Shown here in pieces: positions 1 to 64,000 of a stretch of DNA of 64,000 nucleotides. Each line of letters starts with the position of its first letter. The first letter of the stretch is position 1. The notes below the pieces were generated by a model. That model did not search any database. It was not told the origin of the DNA and was given only the letters and a program-made list of their open reading frames with translations. This stretch comes from Planctomycetota bacterium (GTDB taxonomy: Bacteria; Planctomycetota; UBA1135), in assembly GCA_045047305.1 (NCBI GenBank), contig JASFYO010000004.1, positions 16,365 to 80,364 of the forward strand, in the 5' to 3' direction. A program made the translations under genes and the position numbers.

Positions 1-315
1 CAGGACTTTACATCGACTCAGGTCGTCGCTGGCACAGCTACTGCCCCCACCATTCTGTTTGTATTCCCTGCTGAGGGTCAAACTCTCGACCCAGTCCTAA
101 TCGTAGGCACCAACTTTGGCGACCTGCCGATTCCCTTCTTTGGTTTCATCCCTTCGGCTCCTCTGTTCCTCTTCAACACCCCGCGGCTCCCTGTCCTTGG
201 GCAGCTTTCTGTGATGGTTACGGGTGTCCCACCAACCTTCTTTCCGGGCAGGGTCGGCCTCACGGTTCTGGCGAACTTCCAGAGTAGTAATGCAGTGAAC
301 TTCCGCATTTTGTAA
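1..315 (+). CDS. 3' end of a probable secreted protein with an IPT/TIG-like Ig-fold C-terminus (partial, 5' end outside the window)
   Basis: Frame +1 is open from base 1 to TAA at 313-315: ...APTILFVFPAEGQTLDPVLIVGTNFG...GRVGLTVLANFQSSNAVNFRIL*. The P-x-I...P..G....V.I.G.NFG and terminal SN.V.F pattern resemble IPT/TIG domains. Not in the ORF track. Confidence 0.6.
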   Translation, partial: QDFTSTQVVAGTATAPTILFVFPAEGQTLDPVLIVGTNFGDLPIPFFGFIPSAPLFLFNTPRLPVLGQLSVMVTGVPPTFFPGRVGLTVLANFQSSNAVNFRIL

Positions 316-436
316 TCTTATATACACTGCGGTTTACACTGCAATTTCGCAGAAAACCCGCAAGCTAGGCTATAACCCGCGCTGCCATCCTCACTTTTGG
401 GGATGGTCCTCCCACAACCACGCATTCATCCCAAAC

Positions 437-2116
437 ATGCGCAAAACACTTGCGATTCTTGCTGGATTACTTCTAGCGTCCACCGCCTTTGGCCAAACAC
501 CAACTTCTGATTTGGTCTTCTACCAGGGCGATTCCGTTCTCAACGACTGGGGCATCTGGCGTCACTCCGACCTAGATAACGATGGACTCTTTCTCGATCC
601 GAGCGAAATGTTCACTTTTGGTTTTGATAACCAAATCCAGATTACCTATGTGCAAGATTTGCGCTACCGCAACGAAGGTGGCACTGATTTCATGTACGTG
701 ATTGCAACCAACGACATGGTGCTTCGCTTGCAAGATCTCGATGGCGATGGATCTGCAGATGGCCCCGGCGAAATCATCGAGTGGGCCGACACCCGTGCAG
801 GTGGTGGATTCAGCAACACCTCGCCAGATGCTTTGGATTACGATCCACTCACTGGCACCATGTATGTCACCGATGACAATTTCAGCTTTGGCCCACAGCC
901 TGGCACTGGAATCCACGCTTACACCGACCTCAACTCCGATGGCAATGCCAATGGGGTTGGCGAGTTTGTGCAGTTCGTAGATGGCAACCTCCCCATCACT
1001 GTTGCGGGTACCGCTGGCCCAGTAGCCATCGACGCCGGTGACTTCGAAGGCATCATGTTTGACTCCACCAACGGTGTAGTCATCAGCTTTGCGCAACAAG
1101 ATGTCATGCTCTACGCATTCCAGGACCTTAACGGTGATGGCGATGCAAACGATGCGGGCGAAGCTTGGAACTTCTGTAACTTGGTTGGTGATGTCGCCGG
1201 CCTCGAGCTCAACGCAGACGTCGCTTCTGGCACCCTAGTCAACCCTAGTTGTCCATCCTCCAGCGGGGTTGGCCTCTTTGGCTCCCTAGAAGTACTCGAC
1301 TTCGCACCAGGCGCAGGCCCACTAGGTGAAGACGTTTACTGGATTATGTCCACCGCAGCCAACGCCTCCTGCACCGGCGCAGGTGGATTGCTGTTCCGCG
1401 GCATCGACCTCAACGGCGACCTCGACCTCAACGATGCGGGCGAAGTCACCCTCTACCTTGATGGCCCGAACGGATCTCTTGGCATTCCTGCCATGTATGG
1501 TGGCGCCAACCACGATAACGGTTACTCGGTTCGCGCATCGGGAGGCAACGTGTACTTCCTCTACGACCTCAACGGTGACGGCGATGCAGAGGACGCCGGT
1601 GAGCAAACTCTAACTGGTATCGATGCACTCGGTCACTTTGTTGGTGAAATGGAAGCCCTGCCAGCAGGCGCATTCCCGCTGCCAGCAACTGGCTTCTTTA
1701 ACACCTTCGGCACCGGTGGAACTTCTTCCGCAGGCTTGGTCCCATCGATTGGCAACGTAGGCTTCCCGACCCCAGGGCTCAGCTTCGATGTCACCGTAGA
1801 CAACGCCCTTCCGTTCCTACCAGTCACCTTGTACTTGGGCTTCTCCAACACTTCTTGGAACCGTCCACCAAACATTGTGCTCCCGTTCGACATGACCGGC
1901 ATTGGCGCTCCAGGCAACACCTTGTACGTTGCAGGTAACTTCCTGTTCAGCGGCACTGCAGATGCTGCTGGCTCCGCGAGCCTCACCATGAACGTGCCTA
2001 ACGATCCAACCCTGGTTGGTCGCGACATCTACGTTCAGTGGTACTGCACCGACCTCGTCGTCAACCCACGTGGTGTGACGATGTCGAATGCTGCCCACAC
2101 TCAGGTAGTTCAGTAA
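437..2116 (+). CDS. Secreted repeat protein with six DxDxDG-type Ca-binding loops (probable beta-propeller) and a C-terminal beta-rich domain
   Basis: Signal peptide MRKTLAILAGLLLASTAFG; repeats DLDNDG, DLDGDG, DLNSDG, DLNGDG, DLNGDL, DLNGDG, mostly followed by A/L-x-x-x-GE; 559 aa. Confidence 0.75.
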   Translation: MRKTLAILAGLLLASTAFGQTPTSDLVFYQGDSVLNDWGIWRHSDLDNDGLFLDPSEMFTFGFDNQIQITYVQDLRYRNEGGTDFMYVIATNDMVLRLQDLDGDGSADGPGEIIEWADTRAGGGFSNTSPDALDYDPLTGTMYVTDDNFSFGPQPGTGIHAYTDLNSDGNANGVGEFVQFVDGNLPITVAGTAGPVAIDAGDFEGIMFDSTNGVVISFAQQDVMLYAFQDLNGDGDANDAGEAWNFCNLVGDVAGLELNADVASGTLVNPSCPSSSGVGLFGSLEVLDFAPGAGPLGEDVYWIMSTAANASCTGAGGLLFRGIDLNGDLDLNDAGEVTLYLDGPNGSLGIPAMYGGANHDNGYSVRASGGNVYFLYDLNGDGDAEDAGEQTLTGIDALGHFVGEMEALPAGAFPLPATGFFNTFGTGGTSSAGLVPSIGNVGFPTPGLSFDVTVDNALPFLPVTLYLGFSNTSWNRPPNIVLPFDMTGIGAPGNTLYVAGNFLFSGTADAAGSASLTMNVPNDPTLVGRDIYVQWYCTDLVVNPRGVTMSNAAHTQVVQ

Positions 2117-2148
2117 TAATACGTTCCGGCCTTGCCGGCATACGTCTC

Positions 2149-2183
2149 CAGGAGGGGGCCCATCCCGGGTCCTCTCCTGTTTT
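2149..2183 (+). terminator. Probable intrinsic terminator
   Basis: CAGGAGGGGGCCC-ATCC-GGGTCCTCTCCTG stem (with G-U pairs) followed by TTTT, about 30 nt after the stop of 437..2116. Confidence 0.55.
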
Positions 2184-2189
2184 CAAATC

Positions 2190-3719
2190 ATGATCGCCAC
2201 TCTTCTACTTAGCCTCCTCGCACCCTGCCAACAGCTCGATGCCCTAGAGGACACACTGCGTGCTGCAACGGACAAATCATCCTATGAAAAGGGTGCTTAC
2301 AGCGCTGCTCGCGAACTTGCAGACCTACGAAGTGAAGAGGCGATGGAGTTGCGGATTGATTTATTCGATGAAAAGCTGGACACCTACAAAGGGGTGTATC
2401 TACGCGATTGGTTTTTTAGCGGTTATCTAAAGTCGAATTCGCAGGAAGAAGCAGACCTCATGGCTGAGGCTGCCGCCAATAAAAAGGAAAGTGATTGGCA
2501 TAGGATCATTTTGTTGCACGGCCTTGAACGTTGCAGGGCTACGGCCTCGGCAAAGACACTTCTGCAGAAGTCTTTCTTGAAAGCTCCTATGCAGGTGCGA
2601 CGCGCATGGGCGAGCGCCTTAAGCGCCATGCTGGTGGAAAAGCGACTGGACTTTTCCAGTGTCAAGTTACGCAAGGGAGAAACCGCCGAAGGATTAATAC
2701 GCAAACGCCTACTCGAATGCGGTGTTGCCGATGGCTATCTACTTTTGGACCCTCTCGGCACCGACGCCACCCTCGCCCTATCCAAACTCGCCACTGACGC
2801 CAAGAATGCTGGTGATCGTGCCATGGCTATCCGTGCTTTAGGTGCCCACCCCAACGCATGGCCACAACTAGAATTCGCGATGCCACAAGTCTTCGCGCGA
2901 CGCGATTGCGGGCCTCGGACTGCGTTGCTCGAAACTGCGGTTGCGAACCACATTTTTGAATTAACGCCGAAACTAATCCTCGCGCTCAAGGAGGAGGCCA
3001 AGCATACCCCAAACCGATTCACAGCGGACATCGGTGCCACCTTACGCGCACTCACTGGCCAGGGCTTTGGTGACTCTCCAAAAATGTGGCAACAGTGGTA
3101 CCAACATGATGGAGCTGCGTGGCTAGAGAAGGTCCGCGCCAACCCCAGTGATGCCGTAACAAAACTTGAGCGGCGAGACCGCGATACCGTCGCGCGGTTT
3201 TTTGGGTTAGCCGTTGAAACCTCCAACGTCGTGGTCATTGTGGACGGCTCCGGCAGCATGAGTATCAACAAACTTGGCGAGCTGAGCTGTGCATCGGCCG
3301 CGGCGGTGGAGTCTGGCAAGTTCTTAGAGCAACTGCCCAAGGAGTCTCTGTTTCAAGTCATTGTGGTGGAAGAGAAGCCTATTCTTGGCTTTAAGAAACT
3401 CATGCCAGCGACCAAAGGCAACCGCGCCAAAGCGGTGAAGTTCCTCAACAGTCGCCCCTACCGTGGCGCGTCGGCCTTAATGGAAGCCTTTGAGGCTGCA
3501 ACAACCGACCCACTTGTGGACACCATCATCCTGGTTTCCGATGGCGGCAGTTCAGCCGGGAAACATCAGTACAAAGGGCATATGCTCGATTTCGCAACGC
3601 GATTGCACTTACGCACTGGCGTTCGCTTCCATTCTGTTCTCGTGACCGACAGCGACAAACATGAAAGCTTCATGCGCGACCTGGCGGAATCAACGGGAGG
3701 TAGGATGGTTCGCCCCTGA
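2190..3719 (+). CDS. Secreted HEAT-repeat-like / von Willebrand factor A domain protein
   Basis: N-terminal hydrophobic signal; helical repeats ending in LRALTGQGFG..W..W; C-terminal vWA with MIDAS motif VDGSGSM and ILVSDG. Confidence 0.75.
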   Translation: MIATLLLSLLAPCQQLDALEDTLRAATDKSSYEKGAYSAARELADLRSEEAMELRIDLFDEKLDTYKGVYLRDWFFSGYLKSNSQEEADLMAEAAANKKESDWHRIILLHGLERCRATASAKTLLQKSFLKAPMQVRRAWASALSAMLVEKRLDFSSVKLRKGETAEGLIRKRLLECGVADGYLLLDPLGTDATLALSKLATDAKNAGDRAMAIRALGAHPNAWPQLEFAMPQVFARRDCGPRTALLETAVANHIFELTPKLILALKEEAKHTPNRFTADIGATLRALTGQGFGDSPKMWQQWYQHDGAAWLEKVRANPSDAVTKLERRDRDTVARFFGLAVETSNVVVIVDGSGSMSINKLGELSCASAAAVESGKFLEQLPKESLFQVIVVEEKPILGFKKLMPATKGNRAKAVKFLNSRPYRGASALMEAFEAATTDPLVDTIILVSDGGSSAGKHQYKGHMLDFATRLHLRTGVRFHSVLVTDSDKHESFMRDLAESTGGRMVRP

Positions 3720-3743
3720 CTTTCACTAACTCCCCCCTTCTGC

Positions 3744-5567
3744 ATGAAACCCCTTCTTCTTCTTGCACTCCTCGCCGGCATGTTCTCCATGCCAGCAGGT
3801 ACCGGTTCGTTTGAAATCTACTTCATTGATACCGGCCAATCTGATTCCACCCTCCTGATTTCCCCTACCGGACAAACCTTCCTATTCGATGGCGGCGATA
3901 ACGGCGACGGCAGCAACGATGTCGTGCCACTACTCAACTCCCTGGGCATCACCCATTTAGATTACGTCGGAGTGAGTCATTACCACGCGGATCACTTAGG
4001 CGGATTAGATGAAATATGGAATGCTGGTATCACGGCAACCATCGCTCTCGACCGCGGATTCAACAACCTGCCAACCACGCAGTCTTACAATGATTACGCA
4101 AATCGTTATGCCTCTGTTCGCCAAATGGCTACCCCGGGACAGGTCATCAATTTAGGCGGTGGGGTCACTCTGACTTGCATGGTGCGCGAAGGCGACCTGA
4201 TTGGCGGTGGCTCGATAAACATCTCCAGTAGTTCGCAATGGGAGAATAGCTCCAGCGTCGGCTGGAAGGTGGAGTACGGCGACTTCGATATGTGGATGGG
4301 CGGCGACCTAACCGGTGGCGGCAATGGCACCACGAATGTGGAATCTAGTTTGGCCCCACTGGTTGGAAACGTCGATGTGTACCAGGCCAACCACCACGGT
4401 TCGCGCACCTCATCGAACAGCACCTGGGTGAATACGCTGAGCCCAGAGTTCACCGTAGTTCCTTGCGGTAGTTCGAACCCTTATGGCTATCCAAAGCAGG
4501 AAGTCGTCAACCGCTTGAATTCCACGACCAACATGCGGCCAGTATGGTGCCCAACGGATGGCGTGGGTACAGAAGGTTTCGTCGACGCCGGTGGCACCAT
4601 TCACCTCATCACAGATGGCAATACTTACACGGTTACTGCCAACGATGGCACCGCATTCACTTTATCCGTAGATGAACAAGCACCTGCGATTCCATTGGCC
4701 GGTGAATTAGTCGTTTCAGAATTCCATCGCGACCCAAGCGCAACCAGCGACACGGACGGCGAATGGGTTGAGATTGCAGGAACCCGTAACGGTCCCGTGT
4801 CACTCGATAACGTAAAGCTGAAAGACTTCGGCAGCAACAACCTCACCTTTGGCGCCCCAGTCTTGCTCGATCAAGGTGAGTTCATGGTGATTGCCGCGGA
4901 TGGGGTGCGCGGGCGCAACGGTGGATTACGCCCGCAGATGGTTTGGCCGACGGTCGGCTTCTCGATGATGAACGGCAACGACACCGTGGCGCTGGAATAT
5001 GGGTCCACCACATTGGACCGCGTGGATTACACCAGCAGTTGGCCTGGCGGCACTGGCATTGCTGCCGAACGTAAAGATTTGCTCGGCCCTGCGACCCTAA
5101 ACAACTTTGCCGCTGCCATCAGCAACTTCGGTAACGGCGACAAGGGCACCCCTGGCGCGGTCAATGATGCCGATACCACCGTTTTTAGCGGTGGCGGCAG
5201 TGGCCCACTCGACATAACTGTGATTTTGCCGCCAGTAATTGGGCAGTTGTTCCAAATGGAGTGGAGTGCACCTGGAGAAGCTGGAGCTTTCTACCAAGGG
5301 TTCATCTCCTTCGGCACTTCCCCCGGGTACGACATCAATGGCACCAATATCCCAGCGAATCAAGACCGTGCATGGAACATCACTTCTAGCTTCGCGGGTT
5401 GGTCTGGCATTGTGCCTGTCGGAGAAACCGTCACCGTGTTTGCGAATTTACCCAACAATCCTAGCCTCCACAACACCATCATCTACGGGGTTTTCTATAC
5501 CTATGACAACGCCGGTTCGGTGGTTGTACGTAAGGTGTCGTTGCCTTCGTTCATGGTTATTACGTGA
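3744..5567 (+). CDS. Secreted ComEC/Rec2-like metallo-beta-lactamase-fold hydrolase with lamin-tail domain and C-terminal domain
   Basis: IDTGQSDSTL, SHYHADHLGG (HxHxDH), GGDL, NHHGS, NPYGYP; LTD signature LVVSEF...DGEWVEI; signal peptide. Confidence 0.8.
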   Translation: MKPLLLLALLAGMFSMPAGTGSFEIYFIDTGQSDSTLLISPTGQTFLFDGGDNGDGSNDVVPLLNSLGITHLDYVGVSHYHADHLGGLDEIWNAGITATIALDRGFNNLPTTQSYNDYANRYASVRQMATPGQVINLGGGVTLTCMVREGDLIGGGSINISSSSQWENSSSVGWKVEYGDFDMWMGGDLTGGGNGTTNVESSLAPLVGNVDVYQANHHGSRTSSNSTWVNTLSPEFTVVPCGSSNPYGYPKQEVVNRLNSTTNMRPVWCPTDGVGTEGFVDAGGTIHLITDGNTYTVTANDGTAFTLSVDEQAPAIPLAGELVVSEFHRDPSATSDTDGEWVEIAGTRNGPVSLDNVKLKDFGSNNLTFGAPVLLDQGEFMVIAADGVRGRNGGLRPQMVWPTVGFSMMNGNDTVALEYGSTTLDRVDYTSSWPGGTGIAAERKDLLGPATLNNFAAAISNFGNGDKGTPGAVNDADTTVFSGGGSGPLDITVILPPVIGQLFQMEWSAPGEAGAFYQGFISFGTSPGYDINGTNIPANQDRAWNITSSFAGWSGIVPVGETVTVFANLPNNPSLHNTIIYGVFYTYDNAGSVVVRKVSLPSFMVIT

Positions 5568-5633
5568 ACGGCTTGGGGCAGGCCCGCAAATTTTGGCGCT
5601 CCTAACACTTTCATCCATGAGCCGGATGTCGCG

Positions 5634-7775
5634 TTAGGGGCGCCGATTCGTTTCAATCAGCTTCAAGCTAACCCGCGCATCCAAGACGCAGGAGCCTTTA
5701 CCCTTCCACCCTGCTAAGAATGGATTCAAATCCAGTTCCTCGATCTCAGGGAAGTCAGAGAGCATGCGGCTGAGGCGGAGCAAAATCTCGACCAGCTCTG
5801 CCTTATTCACCGGCGGCTTTCCACGTGCCCCTTCCAGCATGGCCTTGGCACGAATGCCTGCAACCATTTCTTCAGCGTCGGTTTTGGTGAGTGGATGCAA
5901 ACGAAAAACCACGTCCTTGAACACCTCAACATGCACTCCGCCTAAACCGAAGGCCAGCATGCGCCCAAACTGTGGATCGGTTGCTGCGCCAAAGAAAGTC
6001 TCAACGCCATCGGAACGCATCGATTGCAGCAACAACTGCATGCCTGGGAATTCCTTGGAGAAGAGTTGGTCGAGGTTGTCGTAAACGTCGAGCAATTCTT
6101 CACGATCGCGAATACCCACAACCACTCCACCGCGATCTGATTTATGCACCAGGCCTTCCGCCTCCACCTTTACCACCATCGGAAAGCCGAGCGTGCGAGC
6201 AGCGGCCAGAGCCTCTTCACGCGAGCTCACAATGCAGCTCGGGACCATGGGGATACCATAAGCTGAAAGCAAAGTATCCACTTCATCGCCATGCAACATC
6301 TGTCGCCCTTCCGCAATCGCAACGTCGACCGCAGCTCTTGCCTTGGCTCGCTGCACCCGAAACGATGGCGCCTTTACAATTTTCCGCGTGCGTAACTCCT
6401 GCAACCGAGTCAACCCGGCAAGCGCAAAGGCCGCTTCCTCTGGGAATCGATAGTTCGGTACTCCTGCATCGCGCAAAATCTCACGCGCCCGGTTCCCTTC
6501 CGACTTTCCAAGCAAACAGGCGATTAATGGCTTGTCACTGGCCGCAGCATGCTTTGCAAATATGCGCGCAACCGCAGCGGAATCAATCATGACTGGCGAG
6601 ACGAAAATCGCCAAAACCAAATCGATGTTCTTATCGTGTACGACAGCATCTAAGGCTAAATCGAAACGCTCTGCGTCAGCACTTGCAATCAAGTCGACTG
6701 GATTCACGCTCGATGCTTCTGGCGGCAACCCCTTCTTCAAGCGCTTCTGGGTTGCCAGCGCCAAGTCTGGGAGTTCCAAGCCATGCGCGACGCAAGCGTC
6801 AGTAGCGAGAATGGCTGGGCCACCAGCATTGGTGACGATACCGACACGCCTTCCTTTCGGGCGCTTTCCAGTTTGTACTGCTCCTGCAAGTGCAAACAAA
6901 TCCTTCATCGTGTCGACGCGTAATACCCCACACTGATTGAACAAGGAATCGACTGCAGCTTCACTACCGGCAAGCGATCCGGTGTGAGAAATTGCCGCTT
7001 TCGCTCCCTGTGCGCTGCGCCCGGACTTTACCACTAGAATTGGTTTCCGCGATGCAACTTCCCGTGCGACACGCATGAAGCGCTCCGGCTCACCAAAGGC
7101 CTCAAGGTACATCAACACTTGTTCGGTGTTGGGGTCTTGATCCCAGTATTCCAAGAGATCGCTTGGGGAAACGTCGGCGCGATTGCCCACGCTGGCAAAC
7201 ATGCTAATGCCAATTCCAAGTTCACGGGCGTCAGAAAGGATCGCCTCTCCAAGAGCGCCGGATTGGGATAAGAAAGCTGCGCCACCTGGAGTTGGAGTTG
7301 CGCTAGCAAAGGAGGCGTTCATCGAAACCGTGACCTCGGTATTTAGAATACCCATGCAGTTAGGTCCGATCATGCGCATGCCATGCTTTTTGCAAATTGA
7401 GATCAACTGATTCTGACGTTCTGTCCCTTCTCCTCCAACCTCCGAAAACCCGGCGGTGATGACAACTAAACCTTTCACACCTTTACGCCCACAGTCACGC
7501 GCGGCTTCCAGAACCAGCGCTGCCGGCACGGTGATAATCGCGAGGTCCACCGGGTCCGGAATCACCGAGACCTTGCGATAACAGTGCATGCTGTACACCA
7601 CTTTCGCCTTTGGGTTCACTGGATAAACGGGGCCCTGAAAACCGCCTTCCACCAAGTTGCGCACAATCTCATGCCCAATCTGATAACGCTTGCGGCTCGC
7701 TCCAATCACCGCGACGGAACGCGGGCGGAACAGGGAATCTAAGGAATGGTTTTTAGTTTTGTTCACGGAGAACAT
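5634..7775 (-). CDS. ADP-forming acyl-CoA (acetate-CoA) ligase, fused alpha/beta
   Basis: CoA-binding SVAVIGAS, GPNCMG, SQSGAL, phospho-His motif SHTGSLAG, C-terminal ATP-grasp (HKSDRGGV, ELDLNP). Confidence 0.9.
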   Translation of the reverse strand: MFSVNKTKNHSLDSLFRPRSVAVIGASRKRYQIGHEIVRNLVEGGFQGPVYPVNPKAKVVYSMHCYRKVSVIPDPVDLAIITVPAALVLEAARDCGRKGVKGLVVITAGFSEVGGEGTERQNQLISICKKHGMRMIGPNCMGILNTEVTVSMNASFASATPTPGGAAFLSQSGALGEAILSDARELGIGISMFASVGNRADVSPSDLLEYWDQDPNTEQVLMYLEAFGEPERFMRVAREVASRKPILVVKSGRSAQGAKAAISHTGSLAGSEAAVDSLFNQCGVLRVDTMKDLFALAGAVQTGKRPKGRRVGIVTNAGGPAILATDACVAHGLELPDLALATQKRLKKGLPPEASSVNPVDLIASADAERFDLALDAVVHDKNIDLVLAIFVSPVMIDSAAVARIFAKHAAASDKPLIACLLGKSEGNRAREILRDAGVPNYRFPEEAAFALAGLTRLQELRTRKIVKAPSFRVQRAKARAAVDVAIAEGRQMLHGDEVDTLLSAYGIPMVPSCIVSSREEALAAARTLGFPMVVKVEAEGLVHKSDRGGVVVGIRDREELLDVYDNLDQLFSKEFPGMQLLLQSMRSDGVETFFGAATDPQFGRMLAFGLGGVHVEVFKDVVFRLHPLTKTDAEEMVAGIRAKAMLEGARGKPPVNKAELVEILLRLSRMLSDFPEIEELDLNPFLAGWKGKGSCVLDARVSLKLIETNRRP

Positions 7776-8391
7776 CCTCCATGTGTCGAGCGAGTGATGC
7801 GCGCACTAAGGAAAAATCCGGGGCCTCTCCATCGCTTTGCTGCGCCATGGTGGTCATGAGGTCGGGTTCCATGCCGCAAGGATCGAAGCGTCGAAACCAG
7901 GAAAGGTCGGTGTCGACATTTAGCGCCACACCGTGGTAAGTCGTCCATCGACGCACGGCTACGCCAATGCTCGCGACTTTCTTATGATTGATCCAGCAAC
8001 CCGTATTGCGGTCATCGCGGCCACCGCTTAAACCAAAATCACCAACGCAGCGGATTAATGCTTCTTCCAATGCATGCAGGTAAGCATGAAGGTCGCGAGC
8101 GCCCTCTTCCAGTTGGATCAAAGGATAGGCCACCAGTTGGCCAGGACCATGGAAGGTCGCTTTGCCGCCGCGCGCAATTTCATACACAGGCAATCCGATA
8201 GCGCTGTACATCGCGGCCTGCCCCCCACGTCCGACGGTAAGGACTGGATCGAATTCCGCAATCAAAAGCTGATCGGGAGCATCGCCGCGCACGATTGCAT
8301 CGACGCGCTCCATCATCAAAGCGTCCACTGTGCCGTAATCCGTCCGCCCGAGGTCGTGAACCTCAAACTCGGATGAACGGCTAAAGCGCAT
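7753..8391 (-). CDS. lipB: Lipoyl(octanoyl) transferase
   Basis: RGGKATFHGPGQLVAYP, KVASIGVAV, HGVALNV, PCG motifs. Confidence 0.93.
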   Translation of the reverse strand: MRFSRSSEFEVHDLGRTDYGTVDALMMERVDAIVRGDAPDQLLIAEFDPVLTVGRGGQAAMYSAIGLPVYEIARGGKATFHGPGQLVAYPLIQLEEGARDLHAYLHALEEALIRCVGDFGLSGGRDDRNTGCWINHKKVASIGVAVRRWTTYHGVALNVDTDLSWFRRFDPCGMEPDLMTTMAQQSDGEAPDFSLVRASLARHMEDVLREQN

Positions 8392-8402
8392 GAATCTCAG
8401 AC

Positions 8403-9815
8403 CTACTTCTTTTTCGCGGCCATCGCATGCGGCGACATTCCGTGTACATCTTCACAAGCTTCCATGAACACTTCGGAAAGTGTTGGGTGCGGGTGAATGG
8501 TCATCGCAATGTCTTCCACCGTAAGACCACCTTCAATCGCAAGGGAGCCCTCGGTAATCATGTCGGTTACGTTTGGCCCAACCATGTGCACACCGAGAAC
8601 GGTGTCGTCTTTGGCGTCGGCAATCACTTTGACTAAGCCATCTGTCGCATGCATGGACATCGCACGTCCATTCGCGCCAAAGTTAAAGCGGCCAACCTTG
8701 TAATCGATCCCCTTCTCTTTACAGTCAGCCTCGCTAAGCCCGGTAGTTGCGATTTCAGGGTCAGTGAAAATCACGCCAGGAACGATTTCAGGATCGTAAG
8801 CTACGCCGGGCTGACGCGCAATCGCACCAGCAGCGACCAAGCCTTGAGCACTACCCTTATGCGCCAACATTGGGCCAAGAGTAATGTCGCCGACTGCGTA
8901 AACATGTGGAGTCTTAGTGCAACATTGCGCATCGACCTCAATAAATCCGCGCTTGTCGGTTTTGACTCCAACCTTGTCCAAGCCAATATTGCTCGTGACC
9001 GGGCGGCGCCCCACCGTCAGCAGAATGACGTCGGCCTCGAAAGTTTGTTCCTTGCCATTCACTTCGGCAACGACCTCGACTCCGCTTCCCTTCTTCTTCC
9101 AGCTCTTGGCTGCAGACTTCAGGTGAATTTTCATGCCGGCTTTCTTCGCTTTGCGCGCCACAACCTTGACCAGTTCCGGGTCGGTGCCAGGAAGGATCTG
9201 ATCCATGAACTCCACCACGGTGACCTCACAGCCGACCTGCTGGTAGAACATGCCGAGCTCCATGCCAATCACGCCGCCGCCAATCACGAACAGCTTCTTC
9301 GGCAAAGTCTTCGGCTCAAGCGCATCGGTGCTCGACCAAACCTGTTCAGAAAATTCAAAGCCAGGAATCGGCGAAGGCTCACTGCCGGTGGCAATCACAA
9401 TGTCGTTGCACTTGATTTCCACTTTGCCATCCACGGTATCGACTGTGACAGTGTTCGGGTTCACAATCGTACCCTTGCCTTTCACCCACTCAATGTTGCG
9501 GTTCTTGAACAACATGCCAATGCCGCCGGTTAGCTTCTTGACGATGCCCGCCTTCCATGCGATGAGCTTGGAAAGGTCTAACTTTGGGGTTTCTACGGTA
9601 AAGCCCATATCCGCTGCGTGCTTGGTGGACTCAACAAAGTGAGCCGCAGAGATCAACGCTTTCGAGGGGATACAACCCACGTTAAGGCAGGTGCCGCCGA
9701 GGTTATCGAACTCGACACAAACGACTTTCTTACCGAGGTCGGCAGCGCGAATGGCACAAATGTACCCGGCTGGACCGGAACCCAGCACTACGATATCGGT
9801 TTGGATTTTCGTCAT
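8403..9815 (-). CDS. lpdA: Dihydrolipoyl dehydrogenase (E3)
   Basis: GSGPAG FAD motif, redox disulfide GGTCLNVGCIPSK, GGGVIG NAD motif, HPHPTLSE. Confidence 0.96.
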   Translation of the reverse strand: MTKIQTDIVVLGSGPAGYICAIRAADLGKKVVCVEFDNLGGTCLNVGCIPSKALISAAHFVESTKHAADMGFTVETPKLDLSKLIAWKAGIVKKLTGGIGMLFKNRNIEWVKGKGTIVNPNTVTVDTVDGKVEIKCNDIVIATGSEPSPIPGFEFSEQVWSSTDALEPKTLPKKLFVIGGGVIGMELGMFYQQVGCEVTVVEFMDQILPGTDPELVKVVARKAKKAGMKIHLKSAAKSWKKKGSGVEVVAEVNGKEQTFEADVILLTVGRRPVTSNIGLDKVGVKTDKRGFIEVDAQCCTKTPHVYAVGDITLGPMLAHKGSAQGLVAAGAIARQPGVAYDPEIVPGVIFTDPEIATTGLSEADCKEKGIDYKVGRFNFGANGRAMSMHATDGLVKVIADAKDDTVLGVHMVGPNVTDMITEGSLAIEGGLTVEDIAMTIHPHPTLSEVFMEACEDVHGMSPHAMAAKKK

Positions 9816-9882
9816 GGTAGGACTCTAATTAGCTCTGATTTGCCTATTTTCCAGGGGTGAATGTCCCTTGGATTGACCGAGC

Positions 9883-9888
9883 ATTATA
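9883..9888 (-). promoter_or_regulatory. Candidate -10 element (TATAAT) for lpdA-lipB-ligase
   Basis: ATTATA on + strand about 70 nt upstream of the lpdA start; a TTGAGG-N13-CCTCAA inverted repeat (9893-9917) overlaps the expected -35 region. Confidence 0.4.
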
Positions 9889-10023
9889 GAGCTTGAGGCC
9901 TACTTCCACGACCTCAATGCGCGCGAGCACAAGGAATCTGTAAAAAATCCATGCTCCTCTGTGATGATTGCACCTAACTCGAATCTCGCCCCAATCCAAA
10001 GGCCGTCCTGGGGTGTGCTCAAC

Positions 10024-11244
10024 TTAAGCAGCTCCCATCTTCGCCTTCAATCCATCGTCAAGAGCGGAGAGAAACTCCTCGGTGGTGAGCCATGGCGCAT
10101 CGGGACCGACGAGTAGAGCAAGGTCTTTGGTCATCTTGCCAGCCTCAACGGTTTCGACACACACTACTTCGGTCGCAGTGGCGAAATCGGCAAGCGCCTT
10201 GTTGCTGTCTAGTTTGGCACGATGCTGCAGTCCCCGTGTCCATGCAAAGATGCTGGCAATAGGATTGGTCGACGTTTTCCCGCCCTGCTGATGCACGCGG
10301 TAATGGCGAGTCACCGTTCCATGTGCAGCTTCTGCCTCTACGGTATTTCCGTCCGGAGTCATCAATACAGAGGTCATGAGTCCGAGTGATCCAAAGCCTT
10401 GCGCGACGGTGTCGGATTGCACATCGCCGTCGTAGTTTTTACACGCCCACACGAAACCGCCATTCCATTTGAGTGCTGCTGCAACCATGTCATCGATTAA
10501 GCGATGCTCATAGCTAATGCCGGCAGCTTCGAATTGGGTTTTGAAATCAGCGTCAAACACCTCTTGGAATAAGTCTTTGAAGCGGCCATCGTAGGCTTTG
10601 AGGATGGTGTTTTTGGTCGACAAGTAAACCGGCCATTTACGTTGCAGGCCGAAGTTCAAACAAGCCTTTGCGAAACCGCGAATTGAATCGTCGAGGTTAT
10701 ACATGCCCATGGCAACTCCCGAACTTGGAAAGTCGAAGACTTCATATTCGGTCGGAGCGCCGCCATCTTCAGGCGTGAAAGTCATGGTTAACTTTCCTTT
10801 CCCTGGAACTCTAAAGTCTGTTGCGCGATATTGATCGCCAAAAGCATGACGTCCGATCACCATGGTCTGCTCCCACCCTGGCACTAAACGCGGAACGTTG
10901 GAGCAAATGATGGGTTCGCGGAAAACTGTACCGCCAAGAATGTTGCGGATGGTTCCGTTGGGCGACCGCCACATTTGCTTAAGCCCGAATTCTTCTACGC
11001 GTGCTTCATCTGGAGTGATGGTCGCACACTTAATACCTACGCCGTACTTCAGAATCGCGTGTGCCGCATCGATGGTGATTTGATCATCGGTGTCATCGCG
11101 AGACTCTATGCCCAAGTCGTAATATTTAAAATCGATATCGAGATAAGGAAGGATGAGGCGCTCCTTAATGAAAGCCCAAATAATGCGAGTCATTTCATCG
11201 CCATCGAGTTCGACAACTGGATTTTCAACGCGGATTTTTTCCAT
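10024..11244 (-). CDS. icd: NADP-dependent isocitrate dehydrogenase (homodimeric, IDH1-like subfamily)
   Basis: [53 protein letters not shown]. Confidence 0.97.
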
Positions 11245-11324
11245 GTTCAGTGCAGGGGCGTACGGGGAACCGGGGCGGCTCTCCGGGTCCGCAATGTAAC
11301 ATTGCTAGAAGCTCCGCTTTATGG

Positions 11325-12434
11325 CTATGCGTCCGTGATCGGCCCGGCCTGCACTACCGCCTCATATGCAACGCGCATTTGCCTTACGTACGCCAAGAAT
11401 CCAGGCAAATACTCGGGCGTCAGTGCTTGAGGTCCATCGCATAGTGCTGTGGATGGATCTGGATGGAAATCCACCAATACCATCGAAGCGCCTGCAACCA
11501 CACCCATTCCTGTCGCGTGATAGGATTCAGGCAAACCGTCAGGGGCAAAATGGAAGCGACCGACACTATGCGATGGGTCAATGCAAACGGGCATTCTGGT
11601 TTGCGATCGCACGACCGGTACATGGGCAAAGTCCACCAAGTTGCGGTGCGGGTCACCGAGGTGCGACTTCACCCCGCGCAAACAAAACACCATGTTGGGC
11701 TGCCCCTCAGTGGCTACGTACTCACACGCATTCAAACTCTCTTCCAAGGTGATTCCCATGCCGCGTTTCACCAACACAGGGAGTTTGCCCTGACGCCCGA
11801 CCTGTTTAAGTAGTTCGAAATTTTGCGTGTTGCGCGTTCCAATCTGAAGCATCACACCAGTTGCGTTCCCACTGGCCTCGAGTGCGAACAGGATTTCGTC
11901 GATATGACGAGCATCACACACTTCCATGGCTATAACTTTGATGCCGTACTTGCCTGCAAGCTCAAAAACCCAAGGCAAGCAAGCGGCACCCAACCCCTGA
12001 AAGTCATAAGGACTTGTGCGCGGTTTATATGCCCCCATACGTGTAGTGCTAAGGCCATTCTCTTGACAGAGTTTCATCATCGCCTCCACGCTTTCAAGGG
12101 TATCGACTGCGCACAAACCTGCAAAAACTAAAACTTCGCGTTCATCAAAAGAAACACCGTTATACGTAAATCCGACATCAGCTTCGCGTTGACCGTGGCG
12201 TCCGATGACGCGGTACTTGTTGGAGACACGGACTACACGTCGGACGCCGGGAAGAACTTGGAATGCTTTTTCGGGCACCTGCGAAGTGTCGCCTAAAAGA
12301 TGAACCTCTGTAGCTGCCCCAGATACACCTTGAAACTCATATTTTCGCGGGCTTACACCTTCATAGCGCGCCGCAACATCGAGCACAGTCTGGATGAAGT
12401 CGGGGGTGGCGTCGGAGCGGAGAGTGATGATCAT
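11325..12434 (-). CDS. aroF: Class I-beta DAHP synthase (divergent paralog 1) with N-terminal ACT-like domain
   Basis: AGLCAVD, GAYKPRTSPYDFQGLG, QIGTRNTQNF, KRG, DPSH, CDGPQAL. Confidence 0.8.
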   Translation of the reverse strand: MIITLRSDATPDFIQTVLDVAARYEGVSPRKYEFQGVSGAATEVHLLGDTSQVPEKAFQVLPGVRRVVRVSNKYRVIGRHGQREADVGFTYNGVSFDEREVLVFAGLCAVDTLESVEAMMKLCQENGLSTTRMGAYKPRTSPYDFQGLGAACLPWVFELAGKYGIKVIAMEVCDARHIDEILFALEASGNATGVMLQIGTRNTQNFELLKQVGRQGKLPVLVKRGMGITLEESLNACEYVATEGQPNMVFCLRGVKSHLGDPHRNLVDFAHVPVVRSQTRMPVCIDPSHSVGRFHFAPDGLPESYHATGMGVVAGASMVLVDFHPDPSTALCDGPQALTPEYLPGFLAYVRQMRVAYEAVVQAGPITDA

Positions 12435-13534
12435 GGGGTGTCGCCTAAATGGTCTGACTGATGACGTCGTGAAAAATTCATGATGGACTGGAAGACACCT
12501 TCCACAGCATCGGGGTCGAGGCCGTAACTTGCCGCAGTTTCACGACGTCGGATGATGAGTTCCGCTTCTCGTTTAGGGTCGCGTACACCTTTCCCAACTT
12601 CGGCTTTCGCACGTGCGGCACGCATGGAGAGTTCCGCACGACGAGCAAGGAGTTGCAGGAGCTCGGAATCGATTTCGTCGATGAGTTCGCGTGCCAAGTC
12701 CAGTTGTGGAGGGGTGGGTTCCGCAACGGCGATATGCAGGTCTTCATAACGCGCCGAAGTCCCGCCATCGCCATCCGTGCTGTCGCCCTCTCCCGCAGCT
12801 AGCGGAATCCGTAGGGCCTCATCGGTGGACAGCAGCGAGGCCAATAATTTCGCGCGCATGTCTCCTGCATAAGGATTCTCCCGATGCAAGGTTGCGAACA
12901 ACTGCCCAGCATCTGCCTGCACCGAATCCAGAGTCCGACGAATTGCGCGCACCGATGGTGGTGCGTACTGGGAATCCAACAGCAAATCGGCATCGATAAA
13001 CCCTTTGGCAACAAAAAATGCCAGGGCGTGAGTTGCCGCCATTTCACGATCATGGCTTTCCGGATCTAAACAACTAACTTCAAACGACAAATGCTTGAGA
13101 AAGCCTTCGATTTCCTTCACCGCATCCGGGTGCTGCAAATTAGGGCAAATCACCACCTGCAATGGACGCTCGCCGCGGGCCAAGCTCATGGGACCGAAAA
13201 GAGGGTGCGTCGCCACCCATGGAATCTCGGTGCCGAGGATTTCCTGGAGCGATGCTGCCGGACCACTCTTGACCGAACCAACATCCATCACAATTTGCCC
13301 ACAATGGAATTTCGGTTTCAACTTTTGCAGAGTCGGGCGAATCTGGTGCACCGGCATGGCCAGCACCACCAAATCGCACGGCGCAATGGCTTCCTCCGCC
13401 GTGTCGGCGCGGATTCCTGCAGGAACCTCGGCCGTAGGATCATAAGCCACCACCGAGCAGCCCTTCTCCAACAGGCGCTCAGCCAAGGCGCGGCCAAAGC
13501 GCCCATAACCGAGAATGGCAACGGTGGTTATCAT
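12431..13534 (-). CDS. tyrA: Prephenate dehydrogenase with C-terminal AroQ chorismate mutase domain
   Basis: GYGRFG Rossmann motif, DVGSVK, HPLFGP, HDREMA; C-terminal RELIDEIDSELLQLLARR..K...VRDPKRE. Start moved to ATG 13534 (MITTVAILG) because the track start overlaps the divergent gene. Confidence 0.85.
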   Translation of the reverse strand: MITTVAILGYGRFGRALAERLLEKGCSVVAYDPTAEVPAGIRADTAEEAIAPCDLVVLAMPVHQIRPTLQKLKPKFHCGQIVMDVGSVKSGPAASLQEILGTEIPWVATHPLFGPMSLARGERPLQVVICPNLQHPDAVKEIEGFLKHLSFEVSCLDPESHDREMAATHALAFFVAKGFIDADLLLDSQYAPPSVRAIRRTLDSVQADAGQLFATLHRENPYAGDMRAKLLASLLSTDEALRIPLAAGEGDSTDGDGGTSARYEDLHIAVAEPTPPQLDLARELIDEIDSELLQLLARRAELSMRAARAKAEVGKGVRDPKREAELIIRRRETAASYGLDPDAVEGVFQSIMNFSRRHQSDHLGDTP

Positions 13535-13571
13535 GCTTCTTTCCATCGGCCTATCCGCCGCATGTTGAACC

Positions 13572-14450
13572 ATGATTCAGTACCAAGGTCAGGTTTTCCG
13601 CCCACCATCTGAGGGCAACAGTCTCATTCTCCAAGCCACGCTCGGATGTAGCTGGAACAAGTGCACGTTTTGCGCGATGTACCGCGATAAGAAGTTTCGC
13701 GTTCGTAAACTTGAGGAGCTTTACAAGGAGATAGACTGGTACTCGGAGCAATTCAGCCCTCCCAGCAAGGTTTTCCTCGCTGATGGCGACGCCCTGATGG
13801 CAAAGGCAAGTTTTCTGGCTGAGCTCCTGGACTACCTCCATGACACCTGGCCAGAAATCAAGCGGGTGAGTTGTTATGCCTCGCCGCAGGCTCTTTCGGT
13901 GCGGACGGTGGAGGAGATGCGAATTTTGAAGGAGAAGGGGCTAACCCAGTATTACCTCGGAGTGGAATCGGGTAATGACCACTGCTTGGAGGCGATGGAC
14001 AAGGGGGTCGATAGCGCCGAGATGATCCGTGTGGCTAAACGCGCCAATGAAGCCGGGGTTCGCCTAAGCGTTATGATTTTGCTCGGCATGGGTGGCTTTG
14101 CGCTGAGCCGAGAGCACGCGGTCGATTCGGCAAGGGTCATCAATGCCATTCAGCCACGGTTTGTCAGCACCTTGGTGGCCACTCCGGTCGAAGGTACTCC
14201 CCTGTGGGATTCCGACCAGCGCGGGGAATTCGATCATCTTGACCCGATTGCCCTGGCTGCGGAATTACGCGAATTCTTGGTGCATTTAGATTTAAAGGCC
14301 TCCATTTTCCGCTCCAACCATGCGAGTAATTATCTCGCTTTGGCCGGAACCTTGCCCAAGGATCAAGAGGCTTTGATTGCAACTCTCGATCGGGTACTGG
14401 CAGACCCAGAAAACGCACGCTTTCGCCCGGATTGGCTACGAGCTTTGTAA
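13572..14450 (+). CDS. Radical SAM protein, function unknown
   Basis: CSWNKCTFC (CxxxCxxC), FLADGDAL, YLGVESG, FRSNHASNY. Confidence 0.85.
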   Translation: MIQYQGQVFRPPSEGNSLILQATLGCSWNKCTFCAMYRDKKFRVRKLEELYKEIDWYSEQFSPPSKVFLADGDALMAKASFLAELLDYLHDTWPEIKRVSCYASPQALSVRTVEEMRILKEKGLTQYYLGVESGNDHCLEAMDKGVDSAEMIRVAKRANEAGVRLSVMILLGMGGFALSREHAVDSARVINAIQPRFVSTLVATPVEGTPLWDSDQRGEFDHLDPIALAAELREFLVHLDLKASIFRSNHASNYLALAGTLPKDQEALIATLDRVLADPENARFRPDWLRAL

Positions 14451-14452
14451 GA

Positions 14453-15067
14453 CTAGGCTTGCGCCAATTCTCCGACCAACCAAGTCATCCATTTGCCGCG
14501 GCCTTTGGTAGCAACGATGCGGAATCCTTGGTGCTCTAATTCTTCAAGCAATTGACGCTGGGTAAATCGGTCTACCGTTGGATGATCCATCCAACGACCA
14601 AGGATTGGATGCTGCAAAAATCCAACTAAACTGTCGGACAATAACAAGCGTCCACCAGGTCGAAGAACTCGCGCGATTTCAGTCACAGCTACGCGCCAAT
14701 CCTGCACATGGTGTAATACTTGTAATCCAAGCACAACATCATATTCAGCATCTGGAGCTGGGATCTCAGTGGCACTTCCCTGCCAAATACGAGCAGGTGG
14801 CTTTTGATGAAAATAACCAGCCCGTGTCATCAATTGACGTGTAAGCGCAACCATTTTTTCATCGGGATCGAAAGCGTGAACCGTTTTGGCTTGGAATAAA
14901 TCATAGGCTGCTTCCATGCCAAATCCCCGCCCGCAGCCAATCTCAAGCAAGCGTTGACCAACACAGGAATCGGTCATTTTAAGCAGCCTCGGAATGTCCC
15001 AACGTCGAATAACTTGACGTCTTAGGCTGCCTGAGACTAAGCGTCGCTCGAATGAATTGAGCAGCAT
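14453..15067 (-). CDS. Class I SAM-dependent methyltransferase
   Basis: LLEIGCGRG motif I, VLHHV, RVLRPGG; last gene of the ACIII-oxidase run. Confidence 0.8.
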   Translation of the reverse strand: MLLNSFERRLVSGSLRRQVIRRWDIPRLLKMTDSCVGQRLLEIGCGRGFGMEAAYDLFQAKTVHAFDPDEKMVALTRQLMTRAGYFHQKPPARIWQGSATEIPAPDAEYDVVLGLQVLHHVQDWRVAVTEIARVLRPGGRLLLSDSLVGFLQHPILGRWMDHPTVDRFTQRQLLEELEHQGFRIVATKGRGKWMTWLVGELAQA

Positions 15068-15076
15068 CAGCCCGGC

Positions 15077-15964
15077 TTAGTAGATGATCTCTTCGTAATT
15101 CCCGGCAAACTGTCCGAGATACATGGTGCCGCAAAACATCATCGCGATAAGAAGCAGCGCCTGAAGGACTCCCCAGCGTAGCGCCATTTTTTGCGTGCCA
15201 AGCTCTTCACCACGAGCCCAAATATGAAGAAATGCCACCGGCAACAGCAAGGCAAAGAATGCGAATGCGCGCTCTCCACGACGATAGAGAATTATCACGG
15301 CCTTTACTTGGTAAAGCAGAACGCCAAGTAGAAGCAGCCCCATCACTGCCAAAGAAAGCGGTCCGAGGAAGGAGTCCTCTGGGTTTTCGATGCGTGTGGC
15401 ATATAAGTTCAAAAGGATGGCGATCCAGGTTGCAGCGAGGAAATGCCAATAGTGGGCCAAGTTCTGAATCTTTTGAATCGAATCCCTTGCCCCTTTGCTT
15501 ACGGAAGACCAAACCAGCACGCCATAGACCAGACCGCCAATGATGTGAATCGCATGCAAGGCCGTCATCAAATAGAAGTTGAATACATAGAGCGGATGGA
15601 CTCCTTCACCAGTTTCCTGCCGCAGCAATTCAATCCAGTTCCACGACTGAGCAAGTAAAAAGGCAACTCCAAATGCCAGGCTTAATTTAACACCAGAAAG
15701 AGCGAGTTGAGCATCGGCCTTGGAACGAGCAGAACGGAGACCTTTCTCAATGCTTCCACTCACCCCACCCAATAACAAGGTGGTTAGCCAAATAGATAGA
15801 GGAAGCGCAGGCAGCGCTTCCCCTGTGGCTCCGGTGTCCCGAAAATACCACCCACAAAAAAGGGTGGCGATGAATAAAGCGGCGGTGGATGCGAGCAAAA
15901 CCCGCAGGCCCAGACTACTGGCGCCTGCAGCCAGAGGCTCGGAGCTCCCGCCTGCGTTCGTCAT
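15077..15964 (-). CDS. Second cytochrome c oxidase subunit III-family protein with C-terminal membrane extension
   Basis: FYLMTALHAIHIIGG and YWHFL motifs of COX3, followed by about three extra hydrophobic segments. Confidence 0.75.
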   Translation of the reverse strand: MTNAGGSSEPLAAGASSLGLRVLLASTAALFIATLFCGWYFRDTGATGEALPALPLSIWLTTLLLGGVSGSIEKGLRSARSKADAQLALSGVKLSLAFGVAFLLAQSWNWIELLRQETGEGVHPLYVFNFYLMTALHAIHIIGGLVYGVLVWSSVSKGARDSIQKIQNLAHYWHFLAATWIAILLNLYATRIENPEDSFLGPLSLAVMGLLLLGVLLYQVKAVIILYRRGERAFAFFALLLPVAFLHIWARGEELGTQKMALRWGVLQALLLIAMMFCGTMYLGQFAGNYEEIIY

Positions 15965-15967
15965 GAT

Positions 15968-16384
15968 TTAGTGGTTAGATGCCTCAGGCACATGGCTCTC
16001 TTTGATTGCATGCAATTCTTGAGGCTGAGCTTTATCCAAACCAAGGGCATGAATATCGCTTGCCGACTTCGCGCGGATGTCATCTTGGTATTGCTCGGTA
16101 TCCAAAGTTAGAAATGCCAGGAACAGACCTACCAACAAAACAGAGAACAAGAAAATCATGCCGTGGAATGGCCTGTCCCACTTCAAGTGCATGAAAATGA
16201 GGCAGACCAAGCTTGCCTTCACCGTAGCAATGATCAGGGCGACGGACAGGTCCATGCCATAAAGATCAAGCTTTCCAGTGAAAACCGTAAGGGCTGTCAA
16301 GCCAACCAGGGCAAAGAATACTTTGACCAGTAAGCTCAAAGGCAACACATGGCCGAGGTGCGTATCGGAGTTTTGATCGGACAT
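15968..16384 (-). CDS. ctaF: Cytochrome c oxidase subunit IV (caa3-type)
   Basis: IATVKASLVCLIFMHLKW motif; three TM segments; operon position. Confidence 0.82.
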   Translation of the reverse strand: MSDQNSDTHLGHVLPLSLLVKVFFALVGLTALTVFTGKLDLYGMDLSVALIIATVKASLVCLIFMHLKWDRPFHGMIFLFSVLLVGLFLAFLTLDTEQYQDDIRAKSASDIHALGLDKAQPQELHAIKESHVPEASNH

Positions 16385-16386
16385 GA

Positions 16387-17172
16387 TCAGTTAATGAGGT
16401 AAAGAAGTGGGAAGAGGAAAATCCAGATGAGGTCAACCAAGTGCCAATACAATGCGCCGAAATCTATCGCATTGAAATTGGTGGGGCCAAACTCTCCTTT
16501 CATGGTCCTAATTAACAGCCATATCATCAGGATCATACCGATTAACACATGGATTCCGTGTAAACCAGTAAGGCAAAAATACACACCAAAAAAGATGCCA
16601 AGTTTCCGACGAAACTCTGGATCAAGATCCCTTACCGCAACAGTGAACTCACCATTACGGTTGTCCCATGCAGCAGAATGATGCTTCATTTCCGCTGGAA
16701 CATCGTTCGGGTCTAAACGGAAGATGGTGTTGGCATTCCCCGACCACACGGTTCCTTCATGGAACTTGTGCTCATACTCCATTTTCTTAATCGTCATAAA
16801 CCCTCCTGCGCAAAGCAGGGTGATGACCAAATTCATCTTGAGCAGCCCGAGTTGCCCGAGCATGGCGTTACGCACCCCCCAAGCAATGGTGAAGGAGCTC
16901 AACAGAAGCACGATCGTATTGAGCGCGCCCATATTGGTATTAAGAAACTGGGAAGCGTACTGGAAAACCTCTGGGTAGCTCGATCGGTAAATCGCATACG
17001 CCACGAACAAAGCACTGAAAAACATAACCTCGGTTAAAAGGAATGTCCATATGCCAAGTTTGCCGGCGTCGAACTGTTGTTCGAGGCTTTCGAAGTGGTG
17101 CGCAAGATGCTTTGGATGATCGTGGCCGTGGCCGTGATCATCGCCGTGCGCTGCAGTAGTGGTAGTACTCAT
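16387..17172 (-). CDS. ctaE: Cytochrome c oxidase subunit III
   Basis: WTFLLTEVMFF, NTIVLLLSS, TGLHGIHV, YWHLVDLIWIFLFPLLY. Confidence 0.92.
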   Translation of the reverse strand: MSTTTTAAHGDDHGHGHDHPKHLAHHFESLEQQFDAGKLGIWTFLLTEVMFFSALFVAYAIYRSSYPEVFQYASQFLNTNMGALNTIVLLLSSFTIAWGVRNAMLGQLGLLKMNLVITLLCAGGFMTIKKMEYEHKFHEGTVWSGNANTIFRLDPNDVPAEMKHHSAAWDNRNGEFTVAVRDLDPEFRRKLGIFFGVYFCLTGLHGIHVLIGMILMIWLLIRTMKGEFGPTNFNAIDFGALYWHLVDLIWIFLFPLLYLIN

Positions 17173-17179
17173 GGATTCA

Positions 17180-18886
17180 CTATGCGGTTGGCTTCACGTC
17201 TGCGACGCAAGGGGCATCGGCGCGAGGATTGACTGGCAGGAATCCTTCTTCCTCACCTTTCCACTCCACCAATTTCATGTCGTATGGATCCCCCACAACA
17301 GGTGGATCGATTTCAAAGTTGTGCTCCGGAGGAGGTGACGGTGTTTGCCACTCGAGAGTGACACCACCCCAAGGATTCGCTGGTGACTTTTTACCCTTCT
17401 TCAATGACCACAGCAAAGTGCCGAGAGCAATGAACAAGCCTGTCATCAAGACCATGGCTCCGAGAGTCGAAGCTTCGTTGTATCCATCGAAGCCTGCACT
17501 TTCACCATAGCCAGCGTAGCGACGGGGCATTCCTTTGGCGCCGCCAATGAACTGTGGCATGAAGGTCATATTGAAGCCTACGAAGGTCAACAAACATCCA
17601 ATCTTCGACATCATGTTGTCGACCACCACACCATACATTTTTGGCCACCAGTAGAAGATTCCACCGAGGAAACCAAACAAAGCGGAACCCACCATCACGT
17701 AGTGAAAGTGCGCAACTACAAAGTAAGTGTCATGGAAGTAAACATCGGTGCCAAGAGTGGCGAGAAACAGGCCGGTAAGGCCACCGATTCCAAACAGCCA
17801 AATGATCGACATGCCGTAAAGCATTGGCGTCGAAAACGCAACCGACCCCTTGTACATCGTGGCAATCCAGTTAAACACCTTAATCGCAGACGGAATGGCC
17901 ACCGAAAAGGTGAGTGCTGAGAAGATAACCGCCATCAACTCCGATTGACCGGAAACGAACATGTGGTGACCCCAAACGATAAAGGAGAAGATTGCAATCG
18001 CGATAGATGAAAGTGCAATCGACCTGTATCCGAAAATTGGCTTACGGCTGAAGGTTGCGAACAGCTCAGACATCACACCCATGCCAGGGAGAATCATGAT
18101 GTACACGGCCGGATGGCTATAGAACCAGAACAAGTGCTGGAAGAATACTGGGTCGCCACCGAGCTCCGGGGTGAAGATTCCAATATGCATGGTCTTCTCA
18201 ACCAAAATCAGCAACAGAGAGATACCAATCACTGGAGTAGCCAGAATCTGAATCAATGCGGTTGCGTAAATCGCCCACAAGAACAGAGGCATCTTGAACC
18301 AGGTCATCTCCGGCGGACGCATCTTGTGAATGGTCACGATGAAGTTGAGGCCAGTAAAGATGGAGCTAAATCCCAGAATGAAAGCTCCAAGCACTGCGGT
18401 GATGACCGAGTTGTCCGTATGACCAGTGGAATATGGCGGGTAAAAGGTCCAGCCAGTATCTAAGTTGCCGATGAACAAAGTCGTGACAAACAAGATCGCA
18501 CCGATAATCCACAAGTGGTAACTAAATCGGTTTAGCTTAGGGAAGGCCACATCTTTTGTGCCGAGCATCATGGGAACCACAAAGTTTCCAAGTGCCGCGG
18601 GGATCGATGGAATGATGACGAGGAAGATCATCACCGCCCCGTGAACTGTAAATGCGTTGTTGTACGCATTCATTTGTTCCGCGGTTTGCGAAGCGAAATC
18701 GATGTCACCACTGAGCGTGAGGCGAATCTTCATGGCGAAGAATCCCCCAAGCATGAAGCAACCGATTACGGACCATAGGTACATTAGCCCTAGGCGCTTG
18801 TGGTCGATGGTCCAAAACCACGACATGAACCCTTTGGTGGCGTTCAGGTAGTTCGTACGATCCAGTGTATTGGTAGAAGGCGTCAT
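17180..18886 (-). CDS. ctaD: Heme-copper oxygen reductase subunit I, type A2
   Basis: All six His ligands present: [14 protein letters not shown] (YS motif = A2), WGHHMF, VAHFHYV. Confidence 0.96.
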
Positions 18887-18894
18887 GGGTTTGC

Positions 18895-19905
18895 CTAGTT
18901 CTTCAGCGACTTGATGTAAGCGATGAGGAAACTTATCTCATCGTCGGTGAGTTGTCCTGCGAAGGAGTTCATACTCACACCTTCAAATCCAGAAACAATT
19001 TTGGCGTTGGGGTCCAGTAAGGATTCCCGAATGTAGTTGTCATCGACAGTGACAGAAGTGCCATCCGCCAAGGATTCCACCGTTCCGTACTTGCCATTCA
19101 ATGCTGGTCCAACCTTGGCACTTCCATTTGTGGTGTGACATGCTTGACAGTTACGGTCAAACAGAATCTTTCCTGCTTCGCTTGGGGGCAATGTTGCCAG
19201 GTCTACTTTTTGACTCTCCAACCAAGCTGCGAAATCCTCTTCGGTCTTCACTACAACTTTGGCAAGCATGCGGGAGTGACGAGTGCCGCAATACTCTGCG
19301 CAATAGATTGGGAACTCGCCGAGTTCAGTAGCCTCAAACCAAAGGTAGGTATAGCGACCAGGGACGACATCCATCTTCACGCGGAAGTTTGGAATGAACA
19401 AGGAGTGAAGTACGTCGGCTGACTCCAAGCGCATACTGACCGTACGGCCGAGCGGAACGACTAAACCTTCTCCGCCATCATGCATGTCAATGTTGCCACC
19501 GAAAGACTCCACGCGTTCCGGATAAACGAACTTCCAATCCCACTTCTTGGCCTTTGCCTGAATTTCGTAAGCATTGGCAGGAACCCGACGCACCTGTACA
19601 TAATCCTGGAATCCGTACCAAAACATGGCGACCATGAAAAGGGATGGAATCACAGACCACACAATCTCGATGCTAGTCGAGTGATGCGGGGAATCCTCGG
19701 GGTTCAACCCCACCTTTCCACGACGGTATTTCACTGCAAAGATTACCGTTGCTAAAACAATGGCAATAAACGCAAACAGCGAAACGTAGAAGATGAAGTA
19801 GTAAAGTTCATCCACCATGCTTGCGCCGCGCGCAGCTTGGGAGGGGAACCAGAAATCCTCTTGCGTATGCTGAAGGAGTGTAGGAAGTAAGGCAACGGGA
19901 ATCAT
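18895..19905 (-). CDS. ctaC: Cytochrome c oxidase subunit II with fused cytochrome c (caa3)
   Basis: DVLHS and CuA motif [13 protein letters not shown]-terminal CQACH heme motif. Confidence 0.94.
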
Positions 19906-20735
19906 GCCGCTGTGTTCTTTCGGACTTTGCGTTCGAGCAAGATGAGTTTGCCAACGAACGCGAAAAGGATCACGGCGACCAAAGTCATCACGATCTTAGT
20001 TATCTTCCATGCGTCTCCCACGAAAGTGCCAGATGCTGCGTCGTATAGAAAACAACGCAAAATCAGAGCATCAACGGTCGAAACGTATTTGGAGGAAGCA
20101 GTTTCTGCAAGCGAAAGTCGCAGAGTCGAAGGCAAGTATTCAATACCATAAAGGTACCGAGCGACCTTGCCTTGCGGGTCGAGGAGAGTAAGTACAGCAG
20201 TATGCGCGTACTGACCTTTATCCTCGAAGGAGTTGTAATGAAAGCCGATGATGTCGGCGAGCCGGCGGATATCTTCGTTCTTGCCACGGAGGAAGGACCA
20301 GCCTTCTTCCACTTGAGGACGATCGTATCCAGACAATGTTTTACTGCGGAAGCCTGCGGCTAAGTCATCGGACTCGGTTGGGTCCAAACTAACCGTAATT
20401 ACACGGAACTGCTCGCCTACCGACCATTGGTCCATCTGGTTCAGAGTGTTCACAAAGCCGCTCAACTGCAAACCGCAAAGTTGCGGACAATTGGCATAGT
20501 TCATGGTAAGCACAGTTGGGCGCTCGCCATCAAACAAATCGCCAAGGCGAACCGTTTCGCCCTTAGAGTTGCGGAACTCCATGTCCAGCGGCACTTGCGC
20601 ACCAAGCTGTTCCTCGACTCCCACACCTTCCATATCCTTGCTTTGCCTATCGGCAACTTGCGCGGACAACGGTGCCCCTATTCCTAACGCCAAAGCGACA
20701 AGAATACCGAGGGCCGGGTAACGGGAGGTTTTCAT
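19902..20735 (-). CDS. SCO-family copper chaperone
   Basis: CPQLC (CxxxC) plus conserved His (YAHT); signal peptide and C-terminal TM. Confidence 0.88.
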   Translation of the reverse strand: MKTSRYPALGILVALALGIGAPLSAQVADRQSKDMEGVGVEEQLGAQVPLDMEFRNSKGETVRLGDLFDGERPTVLTMNYANCPQLCGLQLSGFVNTLNQMDQWSVGEQFRVITVSLDPTESDDLAAGFRSKTLSGYDRPQVEEGWSFLRGKNEDIRRLADIIGFHYNSFEDKGQYAHTAVLTLLDPQGKVARYLYGIEYLPSTLRLSLAETASSKYVSTVDALILRCFLYDAASGTFVGDAWKITKIVMTLVAVILFAFVGKLILLERKVRKNTAA

Positions 20736-20742
20736 TTAAAGG

Positions 20743-20985
20743 CTAGCGCGCGTAACGCTTCAGGATGGTTGCGCGTGCCGTTTCAGTGTCCGCAACTTCC
20801 TCTGCCGAAGCTGCGTCAGCCTGTTCCACAACCGTGGCAGCCAGCTTGCGTTCAGAAACAAGTTCCGTATTGTGAAAGAAATCTAGGCCGGTGACGGCGT
20901 AAGAGATTGCGATGGTGAGAATGGTTCCAATCAGTCCAATCCGGACCAAGTGGCCTACGTCGATGTCGTCGTGCTGGGTAGCCAT
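20743..20985 (-). CDS. Small single-TM protein, possible ActG-like accessory subunit
   Basis: 80 aa, one TM helix, start overlaps the actF stop; position matches small ACIII subunits. Confidence 0.45.
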   Translation of the reverse strand: MATQHDDIDVGHLVRIGLIGTILTIAISYAVTGLDFFHNTELVSERKLAATVVEQADAASAEEVADTETARATILKRYAR

Positions 20986-22370
20986 TAGATGTTGCGGAAG
21001 CGTAGGGACTTAGCCAGCAATGGATCACCGACTGGAAGAAGTGCTTGCTTGGCGGAACGACGTGCAACGCCGAAGACCATGACACCAAACATTCCAACAA
21101 CAAGGCTAACCTCCATGATCCCAAATGGGTTCTCGAAGCCAACTTCGCTGCGATGGTAGTTTGGCATCACCAGCCAATACATGTCGAGGAATTGCATCGT
21201 CAACATGTAATAAGCCCAACCCAAAAGGATATTGGTATTGCGCTTCACATGCCGTGAAAGCAACCCACCGAACGGGATGATGAGATGGAATACCAACAGA
21301 CACCAAGTCCAAGTGCTCCATCCTGCGGTGAGGCGAGCCCCGTAGAAGGCGGTTTCCTCAGGAAGGTTGGCGTACCAGATCAACATGAACTGGGAGAAAG
21401 CGATGTAACCCCAGAAGAAGGTGAATGCAAACAACCATTTACCAAGGTCATGGTAATGCTCATCATGAATGACTTCTGTAAGCAGACCATTTTTCTGACA
21501 ATACTTTGCCATGATGATGATCCAAGCAACTGAGCTCAAAAACGCGCCGGCAAAGATGTACACACCGAAAATCGTACTGAACCAAGTTTCATCGAGCGAC
21601 ATCAATAAGTCGAAGGAAGCGAAACTGATGGTAAAAGCGAAGATGATGATGGTGACAGCACTCTTCCGCTTCACGGCAAGAGTTGGGTCGTAATTTGGAG
21701 CCGTATCCTGCTCTACAGACTTCTTATAGAAGTAACGCGACAGCAACATCCAAATCAGGAAGTATGCGAGTAAACGCCCAGCAAAGAACTTTCGATTCAG
21801 GAATGGAAACTTGTGCTCAACAAATTTCGTGTGTTCCGCATGAGCAAGTTTTTCCGCATTGCTGTGACCACCCTCGCCGGCATGTTGCTCAACAACAACG
21901 CCTTCAACAGCGTGACTTACTTCAGAAACATCTGCTGCAGCATCATGAGCTACCTCGTCAACTGCGATGACCGCACCATGTTCATCGTGGCCCATGGTTG
22001 CCCATTTCCACACGCTAACATCGTCGCTAAAGAGAGGGACCAAAAGTGGAAGCGCGAATAACGCTACCAATGGCATGTTCGCCATGCTCAATTCTGCCAA
22101 ACGACGCACAGTCACGCTCCAGTGAGCATTCACCATGTGCTGGAGGACGCTGAAGAACATGCTGCCCAAAGTAATGGTCAGCAAGAATGCAAACGCCACC
22201 AGATAGGCGAACCAGAAGTGAGTGTGTCCATCTTCTGCCCCATTCATGAACCCCAGCATGGCACCAACGCCAAGGCCGAGTATGGCAAGAAGCAAGCCTA
22301 GCTGGGTCGCCTTTTGCGCGACGTCCCCGGCTTGGTTATTACCTTTGAGATTAAGTTTTTCGAAACTCAT
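20985..22370 (-). CDS. actF: Alternative complex III membrane subunit ActF
   Basis: Polytopic; WSVTVRRLAE, FDLLMSLDETWFSTIFG, FSQFMLIWYANLPEE. Confidence 0.9.
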   Translation of the reverse strand: MSFEKLNLKGNNQAGDVAQKATQLGLLLAILGLGVGAMLGFMNGAEDGHTHFWFAYLVAFAFLLTITLGSMFFSVLQHMVNAHWSVTVRRLAELSMANMPLVALFALPLLVPLFSDDVSVWKWATMGHDEHGAVIAVDEVAHDAAADVSEVSHAVEGVVVEQHAGEGGHSNAEKLAHAEHTKFVEHKFPFLNRKFFAGRLLAYFLIWMLLSRYFYKKSVEQDTAPNYDPTLAVKRKSAVTIIIFAFTISFASFDLLMSLDETWFSTIFGVYIFAGAFLSSVAWIIIMAKYCQKNGLLTEVIHDEHYHDLGKWLFAFTFFWGYIAFSQFMLIWYANLPEETAFYGARLTAGWSTWTWCLLVFHLIIPFGGLLSRHVKRNTNILLGWAYYMLTMQFLDMYWLVMPNYHRSEVGFENPFGIMEVSLVVGMFGVMVFGVARRSAKQALLPVGDPLLAKSLRFRNI

Positions 22371-22380
22371 GGTTTCAGCC

Positions 22381-23874
22381 CTACTTCTGGGTCTTGAGGT
22401 ATTCGATGAGATCCGAAATCTCTTCGTCGGTCAGAGGGTCACCAGCAAGAACCATGGCACCCTTGATGGCGCCTTGGCGAGTCTTAGCCGGTGGGTCGAG
22501 AATCGACTCTTTTATGTAGGCCTCATTTGCAATGATGGTGTCGCCAGTATCGAGCGTTAGCTCCGAGCCAAGCAAACCATTCAGCGGAGGGCCGACGAGT
22601 GGGGTTCCATTCAAACTGTGACATCCCACACAGGTTTTCTGCGTGAACAGAATCTCACCGCGAGAGGCTGCACCGAGGGCTGCCATTTCTTCCGGAGAGA
22701 GTGCGTTCATCGCTTCGACTTCTTGTAGAACGCGCAAGTAGGCGATGATGGCCCAGCGGTCTTTGGCCGGGATCTGTGCCGCGTAACTAGGCATGGTGCG
22801 ACGCCCATTTGAAATGGTTTCAAAGATTAAGCCGTCCGCCTGTTTTGCAATGAGGTCCACCGTAAGGTTGGTTGGAGGAACCCAAGTTGCGTGGCCGATG
22901 TCTGCCAACTTCATCGCGCGATGATGAATCAGACCTTTGCCTTTTCCATCCTCACCGTGACAAACTCCACAGTAGATTTCGAAGCGTTCTTGACCGCGAT
23001 CAAGAAAGGCCTCAGTAACTTCCACCTGCGGAGGGAAGCTAGTGACGTACTCGCCATTCTCTTTCCCCGTTTCTAGAGAAGCGTGAATGAAGCGCTGATC
23101 TTGTGCAATGGTGCCAACAAGCTGATCGCGGGTCATGCGCCCATCTTCAAACAACGTGGTTTCACCTTGCGCACGGAAACGATCCTGCTTGTCCATGTCT
23201 GGAATCAAGTGAACCCGAGGCTTCGTGGTGGTGCTTCCGTAAGAAGCATAGACCATGGCTGGCGGGACGAGCATCAAACAAGCAACCACCCAAAGGTTAC
23301 CCTTGATTTTTGCTGGTAGCACACTTGGCTCGCTGGCCTCGAAGACTTCCTCGACTTGCAGAGCGCCAATCTCATTTAAAAGTGCCGTAGAAGAAGCGAG
23401 GTCGAACTTCTTGTCCTTGGCGTGCAAGGCAATGAAGAAGCTATCGTCGGTGGCGTGGGCAAAACGCTCGTTGCGGAACAACGGGTGGTACCAGCGTGGT
23501 AGACGGTTCGCGATCCACATTGAGAAAAAGGCTGTGAATGCCGCAAACAGAACCGTCATTTCAAAAATGATCGGGATGTTTGCTGGCAACGACCAAACCG
23601 GTTTACCGGAAATATCGTAGGTGTAATCCACAGCGTTGGTCCAATACTGAAGGTACATACCAGCAAGAAGACCGGTGATACCCATGATGAGGATGACCCA
23701 AGGCAAACGCGTGAAGCGAATACCCATGGCATCGTCTAATCCGTGTACTGGGAAAGGTGAGTGGCAATCCCACTTCTTGTAACCAGCATCGCGGACTTTT
23801 TCAGCAGCACGGTAAAGCGCAGTGACATCTTTGAATTCAGCGACTACGCCGTAAAGTTCTTTGTCTGCAGTCAT
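22381..23874 (-). CDS. actDE: ActD-ActE fusion with an additional C-terminal cytochrome c domain
   Basis: N-terminal DUF3341-type (SPFPVHGLD, IIFEMTVLFA); ActE-like DMDKQ...CGVCH...MPSY; second heme motif CVGCH. Confidence 0.85.
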   Translation of the reverse strand: MTADKELYGVVAEFKDVTALYRAAEKVRDAGYKKWDCHSPFPVHGLDDAMGIRFTRLPWVILIMGITGLLAGMYLQYWTNAVDYTYDISGKPVWSLPANIPIIFEMTVLFAAFTAFFSMWIANRLPRWYHPLFRNERFAHATDDSFFIALHAKDKKFDLASSTALLNEIGALQVEEVFEASEPSVLPAKIKGNLWVVACLMLVPPAMVYASYGSTTTKPRVHLIPDMDKQDRFRAQGETTLFEDGRMTRDQLVGTIAQDQRFIHASLETGKENGEYVTSFPPQVEVTEAFLDRGQERFEIYCGVCHGEDGKGKGLIHHRAMKLADIGHATWVPPTNLTVDLIAKQADGLIFETISNGRRTMPSYAAQIPAKDRWAIIAYLRVLQEVEAMNALSPEEMAALGAASRGEILFTQKTCVGCHSLNGTPLVGPPLNGLLGSELTLDTGDTIIANEAYIKESILDPPAKTRQGAIKGAMVLAGDPLTDEEISDLIEYLKTQK

Positions 23875-23885
23875 CGTTTTTCCTC

Positions 23886-25271
23886 CTAGTGATCGTCGAG
23901 GTGAGGATGAGCCTGAGGCATGACGTTCTTGACTTCCGAGAGCGCAACCTGTGGCAGGTAGCGACAGAAGAGCATGAACAGAGTGAAGAAGAGACCGAAG
24001 CTACCCATGAGGGTGAGAACGTCGACCCAAGTCGGGCTGAAGTAATGCCAGCTCGAAGGTAGGAAGTCGCGGTTCAACGAGGTGACCACAATCACAAAGC
24101 GTTCAAACCACATACCAATGTTGACGAAGATCGACATGATGAAAACCAACGGAAGGTTGCGGCGTGCTTTCTTGAACCAGAAAATCTGTGGTGAAAGAAC
24201 GTTGCAGCTGACCATGATCCAGTAACCCCACCAGTAAGGACCGAAGGCGCGGTTGACGAAGGTGAAGCCCTCGTAAGCATTGCCCGAGTACCAAGCCATG
24301 AAGAATTCCATGGAGTAGGCGTATCCAACCATCATCCCGGTTGCCATGATCACCTTACACATGTTGTCGATGTGTCGCAGGGTAATCAGCTCCTCGAGGT
24401 GGAACATCTTGCGTGCCGGAATCGAGAGTGTAAGCACCATCGCGAAACCGGAGAAGATTGCACCCGCAACAAAGTAAGGTGGAAGAATCGTGGTGTGCCA
24501 ACCGGAAAGTTGCGATGTCGCGAAGTCAAATGACACGACCGAGTGCACGGAAAGTACCAGTGGCGTAGCGAGTGCTGCCAAGATGAGATAGACGCGCTCA
24601 TAGCGATGCCAGTGACGGTTTGATCCGTTCCAACCCAAGGCAAACAAGCCATACCAAAACCTCTTGGCTTTTGTCTTTGCACGATCACGCACCGTAGCGA
24701 GGTCAGGCACGAGGCCCATGTACCAAAAGAGAAGCGAGACGGAAAAGTAAGTGGAGACCGCAAAAACATCCCACAGCAGTGGCGAACGGAAGTTTGGCCA
24801 CATCGACATCTGGTTCGGAATCGGGAACACCCACCAAATCACCCAAATACGACCGACGTGAATCGCCGGGAACATACCTGCACAGATGACCGCGAAAATC
24901 GTCATCGCTTCCGCAAAGCGGTTAATGCCAGTTCGCCAATCCTGACGGAAGAGAAACAGCACAGCCGAAATCAGCGTACCCGCGTGACCAATACCAACCC
25001 AGAACACGAAGTTCACGATTGGCCAGCCCCAAGCAACTGGCTGGTTGTTACCCCAAACACCAACACCCGTGGTGATGAGATAGACAATCATGGCGCCAAG
25101 CACACCCAAGAAAGCGACCGCAATGGTGAAGATGATGTACCAAGACTTTGGTGGCTTGGGAGCTTCAAGAACTCCACAGACCATTTCGGTTACGGTGTGA
25201 AAATCGTTTTCACCTTGAACGAGTGCTTCAGGGAAGATGTCTCGCTCGTCAACAGGAGTTGCATTAACCAT
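23886..25271 (-). CDS. actC: Alternative complex III quinol-oxidising subunit ActC (NrfD family)
   Basis: [52 protein letters not shown]. Confidence 0.95.
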
Positions 25272-28260
25272 GGCTGACGACCTCCTCAGATACCGCGACG
25301 GTTTCTAGCGAAGGATGTGGATTGCGGATGCGCGCAAGGAAGGAGATCCGCGGTTTGTTGTTCAACTCCGGGAGCAGCTTGTAGGCGCGGTCATCGGCCT
25401 GGGTCTTGAGAACCCGACTGCCTTTATCGAGAAGATCACCAAAGGTGATGGCATCTGCTGGACAGACTTGCTCACAAGCGACCTGAACCACCCCATCTTG
25501 AATGCGTGTTTCGCGCTCAGCATTGCGGGTATCAATCCGCGCACGCTCGATGCGTTGCACACAGAAGGAGCATTTCTCCATCACACCGCGGGAGCGCACC
25601 GTTACGTCTGGATTCGCTGCCATGGCAAGGACTTCGTTGCCAGGCTTGGCCGCATCCTTGTTGAAGTTAAAGAAGTTGAAGCGGCGCACTTTGTATGGGC
25701 AGTTGTTTGCGCAGTAGCGCGTGCCGATACAACGGTTGTAAACCATGTCGTTAAGGCCTTCCTGACTGTGCGTTGTTGCAGCTACCGGACAGACGCTCTC
25801 ACATGGTGCCAACTCGCAATGTGCGCAGTTGATGGGCTGGTTGATGGCCGTTGGATTCTCGACGTCGCCGAGGAAGTAACGGTCCATGCGAATCCAAGCC
25901 ATCTCGCGGCCGCGAAGCACTTGCTCCTTGCCGACCACAGCAACGTTGTTCTCAGACTGACAAGCAATGGTGCAGTTTCCACATCCAGTACAAGATGCCA
26001 AGTCAATCGACATCCCCCACTTGTGGTCCGTGACCTTGTCCTTATCTAGCTCTTGCCACAGAGTCGTCTCTGAACCCCAGTAATCTGCTGCCGCCTTGGC
26101 GAACAGTGGATCCTTCTTGAACTCGGACAAGGAACCTTCCTTCACCAATTCCGGCAGACGCTCTTGCGTTCCTTCCGCACCAATCGCATCCATCGCAAAG
26201 TGATCCTGCGTGGTGGCGAGGCGGTAATGGCCTTTCGTTGCAGTGACGTTCACCGCAGTGAGGTCCATGGCATCGGAACCGCGCAAACTGAAGGTGTTAA
26301 AACCAACAGGCTCAATCGCATCGTCGTTGAGACCCGCGACGTGACCGGCATCGGTGCGTCCGTAACCGTAGGCGAGGGTAATCGAATCGTCGGCGTGCCC
26401 CGGCATTAGGTAGACCGCGACCTCGAGGGTGCGACCGTTCACCTCTAGCTTGACCATGCCTTCGTGGTTTACGCCAAGACGCTTGCCAGTAGCAAAGGAC
26501 ATGAGTGCTGCGTTATCCCAAGTGAGCTTGGTCATTGGGTCCGGCAACTCTTGCAACCAACCAAGGTTGGCGTAGCGGCCATCGCGAATCGCGAAGTGAG
26601 GCGTGAAACGAAGCTCCATGCCCTCCGCTACAGGTGCGAGGTCCGGCAACGAAGCCAGGCTCACCTTCAATGCAGTGGCGGATGAACCTGCAATTATTCC
26701 ATCGAGCAGAGCGTTATGCCAAGCGCTATCGGAGAGGCCAGCGGTTTGGCGAACTATGTCCATCGACGACTCGTGCTTGCCGAGCATCATGGAAATCATT
26801 TCGCAAGCCGATTTGCCCTTCCAAAGAGGAGTAATCAGTGGCTGACCAATCGAGCGAGTGCCGTCGGCGCCAAGGCCATCGGTCCAAGCTTCGAGGTCAT
26901 GCGCCATCGGCATGTGATAAGAACACTTGCGCGAGGTCTCATCGCGGTACTCACTGAGGTGAATGCTGTTGGTAACTTTGCCCAGCGCCGCGCCAAACTC
27001 AAGGTCGGCAGGCATGGTGAAGGTTGGGTTGCCACCAAGAATGACGAGATTCTCAATCTCCCCGGCATTCATTTTGCCAACGAGAGCCTTGACCGCGCCC
27101 ATTCCAGAACCGACGGCGGTTGCAGGGAGGTAATTCACGGTGCGACCAAGCGCGCCGATTTGCACGTTCAATGCTGCGACGTGCGCGTGGACTTCTGCAG
27201 GCTGGTTCGGGCCACAAGTAAGAACAGCTGCGCCCTTATTGTGGTTCAGGTCATCGACCAAGGCATCGAGGAAGGCATCGGCGCCTTTCGCGTCAAGCAC
27301 TGGGGCAGAACCACCATTCAACTTCGCGCTCAGAGCAGTAACAAAGCTACCGATGTCCGAGGAACGCAAAGGAAGGCGGTGATCCGCAAAACCACCGGTG
27401 ACGGTGAAGTTTGCCTCAATCGAGTAGATGCGGCTCATCCACTCAGCGTTCGGCTTGCGCTTAGCGGCAGCCTCACGGGTTAGGCGAACCGCAGATGGGC
27501 CTTCGGTCAAGAAATCGTCATCCAGTGCGACAATAATCTTGGCATCGGCCATGTTGTAGTAAGGACGCGCCGCCTGGTTAAAGGCAAGACGACAACCCTC
27601 CACTTCGGCGCTGCGGTCGTTAGCGGAGTACTCGACCCAAGTTGCCGACGGGTGCGCCTGCATAAACGCAGCCTTCATCCGAGCGATACTTGGAGAAGTG
27701 GTTGGCTCGGAAAGAACCGCAACCTTTGCTCCAGCGCCACTGTTTTGGATGCCGCCAAGTGCAGCCTTAACCGCATCAACGCTGACATCGCTTTCGACGC
27801 CATCGGTGTAGCTTGCGGCAGAGCGACTGCGGTCTGGATCGTAGAGACCCAAAGTTGCAGCCTGCGCGGTTGCCGAAGTCGCTCCCAGCGATTCCGGATG
27901 CCCAGTGTTACCTTCAATCTTGGTTGGGTGGCCGTCGAAGCTAGTCACCATGACGCCTTCCGCAAAACCATCTCGGTTAAGAATGGTTGCGAATGCGCGT
28001 GGTGTGCCCGGAACGGTTCCCGGAGTGCGGGAAACTACAGGCAGTAGCTTTTCCTGGTCCCAACGACAACTTGCAGTAGCAAGGGCAACTGAAGCACCCA
28101 TCAACTGCAAAAAGCGGCGACGTGAAGTTTGTGTCCATTCCTCTTCAGGCTCAGACTGGAACTCGTTGGCCATCAGCTCTTTGAACTCGGTCGTTTGACC
28201 AAGGTCGTTGAGGCTGCGCCAGTAACGTTTCGTAGATGCGGAACGATTCATCGGTGACAA
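25264..28260 (-). CDS. actB: Alternative complex III subunit ActB (molybdopterin-oxidoreductase-like domain plus Fe-S domain)
   Basis: YWRSL, Tat motif SRRRFLQ, Fe-S motifs [43 protein letters not shown]...C...CP. Confidence 0.95.
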
Positions 28261-28898
28261 GTAGTGCAGTCTTGGCGTGGGTGGATGTGGTTTTCTTCCA
28301 TGAGACGTTCGCCTAACTCGAAGCGGTCTTCATGAGTTTCCCAACCGAGGTCGGTAACCAACTCGCGGGGGCGCAAGTGGGTTTGTGGTTCACGGTGACA
28401 CTCAAGGCACCATCCCATGGAAAGCGGCTCTTCTTGACGTACGCGCTCCATCTGGTCAACGCGGCCGTGGCATTCGACACAACTGACGCCGGCACTCAAG
28501 TGAGCGCTGTGATTGAAGTATGCGAACTCAGGAAGGTCGTGTACGCGCACCCACTCCACAGGCTTGCCCGTTTCCGCACTCTCGAACAGCGGCTTCAAAA
28601 GCGGACTGTCGGTGCGAATGCTCTTGTGGCAGTTCATGCAAGTTGAAGTTGGAGGGATCGCAGCCATCGCACCCTTCTCAACGGTGTTGTGGCAGTAGCG
28701 ACAGTCCATCTCCAATTCACCTGCGTGAAGAGCATGACTAAATGGGATCGGCTGTTCCGGCGCGTAACCTACGTTGAGGTTCTCAGCCGAAAATGCATAA
28801 GCCATCAAAACCACCGCGTAAACGGGGATTAAGATTGCTGCGAAACCCATGACTGGACGAATCGAATCCGTCCACCGTGGAAAGTGGTAGGCACTCAT
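28248..28898 (-). CDS. actA: Alternative complex III pentaheme cytochrome c ActA
   Basis: One TM, QPIPFSH, five CxxCH motifs (CRYCH, CMNCH, CVECH, CLECH, CTTCH). Confidence 0.93.
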   Translation of the reverse strand: MSAYHFPRWTDSIRPVMGFAAILIPVYAVVLMAYAFSAENLNVGYAPEQPIPFSHALHAGELEMDCRYCHNTVEKGAMAAIPPTSTCMNCHKSIRTDSPLLKPLFESAETGKPVEWVRVHDLPEFAYFNHSAHLSAGVSCVECHGRVDQMERVRQEEPLSMGWCLECHREPQTHLRPRELVTDLGWETHEDRFELGERLMEENHIHPRQDCTTCHR

Positions 28899-29030
28899 TT
28901 GGAAGCGGGAGTTCTTCCACCGGGGGTCTGCTCATGAAGCCATGAGTTCGGACACGCGGTTTTGGCCGCAAAGTTTAACGGTTCCCTATGAATCCTGAAA
29001 GTAGGCATACGCAAAGACCTGAAATATTTT

Positions 29031-29059
29031 CCTAAGTCTTGGAATTTCTAGGACTTAGG
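29031..29059. promoter_or_regulatory. 29-bp imperfect palindrome upstream of the ACIII-caa3 operon
   Basis: CCTAAGTCTTGGAA-T-TTCTAGGACTTAGG, 12 of 14 arm positions complementary. Confidence 0.55.
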
Positions 29060-29147
29060 GCGTTATTGAGACCTGCTCGCAAGTAGGCAAAGAGGGCCTT
29101 ATATTTCCCTCTTGAGAAAGTCCCCTAAGTGCCGCAGTCTCGGTGCT

Positions 29148-30296
29148 TTAGAGCGGAAACTTACCTTGCATCCGCTCCGCGTCGCCCTGTTCGGCCACAA
29201 TTCGGAGGGCTTCAATGACCTGACGGGTCAGATGTTTCGGCGGCACCGCATATACATCGGTGACCAAGGACTCCAATTCCGGGTCCCCCACTTGCTCGGC
29301 ATGCTCGATGGCAGCCCTAATTTCGCTGGCTAGTGCGGAAGAAATCTCTTGGCGCAGCGCCTCCGTGAGAAGACCCTTTTGGGTCAGGAAGGATTCCATC
29401 CGCGAAAGAGGGTCGCGCTGAGACCAATACTTCACCTCTGCGTCGTCGCGGTAGCGGGTTGGATCGTCGGAACTAGAGTGCCCACCCATGCGATAACTAC
29501 GCAGAGCGACCAAACTCGGACCTTCTCCAGAGCGGGCGCGGTCGGCAGCCTCTTGAACGGCATCAAATACCGCAACGGGGTCATTCCCGTCCACGTCGGC
29601 GCCGGGCATTCCATACGCCTTAGCCTTTGCGCCGTAAGAACTGGCGGCTGTTTGCCTCGCGCTGGGCACCGAAATCGCCCAACCATTATCGATGATGACG
29701 AACACCACCGGCGCTTTGGTCACGGCAGCAAAGTTCATCGCGCTATGAAATCCGTTCGCGGAGGTTGCGCCGTCCCCGGTGTATGCCAAGACCACATTTT
29801 TTTCGCCGCGCACTTTCATGGCGAGTGCTGCACCGACCGCGTGCGGCAGTTGCGTTCCAAGCACGCTCGACCACGATGGAAAGTTCACTGCGGCACATTG
29901 AAAGTGGTTCGGCATCTGCCGCCCTTTCGCCGAGTCTTCCGCATTCCCAAACATATGCGCCACGTATTCCTGAATCGGCATGCCACGTTGGATGGTCACT
30001 CCCCCTTCGCGCAGTGCGGAGTAAATCCAATCATCCTTTCCGAACACTGCGGCCGAGGCATGGATGGCAGCTTCTTGCCCGGTCGATGTGCCGACAAAAG
30101 CAACCCGACCTTGACGTTGCAGTTTTAACATCCGGTCGTCCATCACCCGCGTGCATAGCATCGCGTGGTAGATCGACATTAAGGTTTCATCATTGGGGAC
30201 GATGCCTTTGTAACTCTTCAACAAAGCGGATCCATCCTCCCGCAAAGCTTTGCGCAAGGTCACTCCCTTCTGATCGAGTAACCGGATGTCGGACAT
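29148..30296 (-). CDS. 2-oxoacid dehydrogenase E1 alpha subunit (paralog 2)
   Basis: LQRQGR, KGRQMPNHF, ThDP motif GDGATS...DNGWAIS, YRMGGHSSSDDP. Confidence 0.92.
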   Translation of the reverse strand: MSDIRLLDQKGVTLRKALREDGSALLKSYKGIVPNDETLMSIYHAMLCTRVMDDRMLKLQRQGRVAFVGTSTGQEAAIHASAAVFGKDDWIYSALREGGVTIQRGMPIQEYVAHMFGNAEDSAKGRQMPNHFQCAAVNFPSWSSVLGTQLPHAVGAALAMKVRGEKNVVLAYTGDGATSANGFHSAMNFAAVTKAPVVFVIIDNGWAISVPSARQTAASSYGAKAKAYGMPGADVDGNDPVAVFDAVQEAADRARSGEGPSLVALRSYRMGGHSSSDDPTRYRDDAEVKYWSQRDPLSRMESFLTQKGLLTEALRQEISSALASEIRAAIEHAEQVGDPELESLVTDVYAVPPKHLTRQVIEALRIVAEQGDAERMQGKFPL

Positions 30297-30308
30297 CTTG
30301 GTTTCTGC

Positions 30309-31970
30309 CTACAGCAGCATCAGTGCTGGGTCTTCCAATAGTTCGCGCACGCGCACCATAAAGCGCGCACCATCGGCGCCGTCCACAATGCGGTGGTCAA
30401 TGCTAATCGAAAGGTTCATCACCATGGCCGCAACGATGTCATCGCCTTTGCAGCGTGGCATCTTGCGCATCGAGTGCACGCCCATGATGGCGGCTTCAGG
30501 ATAGTTGATGATCGGAGTTGCGAGTACTCCACCAATACTTCCCGCATTACTAATCGAGAAAGTGCTGTCGGAGAAATCAGCGGGCTTCAACTTGCCAGTG
30601 CGCGCACGTGCGGCAATGTCCATCAAGTCGGCAGACAACTGCAGAATGTTCTTCAAGTTTGCGTCCTTGATCACCGGGACCATCAAGCCATTCGGCGTGT
30701 CGACAGCGATACCCAGGTTGACGTAGTGCTTCTCCTTAATGAAACCCGCTTCCTCATCTAACTCTGCGTTGAGTTGTGGGTATTCGGTCAAGGCCATGGC
30801 GGTCGCCTTCATGATGTAGCCCATGTAAGTCACCTTGACGCCATAACGCTCGCCAACCTTCTTGGCCTTGCCACGCGCTTCGATCATCTCGGTGCAATCG
30901 ACTTCCTCAATTAAGGAAAAGTGCGTTGCGGTGAACTTAGAGCGCACCATGGCTTCCGCAGTCTTGCGACGGATGCCACGGAATGGAATCTCCTTCACTT
31001 CGCGTGCACCCATGACTTGTGGGAAGCTTGGCAGTGCAGCAACTGGCGCGGCTGCTGGAGCTGCGGCGACGGGCGGAGCAGCCACTGGCGGTGCAGCCAC
31101 TGGGACAGCTGCTACTGCGGGTGCGGCAATCGGAGCTGCCGCTGGAGCTGCGCCAGCTGATGCTGCCGCGCGGACATCTTCAGGCTTCACCCGACCGTTG
31201 GGGCCACTGCCGTTGATGGTGGTTAAATCCACACTCAACTCGCGCGCTAAACGACGGGTTGCCGGTGCGGCAAGAACCTTGCGATTGGGGTCTGCAGGCA
31301 CCAAGTTTGCGGCTGGTGCGGCTACGGCGGCAGGTGCGGCAACGTTGGATGCTGCTGCAGGTGCGGCGGCGACAGCACCACCACCACTGGTTGCAATGAT
31401 GAAGATGACATCGCCAACTTTGGCAACTTCACCTTCAGCGACCAAGGTCTTTTGCAAAACGCCTGCAGCTGGAGCAGGAATCTCGACCGTAGCTTTGTCG
31501 GTCATCACTTCCACGATGGGATCGTCTTCCGCAATGGTGTCACCTTCTTTGGCAATCCACTGCACGATTTCACCTTCGTGCACACCTTCACCGATGTCGG
31601 GTAGTTGGAACTCAAGCGTTCCACCGCCAGCAGCTGGTGCTGCGGCTGCGACAGCCGGAGCTTCCACGGCAGGAGACACAACTGGGGCAGCTTCTGCGGC
31701 AGGTGCCGGAGCTGCAGCAGCGCCACCCGCACCACTTTCAATCACGAAGATGACATCGCCAACATTCGCGACATCGCCTTCCGCAAACAAATGCTTGGAT
31801 ACGGTGCCCGACGCTGGTGCAGGAATCTCCACCGTTGCTTTGTCGGTCATCACTTCGACCACCGGATCATCTTCCTGGACTGCGGCACCTTCGGCCACAA
31901 TCCAACGCACGATTTCACCTTCGTGGACACCTTCGCCGATGTCCGGGAGTTGGAACTCAAGAGTAGTCAT
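30309..31970 (-). CDS. 2-oxoacid dehydrogenase E2 (dihydrolipoamide acyltransferase) with two lipoyl domains
   Basis: Two EFQLPDIGEGVHEGEI...VMTDKATVEIP domains, Ala/Pro linkers, E3-binding APATRRLARE, catalytic DHRIVDG. Confidence 0.95.
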   Translation of the reverse strand: MTTLEFQLPDIGEGVHEGEIVRWIVAEGAAVQEDDPVVEVMTDKATVEIPAPASGTVSKHLFAEGDVANVGDVIFVIESGAGGAAAAPAPAAEAAPVVSPAVEAPAVAAAAPAAGGGTLEFQLPDIGEGVHEGEIVQWIAKEGDTIAEDDPIVEVMTDKATVEIPAPAAGVLQKTLVAEGEVAKVGDVIFIIATSGGGAVAAAPAAASNVAAPAAVAAPAANLVPADPNRKVLAAPATRRLARELSVDLTTINGSGPNGRVKPEDVRAAASAGAAPAAAPIAAPAVAAVPVAAPPVAAPPVAAAPAAAPVAALPSFPQVMGAREVKEIPFRGIRRKTAEAMVRSKFTATHFSLIEEVDCTEMIEARGKAKKVGERYGVKVTYMGYIMKATAMALTEYPQLNAELDEEAGFIKEKHYVNLGIAVDTPNGLMVPVIKDANLKNILQLSADLMDIAARARTGKLKPADFSDSTFSISNAGSIGGVLATPIINYPEAAIMGVHSMRKMPRCKGDDIVAAMVMNLSISIDHRIVDGADGARFMVRVRELLEDPALMLL

Positions 31971-31981
31971 GATTTTTTGTT

Positions 31982-32959
31982 CTAAAAGTCGAGGACTTCT
32001 TCAATGGCGTCGAGAACCCGGCGTGCATCTGGCAGGTAGTAGTTCTCGAGGGTGTTTGGAAATGGAGTATCAAAACCAGCCACGCGCTTGATTGGCGCTT
32101 CGATGGTTTCGATGGCGTGTTCCGCAATCAATGCGGAAAGTTCTGCACCATAACCGCAGAAACGCGGTGCTTCGTGCACGATGACCACGCGACCACAATC
32201 GCGCGCGGCCTGCAACACCGACTCTTCATCGAGCGGCATCAGAGTACGCAGGTCAACCACGCGCACATCCTTGTTACGCGAAGCCTTAATCCGTTTAGCA
32301 GCTTCGGTACAAACCGGAACCATGGCGCCGTAACAGAACACCGCGACATCTCCGCCTGGAGTGACTTCGCGGGTCTTCGACAGCTCGACTTCGTAAACGC
32401 CCTCCGGGACTTCCTGACGGAAGGCACGGTAAAGCGCTTTCGGCTCCATGAACAACACCGGATCTGGATCGTTGATACTTGCAATCAACAAACCTTTGGC
32501 ATCGTAAGGAGTGGAAGGAATCACAACCTTCAAGCCTGGCGTGTGCGCGAAGTAAGCCTCACCCGATTGCGAGTGATACAAACCGCCGCGAATGCCGCCG
32601 CCATAAGGAGTGCGAATGGTCATCGGCACGGTGTATTGACCACCACTGCGATAACGCATCTTGGCTGCTTCGGAAACGATCTGATCAAAGGCTGGGAAGA
32701 TGAAATCCTGAAACTGGATTTCACAAACTGGCTTCAAGCCGTTCATGGCCATGCCAATCCCAACACCAATAATGCCGTCCTCCGACAATGGCGTGTCGAA
32801 ACAACGCTCTTCACCAAACTCTGCAGTTAAGTTTTCCGTCGCAAGAAATACGCCGCCCTTAGGACCAACGTCTTCCCCCATCACAAGAACACTTTCGTCT
32901 TCCTTCATGATGGAACGGAGGCCGTCGTTGACAGCCTGAACCATAGTGATTTCGCTCAC
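31982..32959 (-). CDS. 2-oxoacid dehydrogenase E1 beta subunit
   Basis: MGEDVGPKGGVF, DTPLSE, EIQFQDF, YHSQS. Start set at GTG 32959, overlapping the E1alpha TGA. Confidence 0.94.
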   Translation of the reverse strand: MSEITMVQAVNDGLRSIMKEDESVLVMGEDVGPKGGVFLATENLTAEFGEERCFDTPLSEDGIIGVGIGMAMNGLKPVCEIQFQDFIFPAFDQIVSEAAKMRYRSGGQYTVPMTIRTPYGGGIRGGLYHSQSGEAYFAHTPGLKVVIPSTPYDAKGLLIASINDPDPVLFMEPKALYRAFRQEVPEGVYEVELSKTREVTPGGDVAVFCYGAMVPVCTEAAKRIKASRNKDVRVVDLRTLMPLDEESVLQAARDCGRVVIVHEAPRFCGYGAELSALIAEHAIETIEAPIKRVAGFDTPFPNTLENYYLPDARRVLDAIEEVLDF

Positions 32960-34071
32960 AGTGGGAATTCTCCTTTTTCGTCGACGGCTTCGTCGCGTTC
33001 GGAGAAGTGGCGGATGCACTCTCCCATCTGGTTTTCGAGATGCTTCGGCATGGTTTCAAAAACATCGCTGAAGATGCTTCCGAGTTTCGGCCGAGGCTTA
33101 GCTTGTGCTTGTTTTGCCGCAGCCATCATGACGTCGGCGGTTTCCTGTTCGATTTCAGCCGCACGCTCATCCGTGAGGTGACCTTCGGTAATCAAGTATT
33201 TACGGAAACGGGTCAGTGGATCCTTCTTTTCCCACTCATCGAACAAAGCCTGATCGACGTAACGCGATGGATCGTCCGAAGTGGAGTGACCACCCATGCG
33301 GAAAGTCACCGCTTCAATCAGAGTGGGACCTTCACCAGCACGCGCACGTTTGACTGCATCCGAGACAGCTTTGTAAACCGCGAGCACATCGTTGCCATCG
33401 ACCTTCATACCAGGGATTCCGTAAGCCTCTCCTTTAATGGCATAACTTTCGGACTTGGTCTGCTTCTCGCTCGGGCAACTAATCGCCCATTGATTGTTTT
33501 GGCACAGGAACACCATGGGGGATCCCATGACGCCGGCGAAGTTCATGCCGGAATGAAAGCCCGAAGAACTAGTCGAGCCATCGCCAAAAGTCGTGAGCAC
33601 AATGCCCTTCTCCTTTTTGCGCTTCATGGCTTCGGCAATGCCCACCGCGTTGGCGATTTGCGTGCCGAGCGGCGACGAAATCGACAACCATTTAATCGGC
33701 TCAGTAAAGCTGAAGTGCACCGGCATCTGCCGCCCTTGCGCACTGTCATCGCAGTTGCCGAACATGTTATCGAACATGCCTTCGATGCTGATGCCGTGGT
33801 AGAACATCATTGCAAAGTCACGGTAGTGCGGCGCGATCCAATCGCAGGCTGCATCAAGAGCAGCGGCCCCGCCAACAGAAGTAGCTTCAATCCCGCGGTT
33901 GGGAATCGAGAAGCCGATTTTGCCTGTGCGCTGCAACTTCATGCAGCGGTCATCAAAGGCACGCGTACTGACGATGGCACGGTACATGCGCAGCAAAGTC
34001 TCGCGCTTCAAACGCGGGGCTTTGCCAACCTTGTTGCCGGCTTCGTCTAAGATTTGGAGTGTGTCGTCCAT
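32956..34071 (-). CDS. 2-oxoacid dehydrogenase E1 alpha subunit (paralog 1)
   Basis: QGRQMPVHF, FGDGSTS...NNQWAIS, FRMGGHSTSDDP. Start set at ATG 34071 (MDDTLQ) after the lipA stop. Confidence 0.92.
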   Translation of the reverse strand: MDDTLQILDEAGNKVGKAPRLKRETLLRMYRAIVSTRAFDDRCMKLQRTGKIGFSIPNRGIEATSVGGAAALDAACDWIAPHYRDFAMMFYHGISIEGMFDNMFGNCDDSAQGRQMPVHFSFTEPIKWLSISSPLGTQIANAVGIAEAMKRKKEKGIVLTTFGDGSTSSSGFHSGMNFAGVMGSPMVFLCQNNQWAISCPSEKQTKSESYAIKGEAYGIPGMKVDGNDVLAVYKAVSDAVKRARAGEGPTLIEAVTFRMGGHSTSDDPSRYVDQALFDEWEKKDPLTRFRKYLITEGHLTDERAAEIEQETADVMMAAAKQAQAKPRPKLGSIFSDVFETMPKHLENQMGECIRHFSERDEAVDEKGEFPL

Positions 34072-34087
34072 GAAGGTAACGATCGGG

Positions 34088-35011
34088 TCAGACCACCATT
34101 TTTCCCGGCCCCGAGGCCAGGGCTTCTGTCTCCGCGCGGCCCTCGCCGACACGGCTTAAGAGATAGTTCTCCGCAGCTTTATAAGAAGAGCGCACCAATG
34201 GGCCCGAAGCGCAGTAAGCGAAACCGAGTTCTCCGGCCACGACTCTCCACTCCTCGAATTTTTCCGGGGTGACGTAATCTTCCACCGCGAGGTGACGCTT
34301 GGTCGGTTGTAGATATTGCCCGAGGGTGAGGATTTCCACCCCTGCCTCGCGCAAGTCCGCCATGGTCTGGCGGATTTCAGGATCGGTCTCGCCGACTCCC
34401 AGCATGATGGACGACTTGGTCACGATGTCGGGGCGGAAGTTCTTTGCCGCACCGAGTACATCTAAGGTCTGTGCATATTTGGCGCGGACGTCGCGCACTT
34501 TGCGGTGCAAACGTTCAACCGTTTCAATGTTGTGGGCGAAGACATCTAGCCCGGTATCGCACACGGTTTCGATGCATTCCACCCGGCCCTGAAAATCAGG
34601 GGTGAGCGCTTCCACTAACAAGCTTGGCCGACGTGCTTTGATTGCCCGGATGGTGGCGGCGTAATGCTCGGCGCCGAAGTCCTCTAGGTCATCGCGATCG
34701 ACGCTGGTCAGCACCAAATAACGCAAAGATGGGATATCTGCGCTCGAGGCCACCTTTTCTGGCTCATCCAGATCCAGCCAACCACGCGGGTTGCCGGTTT
34801 TGACTGCACAGAAACGACAGCCGCGAGTGCAGGTGTCGCCCATAAGCATGATGGTGGCGGTGCCATCGGCCCAGCATTCGCCCAAGTTAGGGCACCGCGC
34901 CTCCTCACAAACCGTATATAAACCCTTTTCCCGCAGCGATTTACGCAGCGAAGCCGTGGTGGCCCCAGTAGGGAGCTTCATCTTCAGCCAGGAGGGTTTC
35001 TTGAGTGTCAC
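34088..35011 (-). CDS. lipA: Lipoyl synthase
   Basis: CEEARCPNLGECW, CTRGCRFC, RSSY. Confidence 0.96.
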   Translation of the reverse strand: MTLKKPSWLKMKLPTGATTASLRKSLREKGLYTVCEEARCPNLGECWADGTATIMLMGDTCTRGCRFCAVKTGNPRGWLDLDEPEKVASSADIPSLRYLVLTSVDRDDLEDFGAEHYAATIRAIKARRPSLLVEALTPDFQGRVECIETVCDTGLDVFAHNIETVERLHRKVRDVRAKYAQTLDVLGAAKNFRPDIVTKSSIMLGVGETDPEIRQTMADLREAGVEILTLGQYLQPTKRHLAVEDYVTPEKFEEWRVVAGELGFAYCASGPLVRSSYKAAENYLLSRVGEGRAETEALASGPGKMVV

Positions 35012-35077
35012 AGGAGCAAATCTTGGATTTGGAATCGCAGATTATACCCCTCCCTTGGCGGAGTCCTCCGATAATCG

Positions 35078-35097
35078 ATTCGGCAATATTGCCGAAT
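35078..35097. promoter_or_regulatory. Perfect 20-bp palindrome, candidate operator for the lipA-dehydrogenase operon
   Basis: ATTCGGCAATATTGCCGAAT is its own reverse complement; a TATAAT on the - strand lies at 35041-35046. Confidence 0.6.
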
Positions 35098-35104
35098 TTT
35101 AGCT

Positions 35105-35725
35105 CTAGGGCTTGCCCCTCAAATCCAGCTTGAACCCACCATCGACAGTGTCTACATGCACCATAAAGGTCATCGGAACCCAATTTCCTCGATCTACCCT
35201 GGGCTGTTCCCAAACTGGCAACGGCATATCAAGCCACACACTCCAAGCGAGCATTCTGCCCAACTGCACTTCTTCCTGGCCCATGTCATCAAAAAATGGG
35301 TTGTGAACAAAGGACGGGCAGAAAAACCGATACTCTCCAGGCCGCACTATCCAGCGTTCAAGCTGACCGGGCGATGGCGGAAAACCGCGCTCAAGTTGAG
35401 CTTCTGAGAGCCCTTCCCCCCAGATTTCACTGCCACTGCATCCAACTCTAGCGATGGCTCCCTCGCCGCCAATGTCGCTTCCATTTTCATAAGTGATGGT
35501 CCAGGAATCAGCAGTCCGCCATCCACCATGAGTCTCCCACCAAGCAGACTTGTCCGTATCGTTATGTAAGCGAACCAGGATCTCCGGCACGCCGTTGCGT
35601 TCATAAGCGGTCACGTCGGCATCGAAGCCACCAAAGTTACCGCTCTCTTGACCGAGCAAGCGCACTCCCTCTAAAGGCGCTAATAGGTTTGCGAGCAAAG
35701 TCGTCAGCCATAGAAACCATTCCAT
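35105..35725 (-). CDS. Hypothetical exported protein
   Basis: Open frame; likely start ATG 35725 (MEWFLWLTTLLANLLA, hydrophobic) just after the upstream stop; no motif recognised. Confidence 0.5.
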   Translation of the reverse strand: MEWFLWLTTLLANLLAPLEGVRLLGQESGNFGGFDADVTAYERNGVPEILVRLHNDTDKSAWWETHGGWRTADSWTITYENGSDIGGEGAIARVGCSGSEIWGEGLSEAQLERGFPPSPGQLERWIVRPGEYRFFCPSFVHNPFFDDMGQEEVQLGRMLAWSVWLDMPLPVWEQPRVDRGNWVPMTFMVHVDTVDGGFKLDLRGKP

Positions 35726-35732
35726 CTGGCCT

Positions 35733-36143
35733 CTACTCCTCGATGACGTGAGAAGGATGAGAAACCCCAACCTGACTCCCCGCTTGATCACGCCCTATGA
35801 AATCGGCAGCGCCATAACGAATGGATCCGACAAGGATTACGGCGACGATTGCGAGAGCGCCTAGGTTCATAATCAGGTACTGGCGTTCTTTGACCCTACC
35901 TTCCCAAATGCGAACCACGCTATCCACGGTCAGGAGAACCAGAAAAAGGATGGAGCAGATTTCGAACAAATCGTACATCGCGGCATAGGATTCCATCTCG
36001 TTCGTCGGCCGCAGCCAGGGAAACCCGATCGATGCCATGAGGCTAATCACAAACCAGAGAAAGGCGAAAACGATGGCGCCCAATGCCGCCTTACTCATGG
36101 GTACACGGTGTCCGACTGGCCAAATTGTTTTTGAGTCCTTCAT
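35733..36143 (-). CDS. Hypothetical membrane protein (about 3 TM)
   Basis: 136 aa with three hydrophobic stretches; codirectional with neighbours. Confidence 0.55.
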   Translation of the reverse strand: MKDSKTIWPVGHRVPMSKAALGAIVFAFLWFVISLMASIGFPWLRPTNEMESYAAMYDLFEICSILFLVLLTVDSVVRIWEGRVKERQYLIMNLGALAIVAVILVGSIRYGAADFIGRDQAGSQVGVSHPSHVIEE

Positions 36144-36249
36144 AACGAATAGCCAGTGTCCTTGGCCATGAGTACAACGCGGCTTATCGCATCCGGTTCA
36201 CGCCTCAAACTGGTTCGCCTTGCGTGGAAACACCTTGCCTACATGTTCG

Positions 36250-37656
36250 CTACGAAACCACAGCTTTGCGCGAGCCCCGGTGAAGGAGAACGCCGAGCCA
36301 AATCTTTAGCAGTCGGATGAGGAAGTAGGCTGCAAAGATCCCGCTCGCTGCAAAAATCCAAGGCCCTGCGCTTGTTATCCAAGCTGGGCTGGCGAGGCCG
36401 TCGTAACGGTAGATGGCTGTTCCGGCTCCAGAAATCGTCAGCCAACCAACCAGGCCGATGACACCCACATTCAATCCCTTGATGAGATGGCAGTACCTTT
36501 TGCTGGCGAAAACAGTGGTTTCAACACCCCGACGGGCTTGGATTTCCGACAACATCCAGGTGATGCCAGCGAAAAGTGCCATGCAGTCAATCCCGATTTC
36601 GGCGCCCATTGCGTGCCCCATGACGAGGCGGGTGCCATGGACCAGCGAGTTGATCGGCGGAATGGAAAGGATGAGCGAAGTTCCAAGAATGAAACCGGTC
36701 CACCATTTCGCTGCAGTGAGGAAAGCCTGGATTCCACAGGGAGGAGCTGGCTTGCTTGCCTTCACCATGGCGGTAATGTCCATGATGACACGGAAGAACA
36801 AAATGATCTCCGCCATACTCACCACAAAGCTAATCCACTTTACGGTGTGGCTTTGTGGAAGGTGATAGGTGTGATGCGCAAAGTTGGTGAAGGAGTTCAA
36901 CAAGCCAACTCCAAACAGTGCATAGGCCAAACGTGAATGCGCATAGCGTTCGCAGTTGCTCAACTTGCAACCGACGTAATACAAAGTTCCGTAGACGAAT
37001 AAGTTGAAGCTACCGACAAGAGTCCCAGTCGCCTTCCACTGTAGGCGCATGTCAGTAATCGGTTGGGAGAAGATGTCGGGCATAAGCCAGGCATGTTGTT
37101 CCGCAAAGGTGTAGATAAAGAACAGAGTGCCGATGCCCCACATGGTTGCGTGAATCGGGCGCGACATCAGGCCCTTGCCGAGGTGGCTGTAGAAATTCCA
37201 CGCGAACATCAGCCAACCGAGCATAATCGGGATAGAGAAGATGGGGTGGAAACCCATGTACTCTCGGCCTGATCCAACACCAACCAGCATGGTGCAGAAA
37301 ACGCCGACACCGGCAATCGCCCATGAGATCACTTGAATACGCAGGCGTAGCTTTTCTCCACGTGACATCGGGCCGGCAACATCTTCGAAGAAGCGATGCA
37401 CCACGGCCATGCCTGCGAGCAAAATAAAGACCACCGCAAAGGTAGTGTGCAGCGGCCGTAGTGCAGTGAACTGAATCCCTAAACCCTGCAGAATGGGCGC
37501 CACTTGGGGAATGTAGTAGAAAGCGCCAAGCAGGCCAGCAAGCACGGTAATGCAAATCGACACCACAGCGCCGCGCATAAAGGTAAGTGTGGCGTAGCGA
37601 CGGTTAGGGTCGACATCGAGGGAAGTTGGAGGTTTCACGACTAAAACTCCCACCAT
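36250..37656 (-). CDS. NorB-like heme-copper oxidase superfamily subunit with non-canonical active site
   Basis: About 12 TM; RPLHTT, GREY, NFAHHTY, SMAE, HGTRLVMGHAM align with cNOR NorB motifs, but the helix VI His/Glu and the second helix X His are replaced. Confidence 0.8.
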   Translation of the reverse strand: MVGVLVVKPPTSLDVDPNRRYATLTFMRGAVVSICITVLAGLLGAFYYIPQVAPILQGLGIQFTALRPLHTTFAVVFILLAGMAVVHRFFEDVAGPMSRGEKLRLRIQVISWAIAGVGVFCTMLVGVGSGREYMGFHPIFSIPIMLGWLMFAWNFYSHLGKGLMSRPIHATMWGIGTLFFIYTFAEQHAWLMPDIFSQPITDMRLQWKATGTLVGSFNLFVYGTLYYVGCKLSNCERYAHSRLAYALFGVGLLNSFTNFAHHTYHLPQSHTVKWISFVVSMAEIILFFRVIMDITAMVKASKPAPPCGIQAFLTAAKWWTGFILGTSLILSIPPINSLVHGTRLVMGHAMGAEIGIDCMALFAGITWMLSEIQARRGVETTVFASKRYCHLIKGLNVGVIGLVGWLTISGAGTAIYRYDGLASPAWITSAGPWIFAASGIFAAYFLIRLLKIWLGVLLHRGSRKAVVS

Positions 37657-38459
37657 GGAAGGTTGTCCCAGAAGGCATCGTCGGTGTCTTCTTCGGCAAG
37701 CGCCAGAGCCTCTTCACGATGCTCAGCCAAGAAAGTAATAAAGGCTTGTACCTGAGCGCGCTTTTTTGCGGACAATCCTGAAGGCGGCATAAGCGGCGGA
37801 ACCCCCACCTCTAACTTATGCTGAATTTCCTCCGCGCTTAAACGTGAACCTGAAAGCGATAAATCGGGAGCGCCGATTGCCGATTCGCCGAACAAGACGT
37901 GGCATCCGACACAAGTATAGGAGCGGTAAATTTCAAAACCGCTGATGGCGTCTTCATCGCCCGCGTCCTGCAAAATCTTGTGCACGGCCAAAGTACTTGG
38001 GGAATTCAAGGGATTGCCCGTAGCCGATACACCTCCGCTGCCAGGATTGCGTGCCTGGCCAATACCAGTTTCATTCATCGCACTCAAGAATGCCCACAAA
38101 GCCTGCACCTCTTCCGCGGGCAACTCGAACCTCGGCATTTGCCCTGTTCCAAGAGCTAACTGATTGGCAAGCTGCGGTTGTTGCAAACGAGATGCAACAT
38201 TGGTGAGGTCGGGGCCGAGAAATCCGCCAAAGCCATACATTTGGTGGCAAGCCTGACAGTTGTTCGCCAGCCATACGCGTCGCCCAATCAACTCCTCTCC
38301 TTCCAGGACACGAGTTTCTGTTGGGTCGGCATAAACCAGGTAGGTCTGACTGACGAAACACAGCACGAGGATGCCAAGCATCCAGGCCTTTCCGGTGGGG
38401 CTAATCGTTTGCGCCCAAAAGCCTTCCACCAATTTCGAAGTTTCCTCAGAAGCATCCAT
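37641..38459 (-). CDS. NorC-like membrane-anchored diheme cytochrome c
   Basis: N-terminal TM; GRRVWLANNCQACHQMYGFGGFLGPDLT...MPRF (NorC-like); second CVGCH...APDL...MPP. Confidence 0.82.
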   Translation of the reverse strand: MDASEETSKLVEGFWAQTISPTGKAWMLGILVLCFVSQTYLVYADPTETRVLEGEELIGRRVWLANNCQACHQMYGFGGFLGPDLTNVASRLQQPQLANQLALGTGQMPRFELPAEEVQALWAFLSAMNETGIGQARNPGSGGVSATGNPLNSPSTLAVHKILQDAGDEDAISGFEIYRSYTCVGCHVLFGESAIGAPDLSLSGSRLSAEEIQHKLEVGVPPLMPPSGLSAKKRAQVQAFITFLAEHREEALALAEEDTDDAFWDNLPWWEF

Positions 38460-38639
38460 GAGGGAGAGATTCTAGCAACATTTCAGAATTCACCTTCTTC
38501 GGGAGCTTTCTTGGCCCCACTCAAACGGTTACCAGGATTGAGAATGGAACACCCCTCGTAGATGCAAAGAAGTGAATAGGATTACTATTCTTCAAAGATC
38601 TTTCCAACAGAGGGCCCTCAAATATTTTTGGAGCAAAAT

Positions 38640-40046
38640 CTATTCGGATTCCCCACCCACATATCCCAATTCCTGAAGTTCTTGCAACATTTCTTCCGAC
38701 ATGGCGGTTTGCAGAGTAAGCGCCTCAGGGCTAAGTTCTTTGTGAAATTGGGCGAGTGGCCGCAGTTGATTGACCACATCCTGAAATTGATTCAACTCCA
38801 ATGGATTATGTTCGCCCGGATCAAACTCGATATTCCACAGAACTTCTTTTGGACCATTTAAGACAAATTTATAAGGGCCTGAAAAAACCGCCACTGCGTC
38901 CGATTGGCCTTCAGGGCGAGTTTGCCTTGGGTCTGCAATGCGCACTTCTGAGAAATACATTCTCGGAAGCAAAACATCTCCCTCAAGGGCTGGAAGAAGT
39001 GAACGTCCCTGCATTCCTTTAATTAAGGGCATTCCAAGCAGTTCGAGCAGTGTAGGTGTCAGATCCACAATTCCTACTCGGTTATTCTCCACTCCCACAT
39101 AATCGCTATTTGGATTCACCACGATGAAGGGGACGTTCAAAACTTCCTGCCACAAGATGGAACCGTGTCCAACCCGTTGGTGCTCTCCCAATAGTTGGCC
39201 GTGGTCACCCACGATTACGAGGACTGTTTCCTCGAGGATTCCCCTTTCCTCTAATCCATCCAGTAAGTCTTTCACCAATTGATCGACTTCATGCACGCGC
39301 CCCTCATAAAGAGAGCGCAATGCCAAAAAGGCTTCATTAGAACCGTTTCCTGGTTTGTTCAGCCCTGCGAACTCTTCCACGCTCGCCCCGTCAGCCAACG
39401 GGCCATGATAATCACGAAGTTCGTCTTCGGCGTAATCCGTAAGCGGATATGGAGCGTGTGGCTCAAAATAATGCAGCCACATGAATGTGTTTTTCTGAGG
39501 GCTTTCCGCTAATACCTGATCAAGATAGTCAAAGGCCAATTCATTCACTTCGGTCCCAGGTCGAATCCGGTCCGTGCTGAAATCAAACTCCTTGTCACTT
39601 ACCGCTTGAAACCCTTGATCAAGCCCGCCCCTTGAAAGCATTGCTTTATAGCTAACAAAGGCTCCGGTATTCCAGCCATCAGCAGATAGAATTTCAGCCA
39701 AGGTCGTGTGTTCATCCTGCAAGGCATCGCCATTCCAACGCACGCCATGTACGCGCGGGTACAGCCCAGTAAACATGGAACTATGTGAAGGAAAAGTCGT
39801 TGCCATAGGAGCAATCGCATTTCGAAAGACCACCCCCCTGGAAGCGAGCGCATCTAGGTTTGGCATATGCCGCCCAGTGGATCCATAACACTTCAACATA
39901 TCAGTCCTCAGTGTATCGATGGAAAGGACAATAACTTTTTTTCCACAAACAGCTCCAACATTTGAATCCTCGGAATCGGCGCAGGAAACCAACAACAAGA
40001 AAAACCATGCAAGGAGTTTCACGGAAAACGGGTAGGGCGATTTCAT
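38640..40046 (-). CDS. Sulfatase-like lipoprotein (alkaline phosphatase superfamily) with Thr at the nucleophile position
   Basis: Lipobox LLVSC; SIDTLR, TTFPSHSSMFTG, HYFEPH, GDHG, C-terminal LQELGY. Confidence 0.82.
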   Translation of the reverse strand: MKSPYPFSVKLLAWFFLLLVSCADSEDSNVGAVCGKKVIVLSIDTLRTDMLKCYGSTGRHMPNLDALASRGVVFRNAIAPMATTFPSHSSMFTGLYPRVHGVRWNGDALQDEHTTLAEILSADGWNTGAFVSYKAMLSRGGLDQGFQAVSDKEFDFSTDRIRPGTEVNELAFDYLDQVLAESPQKNTFMWLHYFEPHAPYPLTDYAEDELRDYHGPLADGASVEEFAGLNKPGNGSNEAFLALRSLYEGRVHEVDQLVKDLLDGLEERGILEETVLVIVGDHGQLLGEHQRVGHGSILWQEVLNVPFIVVNPNSDYVGVENNRVGIVDLTPTLLELLGMPLIKGMQGRSLLPALEGDVLLPRMYFSEVRIADPRQTRPEGQSDAVAVFSGPYKFVLNGPKEVLWNIEFDPGEHNPLELNQFQDVVNQLRPLAQFHKELSPEALTLQTAMSEEMLQELQELGYVGGESE

Positions 40047-40049
40047 TGC

Positions 40050-41069
40050 CTATATTTTAGCGAGCCGCTTACCTGTAACGGCCGCCATAATCCGAGCATC
40101 GGCCACTAGCGCCGAGAGTTCTCCGGGAAGCAAAGCTTGGTCGGCATCGCTACGAGCGACTTTCGGATTCGGGTGCATTTCGACGGTGAGACCATCTGCA
40201 CCCGCAGCAATCGAGGCCCTGGCAAGAGGGCGAATGTAACGCGCAACACCAACCGCGTGCGCTGGGTCGACCACAATAGGAAGGTGGGTCCATTCCCGCA
40301 GAAGTGGAAGAACGGTAAGGTCTAGCGTATTGCGGGTTGCTGTTTCGTAAGTGCGGATTCCACGTTCACACAACATCACCTGGGAGCAACCGAACGCAAG
40401 TAAGTATTCGGCGCTGTAAAGCCATTCGTCGACTGTGCCAGCGAGTCCACGTTTCAGGAGGACGGGAATCCCACTAGTGCCAACCGCTTTCAACAAACTA
40501 AAGTTTTGCATGTTGCGTGCACCAATTTGTAGGCAATCGATGTCGTGGTCGATAAACGCAGGAAGCTGTGCCGCATCCATGATTTCTGAAACCACGGGAA
40601 GGTCGTTGGCCTCGCCAGCATCTTTCAACCGACGTAGACCCTCCACTCCATATCCTTGAAACGAATAGGGAGAAGTGCGCGGCTTATAAGCTCCACCTCG
40701 CAGGATCTGCGCTCCTGCAGCTTTGACCCCGGCAGCGGCTTCTTCCAAGTGTTCGTCCACGCTGCATGGCCCTGCCATGATGGATATCTCTCCCCCGCCG
40801 ATACGTGCATTGCCGATTTGCACCACTTGAGGTTTCTCGCGAAAAGCGCGCGCTGCAAGTTGCCAGGCGCCGCGTGGAACCACGATTTCTTCCACCGCCG
40901 CGTCCGCCCGCAACTCATCCATTAAGCCACTTGGCGGCTTATCCACCGCTGCAAAGATCGGACGCGCACTCTCTGGCGACAACCGCGTCCGAATGCCTTC
41001 TCTTTCCAAGCGCTCGCGAAGCTCTTGCACCTTCTCCGACGAAGTCCCAATGCGCATGCGGAAAATCAT
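40050..41069 (-). CDS. aroF: Class I-beta DAHP synthase (paralog 2, in the trp operon)
   Basis: AGPCSV, GGAYKPRTSPYSFQG, QIGARNMQNF, CERGIR, DPAH, EMHP, SDADQ. Confidence 0.93.
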   Translation of the reverse strand: MIFRMRIGTSSEKVQELRERLEREGIRTRLSPESARPIFAAVDKPPSGLMDELRADAAVEEIVVPRGAWQLAARAFREKPQVVQIGNARIGGGEISIMAGPCSVDEHLEEAAAGVKAAGAQILRGGAYKPRTSPYSFQGYGVEGLRRLKDAGEANDLPVVSEIMDAAQLPAFIDHDIDCLQIGARNMQNFSLLKAVGTSGIPVLLKRGLAGTVDEWLYSAEYLLAFGCSQVMLCERGIRTYETATRNTLDLTVLPLLREWTHLPIVVDPAHAVGVARYIRPLARASIAAGADGLTVEMHPNPKVARSDADQALLPGELSALVADARIMAAVTGKRLAKI

Positions 41070-41275
41070 GATGTGCTCACCTGGTTTAGCTGCTGAAAAA
41101 CGGCACGAATCACATCAGCGGAAACACTTCCATCGGCGCGGCGGAGTAAATCTTCTAACGCCACGTCTTCCAGTAAACCCTCGGATTTTTTGAAGAGACG
41201 TGCGCGTTCCTGAAAGAGTGCCAGCAAAGCCAAATCGATCTGCTGCATTTGAAAACGAAGAGAGGCTTGGTTCAT
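41066..41275 (-). CDS. Small degenerate AroQ chorismate-mutase-like protein
   Basis: LRFQMQQIDLALLALFQERARL matches AroQ helix 1; ATGA overlaps with trpA and aroF. Confidence 0.6.
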   Translation of the reverse strand: MNQASLRFQMQQIDLALLALFQERARLFKKSEGLLEDVALEDLLRRADGSVSADVIRAVFQQLNQVSTS

Positions 41276-42072
41276 TTCAATCCTTGGATGAGAGCGTGCA
41301 CCATGTTGGCTGCAGCAACTGCACGATTGCCACGTTCCTGTTGTACCGCAAAAAGGTGCCGGACGAGTGCTGTCCCGACAATCGCGAGGTCCGCATGACG
41401 CACCGCATCATGCACATGTTCTGCACTTCCGATTCCAAATCCAACTGCAATCGGAACAGCGCTTAACTCCCGCGTGCGCTGAATGAAGCTTTGGGTTTCT
41501 TCATCAAAGGAAGTCGATACGCCTGTCACCCCAACGCGGCCAACCACATAAAGGAATCCCCTACTTCGACGCCCAGCTTCCTCCACCCGTGCCTCGGGAG
41601 AAGTCGGTGCCGCAAAAAAGATTGGGCAGATATTGGAACTTGCACATGCTCGTTCTACCGGGGCGCCCTCTTCGAGAGGCAAGTCTGGAATGATCAGCCC
41701 GTCGATGCCAGCAGTGGCCATGTCTTGCACGGTTTGGTCGATGCCATGACGCATCAATGGATTGGCGTAACTCATCAGAACAAGCGGCATATCGCCACCG
41801 GCAGCACGAAAGTTTTTCACCATGTCCAATATGCCGCGTAGGTTCGTGCCTGCATCGAGCGACCGTTGCGCTGCAGCTTGCAAGTGCGGGCCGTCGGCAA
41901 TGGGATCAGAAAACGGAACGCCAAGCTCTACGCATGAAGCCCCTGCCGATTCCATCGCTTGTAACTCGTGCAATGTGCTTTCCAATCCACCTTCACCTGC
42001 AGTGAGATAAGGAGCAAGTCCCCGCGTATTGTTATCGCGTAAATGCTGAGTTAGAGAGACCAAGCGATTCAT
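41272..42072 (-). CDS. trpA: Tryptophan synthase alpha chain
   Basis: [27 protein letters not shown]. Confidence 0.95.
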
Positions 42073-43865
42073 TGTTCTTCTCCCAGTTGCATCACGCTGT
42101 CCAAATCTTTATCGCCACGCCCTGACAAGTTCACTAAGACACGCTTGCCTTGCAGCGCCTCTCGATTTGCAATCACCCAAGCAATCGCATGGCTAGATTC
42201 CAAGGCAGGAACAATTCCCTCTAGCTGCGACAACCGCATGAATGCATCTAGAGCTTGAGTATCGGTTGCCGATTCGTAACGTGCGCGACCAAGCGCATGC
42301 AACGCAGCATGCTCAGGTCCCACCGCAGCATAATCCAAACCCGCACTCACACTGTGTGTGTGAAGGATTTGCCCGTCTTCATCTTGTAGCAACCAAGTGT
42401 GGCATCCATGTAGAACGCCCGGCACTCCACTCGCAAATCGCGCCGCATGACGCCCGCTTTCAATGCCTTCACCGGCGGCTTCCACTCCCACCAGATCCAC
42501 TTGCTCATGTTCCACGAACCCGCGAAAAATACCAATGGCATTACTTCCACCGCCGACACAGGCCACAACCGTGTCCGGTAAGCCGCCGACTTGCGCTTCG
42601 AATTGAGCCACGGCTTCGCGCCCGATCACTTCTTGAAAACTTGCAACCAGCGCAGGGAAAGGGTGTGGGCCAAGGGCACTGCCAAGTAAATAATGCGCAT
42701 CCGGATCACTAACCCACGCGCGCATGGCTTCATTGATGGCGTCCTTCAATGTTTTTTGGCCGTGCTCGACCACAACCACTTTTGCCCCGAGCAACTCCAT
42801 GCGCAGAACATTTGGACGTTGCCGCTCTGTATCCACTGCGCCCATGTAAATCACGCATTCCAGCCCAAGCTTGGCACAAACGGTTGCGGTAGCAACACCA
42901 TGCTGCCCGGCTCCGGTCTCAGCAAGGATGCGTGTCTTGCCCATGCGGGTTGCAAGCAGTGCCTGGCCAAGTGCATTATTCAACTTGTGTGCACCTGTAT
43001 GAAGCAAGTCCTCGCGTTTCAACCAAACGTCGATACCAAGTTCTTCAGAAAGTCGATTCGCAAACGTTAGTGGCGTTGCACGCCCAGCATAATTGCAAAG
43101 CAAATCATCAAGCTCTTCCTGAAAGGATGGGTCCACACTAGCTTCGCGCCAAGCTTGCTCCAGCTCCAACAAGGATGGCATTAATGTTTCCGGCGCGAAC
43201 TGTCCGCCAAACCCTGCAAAGCTTGGCCCCGCGCGTTCTGCATCCAAAGCGGCATGAGCTGAGGTAATGAATTCCTTCACCATAGTTTGATCCTTGATTC
43301 CAGGTTCTGATTCCAAACGACTACTGGCATCGACCCCAAGCGGGCGCACTTGCTGGACGGCTTCCTCTACCCGAGATGCATCTAATCCTCCGGCGAGCAA
43401 ACACGGACCCAACTTCACCAAAGCCGATGCCATGCCTAAATCCACCACTTCTCCACTCCCGCCTGCGAACCCAGGCTTTTCCAGTACAAAACACCGTGAG
43501 ATGTCGGCCCATAGTTGCATTTGATCGGATGCTGCTGCGTCGACTCCAATCCGTCGAAAAATTGGGTATGGAAAATCTTTCCACTCGGCTGCGATTTCGT
43601 TTCCGCAGAGCTGCACAGCATTTGCACCAGTTTGTTTTACCAGTCGCTCCAACGCTTGTGGCGAAGGATCGACGACCACCAACACCTTCCAGATGTCCTG
43701 CGGCACTGCTGCAAAAACTGCACGCGCTGGTTCGGCATCCAAATGACGCGGCGATGCAGCAACATGCACCACTCCCACCGCATCGGCACCGCAGCGCACT
43801 GCAAAAGCCGCATCCTCTGGAGAATGCAAACCGCATACTTTCACCGAAGGCAAGGCTAACGGCAT
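42069..43865 (-). CDS. trpFB: Fused phosphoribosylanthranilate isomerase - tryptophan synthase beta
   Basis: N-terminal VKVCGL...LAGGL...GVDASS; C-terminal [40 protein letters not shown] in one uninterrupted frame. Confidence 0.93.
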
Positions 43866-44644
43866 GAGGAGTCCTCAGCTAAACGGGTGGTCCATTGCTG
43901 CAGGCGATTTATCGCTTGCATGAGCGCTGTGCCGACTAAGGCTGCATCGGCGCCGGCATCGCGCACCCGCAGGAGCTGCTCATAATCATGGATCCCGCTT
44001 TCGGCCACACGCACAAAGGCCTCCGGCACCTGCGGCAATAAATCCAAGGTAGTTTGCAGGTCAATCTCAAAGGTGCGTAAATCCCGTGCGTTGACACCGA
44101 TGCAATCAGGATGCGCTGCCAGTGCACGTTCTAATTCCCTTGCATCATGAACTTCACAGAGCACCGCCATATCGAGTTCTTGCGCCATCACGGTCAACTC
44201 TGCTAATGCCTCGCCCTCAAGGCAAACAGCCATCAACAAGATGGCATCGGCACCGGCATTCGCACTCTCTTGCACCATCCACGGAGTGAGAATGAAGTCT
44301 TTGCGTAAGAGTGGAAGTCCTGACCCAGCAGCTCGTAGCAAATGATCGAGACAACCATCGAAGTAGTCTTGCTCAGTAAGTACAGAAATAGCGGAGGCAC
44401 CCTGTTCCGCATAAGACTTGCAGCGCTCCTCCACCGAATCTTGTGTTTCTAGGACTCCAGCAGTTGGCGCTTTGCGTTTGTGCTCTGCAAGGATGGAGAG
44501 ATTGCCGTTGCGTAAGGCCTCTATAAAAGCGGCACGCCCGCCGTTAGGCACTCCAAAAACTTCGGCCTCTGAGTGGCGTCGGGTTTCGGCGCGAGCTTCT
44601 ACCGCATCTAAGATAGGACCAAGTTTAGTTTCAGATAATTTCAT
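43856..44644 (-). CDS. trpC: Indole-3-glycerol phosphate synthase
   Basis: [33 protein letters not shown]. Start set at ATG 44644 (ATGA overlap with trpD). Confidence 0.93.
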
Positions 44645-45666
44645 TTTATCCCTCCGCAAACCGCCTGACTCGTCTCCACTAAGCGCGCAAGCATCCCCTT
44701 TGCCAACCCGGAATCCAAAGCCTCTGCAGCACGTGCGATGCCATCAAGTAAATCATGCGCTACTTCGGCCAAGACTAAAGTGGCAGCGCTATTCAATAAC
44801 ACCACATCGCGGATGGGACCCACTTCTCCCTGAAAAAGATCGTGCAACATCCCGAGATTGGTCGCGGCATCACCGCCGGCTAAAGCTGAATCCGCGACCG
44901 ACATCAATCTGCATGCCGCCGCACTGAGATTGAACTCGGGCGCAGTTCCAAGAGCTTGGACCTGATTCAAGCCACTCAAAGTCAACTCATCGGCACCATC
45001 TGCGCCATGCACAACATAGCCACGCTCGCACCCAAGTGATTCCAGCAGGTATGCGTAATCCTGTAGTCGTCCGGCATCACTAATTCCAAGCAACTGCCGC
45101 TTCACTTTTCCTGGGTGCACTAAGGGACCAACGAAATTGAACAAGGTGCGTCGACCAAGTGAGCGACGCACGGATGCGACATGGCGCATGGAAGGATGGA
45201 AAGCTGGGGCAAAAAGAAATACGACTCCGCAGGTCTCTAAGACCTCTGCGGCTTGGGCGGGATTTAGCTCGAGCTGCACACCCGCAGATTCGAGGAGATC
45301 CGCGCTTCCACACTGAGAGGAAACGCTGCGGTTTCCATGCTTCACCACTTTGGCGCCGGCTGCAGCTGCAACAAAAGCGGTTGCTGTGCTTACATTGAAA
45401 GAGTCCTTGCCATCGCCACCCGTGCCGCAAGTATCTACCGCGCCTTTTGGCATATTCTCAAACGGAATCATGGCTCCGCGCAGGGCCAAGACTGCACCGA
45501 GGATTTCGTCGGCAGTCTCGCCACGATCCGCCAAAGCAACCAACAAATCAGAAAGTTGTTGCTCCGAAAAACCAGGCGTTAACACACCCTCCATCACCGC
45601 TTGCATTTGCGGAGCAGAGAGCATGCCACCCTCACGCACATACTCGGTGGCGGTTTGCAGATTCAT
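44641..45666 (-). CDS. trpD: Anthranilate phosphoribosyltransferase
   Basis: DTCGTGGDG, KHGNRSVSS, GADE. Start set at ATG 45666 (overlap with the trpG stop). Confidence 0.94.
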   Translation of the reverse strand: MNLQTATEYVREGGMLSAPQMQAVMEGVLTPGFSEQQLSDLLVALADRGETADEILGAVLALRGAMIPFENMPKGAVDTCGTGGDGKDSFNVSTATAFVAAAAGAKVVKHGNRSVSSQCGSADLLESAGVQLELNPAQAAEVLETCGVVFLFAPAFHPSMRHVASVRRSLGRRTLFNFVGPLVHPGKVKRQLLGISDAGRLQDYAYLLESLGCERGYVVHGADGADELTLSGLNQVQALGTAPEFNLSAAACRLMSVADSALAGGDAATNLGMLHDLFQGEVGPIRDVVLLNSAATLVLAEVAHDLLDGIARAAEALDSGLAKGMLARLVETSQAVCGGIK

Positions 45667-46250
45667 CGCGACACCACCTCGCCGGCAGTTTGCAGAAACT
45701 TCTCTAAGATGCGATCTCCTTGCGGAGTCAAGATCGATTCGGGGTGAAACTGCACACCAAACCATGGGCGCTCCCGGTGTTGCACTGCCATCACTAATCC
45801 TTCCTCCGTCCAGGCGCACAACTCAAGCTCCGCTGGCAGCTCTTCACGAACGGCACGCAAACTGTGATAGCGCCCGGCCTGAAAAGGATTGGGCAAACCT
45901 TGAAAAAGAGGCGCTTGCTCCAACACATGCACCATCGCTGGTTTTCCATGAGTTGGAATCGGGTCTAGTTCCAACTTACCGCCCAAAGCTTCTACCAATG
46001 CTTGATGACCCAAACATACCCCGAGAAGTGGCATATCTGCCGGGAGAGCCCGAATCAAATCCAAACAAATGCCTGCGCTTTGCGGGCGTCCGGGGCCTGG
46101 GCTCAGGACAATGCCGGATACGCCCTTCGCTAAAACCTCCTCAACGGTAATGCGGTCATTGCGCACGACTTCGACCTGCGCACCGGAAGCTGCCAGAGAT
46201 TGGTAGAGGTTGTAGGTAAAGGAATCGTAGTTATCTAGAAGCAGAATCAT
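45663..46250 (-). CDS. trpG: Anthranilate synthase component II (glutamine amidotransferase)
   Basis: DNYDSFTYNL, SPGPG, GVCLGHQ, RYHSL, QFHPES. Confidence 0.95.
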   Translation of the reverse strand: MILLLDNYDSFTYNLYQSLAASGAQVEVVRNDRITVEEVLAKGVSGIVLSPGPGRPQSAGICLDLIRALPADMPLLGVCLGHQALVEALGGKLELDPIPTHGKPAMVHVLEQAPLFQGLPNPFQAGRYHSLRAVREELPAELELCAWTEEGLVMAVQHRERPWFGVQFHPESILTPQGDRILEKFLQTAGEVVSR

Positions 46251-47686
46251 TTGCTGACCTCCGTTGCCGACGCTTGAGTCAAGGCGTGGGAGCCCGCAAG
46301 GCGCAAGGCCAGGAACAGTGCATCGGCCTTCTCTAAGGTTTCTTGATACTCACGTTCTGGTCGCGAATCAAACACAATACCTGCGCCGGCTTGCACCGAA
46401 ACAGTATCCTCGCGCACGACAAAAGTGCGAATGGTGATGGCCATATCGAGGTTTCCACTCGAATCTAAATAGCCAAAAGCACCGGCATAGGGTCCTCGGG
46501 TTTCAGTTTCAATCGAGGCAATCAATTCCATGGCCCGAATCTTAGGCGCACCACTTACAGTCCCTGCCGGGAAGCTTGCGGCCAACGCGTCCATGGGAGT
46601 TTGATTCGTTGCTAAATCACATTCCACCCGGCTTACCAAATGTTGCACCCGCGCGAACTTTTCTAATGCCATATTCTCCTTTACCTCGACGGTGCCGAAA
46701 CGTGCGATGCGCCCAAGATCATTGCGCGCAAGATCCACCAACATGGCATGCTCTGCCTTCTCCTTCTGGTCCGCCAACAACTCGGCGCCTAGACGATCAT
46801 CCTCTGCTTCATCCTTGCCTCGTGCTCGAGTGCCTGCAATCGGGCGGTTTTCAACTCGGCCTGATTGCACTGAAACTAATCGCTCTGGAGAACTCCCCAC
46901 TAAGGTGATACCAGTTCCTTCAAAGTAAAACATATGCGGTGATGGGTTGGTCAAGCGCAATGCGCGGTACAAAGCAAAAGGGTCGCCTGAAAACTTCTGC
47001 TCGAATCGCTGCGATAATACTGCCTGAAAGATTTCCCCTTCCGCAATCGCGGCCTGCAAGGTAGTGACGCCAGCTTCGAAAGTCTCCCGATCCATGTTCG
47101 AAGTAGGTCCATCCCCTAGCAGTTTGAAACTTTTAACCTCTGGCTGGCTAGACCCGATTTCATCCACCAAAGCCTCCAATAGGCGCATCGATGACTCGAA
47201 ATCGCTAGTTTGCTTACATGCCGTCATCAGGATTAAGCGTTGCGCTGCATGATCGAAGGCTATGACGGTTTCGAATAAATGGAATTCTGCAACTGGCAAA
47301 CCCCAAGGATCTTCCACTGCGCAAGGCACTCGTTCTTCCAAGGTCGACGCCCATTCATAAGGCAAATAGCCAATCCAACCGCCGCGAAATGGTGGAAGAA
47401 AGCTGGGGGCATCGGGCGTGCGGGCACGGTCTGCCAACTCTTGTAACTGGACGTGCGCCGCACCTTCCTCGGCGATGAACTTATCCACGGGGTCCAACGC
47501 AAGAAAGGAGTAGCGTGCAATGCGATCTGGGCCTTCTGCCGATTCCAATAAGCAAACACGGTGTCCGCGTCCGCGCAAGGCAAGGAACAGGCGCACCGGC
47601 GTGTGCAAATCCGAAGGCCGCTCTAACCAAGTTAGGCGGTAGCTTTCGGCGTCGGCAGAAGTGGAAGTTCGAAGGGTGTTATCCAT
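46247..47686 (-). CDS. trpE: Anthranilate synthase component I
   Basis: LLES, NPSP, SSPE, PIAGT, EHAMLVDLARND, FPAGTVSGAPK. Confidence 0.95.
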   Translation of the reverse strand: MDNTLRTSTSADAESYRLTWLERPSDLHTPVRLFLALRGRGHRVCLLESAEGPDRIARYSFLALDPVDKFIAEEGAAHVQLQELADRARTPDAPSFLPPFRGGWIGYLPYEWASTLEERVPCAVEDPWGLPVAEFHLFETVIAFDHAAQRLILMTACKQTSDFESSMRLLEALVDEIGSSQPEVKSFKLLGDGPTSNMDRETFEAGVTTLQAAIAEGEIFQAVLSQRFEQKFSGDPFALYRALRLTNPSPHMFYFEGTGITLVGSSPERLVSVQSGRVENRPIAGTRARGKDEAEDDRLGAELLADQKEKAEHAMLVDLARNDLGRIARFGTVEVKENMALEKFARVQHLVSRVECDLATNQTPMDALAASFPAGTVSGAPKIRAMELIASIETETRGPYAGAFGYLDSSGNLDMAITIRTFVVREDTVSVQAGAGIVFDSRPEREYQETLEKADALFLALRLAGSHALTQASATEVSK

Positions 47687-47695
47687 GGTGGAAAC

Positions 47696-47724
47696 AAAAA
47701 AAAAGGACCTTCCAAAGAAGGTCC
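47696..47724 (-). terminator. trp attenuator intrinsic terminator
   Basis: On the - strand GGACCUUC-UUUG-GAAGGUCC followed by nine U, ending 10 nt before the trpE ATG. Confidence 0.9.
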
Positions 47725-47755
47725 GTTTCAGGTGTGCATCAGGAGGTCAGTGCTA

Positions 47756-47830
47756 TCAGCGAGAAAGCACGGCTCCCAGGAAAACCCCGGACCCGTTCCA
47801 ACTACGCCACTGCCAGCTTTGATGCGTCAT
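47756..47830 (-). CDS. trpL: trp operon leader peptide MTHQSWQWRSWNGSGVFLGAVLSR
   Basis: 24-aa ORF with three TGG codons within six codons, directly upstream of the terminator and trpE. Confidence 0.85.
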   Translation of the reverse strand: MTHQSWQWRSWNGSGVFLGAVLSR

Positions 47831-47836
47831 GCTAGA

Positions 47837-47845
47837 AGTGTAGCA
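47837..47845 (-). promoter_or_regulatory. Extended -10 promoter (TGcTACACT) for the trp leader
   Basis: The hexamer ends 6 nt before the leader ATG. Confidence 0.55.
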
Positions 47846-47879
47846 ATTCTGGTGTGAATCACAAGGAATGCGCTTTTGC

Positions 47880-49031
47880 CTAACCAAACTCGCGTAAAAG
47901 CTTGCCGCTTTCGCCTCCGCGCATTTTCTCCAAAGCAACCCTCTGGATCTGCCGTACACGCTCCAAGGAAATGCCTAGCTTGCGACCGACTTCCGCCAAG
48001 GTGCGAATCCCGATACCGCCAAGGCCAAAGCGCATGCGCACCACTTCTTGCTCGCGCTGGCTCAAACGTTCGATCGCGCCAGCCAAATGCTGAACCATGG
48101 CGCCGGATTCGCCAAACTCTGGGGTCGCCGAGGCATCCTTTGCCTCCATGAGTTCTACCAACTCACTACCCCGCTCGGAATCGACCACGGTATTCAAAGA
48201 AAGAGTAAAACGGTTACGGCTCAAGGTGTTGATGACTAGCTCACGGGCGACGTCCGCCTGCTCTGCGATGGCATCGACATTGTGAAAGCCACCCTCTACC
48301 TTCTCGGCCACGGTGCGGATCTTCTTCATCGCCTTTTGGATGTAAGCAGGAACGCGCACGGTGCGGCTTTGGTTGTAGATGGCATTCAAGAAGGCCTGGT
48401 TCACCCAGTAGGTGGCGTAAGTCTTGAAACGCAGGCCACGGCTGAAGTCGAAGCCCTCGACAGCGCGAAACAGCGATTCGTTGGCCTCCTGCACCAAATC
48501 TTCTTCTGGCACACTCACATGGCGATAACGATGCAATAGGTGAAAGACCAAGTGCAAGTTGCGCTCGACCATTTCATTGCGCGCGGTGACCAATTCCTGA
48601 GTAAGGGCACGGATTTCTTCACGATCTTCCTTACTGGAGGTGTCCGGTGAACAGCCGAAACAATCGGCCTCGTGCCCTGGAGCGCAGCGTAAGCAGCGGG
48701 AATCGGTTACATCTGGATAGCGCGCGATATCTTCTTGGTTGAACCCAGCAACACGACGTGCCTCCTGCAAACGCAGCCACAAAACCTCTAATCCCATTGC
48801 GAAAGAAAGCTCGGTAGGCCGGTCCATGATCGGGACCTTCGAAACTTCTCGTTGGAAATCCGCTAAACGCCCGCGAAAATCTCCCTTTGATTCTCCGCGT
48901 TCGAAATCGAAAGTAACCCGCGCTTTAGCCGCGCCCATCTCTTCTAAAAGAAACTTTGCATCGGCCTCAAAGGTCTCCATGTGGAGTCCTCCGGTAAGGG
49001 CAGAAAAGGCAATCGTGTGTTCCATGTTCAT
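47880..49031 (-). CDS. Sigma70-family (RpoD/SigA-like, probably alternative) sigma factor with a CxxC-x7-CxxC insert
   Basis: Region 2 NLHLV...DLVQEAN...FDFSRGLRFKTYATYWV...RTVRVP; region 4 TLAEVG...SLERVRQIQ; insert CLRCAPGHEADCFGC. Confidence 0.88.
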   Translation of the reverse strand: MNMEHTIAFSALTGGLHMETFEADAKFLLEEMGAAKARVTFDFERGESKGDFRGRLADFQREVSKVPIMDRPTELSFAMGLEVLWLRLQEARRVAGFNQEDIARYPDVTDSRCLRCAPGHEADCFGCSPDTSSKEDREEIRALTQELVTARNEMVERNLHLVFHLLHRYRHVSVPEEDLVQEANESLFRAVEGFDFSRGLRFKTYATYWVNQAFLNAIYNQSRTVRVPAYIQKAMKKIRTVAEKVEGGFHNVDAIAEQADVARELVINTLSRNRFTLSLNTVVDSERGSELVELMEAKDASATPEFGESGAMVQHLAGAIERLSQREQEVVRMRFGLGGIGIRTLAEVGRKLGISLERVRQIQRVALEKMRGGESGKLLREFG

Positions 49032-49070
49032 GGCTTCGGGATTGCTTACGCTCTGTGACGAGAAATATTA

Positions 49071-49085
49071 GCACTAAATTAGTGC
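49071..49085. promoter_or_regulatory. Palindrome upstream of the sigma factor gene
   Basis: GCACTA-AAT-TAGTGC, just downstream of a candidate - strand -10 (GATAAT, 49089-49094). Confidence 0.4.
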
Positions 49086-49162
49086 GCTATTATCAGCTCT
49101 CCCGCTTGCAGAGGTAGGACAGCCCCAAATATAGGTTTATTCCGCCGAGTTTTACATACTCC

Positions 49163-51895
49163 TCAGCCTTTTAGCTCATTTTTGACGCGCGCGAGCAACT
49201 GCCAGGCCTCAATAGGGGGCAGTTCATCCAAGTTTGTGGACCGCAACTCCTCCAGTAGACCGCTTTCGGCAGTCTTCAGGACATCGAATAAACCAGGCTG
49301 ATGCACCAAGGATTGTGGGTCTTTTTCCGGGGTGCGCTCGGTTTGGCCCTGCAAAATCTTGCGCGAGAGGCCTTCCTCATCGTGCTCCACTTTGCCCAGG
49401 ATGACGCCGGCCCGATCGATGACCTCGCGAGGAAGCCCAGCCAGTTGCCCAACATGAATGCCATAACTACGATCCGTACCACCCTCTTCAATACGATGCA
49501 AAAAGACAATCTCTTCGCCCCATTCCCGAACCGCGACATTGAGATTGCAGGCGCCGGGTAACTCTTTTGCTAATTCGGTGAGCTGGTGATAGTGCGTAGC
49601 GAAAAGGCACCGCGCCTGAATGCGATCGTGCACGAATTCACACACCGCCCAAGCGATCGCCAAGCCATCAAAGGTGCTGGTGCCGCGACCGACCTCATCC
49701 AGGAGCAACAAACTCCGTGGAGTGGCAAAGCGCAGGATGTTGGCCGTTTCCACCATTTCCACCATGAAGGTGGATTGCCCGCGGCTGATGTCATCGCCAC
49801 TGCCAAGGCGGGTGAAAATGCGGTCGACGAGAGTCAGTCGAGCAGCATCGGCGGGGACGAAACTTCCCATTTGCGCGAGTAGAACCACCAATGCGGTTTG
49901 GCGCAGGAAGGTCGATTTACCACTCATGTTGGGGCCGGTGAGGATGGCCAAGCGCGAGACTTTGGGTTCCTCAGCATCGACACCTAAACTCGTATCGTTC
50001 GGCACAAAGGGATCGCCAAGCAGTGCGGCTTCGACTACAGGATGACGTCCTTCCTTGATTTCCAATAAACCACAGGTATCGGCGGAGGCTGCAACGAAGC
50101 TTGGACGCACGTAACGACGTTCTACCGCAACGGCAGCGAGGCCCTGCAAAACGTCTAATTCGGCTAAAGCTCGGGCGGTGTCAAAGAAACGCGAAGACTC
50201 CCGCCCAGCTGCTTGGCGCAAATCATCGAACAGGCGGAACTCGAGGTCCTTCATCTTCTCCTCGGCACCCAGCACTTTGCCCTCGTACTCCTTCAGCTCA
50301 GGCGTGATGTAACGCTCAGCATTCTTCAGGGTTTGCTTACGAATGTAGTCATCTGGTGCACGCTCCGCATTGATGCGGCTCAGCTCGATGTAATAACCAA
50401 AAACGCGGTTGAAGCCCAACTTCACCGGAACTCCAAGGCGTTCTGTCTCTCGTACTTGCAGGGCCGCAAGATAGTCTTTGCCCCCTCGCGCAAGTGCACG
50501 CAGCTCGTCGACATCGGCAGAGAAGCCATCGCGGATGAGCCCACCATCCTTTAAGGAGAGTGGCGCATCTTCGACCAAAGTCTGGCGCACGCGGGCTGCG
50601 ATTTCGGTGCACGGATCCAAACGCGCGATCAAGCGAATGACGGCATGCGATTGCGCCGATGCCAAATTTTCACGCAAGGCTGGAATGCGTTCCAGGGCGC
50701 GCGCTAACCCCAAAAGATCGCGCGCTCCTGCACGTCCGGATGCAAGTTTTGCAGCCAAGCGCTCGAGGTCACCAAGTCCATCCAAAGATTCTGCAATCTT
50801 GCGGCGACGTTTGCCGTCGGCATGAAATTCTTCCACCGCATCCTGGCGCTCGCGAATGGCATCTTCCTCTACTAGCGGCTCCAGCAGCCAGTCACGCAAT
50901 AAACGCGCACCCATTGGGGTTCCAGTGCGATCTAAAATCGCCAATAGAGTCCCATTGCGGCCTCCATCCTGCTGATTGCGCACAATCTCTAAAGTCCTGC
51001 GCGTGACCCGATCCAAAACCAAGTGTTGTTGCGCTTGGTGCAATTGCAGGTCGCGCAGCTGCTCCAAGGAAGAGCGTTGGGTTTCTGCAAGGAATTCGAG
51101 CAAGCCACCACAAGCAGCAAGTGCTTCAGGACGGTCCTCCACCCCATAAGCTTCCAGCGTGGCAACTTTCAGCCTAGCGCAGAGGTCGCGATGACCGTTG
51201 CGCGCATCAAAAGTCCACGGCATGCGTCGAGCGATTGGCAATTCTTCCCGCGCCACGAGGTCGCACAGATGTTGATAGGCGCGAAATTCGGCTTCGTCAT
51301 TCTCCGCAGCTTCAGCCACAAGCACTTCCGCTGGGTGGATGCGTGCAAGCTCCTCGCTGCAGCGCGCAACGGTAGTGATCGAGCAACGGAAAACGCCGGT
51401 GGTGAGATCAGCCCAAGCAAGGCCTACTTCCCACTCCTCTAATGGGATTTTCTCCGCTGCTTTTCCCCGTGGTACTTCTACATGAATCGCTAAAACGAAA
51501 AGCGGTTCACTGCCGACCAGACATTCATCCACTAACAGGGTGCCAGGGGTGACCACGCGCACAATATCGCGGTCGACAATGCCTTTGACCTCTTTGGGGT
51601 CCTGCATTTGCTCGCAGATGGCAACCGTGTGGCCAGCACGCACCAATCGAGTGAGATAACCCTCCATCGCCTTCACCGGAACACCGGCCATCGGCACTTC
51701 TCGCGCCTTGTCCCGCGCGGTCAAGGTCAGGCCTAGTTCTTTGGCAGCAACCTTGGCATCATCAAAAAACATCTCATAGAAATCCCCCATGCGGAAAAAA
51801 AGCAGGGCTTCCGGCTGCTTTTTCTTGGCCGCAAAGAACTGCCGCATCATCGGCGTTTCTTCAGGCTTAGTTTTGGGGGCTTGGGTCTTGCTCAC
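49163..51895 (-). CDS. mutS: DNA mismatch repair protein MutS
   Basis: FRMGDFYEMF, TGPNMSGKST, STFMVEM, DEVGRGT, FATHY, SYGIHV. Confidence 0.97.
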   Translation of the reverse strand: MSKTQAPKTKPEETPMMRQFFAAKKKQPEALLFFRMGDFYEMFFDDAKVAAKELGLTLTARDKAREVPMAGVPVKAMEGYLTRLVRAGHTVAICEQMQDPKEVKGIVDRDIVRVVTPGTLLVDECLVGSEPLFVLAIHVEVPRGKAAEKIPLEEWEVGLAWADLTTGVFRCSITTVARCSEELARIHPAEVLVAEAAENDEAEFRAYQHLCDLVAREELPIARRMPWTFDARNGHRDLCARLKVATLEAYGVEDRPEALAACGGLLEFLAETQRSSLEQLRDLQLHQAQQHLVLDRVTRRTLEIVRNQQDGGRNGTLLAILDRTGTPMGARLLRDWLLEPLVEEDAIRERQDAVEEFHADGKRRRKIAESLDGLGDLERLAAKLASGRAGARDLLGLARALERIPALRENLASAQSHAVIRLIARLDPCTEIAARVRQTLVEDAPLSLKDGGLIRDGFSADVDELRALARGGKDYLAALQVRETERLGVPVKLGFNRVFGYYIELSRINAERAPDDYIRKQTLKNAERYITPELKEYEGKVLGAEEKMKDLEFRLFDDLRQAAGRESSRFFDTARALAELDVLQGLAAVAVERRYVRPSFVAASADTCGLLEIKEGRHPVVEAALLGDPFVPNDTSLGVDAEEPKVSRLAILTGPNMSGKSTFLRQTALVVLLAQMGSFVPADAARLTLVDRIFTRLGSGDDISRGQSTFMVEMVETANILRFATPRSLLLLDEVGRGTSTFDGLAIAWAVCEFVHDRIQARCLFATHYHQLTELAKELPGACNLNVAVREWGEEIVFLHRIEEGGTDRSYGIHVGQLAGLPREVIDRAGVILGKVEHDEEGLSRKILQGQTERTPEKDPQSLVHQPGLFDVLKTAESGLLEELRSTNLDELPPIEAWQLLARVKNELKG

Positions 51896-52056
51896 TACGC
51901 TGGGATTTTACCTGCCCCTACGTCCTCTCGTCCGTAAACCAGTAAGAAGGGCCCGGGGCTTTCAGCCGTCCTCACGTTGCTGCCGAAGACGGTCCCCCGA
52001 AAGTTGCCGGGTTCCTGTTACCATTCCTTATCGCCCTCCCTAGGCGTTCCTCATCC

Positions 52057-53355
52057 ATGATGCGCTTTCCAAAAGCTCCGACCGCCGCCCTATTTCTGTG
52101 GCTTTGCGCATCCTGCTCTTCTTCCGTCCTCACCGACTATCCAGAAGATGCTTGGCTCGGCCTCGATGCCTTTGAACACGGCGAATTTTCTTATGCCGCC
52201 GACGAGTTTTCCACTCTCACCGGCACCCGTGGGAGTAATGAATTTCTCGCACATGCGGAAGCTGGCATGGCCCACCACGTCGACGGCAACCTGGAGGGAT
52301 CAACCCGTGAATGGCTAGCTGCCCTAAGGGTTGTACAGGGTTTCAAGGATCGCCCAACAGTGAGCGGTCGTAGCCTGAGCGAAGGCGCCCTCTCGATGCT
52401 GGTCAACGATAAGACCATTCCTTACGACGGCGAGGGCTTTGAAGTTGTACTTCTACACTCCTTTCTAGCGTGGGACTATCTTCGTTTGGGCAAACTCTCT
52501 GATGCCATGGTCGAAATCAAACGCGGCTATGAATTTGAACAGTTTGAAAAAGACCGCTACGACAATACCACCGGTATGAATCGCTTTGGGCGCTTCATTG
52601 CCGCGCTGGCTCAGGATGTGGATGGGCAATACAACGATGCCCGGATCGATCTCGACCTCCTTGCGCAGCAGATTCCGAACCATCCGGCGGTGGCTTACTC
52701 GAAGAAACGCATACAGCGCCTGCTTTCCTCTGAACGCGGCAAGGAACTTGCCTTCTCCGAAATCGTGGTCGTGTTTGAAAACGGCACCATGCCGGAAAAG
52801 GTGGCAGAAGAGATCACTTACAGCACCAAGCGTTCCTTTGGCCGCATCTCCGTGCCTCGCTTCAGCACGGTCGTCGGGCGCTCACGGCGCCTGCAAGTGG
52901 AAGTCGCAGAGCAATCAGTTGGCATGACCACCAGCCTAGAGAACGTCAACCAAGTTGGCCGGAATAACTTAAATGACCGTGTTGCTTGGGTGACCACCAA
53001 AGCATTACTGCGCTCGGCAGCCAAAACCATCATCATCGATGGCGTTGCAGAAGAGGTAGAAGATGAACACGGTCAATGGGCTGGTATCCTGGTTGGACTT
53101 GCTGGTTCGTTCCTAAACGTTTACTCCGAGAGCGCCGATTTACGCTCTTGGCTCACCTTGCCGCATGATATTCAAGTACTGCGAGCGCGTGTGAAACCTG
53201 GTGAGCACCGTATTCTGGTGCACACGGACAACAATTCACCACTTGACCTCGGAATCTACTCATTCCAGGCCGGGACTCCCGTAATGATTAGCGTGCGCGC
53301 CATAGGCAATCAGCTTTATGCATCGCCGCGCGCTCTTTCTGATCCACTACCCTAG
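52057..53355 (+). CDS. COG3014-like lipoprotein
   Basis: Lipobox LCASC; NDKTIPYDGEGFE and ADLRSWLTLP motifs; synteny with ycfL/lpoB. Confidence 0.72.
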   Translation: MMRFPKAPTAALFLWLCASCSSSVLTDYPEDAWLGLDAFEHGEFSYAADEFSTLTGTRGSNEFLAHAEAGMAHHVDGNLEGSTREWLAALRVVQGFKDRPTVSGRSLSEGALSMLVNDKTIPYDGEGFEVVLLHSFLAWDYLRLGKLSDAMVEIKRGYEFEQFEKDRYDNTTGMNRFGRFIAALAQDVDGQYNDARIDLDLLAQQIPNHPAVAYSKKRIQRLLSSERGKELAFSEIVVVFENGTMPEKVAEEITYSTKRSFGRISVPRFSTVVGRSRRLQVEVAEQSVGMTTSLENVNQVGRNNLNDRVAWVTTKALLRSAAKTIIIDGVAEEVEDEHGQWAGILVGLAGSFLNVYSESADLRSWLTLPHDIQVLRARVKPGEHRILVHTDNNSPLDLGIYSFQAGTPVMISVRAIGNQLYASPRALSDPLP

Positions 53356-53365
53356 TCGTTGAGAC

Positions 53366-53761
53366 ATGAAAAGACTTCCCTTCCTCATCTTACTCTGCGG
53401 ACTACTTGGCACTGCAGCTTGTAGTTCAGCTGGCGTTCAAAATGGCCCCCTCAGTGGCTCCGCTCGTTATGTCGGCGACGACGATATCGAAGACATCATT
53501 GATCTATCCACGGAACGGATTAGCTTTGGCCGCTCTGATTTTGCGGTTTACCAAGTCGAGCTACAAAATCAGGATAAAGACGATGTCCGCGTTGAGTATC
53601 GTGCACGCTGGTTTGATGCAGAAGGCATTGAAATGGAAAGCGTGACTCGCTCTTGGAAAAAAGTCTACGTGGTCGGACGCTCCCATCAACCCGTTACTTC
53701 GGTCGCACCAAACATGGAAGCGGTGCGTTGTGAACTGGAAGTACGCATTTCGGATTCTTAA
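53366..53761 (+). CDS. YcfL/DUF1425-like lipoprotein
   Basis: Lipobox GTAAC; VELQN...VEYRARWFDAEGIE...SVAPN. Confidence 0.75.
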   Translation: MKRLPFLILLCGLLGTAACSSAGVQNGPLSGSARYVGDDDIEDIIDLSTERISFGRSDFAVYQVELQNQDKDDVRVEYRARWFDAEGIEMESVTRSWKKVYVVGRSHQPVTSVAPNMEAVRCELEVRISDS

Positions 53762-53764
53762 TTC

Positions 53765-54208
53765 ATGAAACGATTCCTTCTCCCTTTAGCTTCGGTCGTC
53801 GTGCTTGGAGCATGCGCAGGCCCTGAAATTCACGAAGCCGATGTCATCCGCATCAACGGACAAGATTTCGATTACGGCGATGAAGAAGTGCGCAATGTCG
53901 TTGTGGAGGTCCGCAACTTCGCCGACGACCTCGACCTCGATTTTGGCTCCGTCGATGGCCGCCTCTCCGATGGACGACTTGCCGTACAGTTCCGCATCAC
54001 CAATCAGGAAGATGAAGCGGTACGATTACGCTGCTCATGGACTTGGCGCGATGCCGACGGCATTGTGCTGCGCCGTGGCGCCTACGAAACTCCGGAGAAG
54101 CTTTTGGTTCTCCGCCCTGGGGAAGAACGCACCCTTCCCTTCACTTCCCCAACCGAATCCGCGATCCAGTTCGTGGTACGCGTCGAAAAAACCGACCCTA
54201 ACGAATAG
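53765..54208 (+). CDS. Second YcfL/DUF1425-like lipoprotein
   Basis: Lipobox LGAC; FRITN...WTWRDADG...FTSPT. Confidence 0.65.
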   Translation: MKRFLLPLASVVVLGACAGPEIHEADVIRINGQDFDYGDEEVRNVVVEVRNFADDLDLDFGSVDGRLSDGRLAVQFRITNQEDEAVRLRCSWTWRDADGIVLRRGAYETPEKLLVLRPGEERTLPFTSPTESAIQFVVRVEKTDPNE

Positions 54209-54210
54209 TC

Positions 54211-54789
54211 ATGAACACTAGCTTTGCAATTTCTGCCTGCGCACTTGCCTTCTTGGGGTCATGCGCCACCAATGTCACCTATGAAGACCCAGAAGGCGTA
54301 GAAATCCTTTCCACGGATTTCAACTACACCGATCTGCAAGCCATCGCCGGTGAGATGACCGAATCTTTTACCGCCACCTCTGCTTGGGGCGCCGATCAAC
54401 CGCGCATTGTGTTTGGTGGTATTGATAACCGCACCAATCAACACATCGATACGCAAAATATTACCGACACCATTCGCGTTGCGCTCACCCAGTCGAGAAA
54501 GTTCTCGGTCATGGCAAGTGATGCAGGCATTGCTGAAATGGACAAAGAATTGGCATACCAGGCAACCGGCGTGGTCGATTCGGCAGCTGCGGTTGAACTT
54601 GGACGTCAGCTTGGTGCTGAGTATGTGCTCTACGGGCGCTTCACCACCATCTCCGCTGCAGGTGGCGACGTGCGTTCGGTGTTCTACAAGTTCACTCTCA
54701 ATGCCGTCAACGTGCAGACCCGCCAAATCGTGTGGGCCGACGAAAAGCAAATCCGCAAGCGTAGCGAAAAGGGAACTTTTGGTTGGTAA
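54211..54789 (+). CDS. lpoB: LpoB-family (penicillin-binding protein activator-like) lipoprotein
   Basis: Lipobox LGSC; IDNRTNQHID, ELGRQLGAEYVLYG, IVWADEKQIRK. Confidence 0.78.
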   Translation: MNTSFAISACALAFLGSCATNVTYEDPEGVEILSTDFNYTDLQAIAGEMTESFTATSAWGADQPRIVFGGIDNRTNQHIDTQNITDTIRVALTQSRKFSVMASDAGIAEMDKELAYQATGVVDSAAAVELGRQLGAEYVLYGRFTTISAAGGDVRSVFYKFTLNAVNVQTRQIVWADEKQIRKRSEKGTFGW

Positions 54790-54798
54790 GGGATCGCG

Positions 54799-55176
54799 AT
54801 GAAACCAATCGAACGACCAAAGTTGAAAGCCCCGCCCTCTCCGCAGGAATTTAACCCAAGACAGGCTTTTTCCACCCGGCAACTTCCGGGTGGAAGCCCG
54901 GTTTTCGATAAGGTTTTCCCAACCGCAATTGGGTTCGCCATTGGGGGTGCGATTAGTTTTTTCATCATCCTTGGCAGTCCAGAAGTACTTCGGTTTAGCA
55001 CTGGTGGGATTCACCACCCTCTTTTCACCGGAGCCATCTTTGGCTTTTGCGTTGGGACCTTACTCTCGCCGATTACGCTCTTGATTACGCGCAAGACCAA
55101 GTCCAACAAAGGGATTCTTCCCTTGAGCATCTTGGCCGGGCTTTTTGCAGGATTCATTGCGAGCATGATTGGGTAG
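54799..55176 (+). CDS. Hypothetical membrane protein
   Basis: 125 aa, three hydrophobic segments, tight spacing with neighbours. Confidence 0.55.
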   Translation: MKPIERPKLKAPPSPQEFNPRQAFSTRQLPGGSPVFDKVFPTAIGFAIGGAISFFIILGSPEVLRFSTGGIHHPLFTGAIFGFCVGTLLSPITLLITRKTKSNKGILPLSILAGLFAGFIASMIG

Positions 55177-55182
55177 ACTGCC

Positions 55183-56304
55183 ATGTTCATGCGCATCGCC
55201 TCATCCACTTTCTTCTTAGGCGCGGTTTTTTTTCTTTCTACGTTTTCCTGCTCTTCGGTCACCTATCGGGAAGATGTAGCGCAAACAGTGAACTTGGCCA
55301 GCTCCGACCGCTTAACCGAGCATTTAGAGTCCTTAACCGCACTGGGTCCACGACGGGCCGGCGACCCTGCCGCGGGGATTAAGACGGTGGAATATTTGGA
55401 GCAAGAGTTGGGCGCACTAGGTGTACAAACGGAGCGTGAAACTTTTGAACTCACACCAACGACAAAGTTGACGCTAACGGCGGATGGAATCGAACGTGAA
55501 ATAGCAGGTGTCTATTTTGGAAGTAACATTTCTCAATCTCGGGTGCTTCAAGGGTTCGAGGGCAGTGCAACTTTACGTTATGGAAAGAGTCGCCCTGTTG
55601 AGCAGATAAACTTATTGGCCACCATTCCGGGGACTCTTCTTCCCCACCGCATTCTCGAAATATCAGCACACCACGACACCGTTCCAGGAACCGTTGGCGC
55701 AGATGACAATACCTCCGGTGTGGCAGTCCTATTGGAAGTCGCGCGTTTATTGCAGGAGCATCCGCCTGCATACACCGTGCGTTTATGCTTCTTTGCGGCG
55801 GAAGAGATCGGACTGCGTGGAAGCACGGAACACGTCCGCCTAATGCAAGAGAGCGGCGAAGTCGACCAGGTTTTTGGATTGATTAATTTGGACACGGTTG
55901 GCTTCTTCACGGAGGAAGAGGATTCCCAAAACTCTCCCGCGAGAATCCCATTTTTAGTGTGGCCGCCATCCACGGGGAACTTCCTCGCCATCATTGGTGG
56001 GCATGGTTCGGCCGCCCTTGCGCATTTAGTGGAAGATGCTGGCGCGGTTTACGTGGACCAACTCCCCACCTATAGCTTGGCCCGCCTTGGTGGTTTTCTG
56101 CCTGATGCGAGACGCAGCGACCACGCTCCCTATTGGGATGTCAAAATCCCTGCTGTTTTCCTCACCGATACGGCCGAATTCCGCACCGACCGCTATCACC
56201 GAGCCAGCGACACCATGAACGGCTTGAACCTTAACACTCTGCAAAGAGTGGCGAAATTGGTCACCGCCGCGGCATTGTCTGCTGGTGAGCTAGCGGACGA
56301 CTAG
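55183..56304 (+). CDS. M28-family metallopeptidase (probable lipoprotein)
   Basis: SAHHDT, GADDNTSG, AEEIGLRGS, NLDTVG, SDH, YH. Confidence 0.88.
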   Translation: MFMRIASSTFFLGAVFFLSTFSCSSVTYREDVAQTVNLASSDRLTEHLESLTALGPRRAGDPAAGIKTVEYLEQELGALGVQTERETFELTPTTKLTLTADGIEREIAGVYFGSNISQSRVLQGFEGSATLRYGKSRPVEQINLLATIPGTLLPHRILEISAHHDTVPGTVGADDNTSGVAVLLEVARLLQEHPPAYTVRLCFFAAEEIGLRGSTEHVRLMQESGEVDQVFGLINLDTVGFFTEEEDSQNSPARIPFLVWPPSTGNFLAIIGGHGSAALAHLVEDAGAVYVDQLPTYSLARLGGFLPDARRSDHAPYWDVKIPAVFLTDTAEFRTDRYHRASDTMNGLNLNTLQRVAKLVTAAALSAGELADD

Positions 56305-56378
56305 CCAAAATACGCTAGAATCTGGGTTCCCGTCGGCCACGACTCTCCTTGGCTGACCCTTCTACTGACCATCCACAA

Positions 56379-57620
56379 ATGAACCCTCTGTTCAACATTA
56401 CCTTCACCGAGGAGCAGCTCGCATGGCGCGAAAAGGCTCACGAAATCGCGGTGAAGCACCTCCTTCCTAATGCCCTGAAGCACGACAAGGATTCGAGTTT
56501 CAATGAAGATGCGTTTCAAGCGGCTTCCGAAGCTGGCATGCTCGGTGTTTGGATCCCCAAGGAGTACGGCGGTTCCGGCGACGGCATTATGGCGTTGGCC
56601 TTGATGGTCGAAGAGTTCTCCAAGGCTGACCCGGCTTTCGGTGTTGCTTTTGCAGTCAACGCCCTCGGTTCTATCCCAATCATTGTGGGTGGAACGCATG
56701 AGCAAAAAGCAAAATACTTGCCCCTCGTTGCATCCGGCAAAGCTGCTTGCGCCTTCGCACTCTCTGAAAAATTCGCGGGCTCCGATGCTGGCGGACTTTC
56801 GGTGCGTGCAGAAAAGGATGGCGATACCTGGACCATCCGCGGCGAGAAGAAGTGGACCACCAACGGCTCCCGCGCCAACATCATCACTTGTTTTGCTGTC
56901 ACCGATCCTAAATCACGGTCGCGCAGAATTTCTGCTTTCATCGTCGAAGATACCGACCCTGGTTTCTCGATTAAAAAGCTGGAAGACAAGATGGGCATCC
57001 GCTCCGTTCCAGTTTGTGAAACTGTGTTCGATGGCATCAAGGTCGGCGACGACCGCTTGATTGGCGGCGTTCCTGGACTTGGCTTTAAGCACTCCATGAT
57101 GACCCTTGACCTAGCCCGCCCAGGTGTTGCTGCACAAGCTGTGGGTACTGCGGCCGGCGCATTAGAGCTGGCTACGGTTTACGCCGGACGCCGTAAGCAG
57201 TTTGGCCAAGCCATCTCTGGCTTCCAAATGATTCAGGCCATGCTCGCTGATATGGCGCAGCAAACGGAAGCTGCTCGTTGGTTGGTCTATCAAACCGCCG
57301 CGCAAGCCGATGCTGGTTACAAAGGTGTTACCAAAATCGCAGCCATGGCCAAGTGCTTCGCCACCGACGTTGCTGTGAAAGTAGCAACCGACGCAGTGCA
57401 AGTCTTTGGCGGTTACGGTTTCATGGAAGATTACCCTATTGCCAAGTACTACCGCGACGCAAAGATCTTACAGATCTACGAGGGCACCAACCAAATTCAA
57501 CGCATCGTGATTGCGCGGAATTTGATTAAAGAGTCCATGCACTTGGATTACTACAACTCGGTGATTCCATCTGAAACCCAAGAGTCCTTCGGTGCAGACC
57601 CTGTAACTGCAAACGTTTAA
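56379..57620 (+). CDS. Acyl-CoA dehydrogenase
   Basis: FALSEKFAGSD, GEKKWTTNG, RKQFG, GGYGF, IYEGTNQIQ. Start ATG 56379, or TTG 56349. Confidence 0.93.
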   Translation: MNPLFNITFTEEQLAWREKAHEIAVKHLLPNALKHDKDSSFNEDAFQAASEAGMLGVWIPKEYGGSGDGIMALALMVEEFSKADPAFGVAFAVNALGSIPIIVGGTHEQKAKYLPLVASGKAACAFALSEKFAGSDAGGLSVRAEKDGDTWTIRGEKKWTTNGSRANIITCFAVTDPKSRSRRISAFIVEDTDPGFSIKKLEDKMGIRSVPVCETVFDGIKVGDDRLIGGVPGLGFKHSMMTLDLARPGVAAQAVGTAAGALELATVYAGRRKQFGQAISGFQMIQAMLADMAQQTEAARWLVYQTAAQADAGYKGVTKIAAMAKCFATDVAVKVATDAVQVFGGYGFMEDYPIAKYYRDAKILQIYEGTNQIQRIVIARNLIKESMHLDYYNSVIPSETQESFGADPVTANV

Positions 57621-57647
57621 GCGAGCACAGTTTCGGCTTTACTCCAG

Positions 57648-57679
57648 CAAGGGTGAGTTTCGAAAGAAGCTCACCCTTG
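57648..57679. terminator. 14-bp hairpin between convergent genes
   Basis: CAAGGGTGAGTTTC-GAAA-GAAGCTCACCCTTG, overlapping the alkA stop; no U-tract. Confidence 0.55.
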
Positions 57680-58297
57680 ATCCACTAAACGGTACATCAT
57701 CCATGCTGCCACGCTGCGCAGGGGTGCCCAAACTTCTCCACGCACCTCTAGCTCCTTCGCGGTCGGACGCTCCTTCAAACCATCCATGATGCGCAATCCT
57801 TCCTGCACGCCGAGGTCGGCAATCGGGAGGACATCGAGACGGCCAAGTTTGAAGATGAGAAACATTTGCGCGGTCCACGGTCCGATGCCGCGCACCGCAA
57901 CCAGCACGTCGATGATTTCCTGATCGGTGCGATGATTAAGGCCGCGCAGCTTGAGCTTTCCATCCACAATATGGGCTGCCAAATCATGCAGGGCAAGTGC
58001 CTTATTGCGCGAAAGCCCGGCGCTGCGCAGCAAATCTTGTGGCAACCTAAGAAAGTCTTCTGGTTTTGCAAGACCAGGCCCATGTGTGAGCGCGCAGGTG
58101 CGTTTGAAAATAGTGGCCGCTGCCTTGCCTGCGAGCTGCTGATATACGACAGCCCGCGCTAAGGAATGCCAATGGCTTAGGCGTTTGCTAGAAACCTCTG
58201 GGAAGCCGGGAAAGGCCGGAAGGGTCTTCATCGCTGCGGAAAGCCGTGGGTCAGCCTTTCCAAGGGCACGTAGTTGCGCAGTCGTAGGCAAAGCCAT
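57671..58297 (-). CDS. alkA: DNA-3-methyladenine glycosylase II (HhH-GPD)
   Basis: VYQQLAGKAA, GLSRNK, VRGIGPWTA, DLGV, WAPLRS. Confidence 0.88.
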   Translation of the reverse strand: MALPTTAQLRALGKADPRLSAAMKTLPAFPGFPEVSSKRLSHWHSLARAVVYQQLAGKAAATIFKRTCALTHGPGLAKPEDFLRLPQDLLRSAGLSRNKALALHDLAAHIVDGKLKLRGLNHRTDQEIIDVLVAVRGIGPWTAQMFLIFKLGRLDVLPIADLGVQEGLRIMDGLKERPTAKELEVRGEVWAPLRSVAAWMMYRLVDQG

Positions 58298-58370
58298 AGC
58301 TCCAATCGTACGGATTCACCTGCCCAGGGAGGGCGGCGTTTGGAACCAATCCAGCTATACTTTGGCCAGG

Positions 58371-60272
58371 ATGACCTTTGCCCTAATCCCGAAACTTCTC
58401 CGCGTCAAAAGCTTGCTCCTTGGTTTAGCCTTTTGCGCGGTCACCTCCCCTCTCGTTGCCCAGCAAGACTTTTTTGTTTCCCCATTCGGTGACGACCTTG
58501 CCGGCGATGGATCCAGCACGGCACCATTTCGCACCGTAACGAAAGCAAATAGCGCTGCTCTGACTCCCGGCGATCGAGTCTTGATCTCACCGGGTAGTTA
58601 CGACCCAACGAGCGGAGAAATTTTCCCAATCATCTTAGGAGATGGCGTAAGTCTCATTGGACCCACTACTGGGATTGCTTCCCTGGACGGTTCTGGAGTA
58701 CTGATTCCCATCTTGGTAATTGGTACCAGCTCTGCACCGGTACACATTGAGCAGCTCCGCATTTTGGGCGATGGTGTCATCATTCAAGTCTTTGGCAACC
58801 CTGCCGAACTCCAAGTTGTGGATTGCTCCTTCCTTGGCGGAAGACGAGCGATTGACCGCGATTTCCCGGGCGATACCTCTACCCTAACTGTAGAGCGGTG
58901 CTCCTTTTTGGACATGGATGAGTATGGCATTCTATGGAAGGTCACATCTTCTGGCATCGGATCTTTAGCCGTAAATGTAAGGGATTGCATTTTCACGGGC
59001 AAAAACTTGAGCGCCAGCGGCATTGAAGTCAGCGGTATTGGGGGAACGGTATTCTCCTTAGACATCCTCCGGAACTCGGTAGAAAAATTCAAAACTGGTT
59101 TGCGCTTAGCTATCAACGGAGCTTCTAGCGATGCAAGTTTTACTGGCCTTGTTGCAAATAATAGTTTCCGAAAAGAAGATGGCAGCGGCATCGAAGTAAG
59201 GCTGGATACCCTTGGCCCCGGCGTTGCAACCGCCACGATGGATGTAGCCTTCCTTTATAACTTACTTGAAAAAAACGGGGACTTTGGCGCAGAATTCCGT
59301 TCCACCGCAAACGGTGCCGACTCCTCTTGCTTCCTAACCAGCCAGCTCCAAGGCAACACAGTCCAGCTCAATGCTAAAAGTGGTTTGTTTTTCCGAGAAA
59401 GCCTAATTCTTGGTGGCTCGAGCATCATGATTCCAGATTTGGGCGGTGGCTCTAGTGGTAGCATCGGAGGTAACACCTTCGTTTTGAACGATAACTTATA
59501 TCAATCTGGCGCAGAATTCGATCTACGCCTAGAGAGCGATGATGATATCTCGGCCCAAGGCAACTGGTGGTTCGTCTTATCCTCTGCGGCTGTCGTAATT
59601 CAAGGGATTCCATTTCTCGAATCCGAAATGAGTGCACATATTCTCGACGGCAATGACAATCCCTTCACTGGCCTGGCAGACACCTCGAACTATTTGTTTG
59701 GAGATTTGAGATTCGACCCAAGCCCACTCCGAGTCGTCGCAACAGGTAACTCCCCCTTAACCCTCGCTAGCAAAGCTGGAAGCCTTTTTGTTCCTGGGGC
59801 AGGAGTGCTCCCTTCGACTGTCCAGGTAAATGGAATCCCTATTCTGCTTTTCACCGTCAGCCCGGCTGGACATTTTCTCGACTTTACTTTGCCAAGCATT
59901 GATTTGCTTGGCGGTGGGCCGGCAAATGCAACCGTAACTTTGCCTGCAGGACAAACCGGTTCCACGACCCTGAATGTGGTTCGTACCACTGATAAAGGGC
60001 GCCTAGAATGCTTCGTGGCAACGGCTGCATTCGGAAGTCCCATGACTGAAGAGCTGGATGTACTCCGTGCGTGGCGCGACGACGTGCTAATGGAATCCCC
60101 CATCGGGCGCTGGGCAGTGAGCAAGTATTACCTTTACTCACCCCCTCTTGCCGGATGGATTGCACAGTCCCCAAAGCGTAGGGCTATGGCACGGACCATC
60201 TTGATGCCTCTGATTAAGTACATCCAGGCCACTCAGGGAAAACGTCCGTTCATTCTGACTTGCCCCTTTTAA
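58371..60272 (+). CDS. Secreted DUF1565-like right-handed beta-helix protein with C-terminal CFI-box-CTERM-like domain
   Basis: Signal peptide; GDD..GDGS...PFRTV..A, GEIFPI; C-terminal CFVATAAFGS...LRAWRD..L...GRW.V..YY..SPPLA. Start set at ATG 58371. Confidence 0.75.
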   Translation: MTFALIPKLLRVKSLLLGLAFCAVTSPLVAQQDFFVSPFGDDLAGDGSSTAPFRTVTKANSAALTPGDRVLISPGSYDPTSGEIFPIILGDGVSLIGPTTGIASLDGSGVLIPILVIGTSSAPVHIEQLRILGDGVIIQVFGNPAELQVVDCSFLGGRRAIDRDFPGDTSTLTVERCSFLDMDEYGILWKVTSSGIGSLAVNVRDCIFTGKNLSASGIEVSGIGGTVFSLDILRNSVEKFKTGLRLAINGASSDASFTGLVANNSFRKEDGSGIEVRLDTLGPGVATATMDVAFLYNLLEKNGDFGAEFRSTANGADSSCFLTSQLQGNTVQLNAKSGLFFRESLILGGSSIMIPDLGGGSSGSIGGNTFVLNDNLYQSGAEFDLRLESDDDISAQGNWWFVLSSAAVVIQGIPFLESEMSAHILDGNDNPFTGLADTSNYLFGDLRFDPSPLRVVATGNSPLTLASKAGSLFVPGAGVLPSTVQVNGIPILLFTVSPAGHFLDFTLPSIDLLGGGPANATVTLPAGQTGSTTLNVVRTTDKGRLECFVATAAFGSPMTEELDVLRAWRDDVLMESPIGRWAVSKYYLYSPPLAGWIAQSPKRRAMARTILMPLIKYIQATQGKRPFILTCPF

Positions 60273-60273
60273 T

Positions 60274-60319
60274 GCAAAGAGCCCCGGCAAGCACGTGGCC
60301 AGCCGGAGCTCTGCTTTTT
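60274..60319 (+). terminator. Probable terminator between convergent genes
   Basis: AGAGC-C-CCGGC...GCCGG-A-GCTCT stem followed by GCTTTTT. Confidence 0.5.
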
Positions 60320-60330
60320 AATTCGGATTC

Positions 60331-61977
60331 TTAGAGAATCGTAAAGTTCACAAAGTTGGAATCTTCGAATACTCCTGGCGAAGGAGATGCTGCGACTTCA
60401 AAGTAAATTGGAATTCCAATCATGCTCGGAGGAAGCGGCGGGCTAGTCCAAGATCCGGTTCCTGCAACCGTGTTGCTTCCTACACCCAATGGCGTAATGA
60501 CGCCGCCAAGGTCAAACTGATGACCGCTGAAAACGAAGCCTGTATTTGAGAAAGAATAGAGGAACCAGTAGTTCGAACTAGAGCTTGCTCCGTCCCAAGT
60601 AAAGGTCACTTGGGATCCAGCCAACCCAGTTGCAGGGCCTGCGAGAACAATGGTGTCATTTACCGGAGGTGGCGGTGGTACGTCTTCCCAGAGGAAAGCA
60701 TCAAGTACAAGGTTGGTATCGCCTGCAACCAAATTGGTCGCATGGGACTGATACGCCACTAAAGCTCCGTCTCCCGAAATCGAAGGCCGGGAACTGTTTC
60801 CGTTACCCTGTGCTCCACCCGAAGCCCCACTAATGTTGGTAGTGATTCCGGTTGTGGTGTCATGAACGAAAACATCTTCCGCAAAGTTGGTGTCGGCAGG
60901 AGACAGGTTGCTCGCAAGAGAACGGAAGGCCACTAAATGCCCATCCGTGCTCAAAGAAGGCAAGGAACTAAGTCCATTTCCTTGAACGCCTGCAGAGCTC
61001 ACGCTAACTCGAGTGGTGATACCTGAAGCAACTTCGCAAAGAAACACGTCTTCGAAAAGGTTGGTGTCTCCAGCAACCAGATTGGAAGCGATGGAACGAT
61101 ACGCGATGTAAGTGCCATCGGAGGAAATAGTTGGACGGGAGGAGATACCGTTGCCTTGAACTCCAGCGGTGCTTTGGCTGACCAAAGAGGTAACCCCAGT
61201 GGTGCGATTATGCAGAAACACGTCGCGAGCAAAGTTGAAGTCGCCCGCAATAAGGTTGGTAGCATCGGACCAGAATACGATGAGGTTACCGTCGCCAGAA
61301 ATAGCAGGGCGGTCAGAAGCATTGTTGCCCTGAATACCGAGGCTGTCCTTGCTGACCAACTCCGTAACGCCGGTCACCGTGTCATAAAGGAAGACATCGT
61401 CGATGATGCTGTTTAAATCGAAGCTAGCCAAAAGGTTGGTCGAAGCTGAGCGGTAAACGATGTAGCGGCCGTCAGCAGAAATCGACGGACGCGTACTTGC
61501 GCCATTGCCTTGGATGCCAAGGGTCGATTTACTGATAAGAGTGGTGGTGCCTAAGGTGCGATCGCGCAGAAACACGTCGCGAGTAAAATTTACGTCACCA
61601 ACTACTAAGTTCGAAGCATCACTGGCAAAAGCCACATAACGGCCATCCGAAGAAATAGCAGGGCGTTCACTTGGCCCATTACTAAAGCCACCAATCGTGT
61701 TCACCGAAATGAGTTCCACCGATCCCGTTGTGATGTCACGAACCATGACGTCTGAAACGAAGTTCAAATCGCCAGGAATAATGGTGGAGGCGTTGCTTTG
61801 AAAAGCCACAAAGTTTCCGTCTAAAGAAACCGCGGGACGTTCTGATTTGGCATCGCCTTGTGCGCCTAATGTTGAGACACTGATGCGGGAAACTGTTTGT
61901 TGCGCATGAACGCTTCCACTCAAAAAGAGTGAAAGCGCCGCGCTCAAGGGGAGGACCATGTTAAGGGGATGTTTCAT
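60331..61977 (-). CDS. Secreted TolB/PD40-like beta-propeller (seven ~56-aa repeats) with C-terminal domain
   Basis: Seven repeats of S....QGNG.S.RP.IS.DG....F.S.A.NL..GD.N...DVF; signal peptide ending SVHA. Start set at ATG 61977. Confidence 0.82.
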   Translation of the reverse strand: MKHPLNMVLPLSAALSLFLSGSVHAQQTVSRISVSTLGAQGDAKSERPAVSLDGNFVAFQSNASTIIPGDLNFVSDVMVRDITTGSVELISVNTIGGFSNGPSERPAISSDGRYVAFASDASNLVVGDVNFTRDVFLRDRTLGTTTLISKSTLGIQGNGASTRPSISADGRYIVYRSASTNLLASFDLNSIIDDVFLYDTVTGVTELVSKDSLGIQGNNASDRPAISGDGNLIVFWSDATNLIAGDFNFARDVFLHNRTTGVTSLVSQSTAGVQGNGISSRPTISSDGTYIAYRSIASNLVAGDTNLFEDVFLCEVASGITTRVSVSSAGVQGNGLSSLPSLSTDGHLVAFRSLASNLSPADTNFAEDVFVHDTTTGITTNISGASGGAQGNGNSSRPSISGDGALVAYQSHATNLVAGDTNLVLDAFLWEDVPPPPPVNDTIVLAGPATGLAGSQVTFTWDGASSSSNYWFLYSFSNTGFVFSGHQFDLGGVITPLGVGSNTVAGTGSWTSPPLPPSMIGIPIYFEVAASPSPGVFEDSNFVNFTIL

Positions 61978-61997
61978 GTTAATGATTGGAGGGATTC

Positions 61998-63098
61998 CTA
62001 GACGCGAGCGGAAGCGGTTTGAGCGGCAAAGGTCTCTTTCAGCCAAGCCATGGCTGCGTCGACGGCTTTACCTTTGTTGTAGAAGAGATCCGAAGCTGCC
62101 TCTTGGCGGATTTCGGATAATGCATCTGGTTTTGCGAGAGACTCCATGACTGCATTTGCAAGTGAGTCGACCGAGTCTACCACTAAACCCGTTTTTCTGC
62201 CCCAACTTGCCAAATCCGTCATCGAATCAGACTTACCCATAGCCTTCTCAATAAGCTTAGGTACGTCCATATAGATAATCGGGCGGTCTAGAAGACTGTA
62301 TTCGTTTGAAACCGAGGATGCGTCTGTAATCAGTAAATCAGCGGCTGCCAGAACTGGCATGACGTCGTAAGTTTGCGCCATTTTCAGGTGCGCATCTTGG
62401 ATGTCGTTGACATCCTCGGACCAGTCTTTGGATCCGTGCGGATGGTCATGTAGCTTCACTAGAATGTCGTAGCGACCAGTAGCGCGTAACTCTTCAAGCA
62501 GGGCTAAACCGTAAACATCGAGAGCGTTGTAGCGCTGGCCGGTTGGACAGAAAGCAATGACAGGGCGCGTACCATCGAAACCGAACAAATCCATAAGGGC
62601 TGTTTTCTCTAAACTGCCATCAAATAAAGGGTCTGTCTTCATAAGGCCAACCTGGACTTGGCGGGGATCTCCAACCTTCATCAAGCCCGCTTCTTCAAAC
62701 TTACGACTCATATATGGGCCAACCATCAGGTAGTGATCGGCACCCATGTTTGCTGGGCGAATGGCACGGTTACGGAACGAAATTCCATGAAAGACCTGAA
62801 CCTTTTTGCCGACGGAACGTGGTTCAAGCATGTTAGTGTTGGAACAAAACAAGACATCGAAATCTTGTTGCTTCATTTCATCTACGGGCAAAATATTCTC
62901 AGTAGGCACGCCTAGCTGAGGAAATAAGGCCAGTGGATCGTATTGGTATTCGCCTTCGCCAATCTGTTGACGGAAACCACCGGAAACAAAAATCTCTACG
63001 TTTGGATCTTTGCGCAGGGCTTCAAATAGCGGGCGGAAGCAAAGAAAGTGAACTGGTGCGTGACCAGTAAACAAGGCTCGAATGGGACGGTTAGACAT
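61998..63098 (-). CDS. CDP-glycerol:glycerophosphate transferase (TagB/TagF-like) family protein
   Basis: QVFHGI, FCPT, VKLH, ADLLITDASSVSNEY.LLDRPII. Confidence 0.78.
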   Translation of the reverse strand: MSNRPIRALFTGHAPVHFLCFRPLFEALRKDPNVEIFVSGGFRQQIGEGEYQYDPLALFPQLGVPTENILPVDEMKQQDFDVLFCSNTNMLEPRSVGKKVQVFHGISFRNRAIRPANMGADHYLMVGPYMSRKFEEAGLMKVGDPRQVQVGLMKTDPLFDGSLEKTALMDLFGFDGTRPVIAFCPTGQRYNALDVYGLALLEELRATGRYDILVKLHDHPHGSKDWSEDVNDIQDAHLKMAQTYDVMPVLAAADLLITDASSVSNEYSLLDRPIIYMDVPKLIEKAMGKSDSMTDLASWGRKTGLVVDSVDSLANAVMESLAKPDALSEIRQEAASDLFYNKGKAVDAAMAWLKETFAAQTASARV

Positions 63099-63151
63099 GG
63101 GAGGAGTCGGGGATGATGTTGTAGTTAAGCTGGAGGTATTGGCGAGAAGGA

Positions 63152-63931
63152 CTACATGGCGGAGGCGCGAAAGTTGACGACTTCTTCACCGGGGACGCCG
63201 GAAAATTGCTGCCCTAAAGCGCAAATGCTTGGCCAAATCTCTTCACGGGCTTTCTTCAGATCTTCTGGGAAATCAACTTCTGTCCAAGGTAGACCACGAA
63301 TATCAACGCAGCGAATCGAGGTCCGTCGGGCTAAGAGATTCAAAACAGCTGGGGCCCAGAGCATCGGGCCTTTTTCGACCAAAAGCTCTTCAGCGGTAGC
63401 AAACAATCGGGCAGCGCCCACCGGATCAAACTGCAACAAACCAACATTTTCGCCACAGACCAATCCTTGATCGAGCTGCTTAGAAATGGACCGAAGATAA
63501 TGGTCCGAGTGATTGATTTTCATGTGCTCTTCGTCCTGACCAGAGCCACTATCAAAGGCTAGCGCACAGCCTTCGACAGCCAATACCCGATTAAAAATGT
63601 CTGGGTGACCAACCACGTCGCCATTAACGCACACAAATGCGCCCCGTACCCAATCCTTGGTAAGAGTTAGCGAATACAGGCTGTTCGTGGTTTCATAAAT
63701 TGGGTTATGGATAACCGTAACCCCTTGGCAGCCAGCCACTTGCTGACGGACCGATTCAATATGGTGGCCTGCAACAATGCAAATCTCTTCGATCCCTGCT
63801 TGGAATAAAATTCCGAGCTGGAGCTCGAGTAGGGTGCGGCCTCCGATGTTCAGGAGACACTTTGGGGAATCGTTTCCGACCTCTCCCAATCGATTACCGC
63901 GCCCTGCGGCAAGAATGACTGCTTGTTTCAT
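63152..63931 (-). CDS. LicC-like phosphocholine/phosphonate cytidylyltransferase-family NTP transferase
   Basis: ILAAGRGNRL, PKCLL, NSLYSL, NGD, WTEVDFPEDL. Confidence 0.8.
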   Translation of the reverse strand: MKQAVILAAGRGNRLGEVGNDSPKCLLNIGGRTLLELQLGILFQAGIEEICIVAGHHIESVRQQVAGCQGVTVIHNPIYETTNSLYSLTLTKDWVRGAFVCVNGDVVGHPDIFNRVLAVEGCALAFDSGSGQDEEHMKINHSDHYLRSISKQLDQGLVCGENVGLLQFDPVGAARLFATAEELLVEKGPMLWAPAVLNLLARRTSIRCVDIRGLPWTEVDFPEDLKKAREEIWPSICALGQQFSGVPGEEVVNFRASAM

Positions 63932-64000
63932 GGTTCGTAGTGAGTTATGGGGCGGCGAAGAGCCACCCAGTACCCGAACTAGGCAAGAAGTGTGCCAAAG

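Follow-up and report, generated by a model that had tools for sequence, protein, structure and literature searches.

We find that a 64,000-nucleotide stretch of Planctomycetota DNA (the window) encodes a NorCB-like heme complex in which the active site of the catalytic subunit is rebuilt. Glycine takes the place of the helix VI histidine of cNOR and methionine that of the second low-spin heme histidine, and the same substitutions recur in hundreds of homologs from several phyla. The complex is likely a new member of a named, uncharacterized family, real, conserved, and unusual. We tentatively favor a function as a low-flux NO scavenger that would be fed by cytochrome c and act at the rebuilt heme b3 site.

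Gene pair, surroundings, and regulation

The cytochrome c gene and the subunit I gene lie on the minus strand and overlap by 16 bp; both frames are intact where the earlier note had placed a diheme cytochrome c gene overlapping a 12-helix NorB-like gene (Table 1). Subunit I may instead start at a GTG six codons downstream (the Atlas record begins at residue 7). A sulfatase-family gene flanks the pair on one side and a lipoyl synthase/2-oxoacid dehydrogenase block on the other. About 8 kb away lies a cluster, named from motifs, that presumably encodes alternative complex III and an A-type oxidase. A NorC-type cytochrome c beside subunit I is a feature shared with cNOR, and all 37 loci L001–L037 (own locus and duplicate pairs counted) have an adjoining partner with two CxxCH motifs. 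The pair travels alone, with no other conserved neighbor among 52 Planctomycetota loci, and in some family members the cytochrome and subunit I are fused into one protein of about 800 residues. The two hemes of the partner had been thought distinctive, a point we abandon as a distinguishing mark because the genome's ordinary NorC, 23% identical to the cytochrome c subunit over its length, is diheme too and the Bacteroidota-branch partner is a short monoheme cytochrome.

Table 1 Features of the gene pair and its predicted active site, in window coordinates
Feature	Position	Strand	Remarks
Predicted extended -10 element TGCTAGAAT	38469..38477	-	9 nt upstream of the cytochrome c start codon (ATG)
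NorC-like membrane-anchored diheme cytochrome c, 272 aa	37641..38459	-	Intact ORF, two CxxCH
CQACH (residues 68-72) and CVGCH (residues 183-187) of the cytochrome c subunit			Likely Met ligands M108 and M224
NorB-like catalytic subunit I, 468 aa, 12 membrane helices	36250..37656	-	Intact ORF, Pfam COX1 E 2.3e-16
His70, predicted low-spin heme b ligand	37447..37449	-	504/505 homologs
Arg131-Glu132 of GREY; E132 aligns with cNOR Ca2+ ligand Glu135	37261..37266	-	E in 501/505
Glu186, end of helix V, family-specific invariant residue	37099..37101	-	505/505
Rebuilt helix VI QWKATGTLVGSFN: K208, G211 (His position), N218 (E215 position)	37003..37041	-	
Helix VII N254...N258-F-A-H261-H262-T-Y264, two remaining distal His	36865..36897	-	
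Glu283 (cNOR Glu280), candidate third distal metal ligand	36808..36810	-	486/505
H348-A-M350: predicted heme b3 proximal His and Met replacing the second low-spin heme His	36607..36615	-	

In 27 of 51 Planctomycetota loci a TAnnnT motif precedes a candidate start by 6–10 nt, with more than one start per locus allowed, against a background of 442 of 28441 random start codons (1.6% per start codon). At this locus a strict promoter scan returned 0 sites, and no Shine-Dalgarno sequence was seen before the cytochrome c gene. The pair is likely transcribed without a leader and probably expressed constitutively, to judge from this upstream region. No FNR-type box lies upstream of the pair at one mismatch or fewer, and such a box occurs in 1 of the 51 Planctomycetota loci; a perfect FNR-type palindrome precedes the genome's canonical norC. 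An NsrR-type box was absent from 8 upstream regions.

Fold and active-site residues of subunit I

The AlphaFold model of subunit I, built from 117 sequences (pLDDT 90.5, pTM 0.91), has the 12 long helices of the heme-copper subunit I fold. Its top fold matches are the cNOR structures 4xyd and 3o0r together with cbb3 oxidases (Foldseek TM about 0.78), and in a second fold comparison cNOR NorB and cbb3 subunit I were nearly tied at Z 36–38, their rows about 1–2 Z apart. In the PDB, the link to cNOR comes from the fold search only, as neither the protein nor its profile matched a PDB sequence; plasmid searches returned canonical NorB only, at 22–24% identity.

We mapped the active site by MAFFT alignment with the NorB of the same genome and with plasmid-borne proteins annotated as NorB. 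The histidines of Pseudomonas aeruginosa NorB we take to be H60, H207, H258/H259, H347, and H349, as numbered in the earlier note, and the alignment confirms its list of retained equivalents (H60, E135, H258/H259, E280, and H347). The numbering of R134, E135, E138, D198, V206, E211, E215, S277, and E280 follows the available part of PMC3431322, which gives Glu135 as a Ca2+ ligand of cNOR. On this map R131/E132 correspond to R134/E135, D202 to D198, and S280/E283 to S277/E280, and histidines are retained at H70 (low-spin heme), H261/H262, H340, and H348. The helix VI histidine position is occupied by G211, that of E211 by a one-residue gap (or by Gly if aligned gap-free), that of E215 by N218, and that of the second low-spin heme histidine by M350. 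The position of E138 holds G135 in this branch; the Bacteroidota branch retains the glutamate. The motifs sit where they had been reported, QWK...N at 37003–37041, NFAHHTY at 36865–36885, and HAM at 36607–36615.

Four of the six histidines expected of heme-copper enzymes are thus kept, the helix VI His being Gly and the last His being Met. The available parts of PMC11214002 and PMC3413370 describe gNOR, nNOR, and NOD as exceptions to the six conserved histidines. The cNOR FeB ligand set of three histidines plus Glu211 is likewise incomplete in subunit I. In alignment with A- and C-type sequences, no cross-link tyrosine of either type is present; Y222 and Y264 are invariant but fall off those positions.

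Conservation of the substitutions

We examined 505 aligned homologs, a set that counts duplicates and near-identical members and from which four frameshift-like rows were dropped. Position 211 is G in 486, D in 18, R in 1, and His in none, and position 208 is K in 486, H in 17, and Q in 2. N218 is found in 501, N254 in 484, H261 and H262 in 503 each, H348 in all 505, and M350 in 504. The losses proposed in the earlier note, of the helix VI FeB histidine with E211 and E215 and of the low-spin heme histidine to Met, therefore hold throughout the family. Its expectation that the altered motifs would be conserved is borne out by 121 close homologs, in which Q206, W207, K208, G211, N218, H348, and M350 are invariant. 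Among its candidate additional ligands from the EQH, HTYH, and GAE motifs, only E186 proved family-wide: of 126 sequences from the Bacteroidota branch, more than 120 have Asn in place of H188 and H265, E353 is found in 229 of 317 homologs, and these three were rejected as branch-specific or incompletely conserved.

A well-supported sister clade of 18 members carries H208 in 16, D211 in 18, and Ala or Gly at position 283 in 18. The carboxylate thus changes place, from G211/E283 in the main family to D211/A283 in the sister clade (18 of 18, in a single event). That either position 211 or position 283, both close to the histidine pair, always supplies a carboxylate suggests a two-His/one-carboxylate metal site, a suggestion that comes from this one evolutionary event.

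Tree position and match to a named family

Among 8000 candidates, this protein as query gave 558 matches; a second Planctomycetota member gave 528, and one Bacteroidota-branch query gave 3120. A further search gave 287 clusters (50% identity, E-value cutoff 0.001), the tail of which may include canonical NorB. Close relatives come from Planctomycetota and Phycisphaerales MAGs, and we place this genome provisionally in class UBA1135. A maximum-likelihood tree was built with IQ-TREE from 38 of 54 rows, covering the family, cNOR, qNOR, and the A and C families; its topology was (A,(C,(family,(cNOR,qNOR)))), with UFBoot of 100 for the family, 97 for its position as sister to cNOR+qNOR, and 100 for C outside. 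Subunit I falls outside the cNOR clade in this tree; its own clade and rebuilt ligands uphold the earlier view that it is not a standard cNOR. The gene groups with Phycisphaerales sequences, and other members of its own taxonomic family carry a 34–36% identical version, which hints at horizontal transfer. NCBI automatically labels homologs 'cbb3-type subunit I'.

Murali et al. (2024) named a family 'N2O red' (N2Ored), 'closely related to cNOR', and suggested that it 'might serve as' an N2O reductase insensitive to sulfide and acetylene, a role put forward as a proposal only in the available part of PMC11214002; the preprint agrees in what it says of 'N2O red'. The family was counted there in 293 GTDB genomes, branches after the C family, and has no active-site tyrosine (PMC11214002). 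Among the rows of its Dataset S6 that are listed, 'N2O red' occurs in 15 of 35 genomes of class UBA1135, and in SM1A02 Phycisphaerales and Gemmatimonadota; of the 38 rows for Flavipsychrobacter, 21 have it, 20 of these 21 without cNOR. Our homologs bear the same taxon names as these hosts, two of them being labeled Flavipsychrobacter sp. Since the host names match and the homologs have neither the His nor the Tyr found in oxidases of the A and C types, we identify them with 'N2O red' by elimination. None of 11 representative 'N2O red' accessions appeared among 30 homolog clusters looked up; we consider the membership of the gene pair very probable. The supporting information of PMC11214002 may already show this active site, with its His-to-Gly and His-to-Met changes.

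The idea of a new family thus yields to a tree position and host range that match 'N2O red'. The family has a name, yet the available text of PMC11214002 contains no assay, so that only half of the earlier note's refuting case, membership in a family already characterized, came true. Outside subscription journals, the literature beyond Murali et al. (2024) and the preprint yielded no assay of the family, and the available part of bioRxiv 592808 has no such family in it.

Genome content and neighboring genes across the family

The genome, 87.7% complete, has four heme-copper genes: besides the one described here, it carries an A-type gene, a fused cbb3 gene, and a canonical norCB that norQ follows. 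It has nirK, and neither nosZ nor nirS was found at that completeness. The reported absence of norQ/norD, nir, and nos genes holds for the window, but nirK and norCBQ lie on another contig of the genome. Searches of sequencing runs returned none with half of the query words and no RNA run among the matches listed.

Within class UBA1135, 75 matches less six weak ones (E above 1e-7) place the family in 69 of 301 genomes. In these counts, for which MAGs are incomplete, kin are not independent, and qNOR was sought with a cNOR query only, nosZ is found in 12 of 69 carriers versus 28 of 232 non-carriers, nirK in 9 versus 14, cNOR in 8 versus 20, and qNOR-like genes in 1 versus 12; nirS occurs in 1 of the 301 genomes. 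No nosZ, nir, or nor gene was found in 47 of the 69 carriers. Class-wide, there is no mutual exclusion between the family and nosZ, and its presence does not track that of nir and nor genes.

Bacteroidota-branch neighborhoods were taken from the best 80 of 549 loci, many of them short. In these 80 the partner is a short monoheme cytochrome in 65, at least one of RIC (17), Rrf2 (13), and hemerythrin (10) occurs in 23, a Crp/Fnr gene in 12, a gene for a 415-aa membrane protein in 15, nosD/nosY/nosL-like genes in 9, and a NosZ-sized or cut ORF with a CuA motif in 3; tyrosine phenol-lyase/tryptophanase genes are present instead in 19. An FNR-type box lies upstream in 11 of 65 Bacteroidota-branch loci versus 90 of 1600 random windows. 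NO-stress neighbors were seen only in this branch.

Proposed function

In the scheme that we tentatively favor, the two c hemes would receive electrons from a cytochrome c in the periplasm or from alternative complex III, whose genes lie nearby, and pass them to a low-spin heme b ligated by His70 and Met350 and on to heme b3 at His348. Methionine would raise the potential of the low-spin heme, the estimate given for nNOR in the available part of PMC11214002 being about 150 mV. Protons would be drawn from outside through R131/E132/D202 and S280/E283, as in cNOR, so that no charge would be pumped. At the distal site H261 and H262, with E283 as third ligand, would hold an iron of the two-His/one-carboxylate type, and K208, N218, N254, and E186 would line the opened pocket. 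The cofactors, the metal, the substrate, and the direction of the reaction are what we infer; the genes, the fold, the substitutions and their conservation, the tree position, and the neighbors are what we observe.

NO scavenging is favored by the position of the family as sister to cNOR+qNOR, by the retained equivalents of the Ca2+ glutamate, D198, S277, and E280, and by the missing cross-link tyrosine. The His-to-Asp change of gNOR and the His/Met low-spin heme of nNOR are considered compatible with NO reduction, both families being predictions in the available part of PMC11214002. Also in its favor are the RIC/Rrf2/hemerythrin and Crp/Fnr genes and FNR boxes of the Bacteroidota branch (best 80 of 549 loci) and the frequency with which carriers keep nosZ. 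Because neither nirK nor nirS was found in 59 of 69 carriers, a stand-alone scavenger fits better than a pathway step. Against it, the equivalents of the helix VI histidine, E211, E215, and, in this branch, E138 are gone, and cNOR activity depends critically on E211 and E138 according to the available part of PMC3431322. The genome also has a canonical, FNR-boxed norCBQ, whereas this operon has no FNR box; co-occurrence with nirK or cNOR is not strong enough to count; and the NO-stress neighbors come from related, non-independent loci of one branch. The main weakness is that residues on which cNOR relies are gone, in a cell that also has a normal cNOR.

Alternative functions

The best-placed alternative, though in our view unlikely, is a copper-free N2O reductase in which reduced heme b3 and the distal iron would take the oxygen from N2O and release N2. 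A heme b3/two-His-one-Glu iron enzyme of this kind, whose expression in marine aerobes of the Planctomycetota and Bacteroidota would not be controlled by oxygen, is similarly doubtful. The reaction was proposed from older work on Flexibacter canadensis (available part of PMC11214002), and a high-potential His/Met heme would suit it. The genome described here has nirK and cNOR with no nosZ found. Of the 17 class genomes with nirK and cNOR, the family occurs alone in 5 and nosZ alone in 2, while 0 have both and 10 neither, and within family f3, where kin are not independent, nosZ occurs in 7 of 31 carriers versus 21 of 44 others. The class-wide nosZ counts nevertheless show no exclusion, 2 of 3 close-relative genomes have nosZ, and among the 80 best of the 549 Bacteroidota-branch loci, 9 have nos-like genes and 3 a NosZ-sized or cut ORF beside the family. 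Solitalea (Flexibacter) canadensis, the basis of the proposal, has nosZ and nosD itself, as do Flavobacterium croceum and C. normanense (Dataset S8 in the available part of PMC11214002). Since carriers often keep nosZ, the family is not simply a nosZ replacement.

Somewhat less probable still is a helper of NosZ or of respiration, either an electron conduit or gas-binding protein without a distal metal or a scavenger of O2 or peroxide. Three catalytic residues lost at once would accord with such a role, as would the adjoining nos clusters in the Bacteroidota branch and, in aerobic Planctomycetota, most of them without denitrification genes, a promoter predicted to be constitutive and leaderless. 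The pocket residues K208, N218, N254, H261, H262, E283, and E186, however, are polar and near-invariant, which implies a bound substrate, and 57 of the 69 class carriers are without nosZ. The absence of a cross-link tyrosine makes four-electron reduction of O2 unlikely.

In cytochrome cd1 a distal histidine pair binds and protonates nitrite. By analogy, two metal-free distal histidines with Lys and Asn could do the same at heme b3, making the complex a membrane nitrite reductase that forms NO, a function we consider improbable. The invariant Lys and Asn would suit an anion, no nir gene was found in 59 of the 69 class carriers, and F. croceum and C. normanense have cNOR and nosZ without nirK/nirS (Dataset S8, available part of PMC11214002). 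Yet nirK is present in this genome and, in the same dataset, in F. antarcticum and S. canadensis, and in most class carriers the NO formed would meet no NO reductase (cNOR in 8 and a qNOR-like gene in 1 of 69). Decay or sequencing error in a norB gene, which would account for the loss of canonical residues and for nothing else, is refuted for practical purposes by intact frames, as the earlier note had argued, by identical substitutions in hundreds of homologs across several phyla, and by a separate canonical norB in the genome.

Significance

The family is large and is without a histidine thought nearly universal in heme-copper enzymes. Databases label its members norB or cbb3 subunit I, and it therefore inflates denitrifier counts. 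Should NO prove to be its substrate, the family would offer a fourth design for a NOR site. Should N2O be the substrate, it would be a second biological N2O sink, invisible to nosZ surveys, and would complete the nirK-cNOR path of this genome without NosZ. The family was already named and has cultured carriers, such as Solitalea canadensis and Flavobacterium croceum; new from this locus are the residue map, the sister clade with its swapped carboxylate, and genome counts that speak against a simple replacement of NosZ.

Comparison with known enzymes

Close known relatives are the cNOR NorCB complexes of P. aeruginosa (3o0r) and R. denitrificans (4xyd), with which the pair shares the order of a cytochrome c gene before a 12-helix subunit gene, the fold, and the equivalents of H60, R134/E135, D198, H258/H259, S277/E280, and H347. 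It differs from them in having Gly for the helix VI His, a gap or Gly for E211, Asn for E215, Gly for E138, and Met for H349, and in its 22–24% identity, its separate clade, and the absence of norQ/norD beside it. C-family (cbb3) membership was rejected on the alignment, in which the helix VI His and the helix VII Tyr are absent.

As described in the available parts of PMC11214002 and PMC3413370, three other families resemble subunit I in single features: nNOR in a His/Met low-spin heme (here through M350, as a predicted ligand), gNOR in the replacement of one active-site His, and NOD in the replacement of one metal-ligand His and a catalytic Glu. However, nNOR and gNOR derive from B-family oxidases with a CuA-type subunit II, the former keeping a cNOR-type active site and the latter having Asp for His, whereas the protein described here is paired with a cytochrome c and falls with cNOR/qNOR; we rejected membership in both, the cNOR-type active-site residues and CuA-type subunit II of nNOR being absent. 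Membership in NOD was likewise rejected: NOD is a single-subunit qNOR derivative with a His-to-Asn change and no electron entry, whereas here a diheme cytochrome c accompanies a His-to-Gly change. With 'N2O red' (available part of PMC11214002), compared by tree place and host range, the protein shares a branch near cNOR/qNOR after C, the missing active-site Tyr, and the hosts, and nothing was found to differ. Within that family, the branch described here is set apart by its diheme partner and by H188 and H265, where the Bacteroidota branch has Asn.

A sister clade with aspartate at helix VI

Eighteen of the homologous subunit I proteins form a distinct sister clade, in which a QWH motif is present and an aspartate residue replaces the helix VI histidine. 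Its members do not have an equivalent of E280, their low-spin haem is predicted to be His/Met-ligated, and the clade may constitute a further unnamed family.

Features considered here. G000 is the genome of the window, C1 and C44 are its contigs, L numbers are loci, and P numbers are subunit I proteins
Feature	Location or members	Strand	Remark
Sister clade (n = 18)	P0363, P0368, P0373, P0382-P0385, P0391, P0393, P0394, P0399, P0400, P0402, P0404, P0406, P0409-P0411		
Small ORFs, 136 aa (membrane-like) and 228 aa	window 35105-36143	both -	downstream of the pair
Tyrosine phenol-lyase/tryptophanase beside the pair	L120, L122, L123, L124 and 15 further Bacteroidota-branch loci		
His-rich membrane protein, 415 aa	L076:1169-2425 and 14 other loci		
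Alternative complex III-like, Sco-like, and A-type oxidase genes	window 15971-28898	-	
598-aa ORF in trp operon	window 42069-43865	-	translation
Adjacent ORFs with 26 and 17 CxxCH motifs	G000:C1:30949-36271		
Canonical norCB-norQ	G000:C44:6328-12442 (L062, L064)		

Genomic surroundings of the pair

The pair occupies different sites among close genomes. The two small downstream ORFs have no family match above the cut-off and lack synteny in relatives. Among the best 80 of 549 Bacteroidota-branch loci, tyrosine phenol-lyase/tryptophanase genes adjoin the pair in 19, and in four loci two copies separate the cytochrome c gene from that of subunit I. The His-rich membrane protein, a repeated neighbor of the pair and of RIC/Rrf2 genes, has no Pfam or NCBIfam match; its HAHSH and HLVLLG stretches are reminiscent of a degenerate heme-copper or NnrS-like fold.

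Other genes of the window and genome

The translation of the 598-aa ORF suggests a fusion of TrpF and TrpB, and the two CxxCH-rich ORFs adjoining each other on contig C1 are, as predicted from their motifs, a large multihaem cytochrome pair. From motifs, we take another cluster to encode alternative complex III and an A-type oxidase: the former set, including a pentahaem cytochrome, a molybdopterin/Fe-S subunit (998 aa), and membrane subunits, is directly followed by the Sco-like gene and oxidase subunits II, I, III, and IV. Helix VI of this oxidase reads WFYSHPAVY, with alanine aligned at the usual glutamate position. A perfect FNR-type palindrome precedes the canonical norCB-norQ locus of the same genome, which encodes a dihaem NorC, and nirK lies ≈3 kb downstream of this locus.
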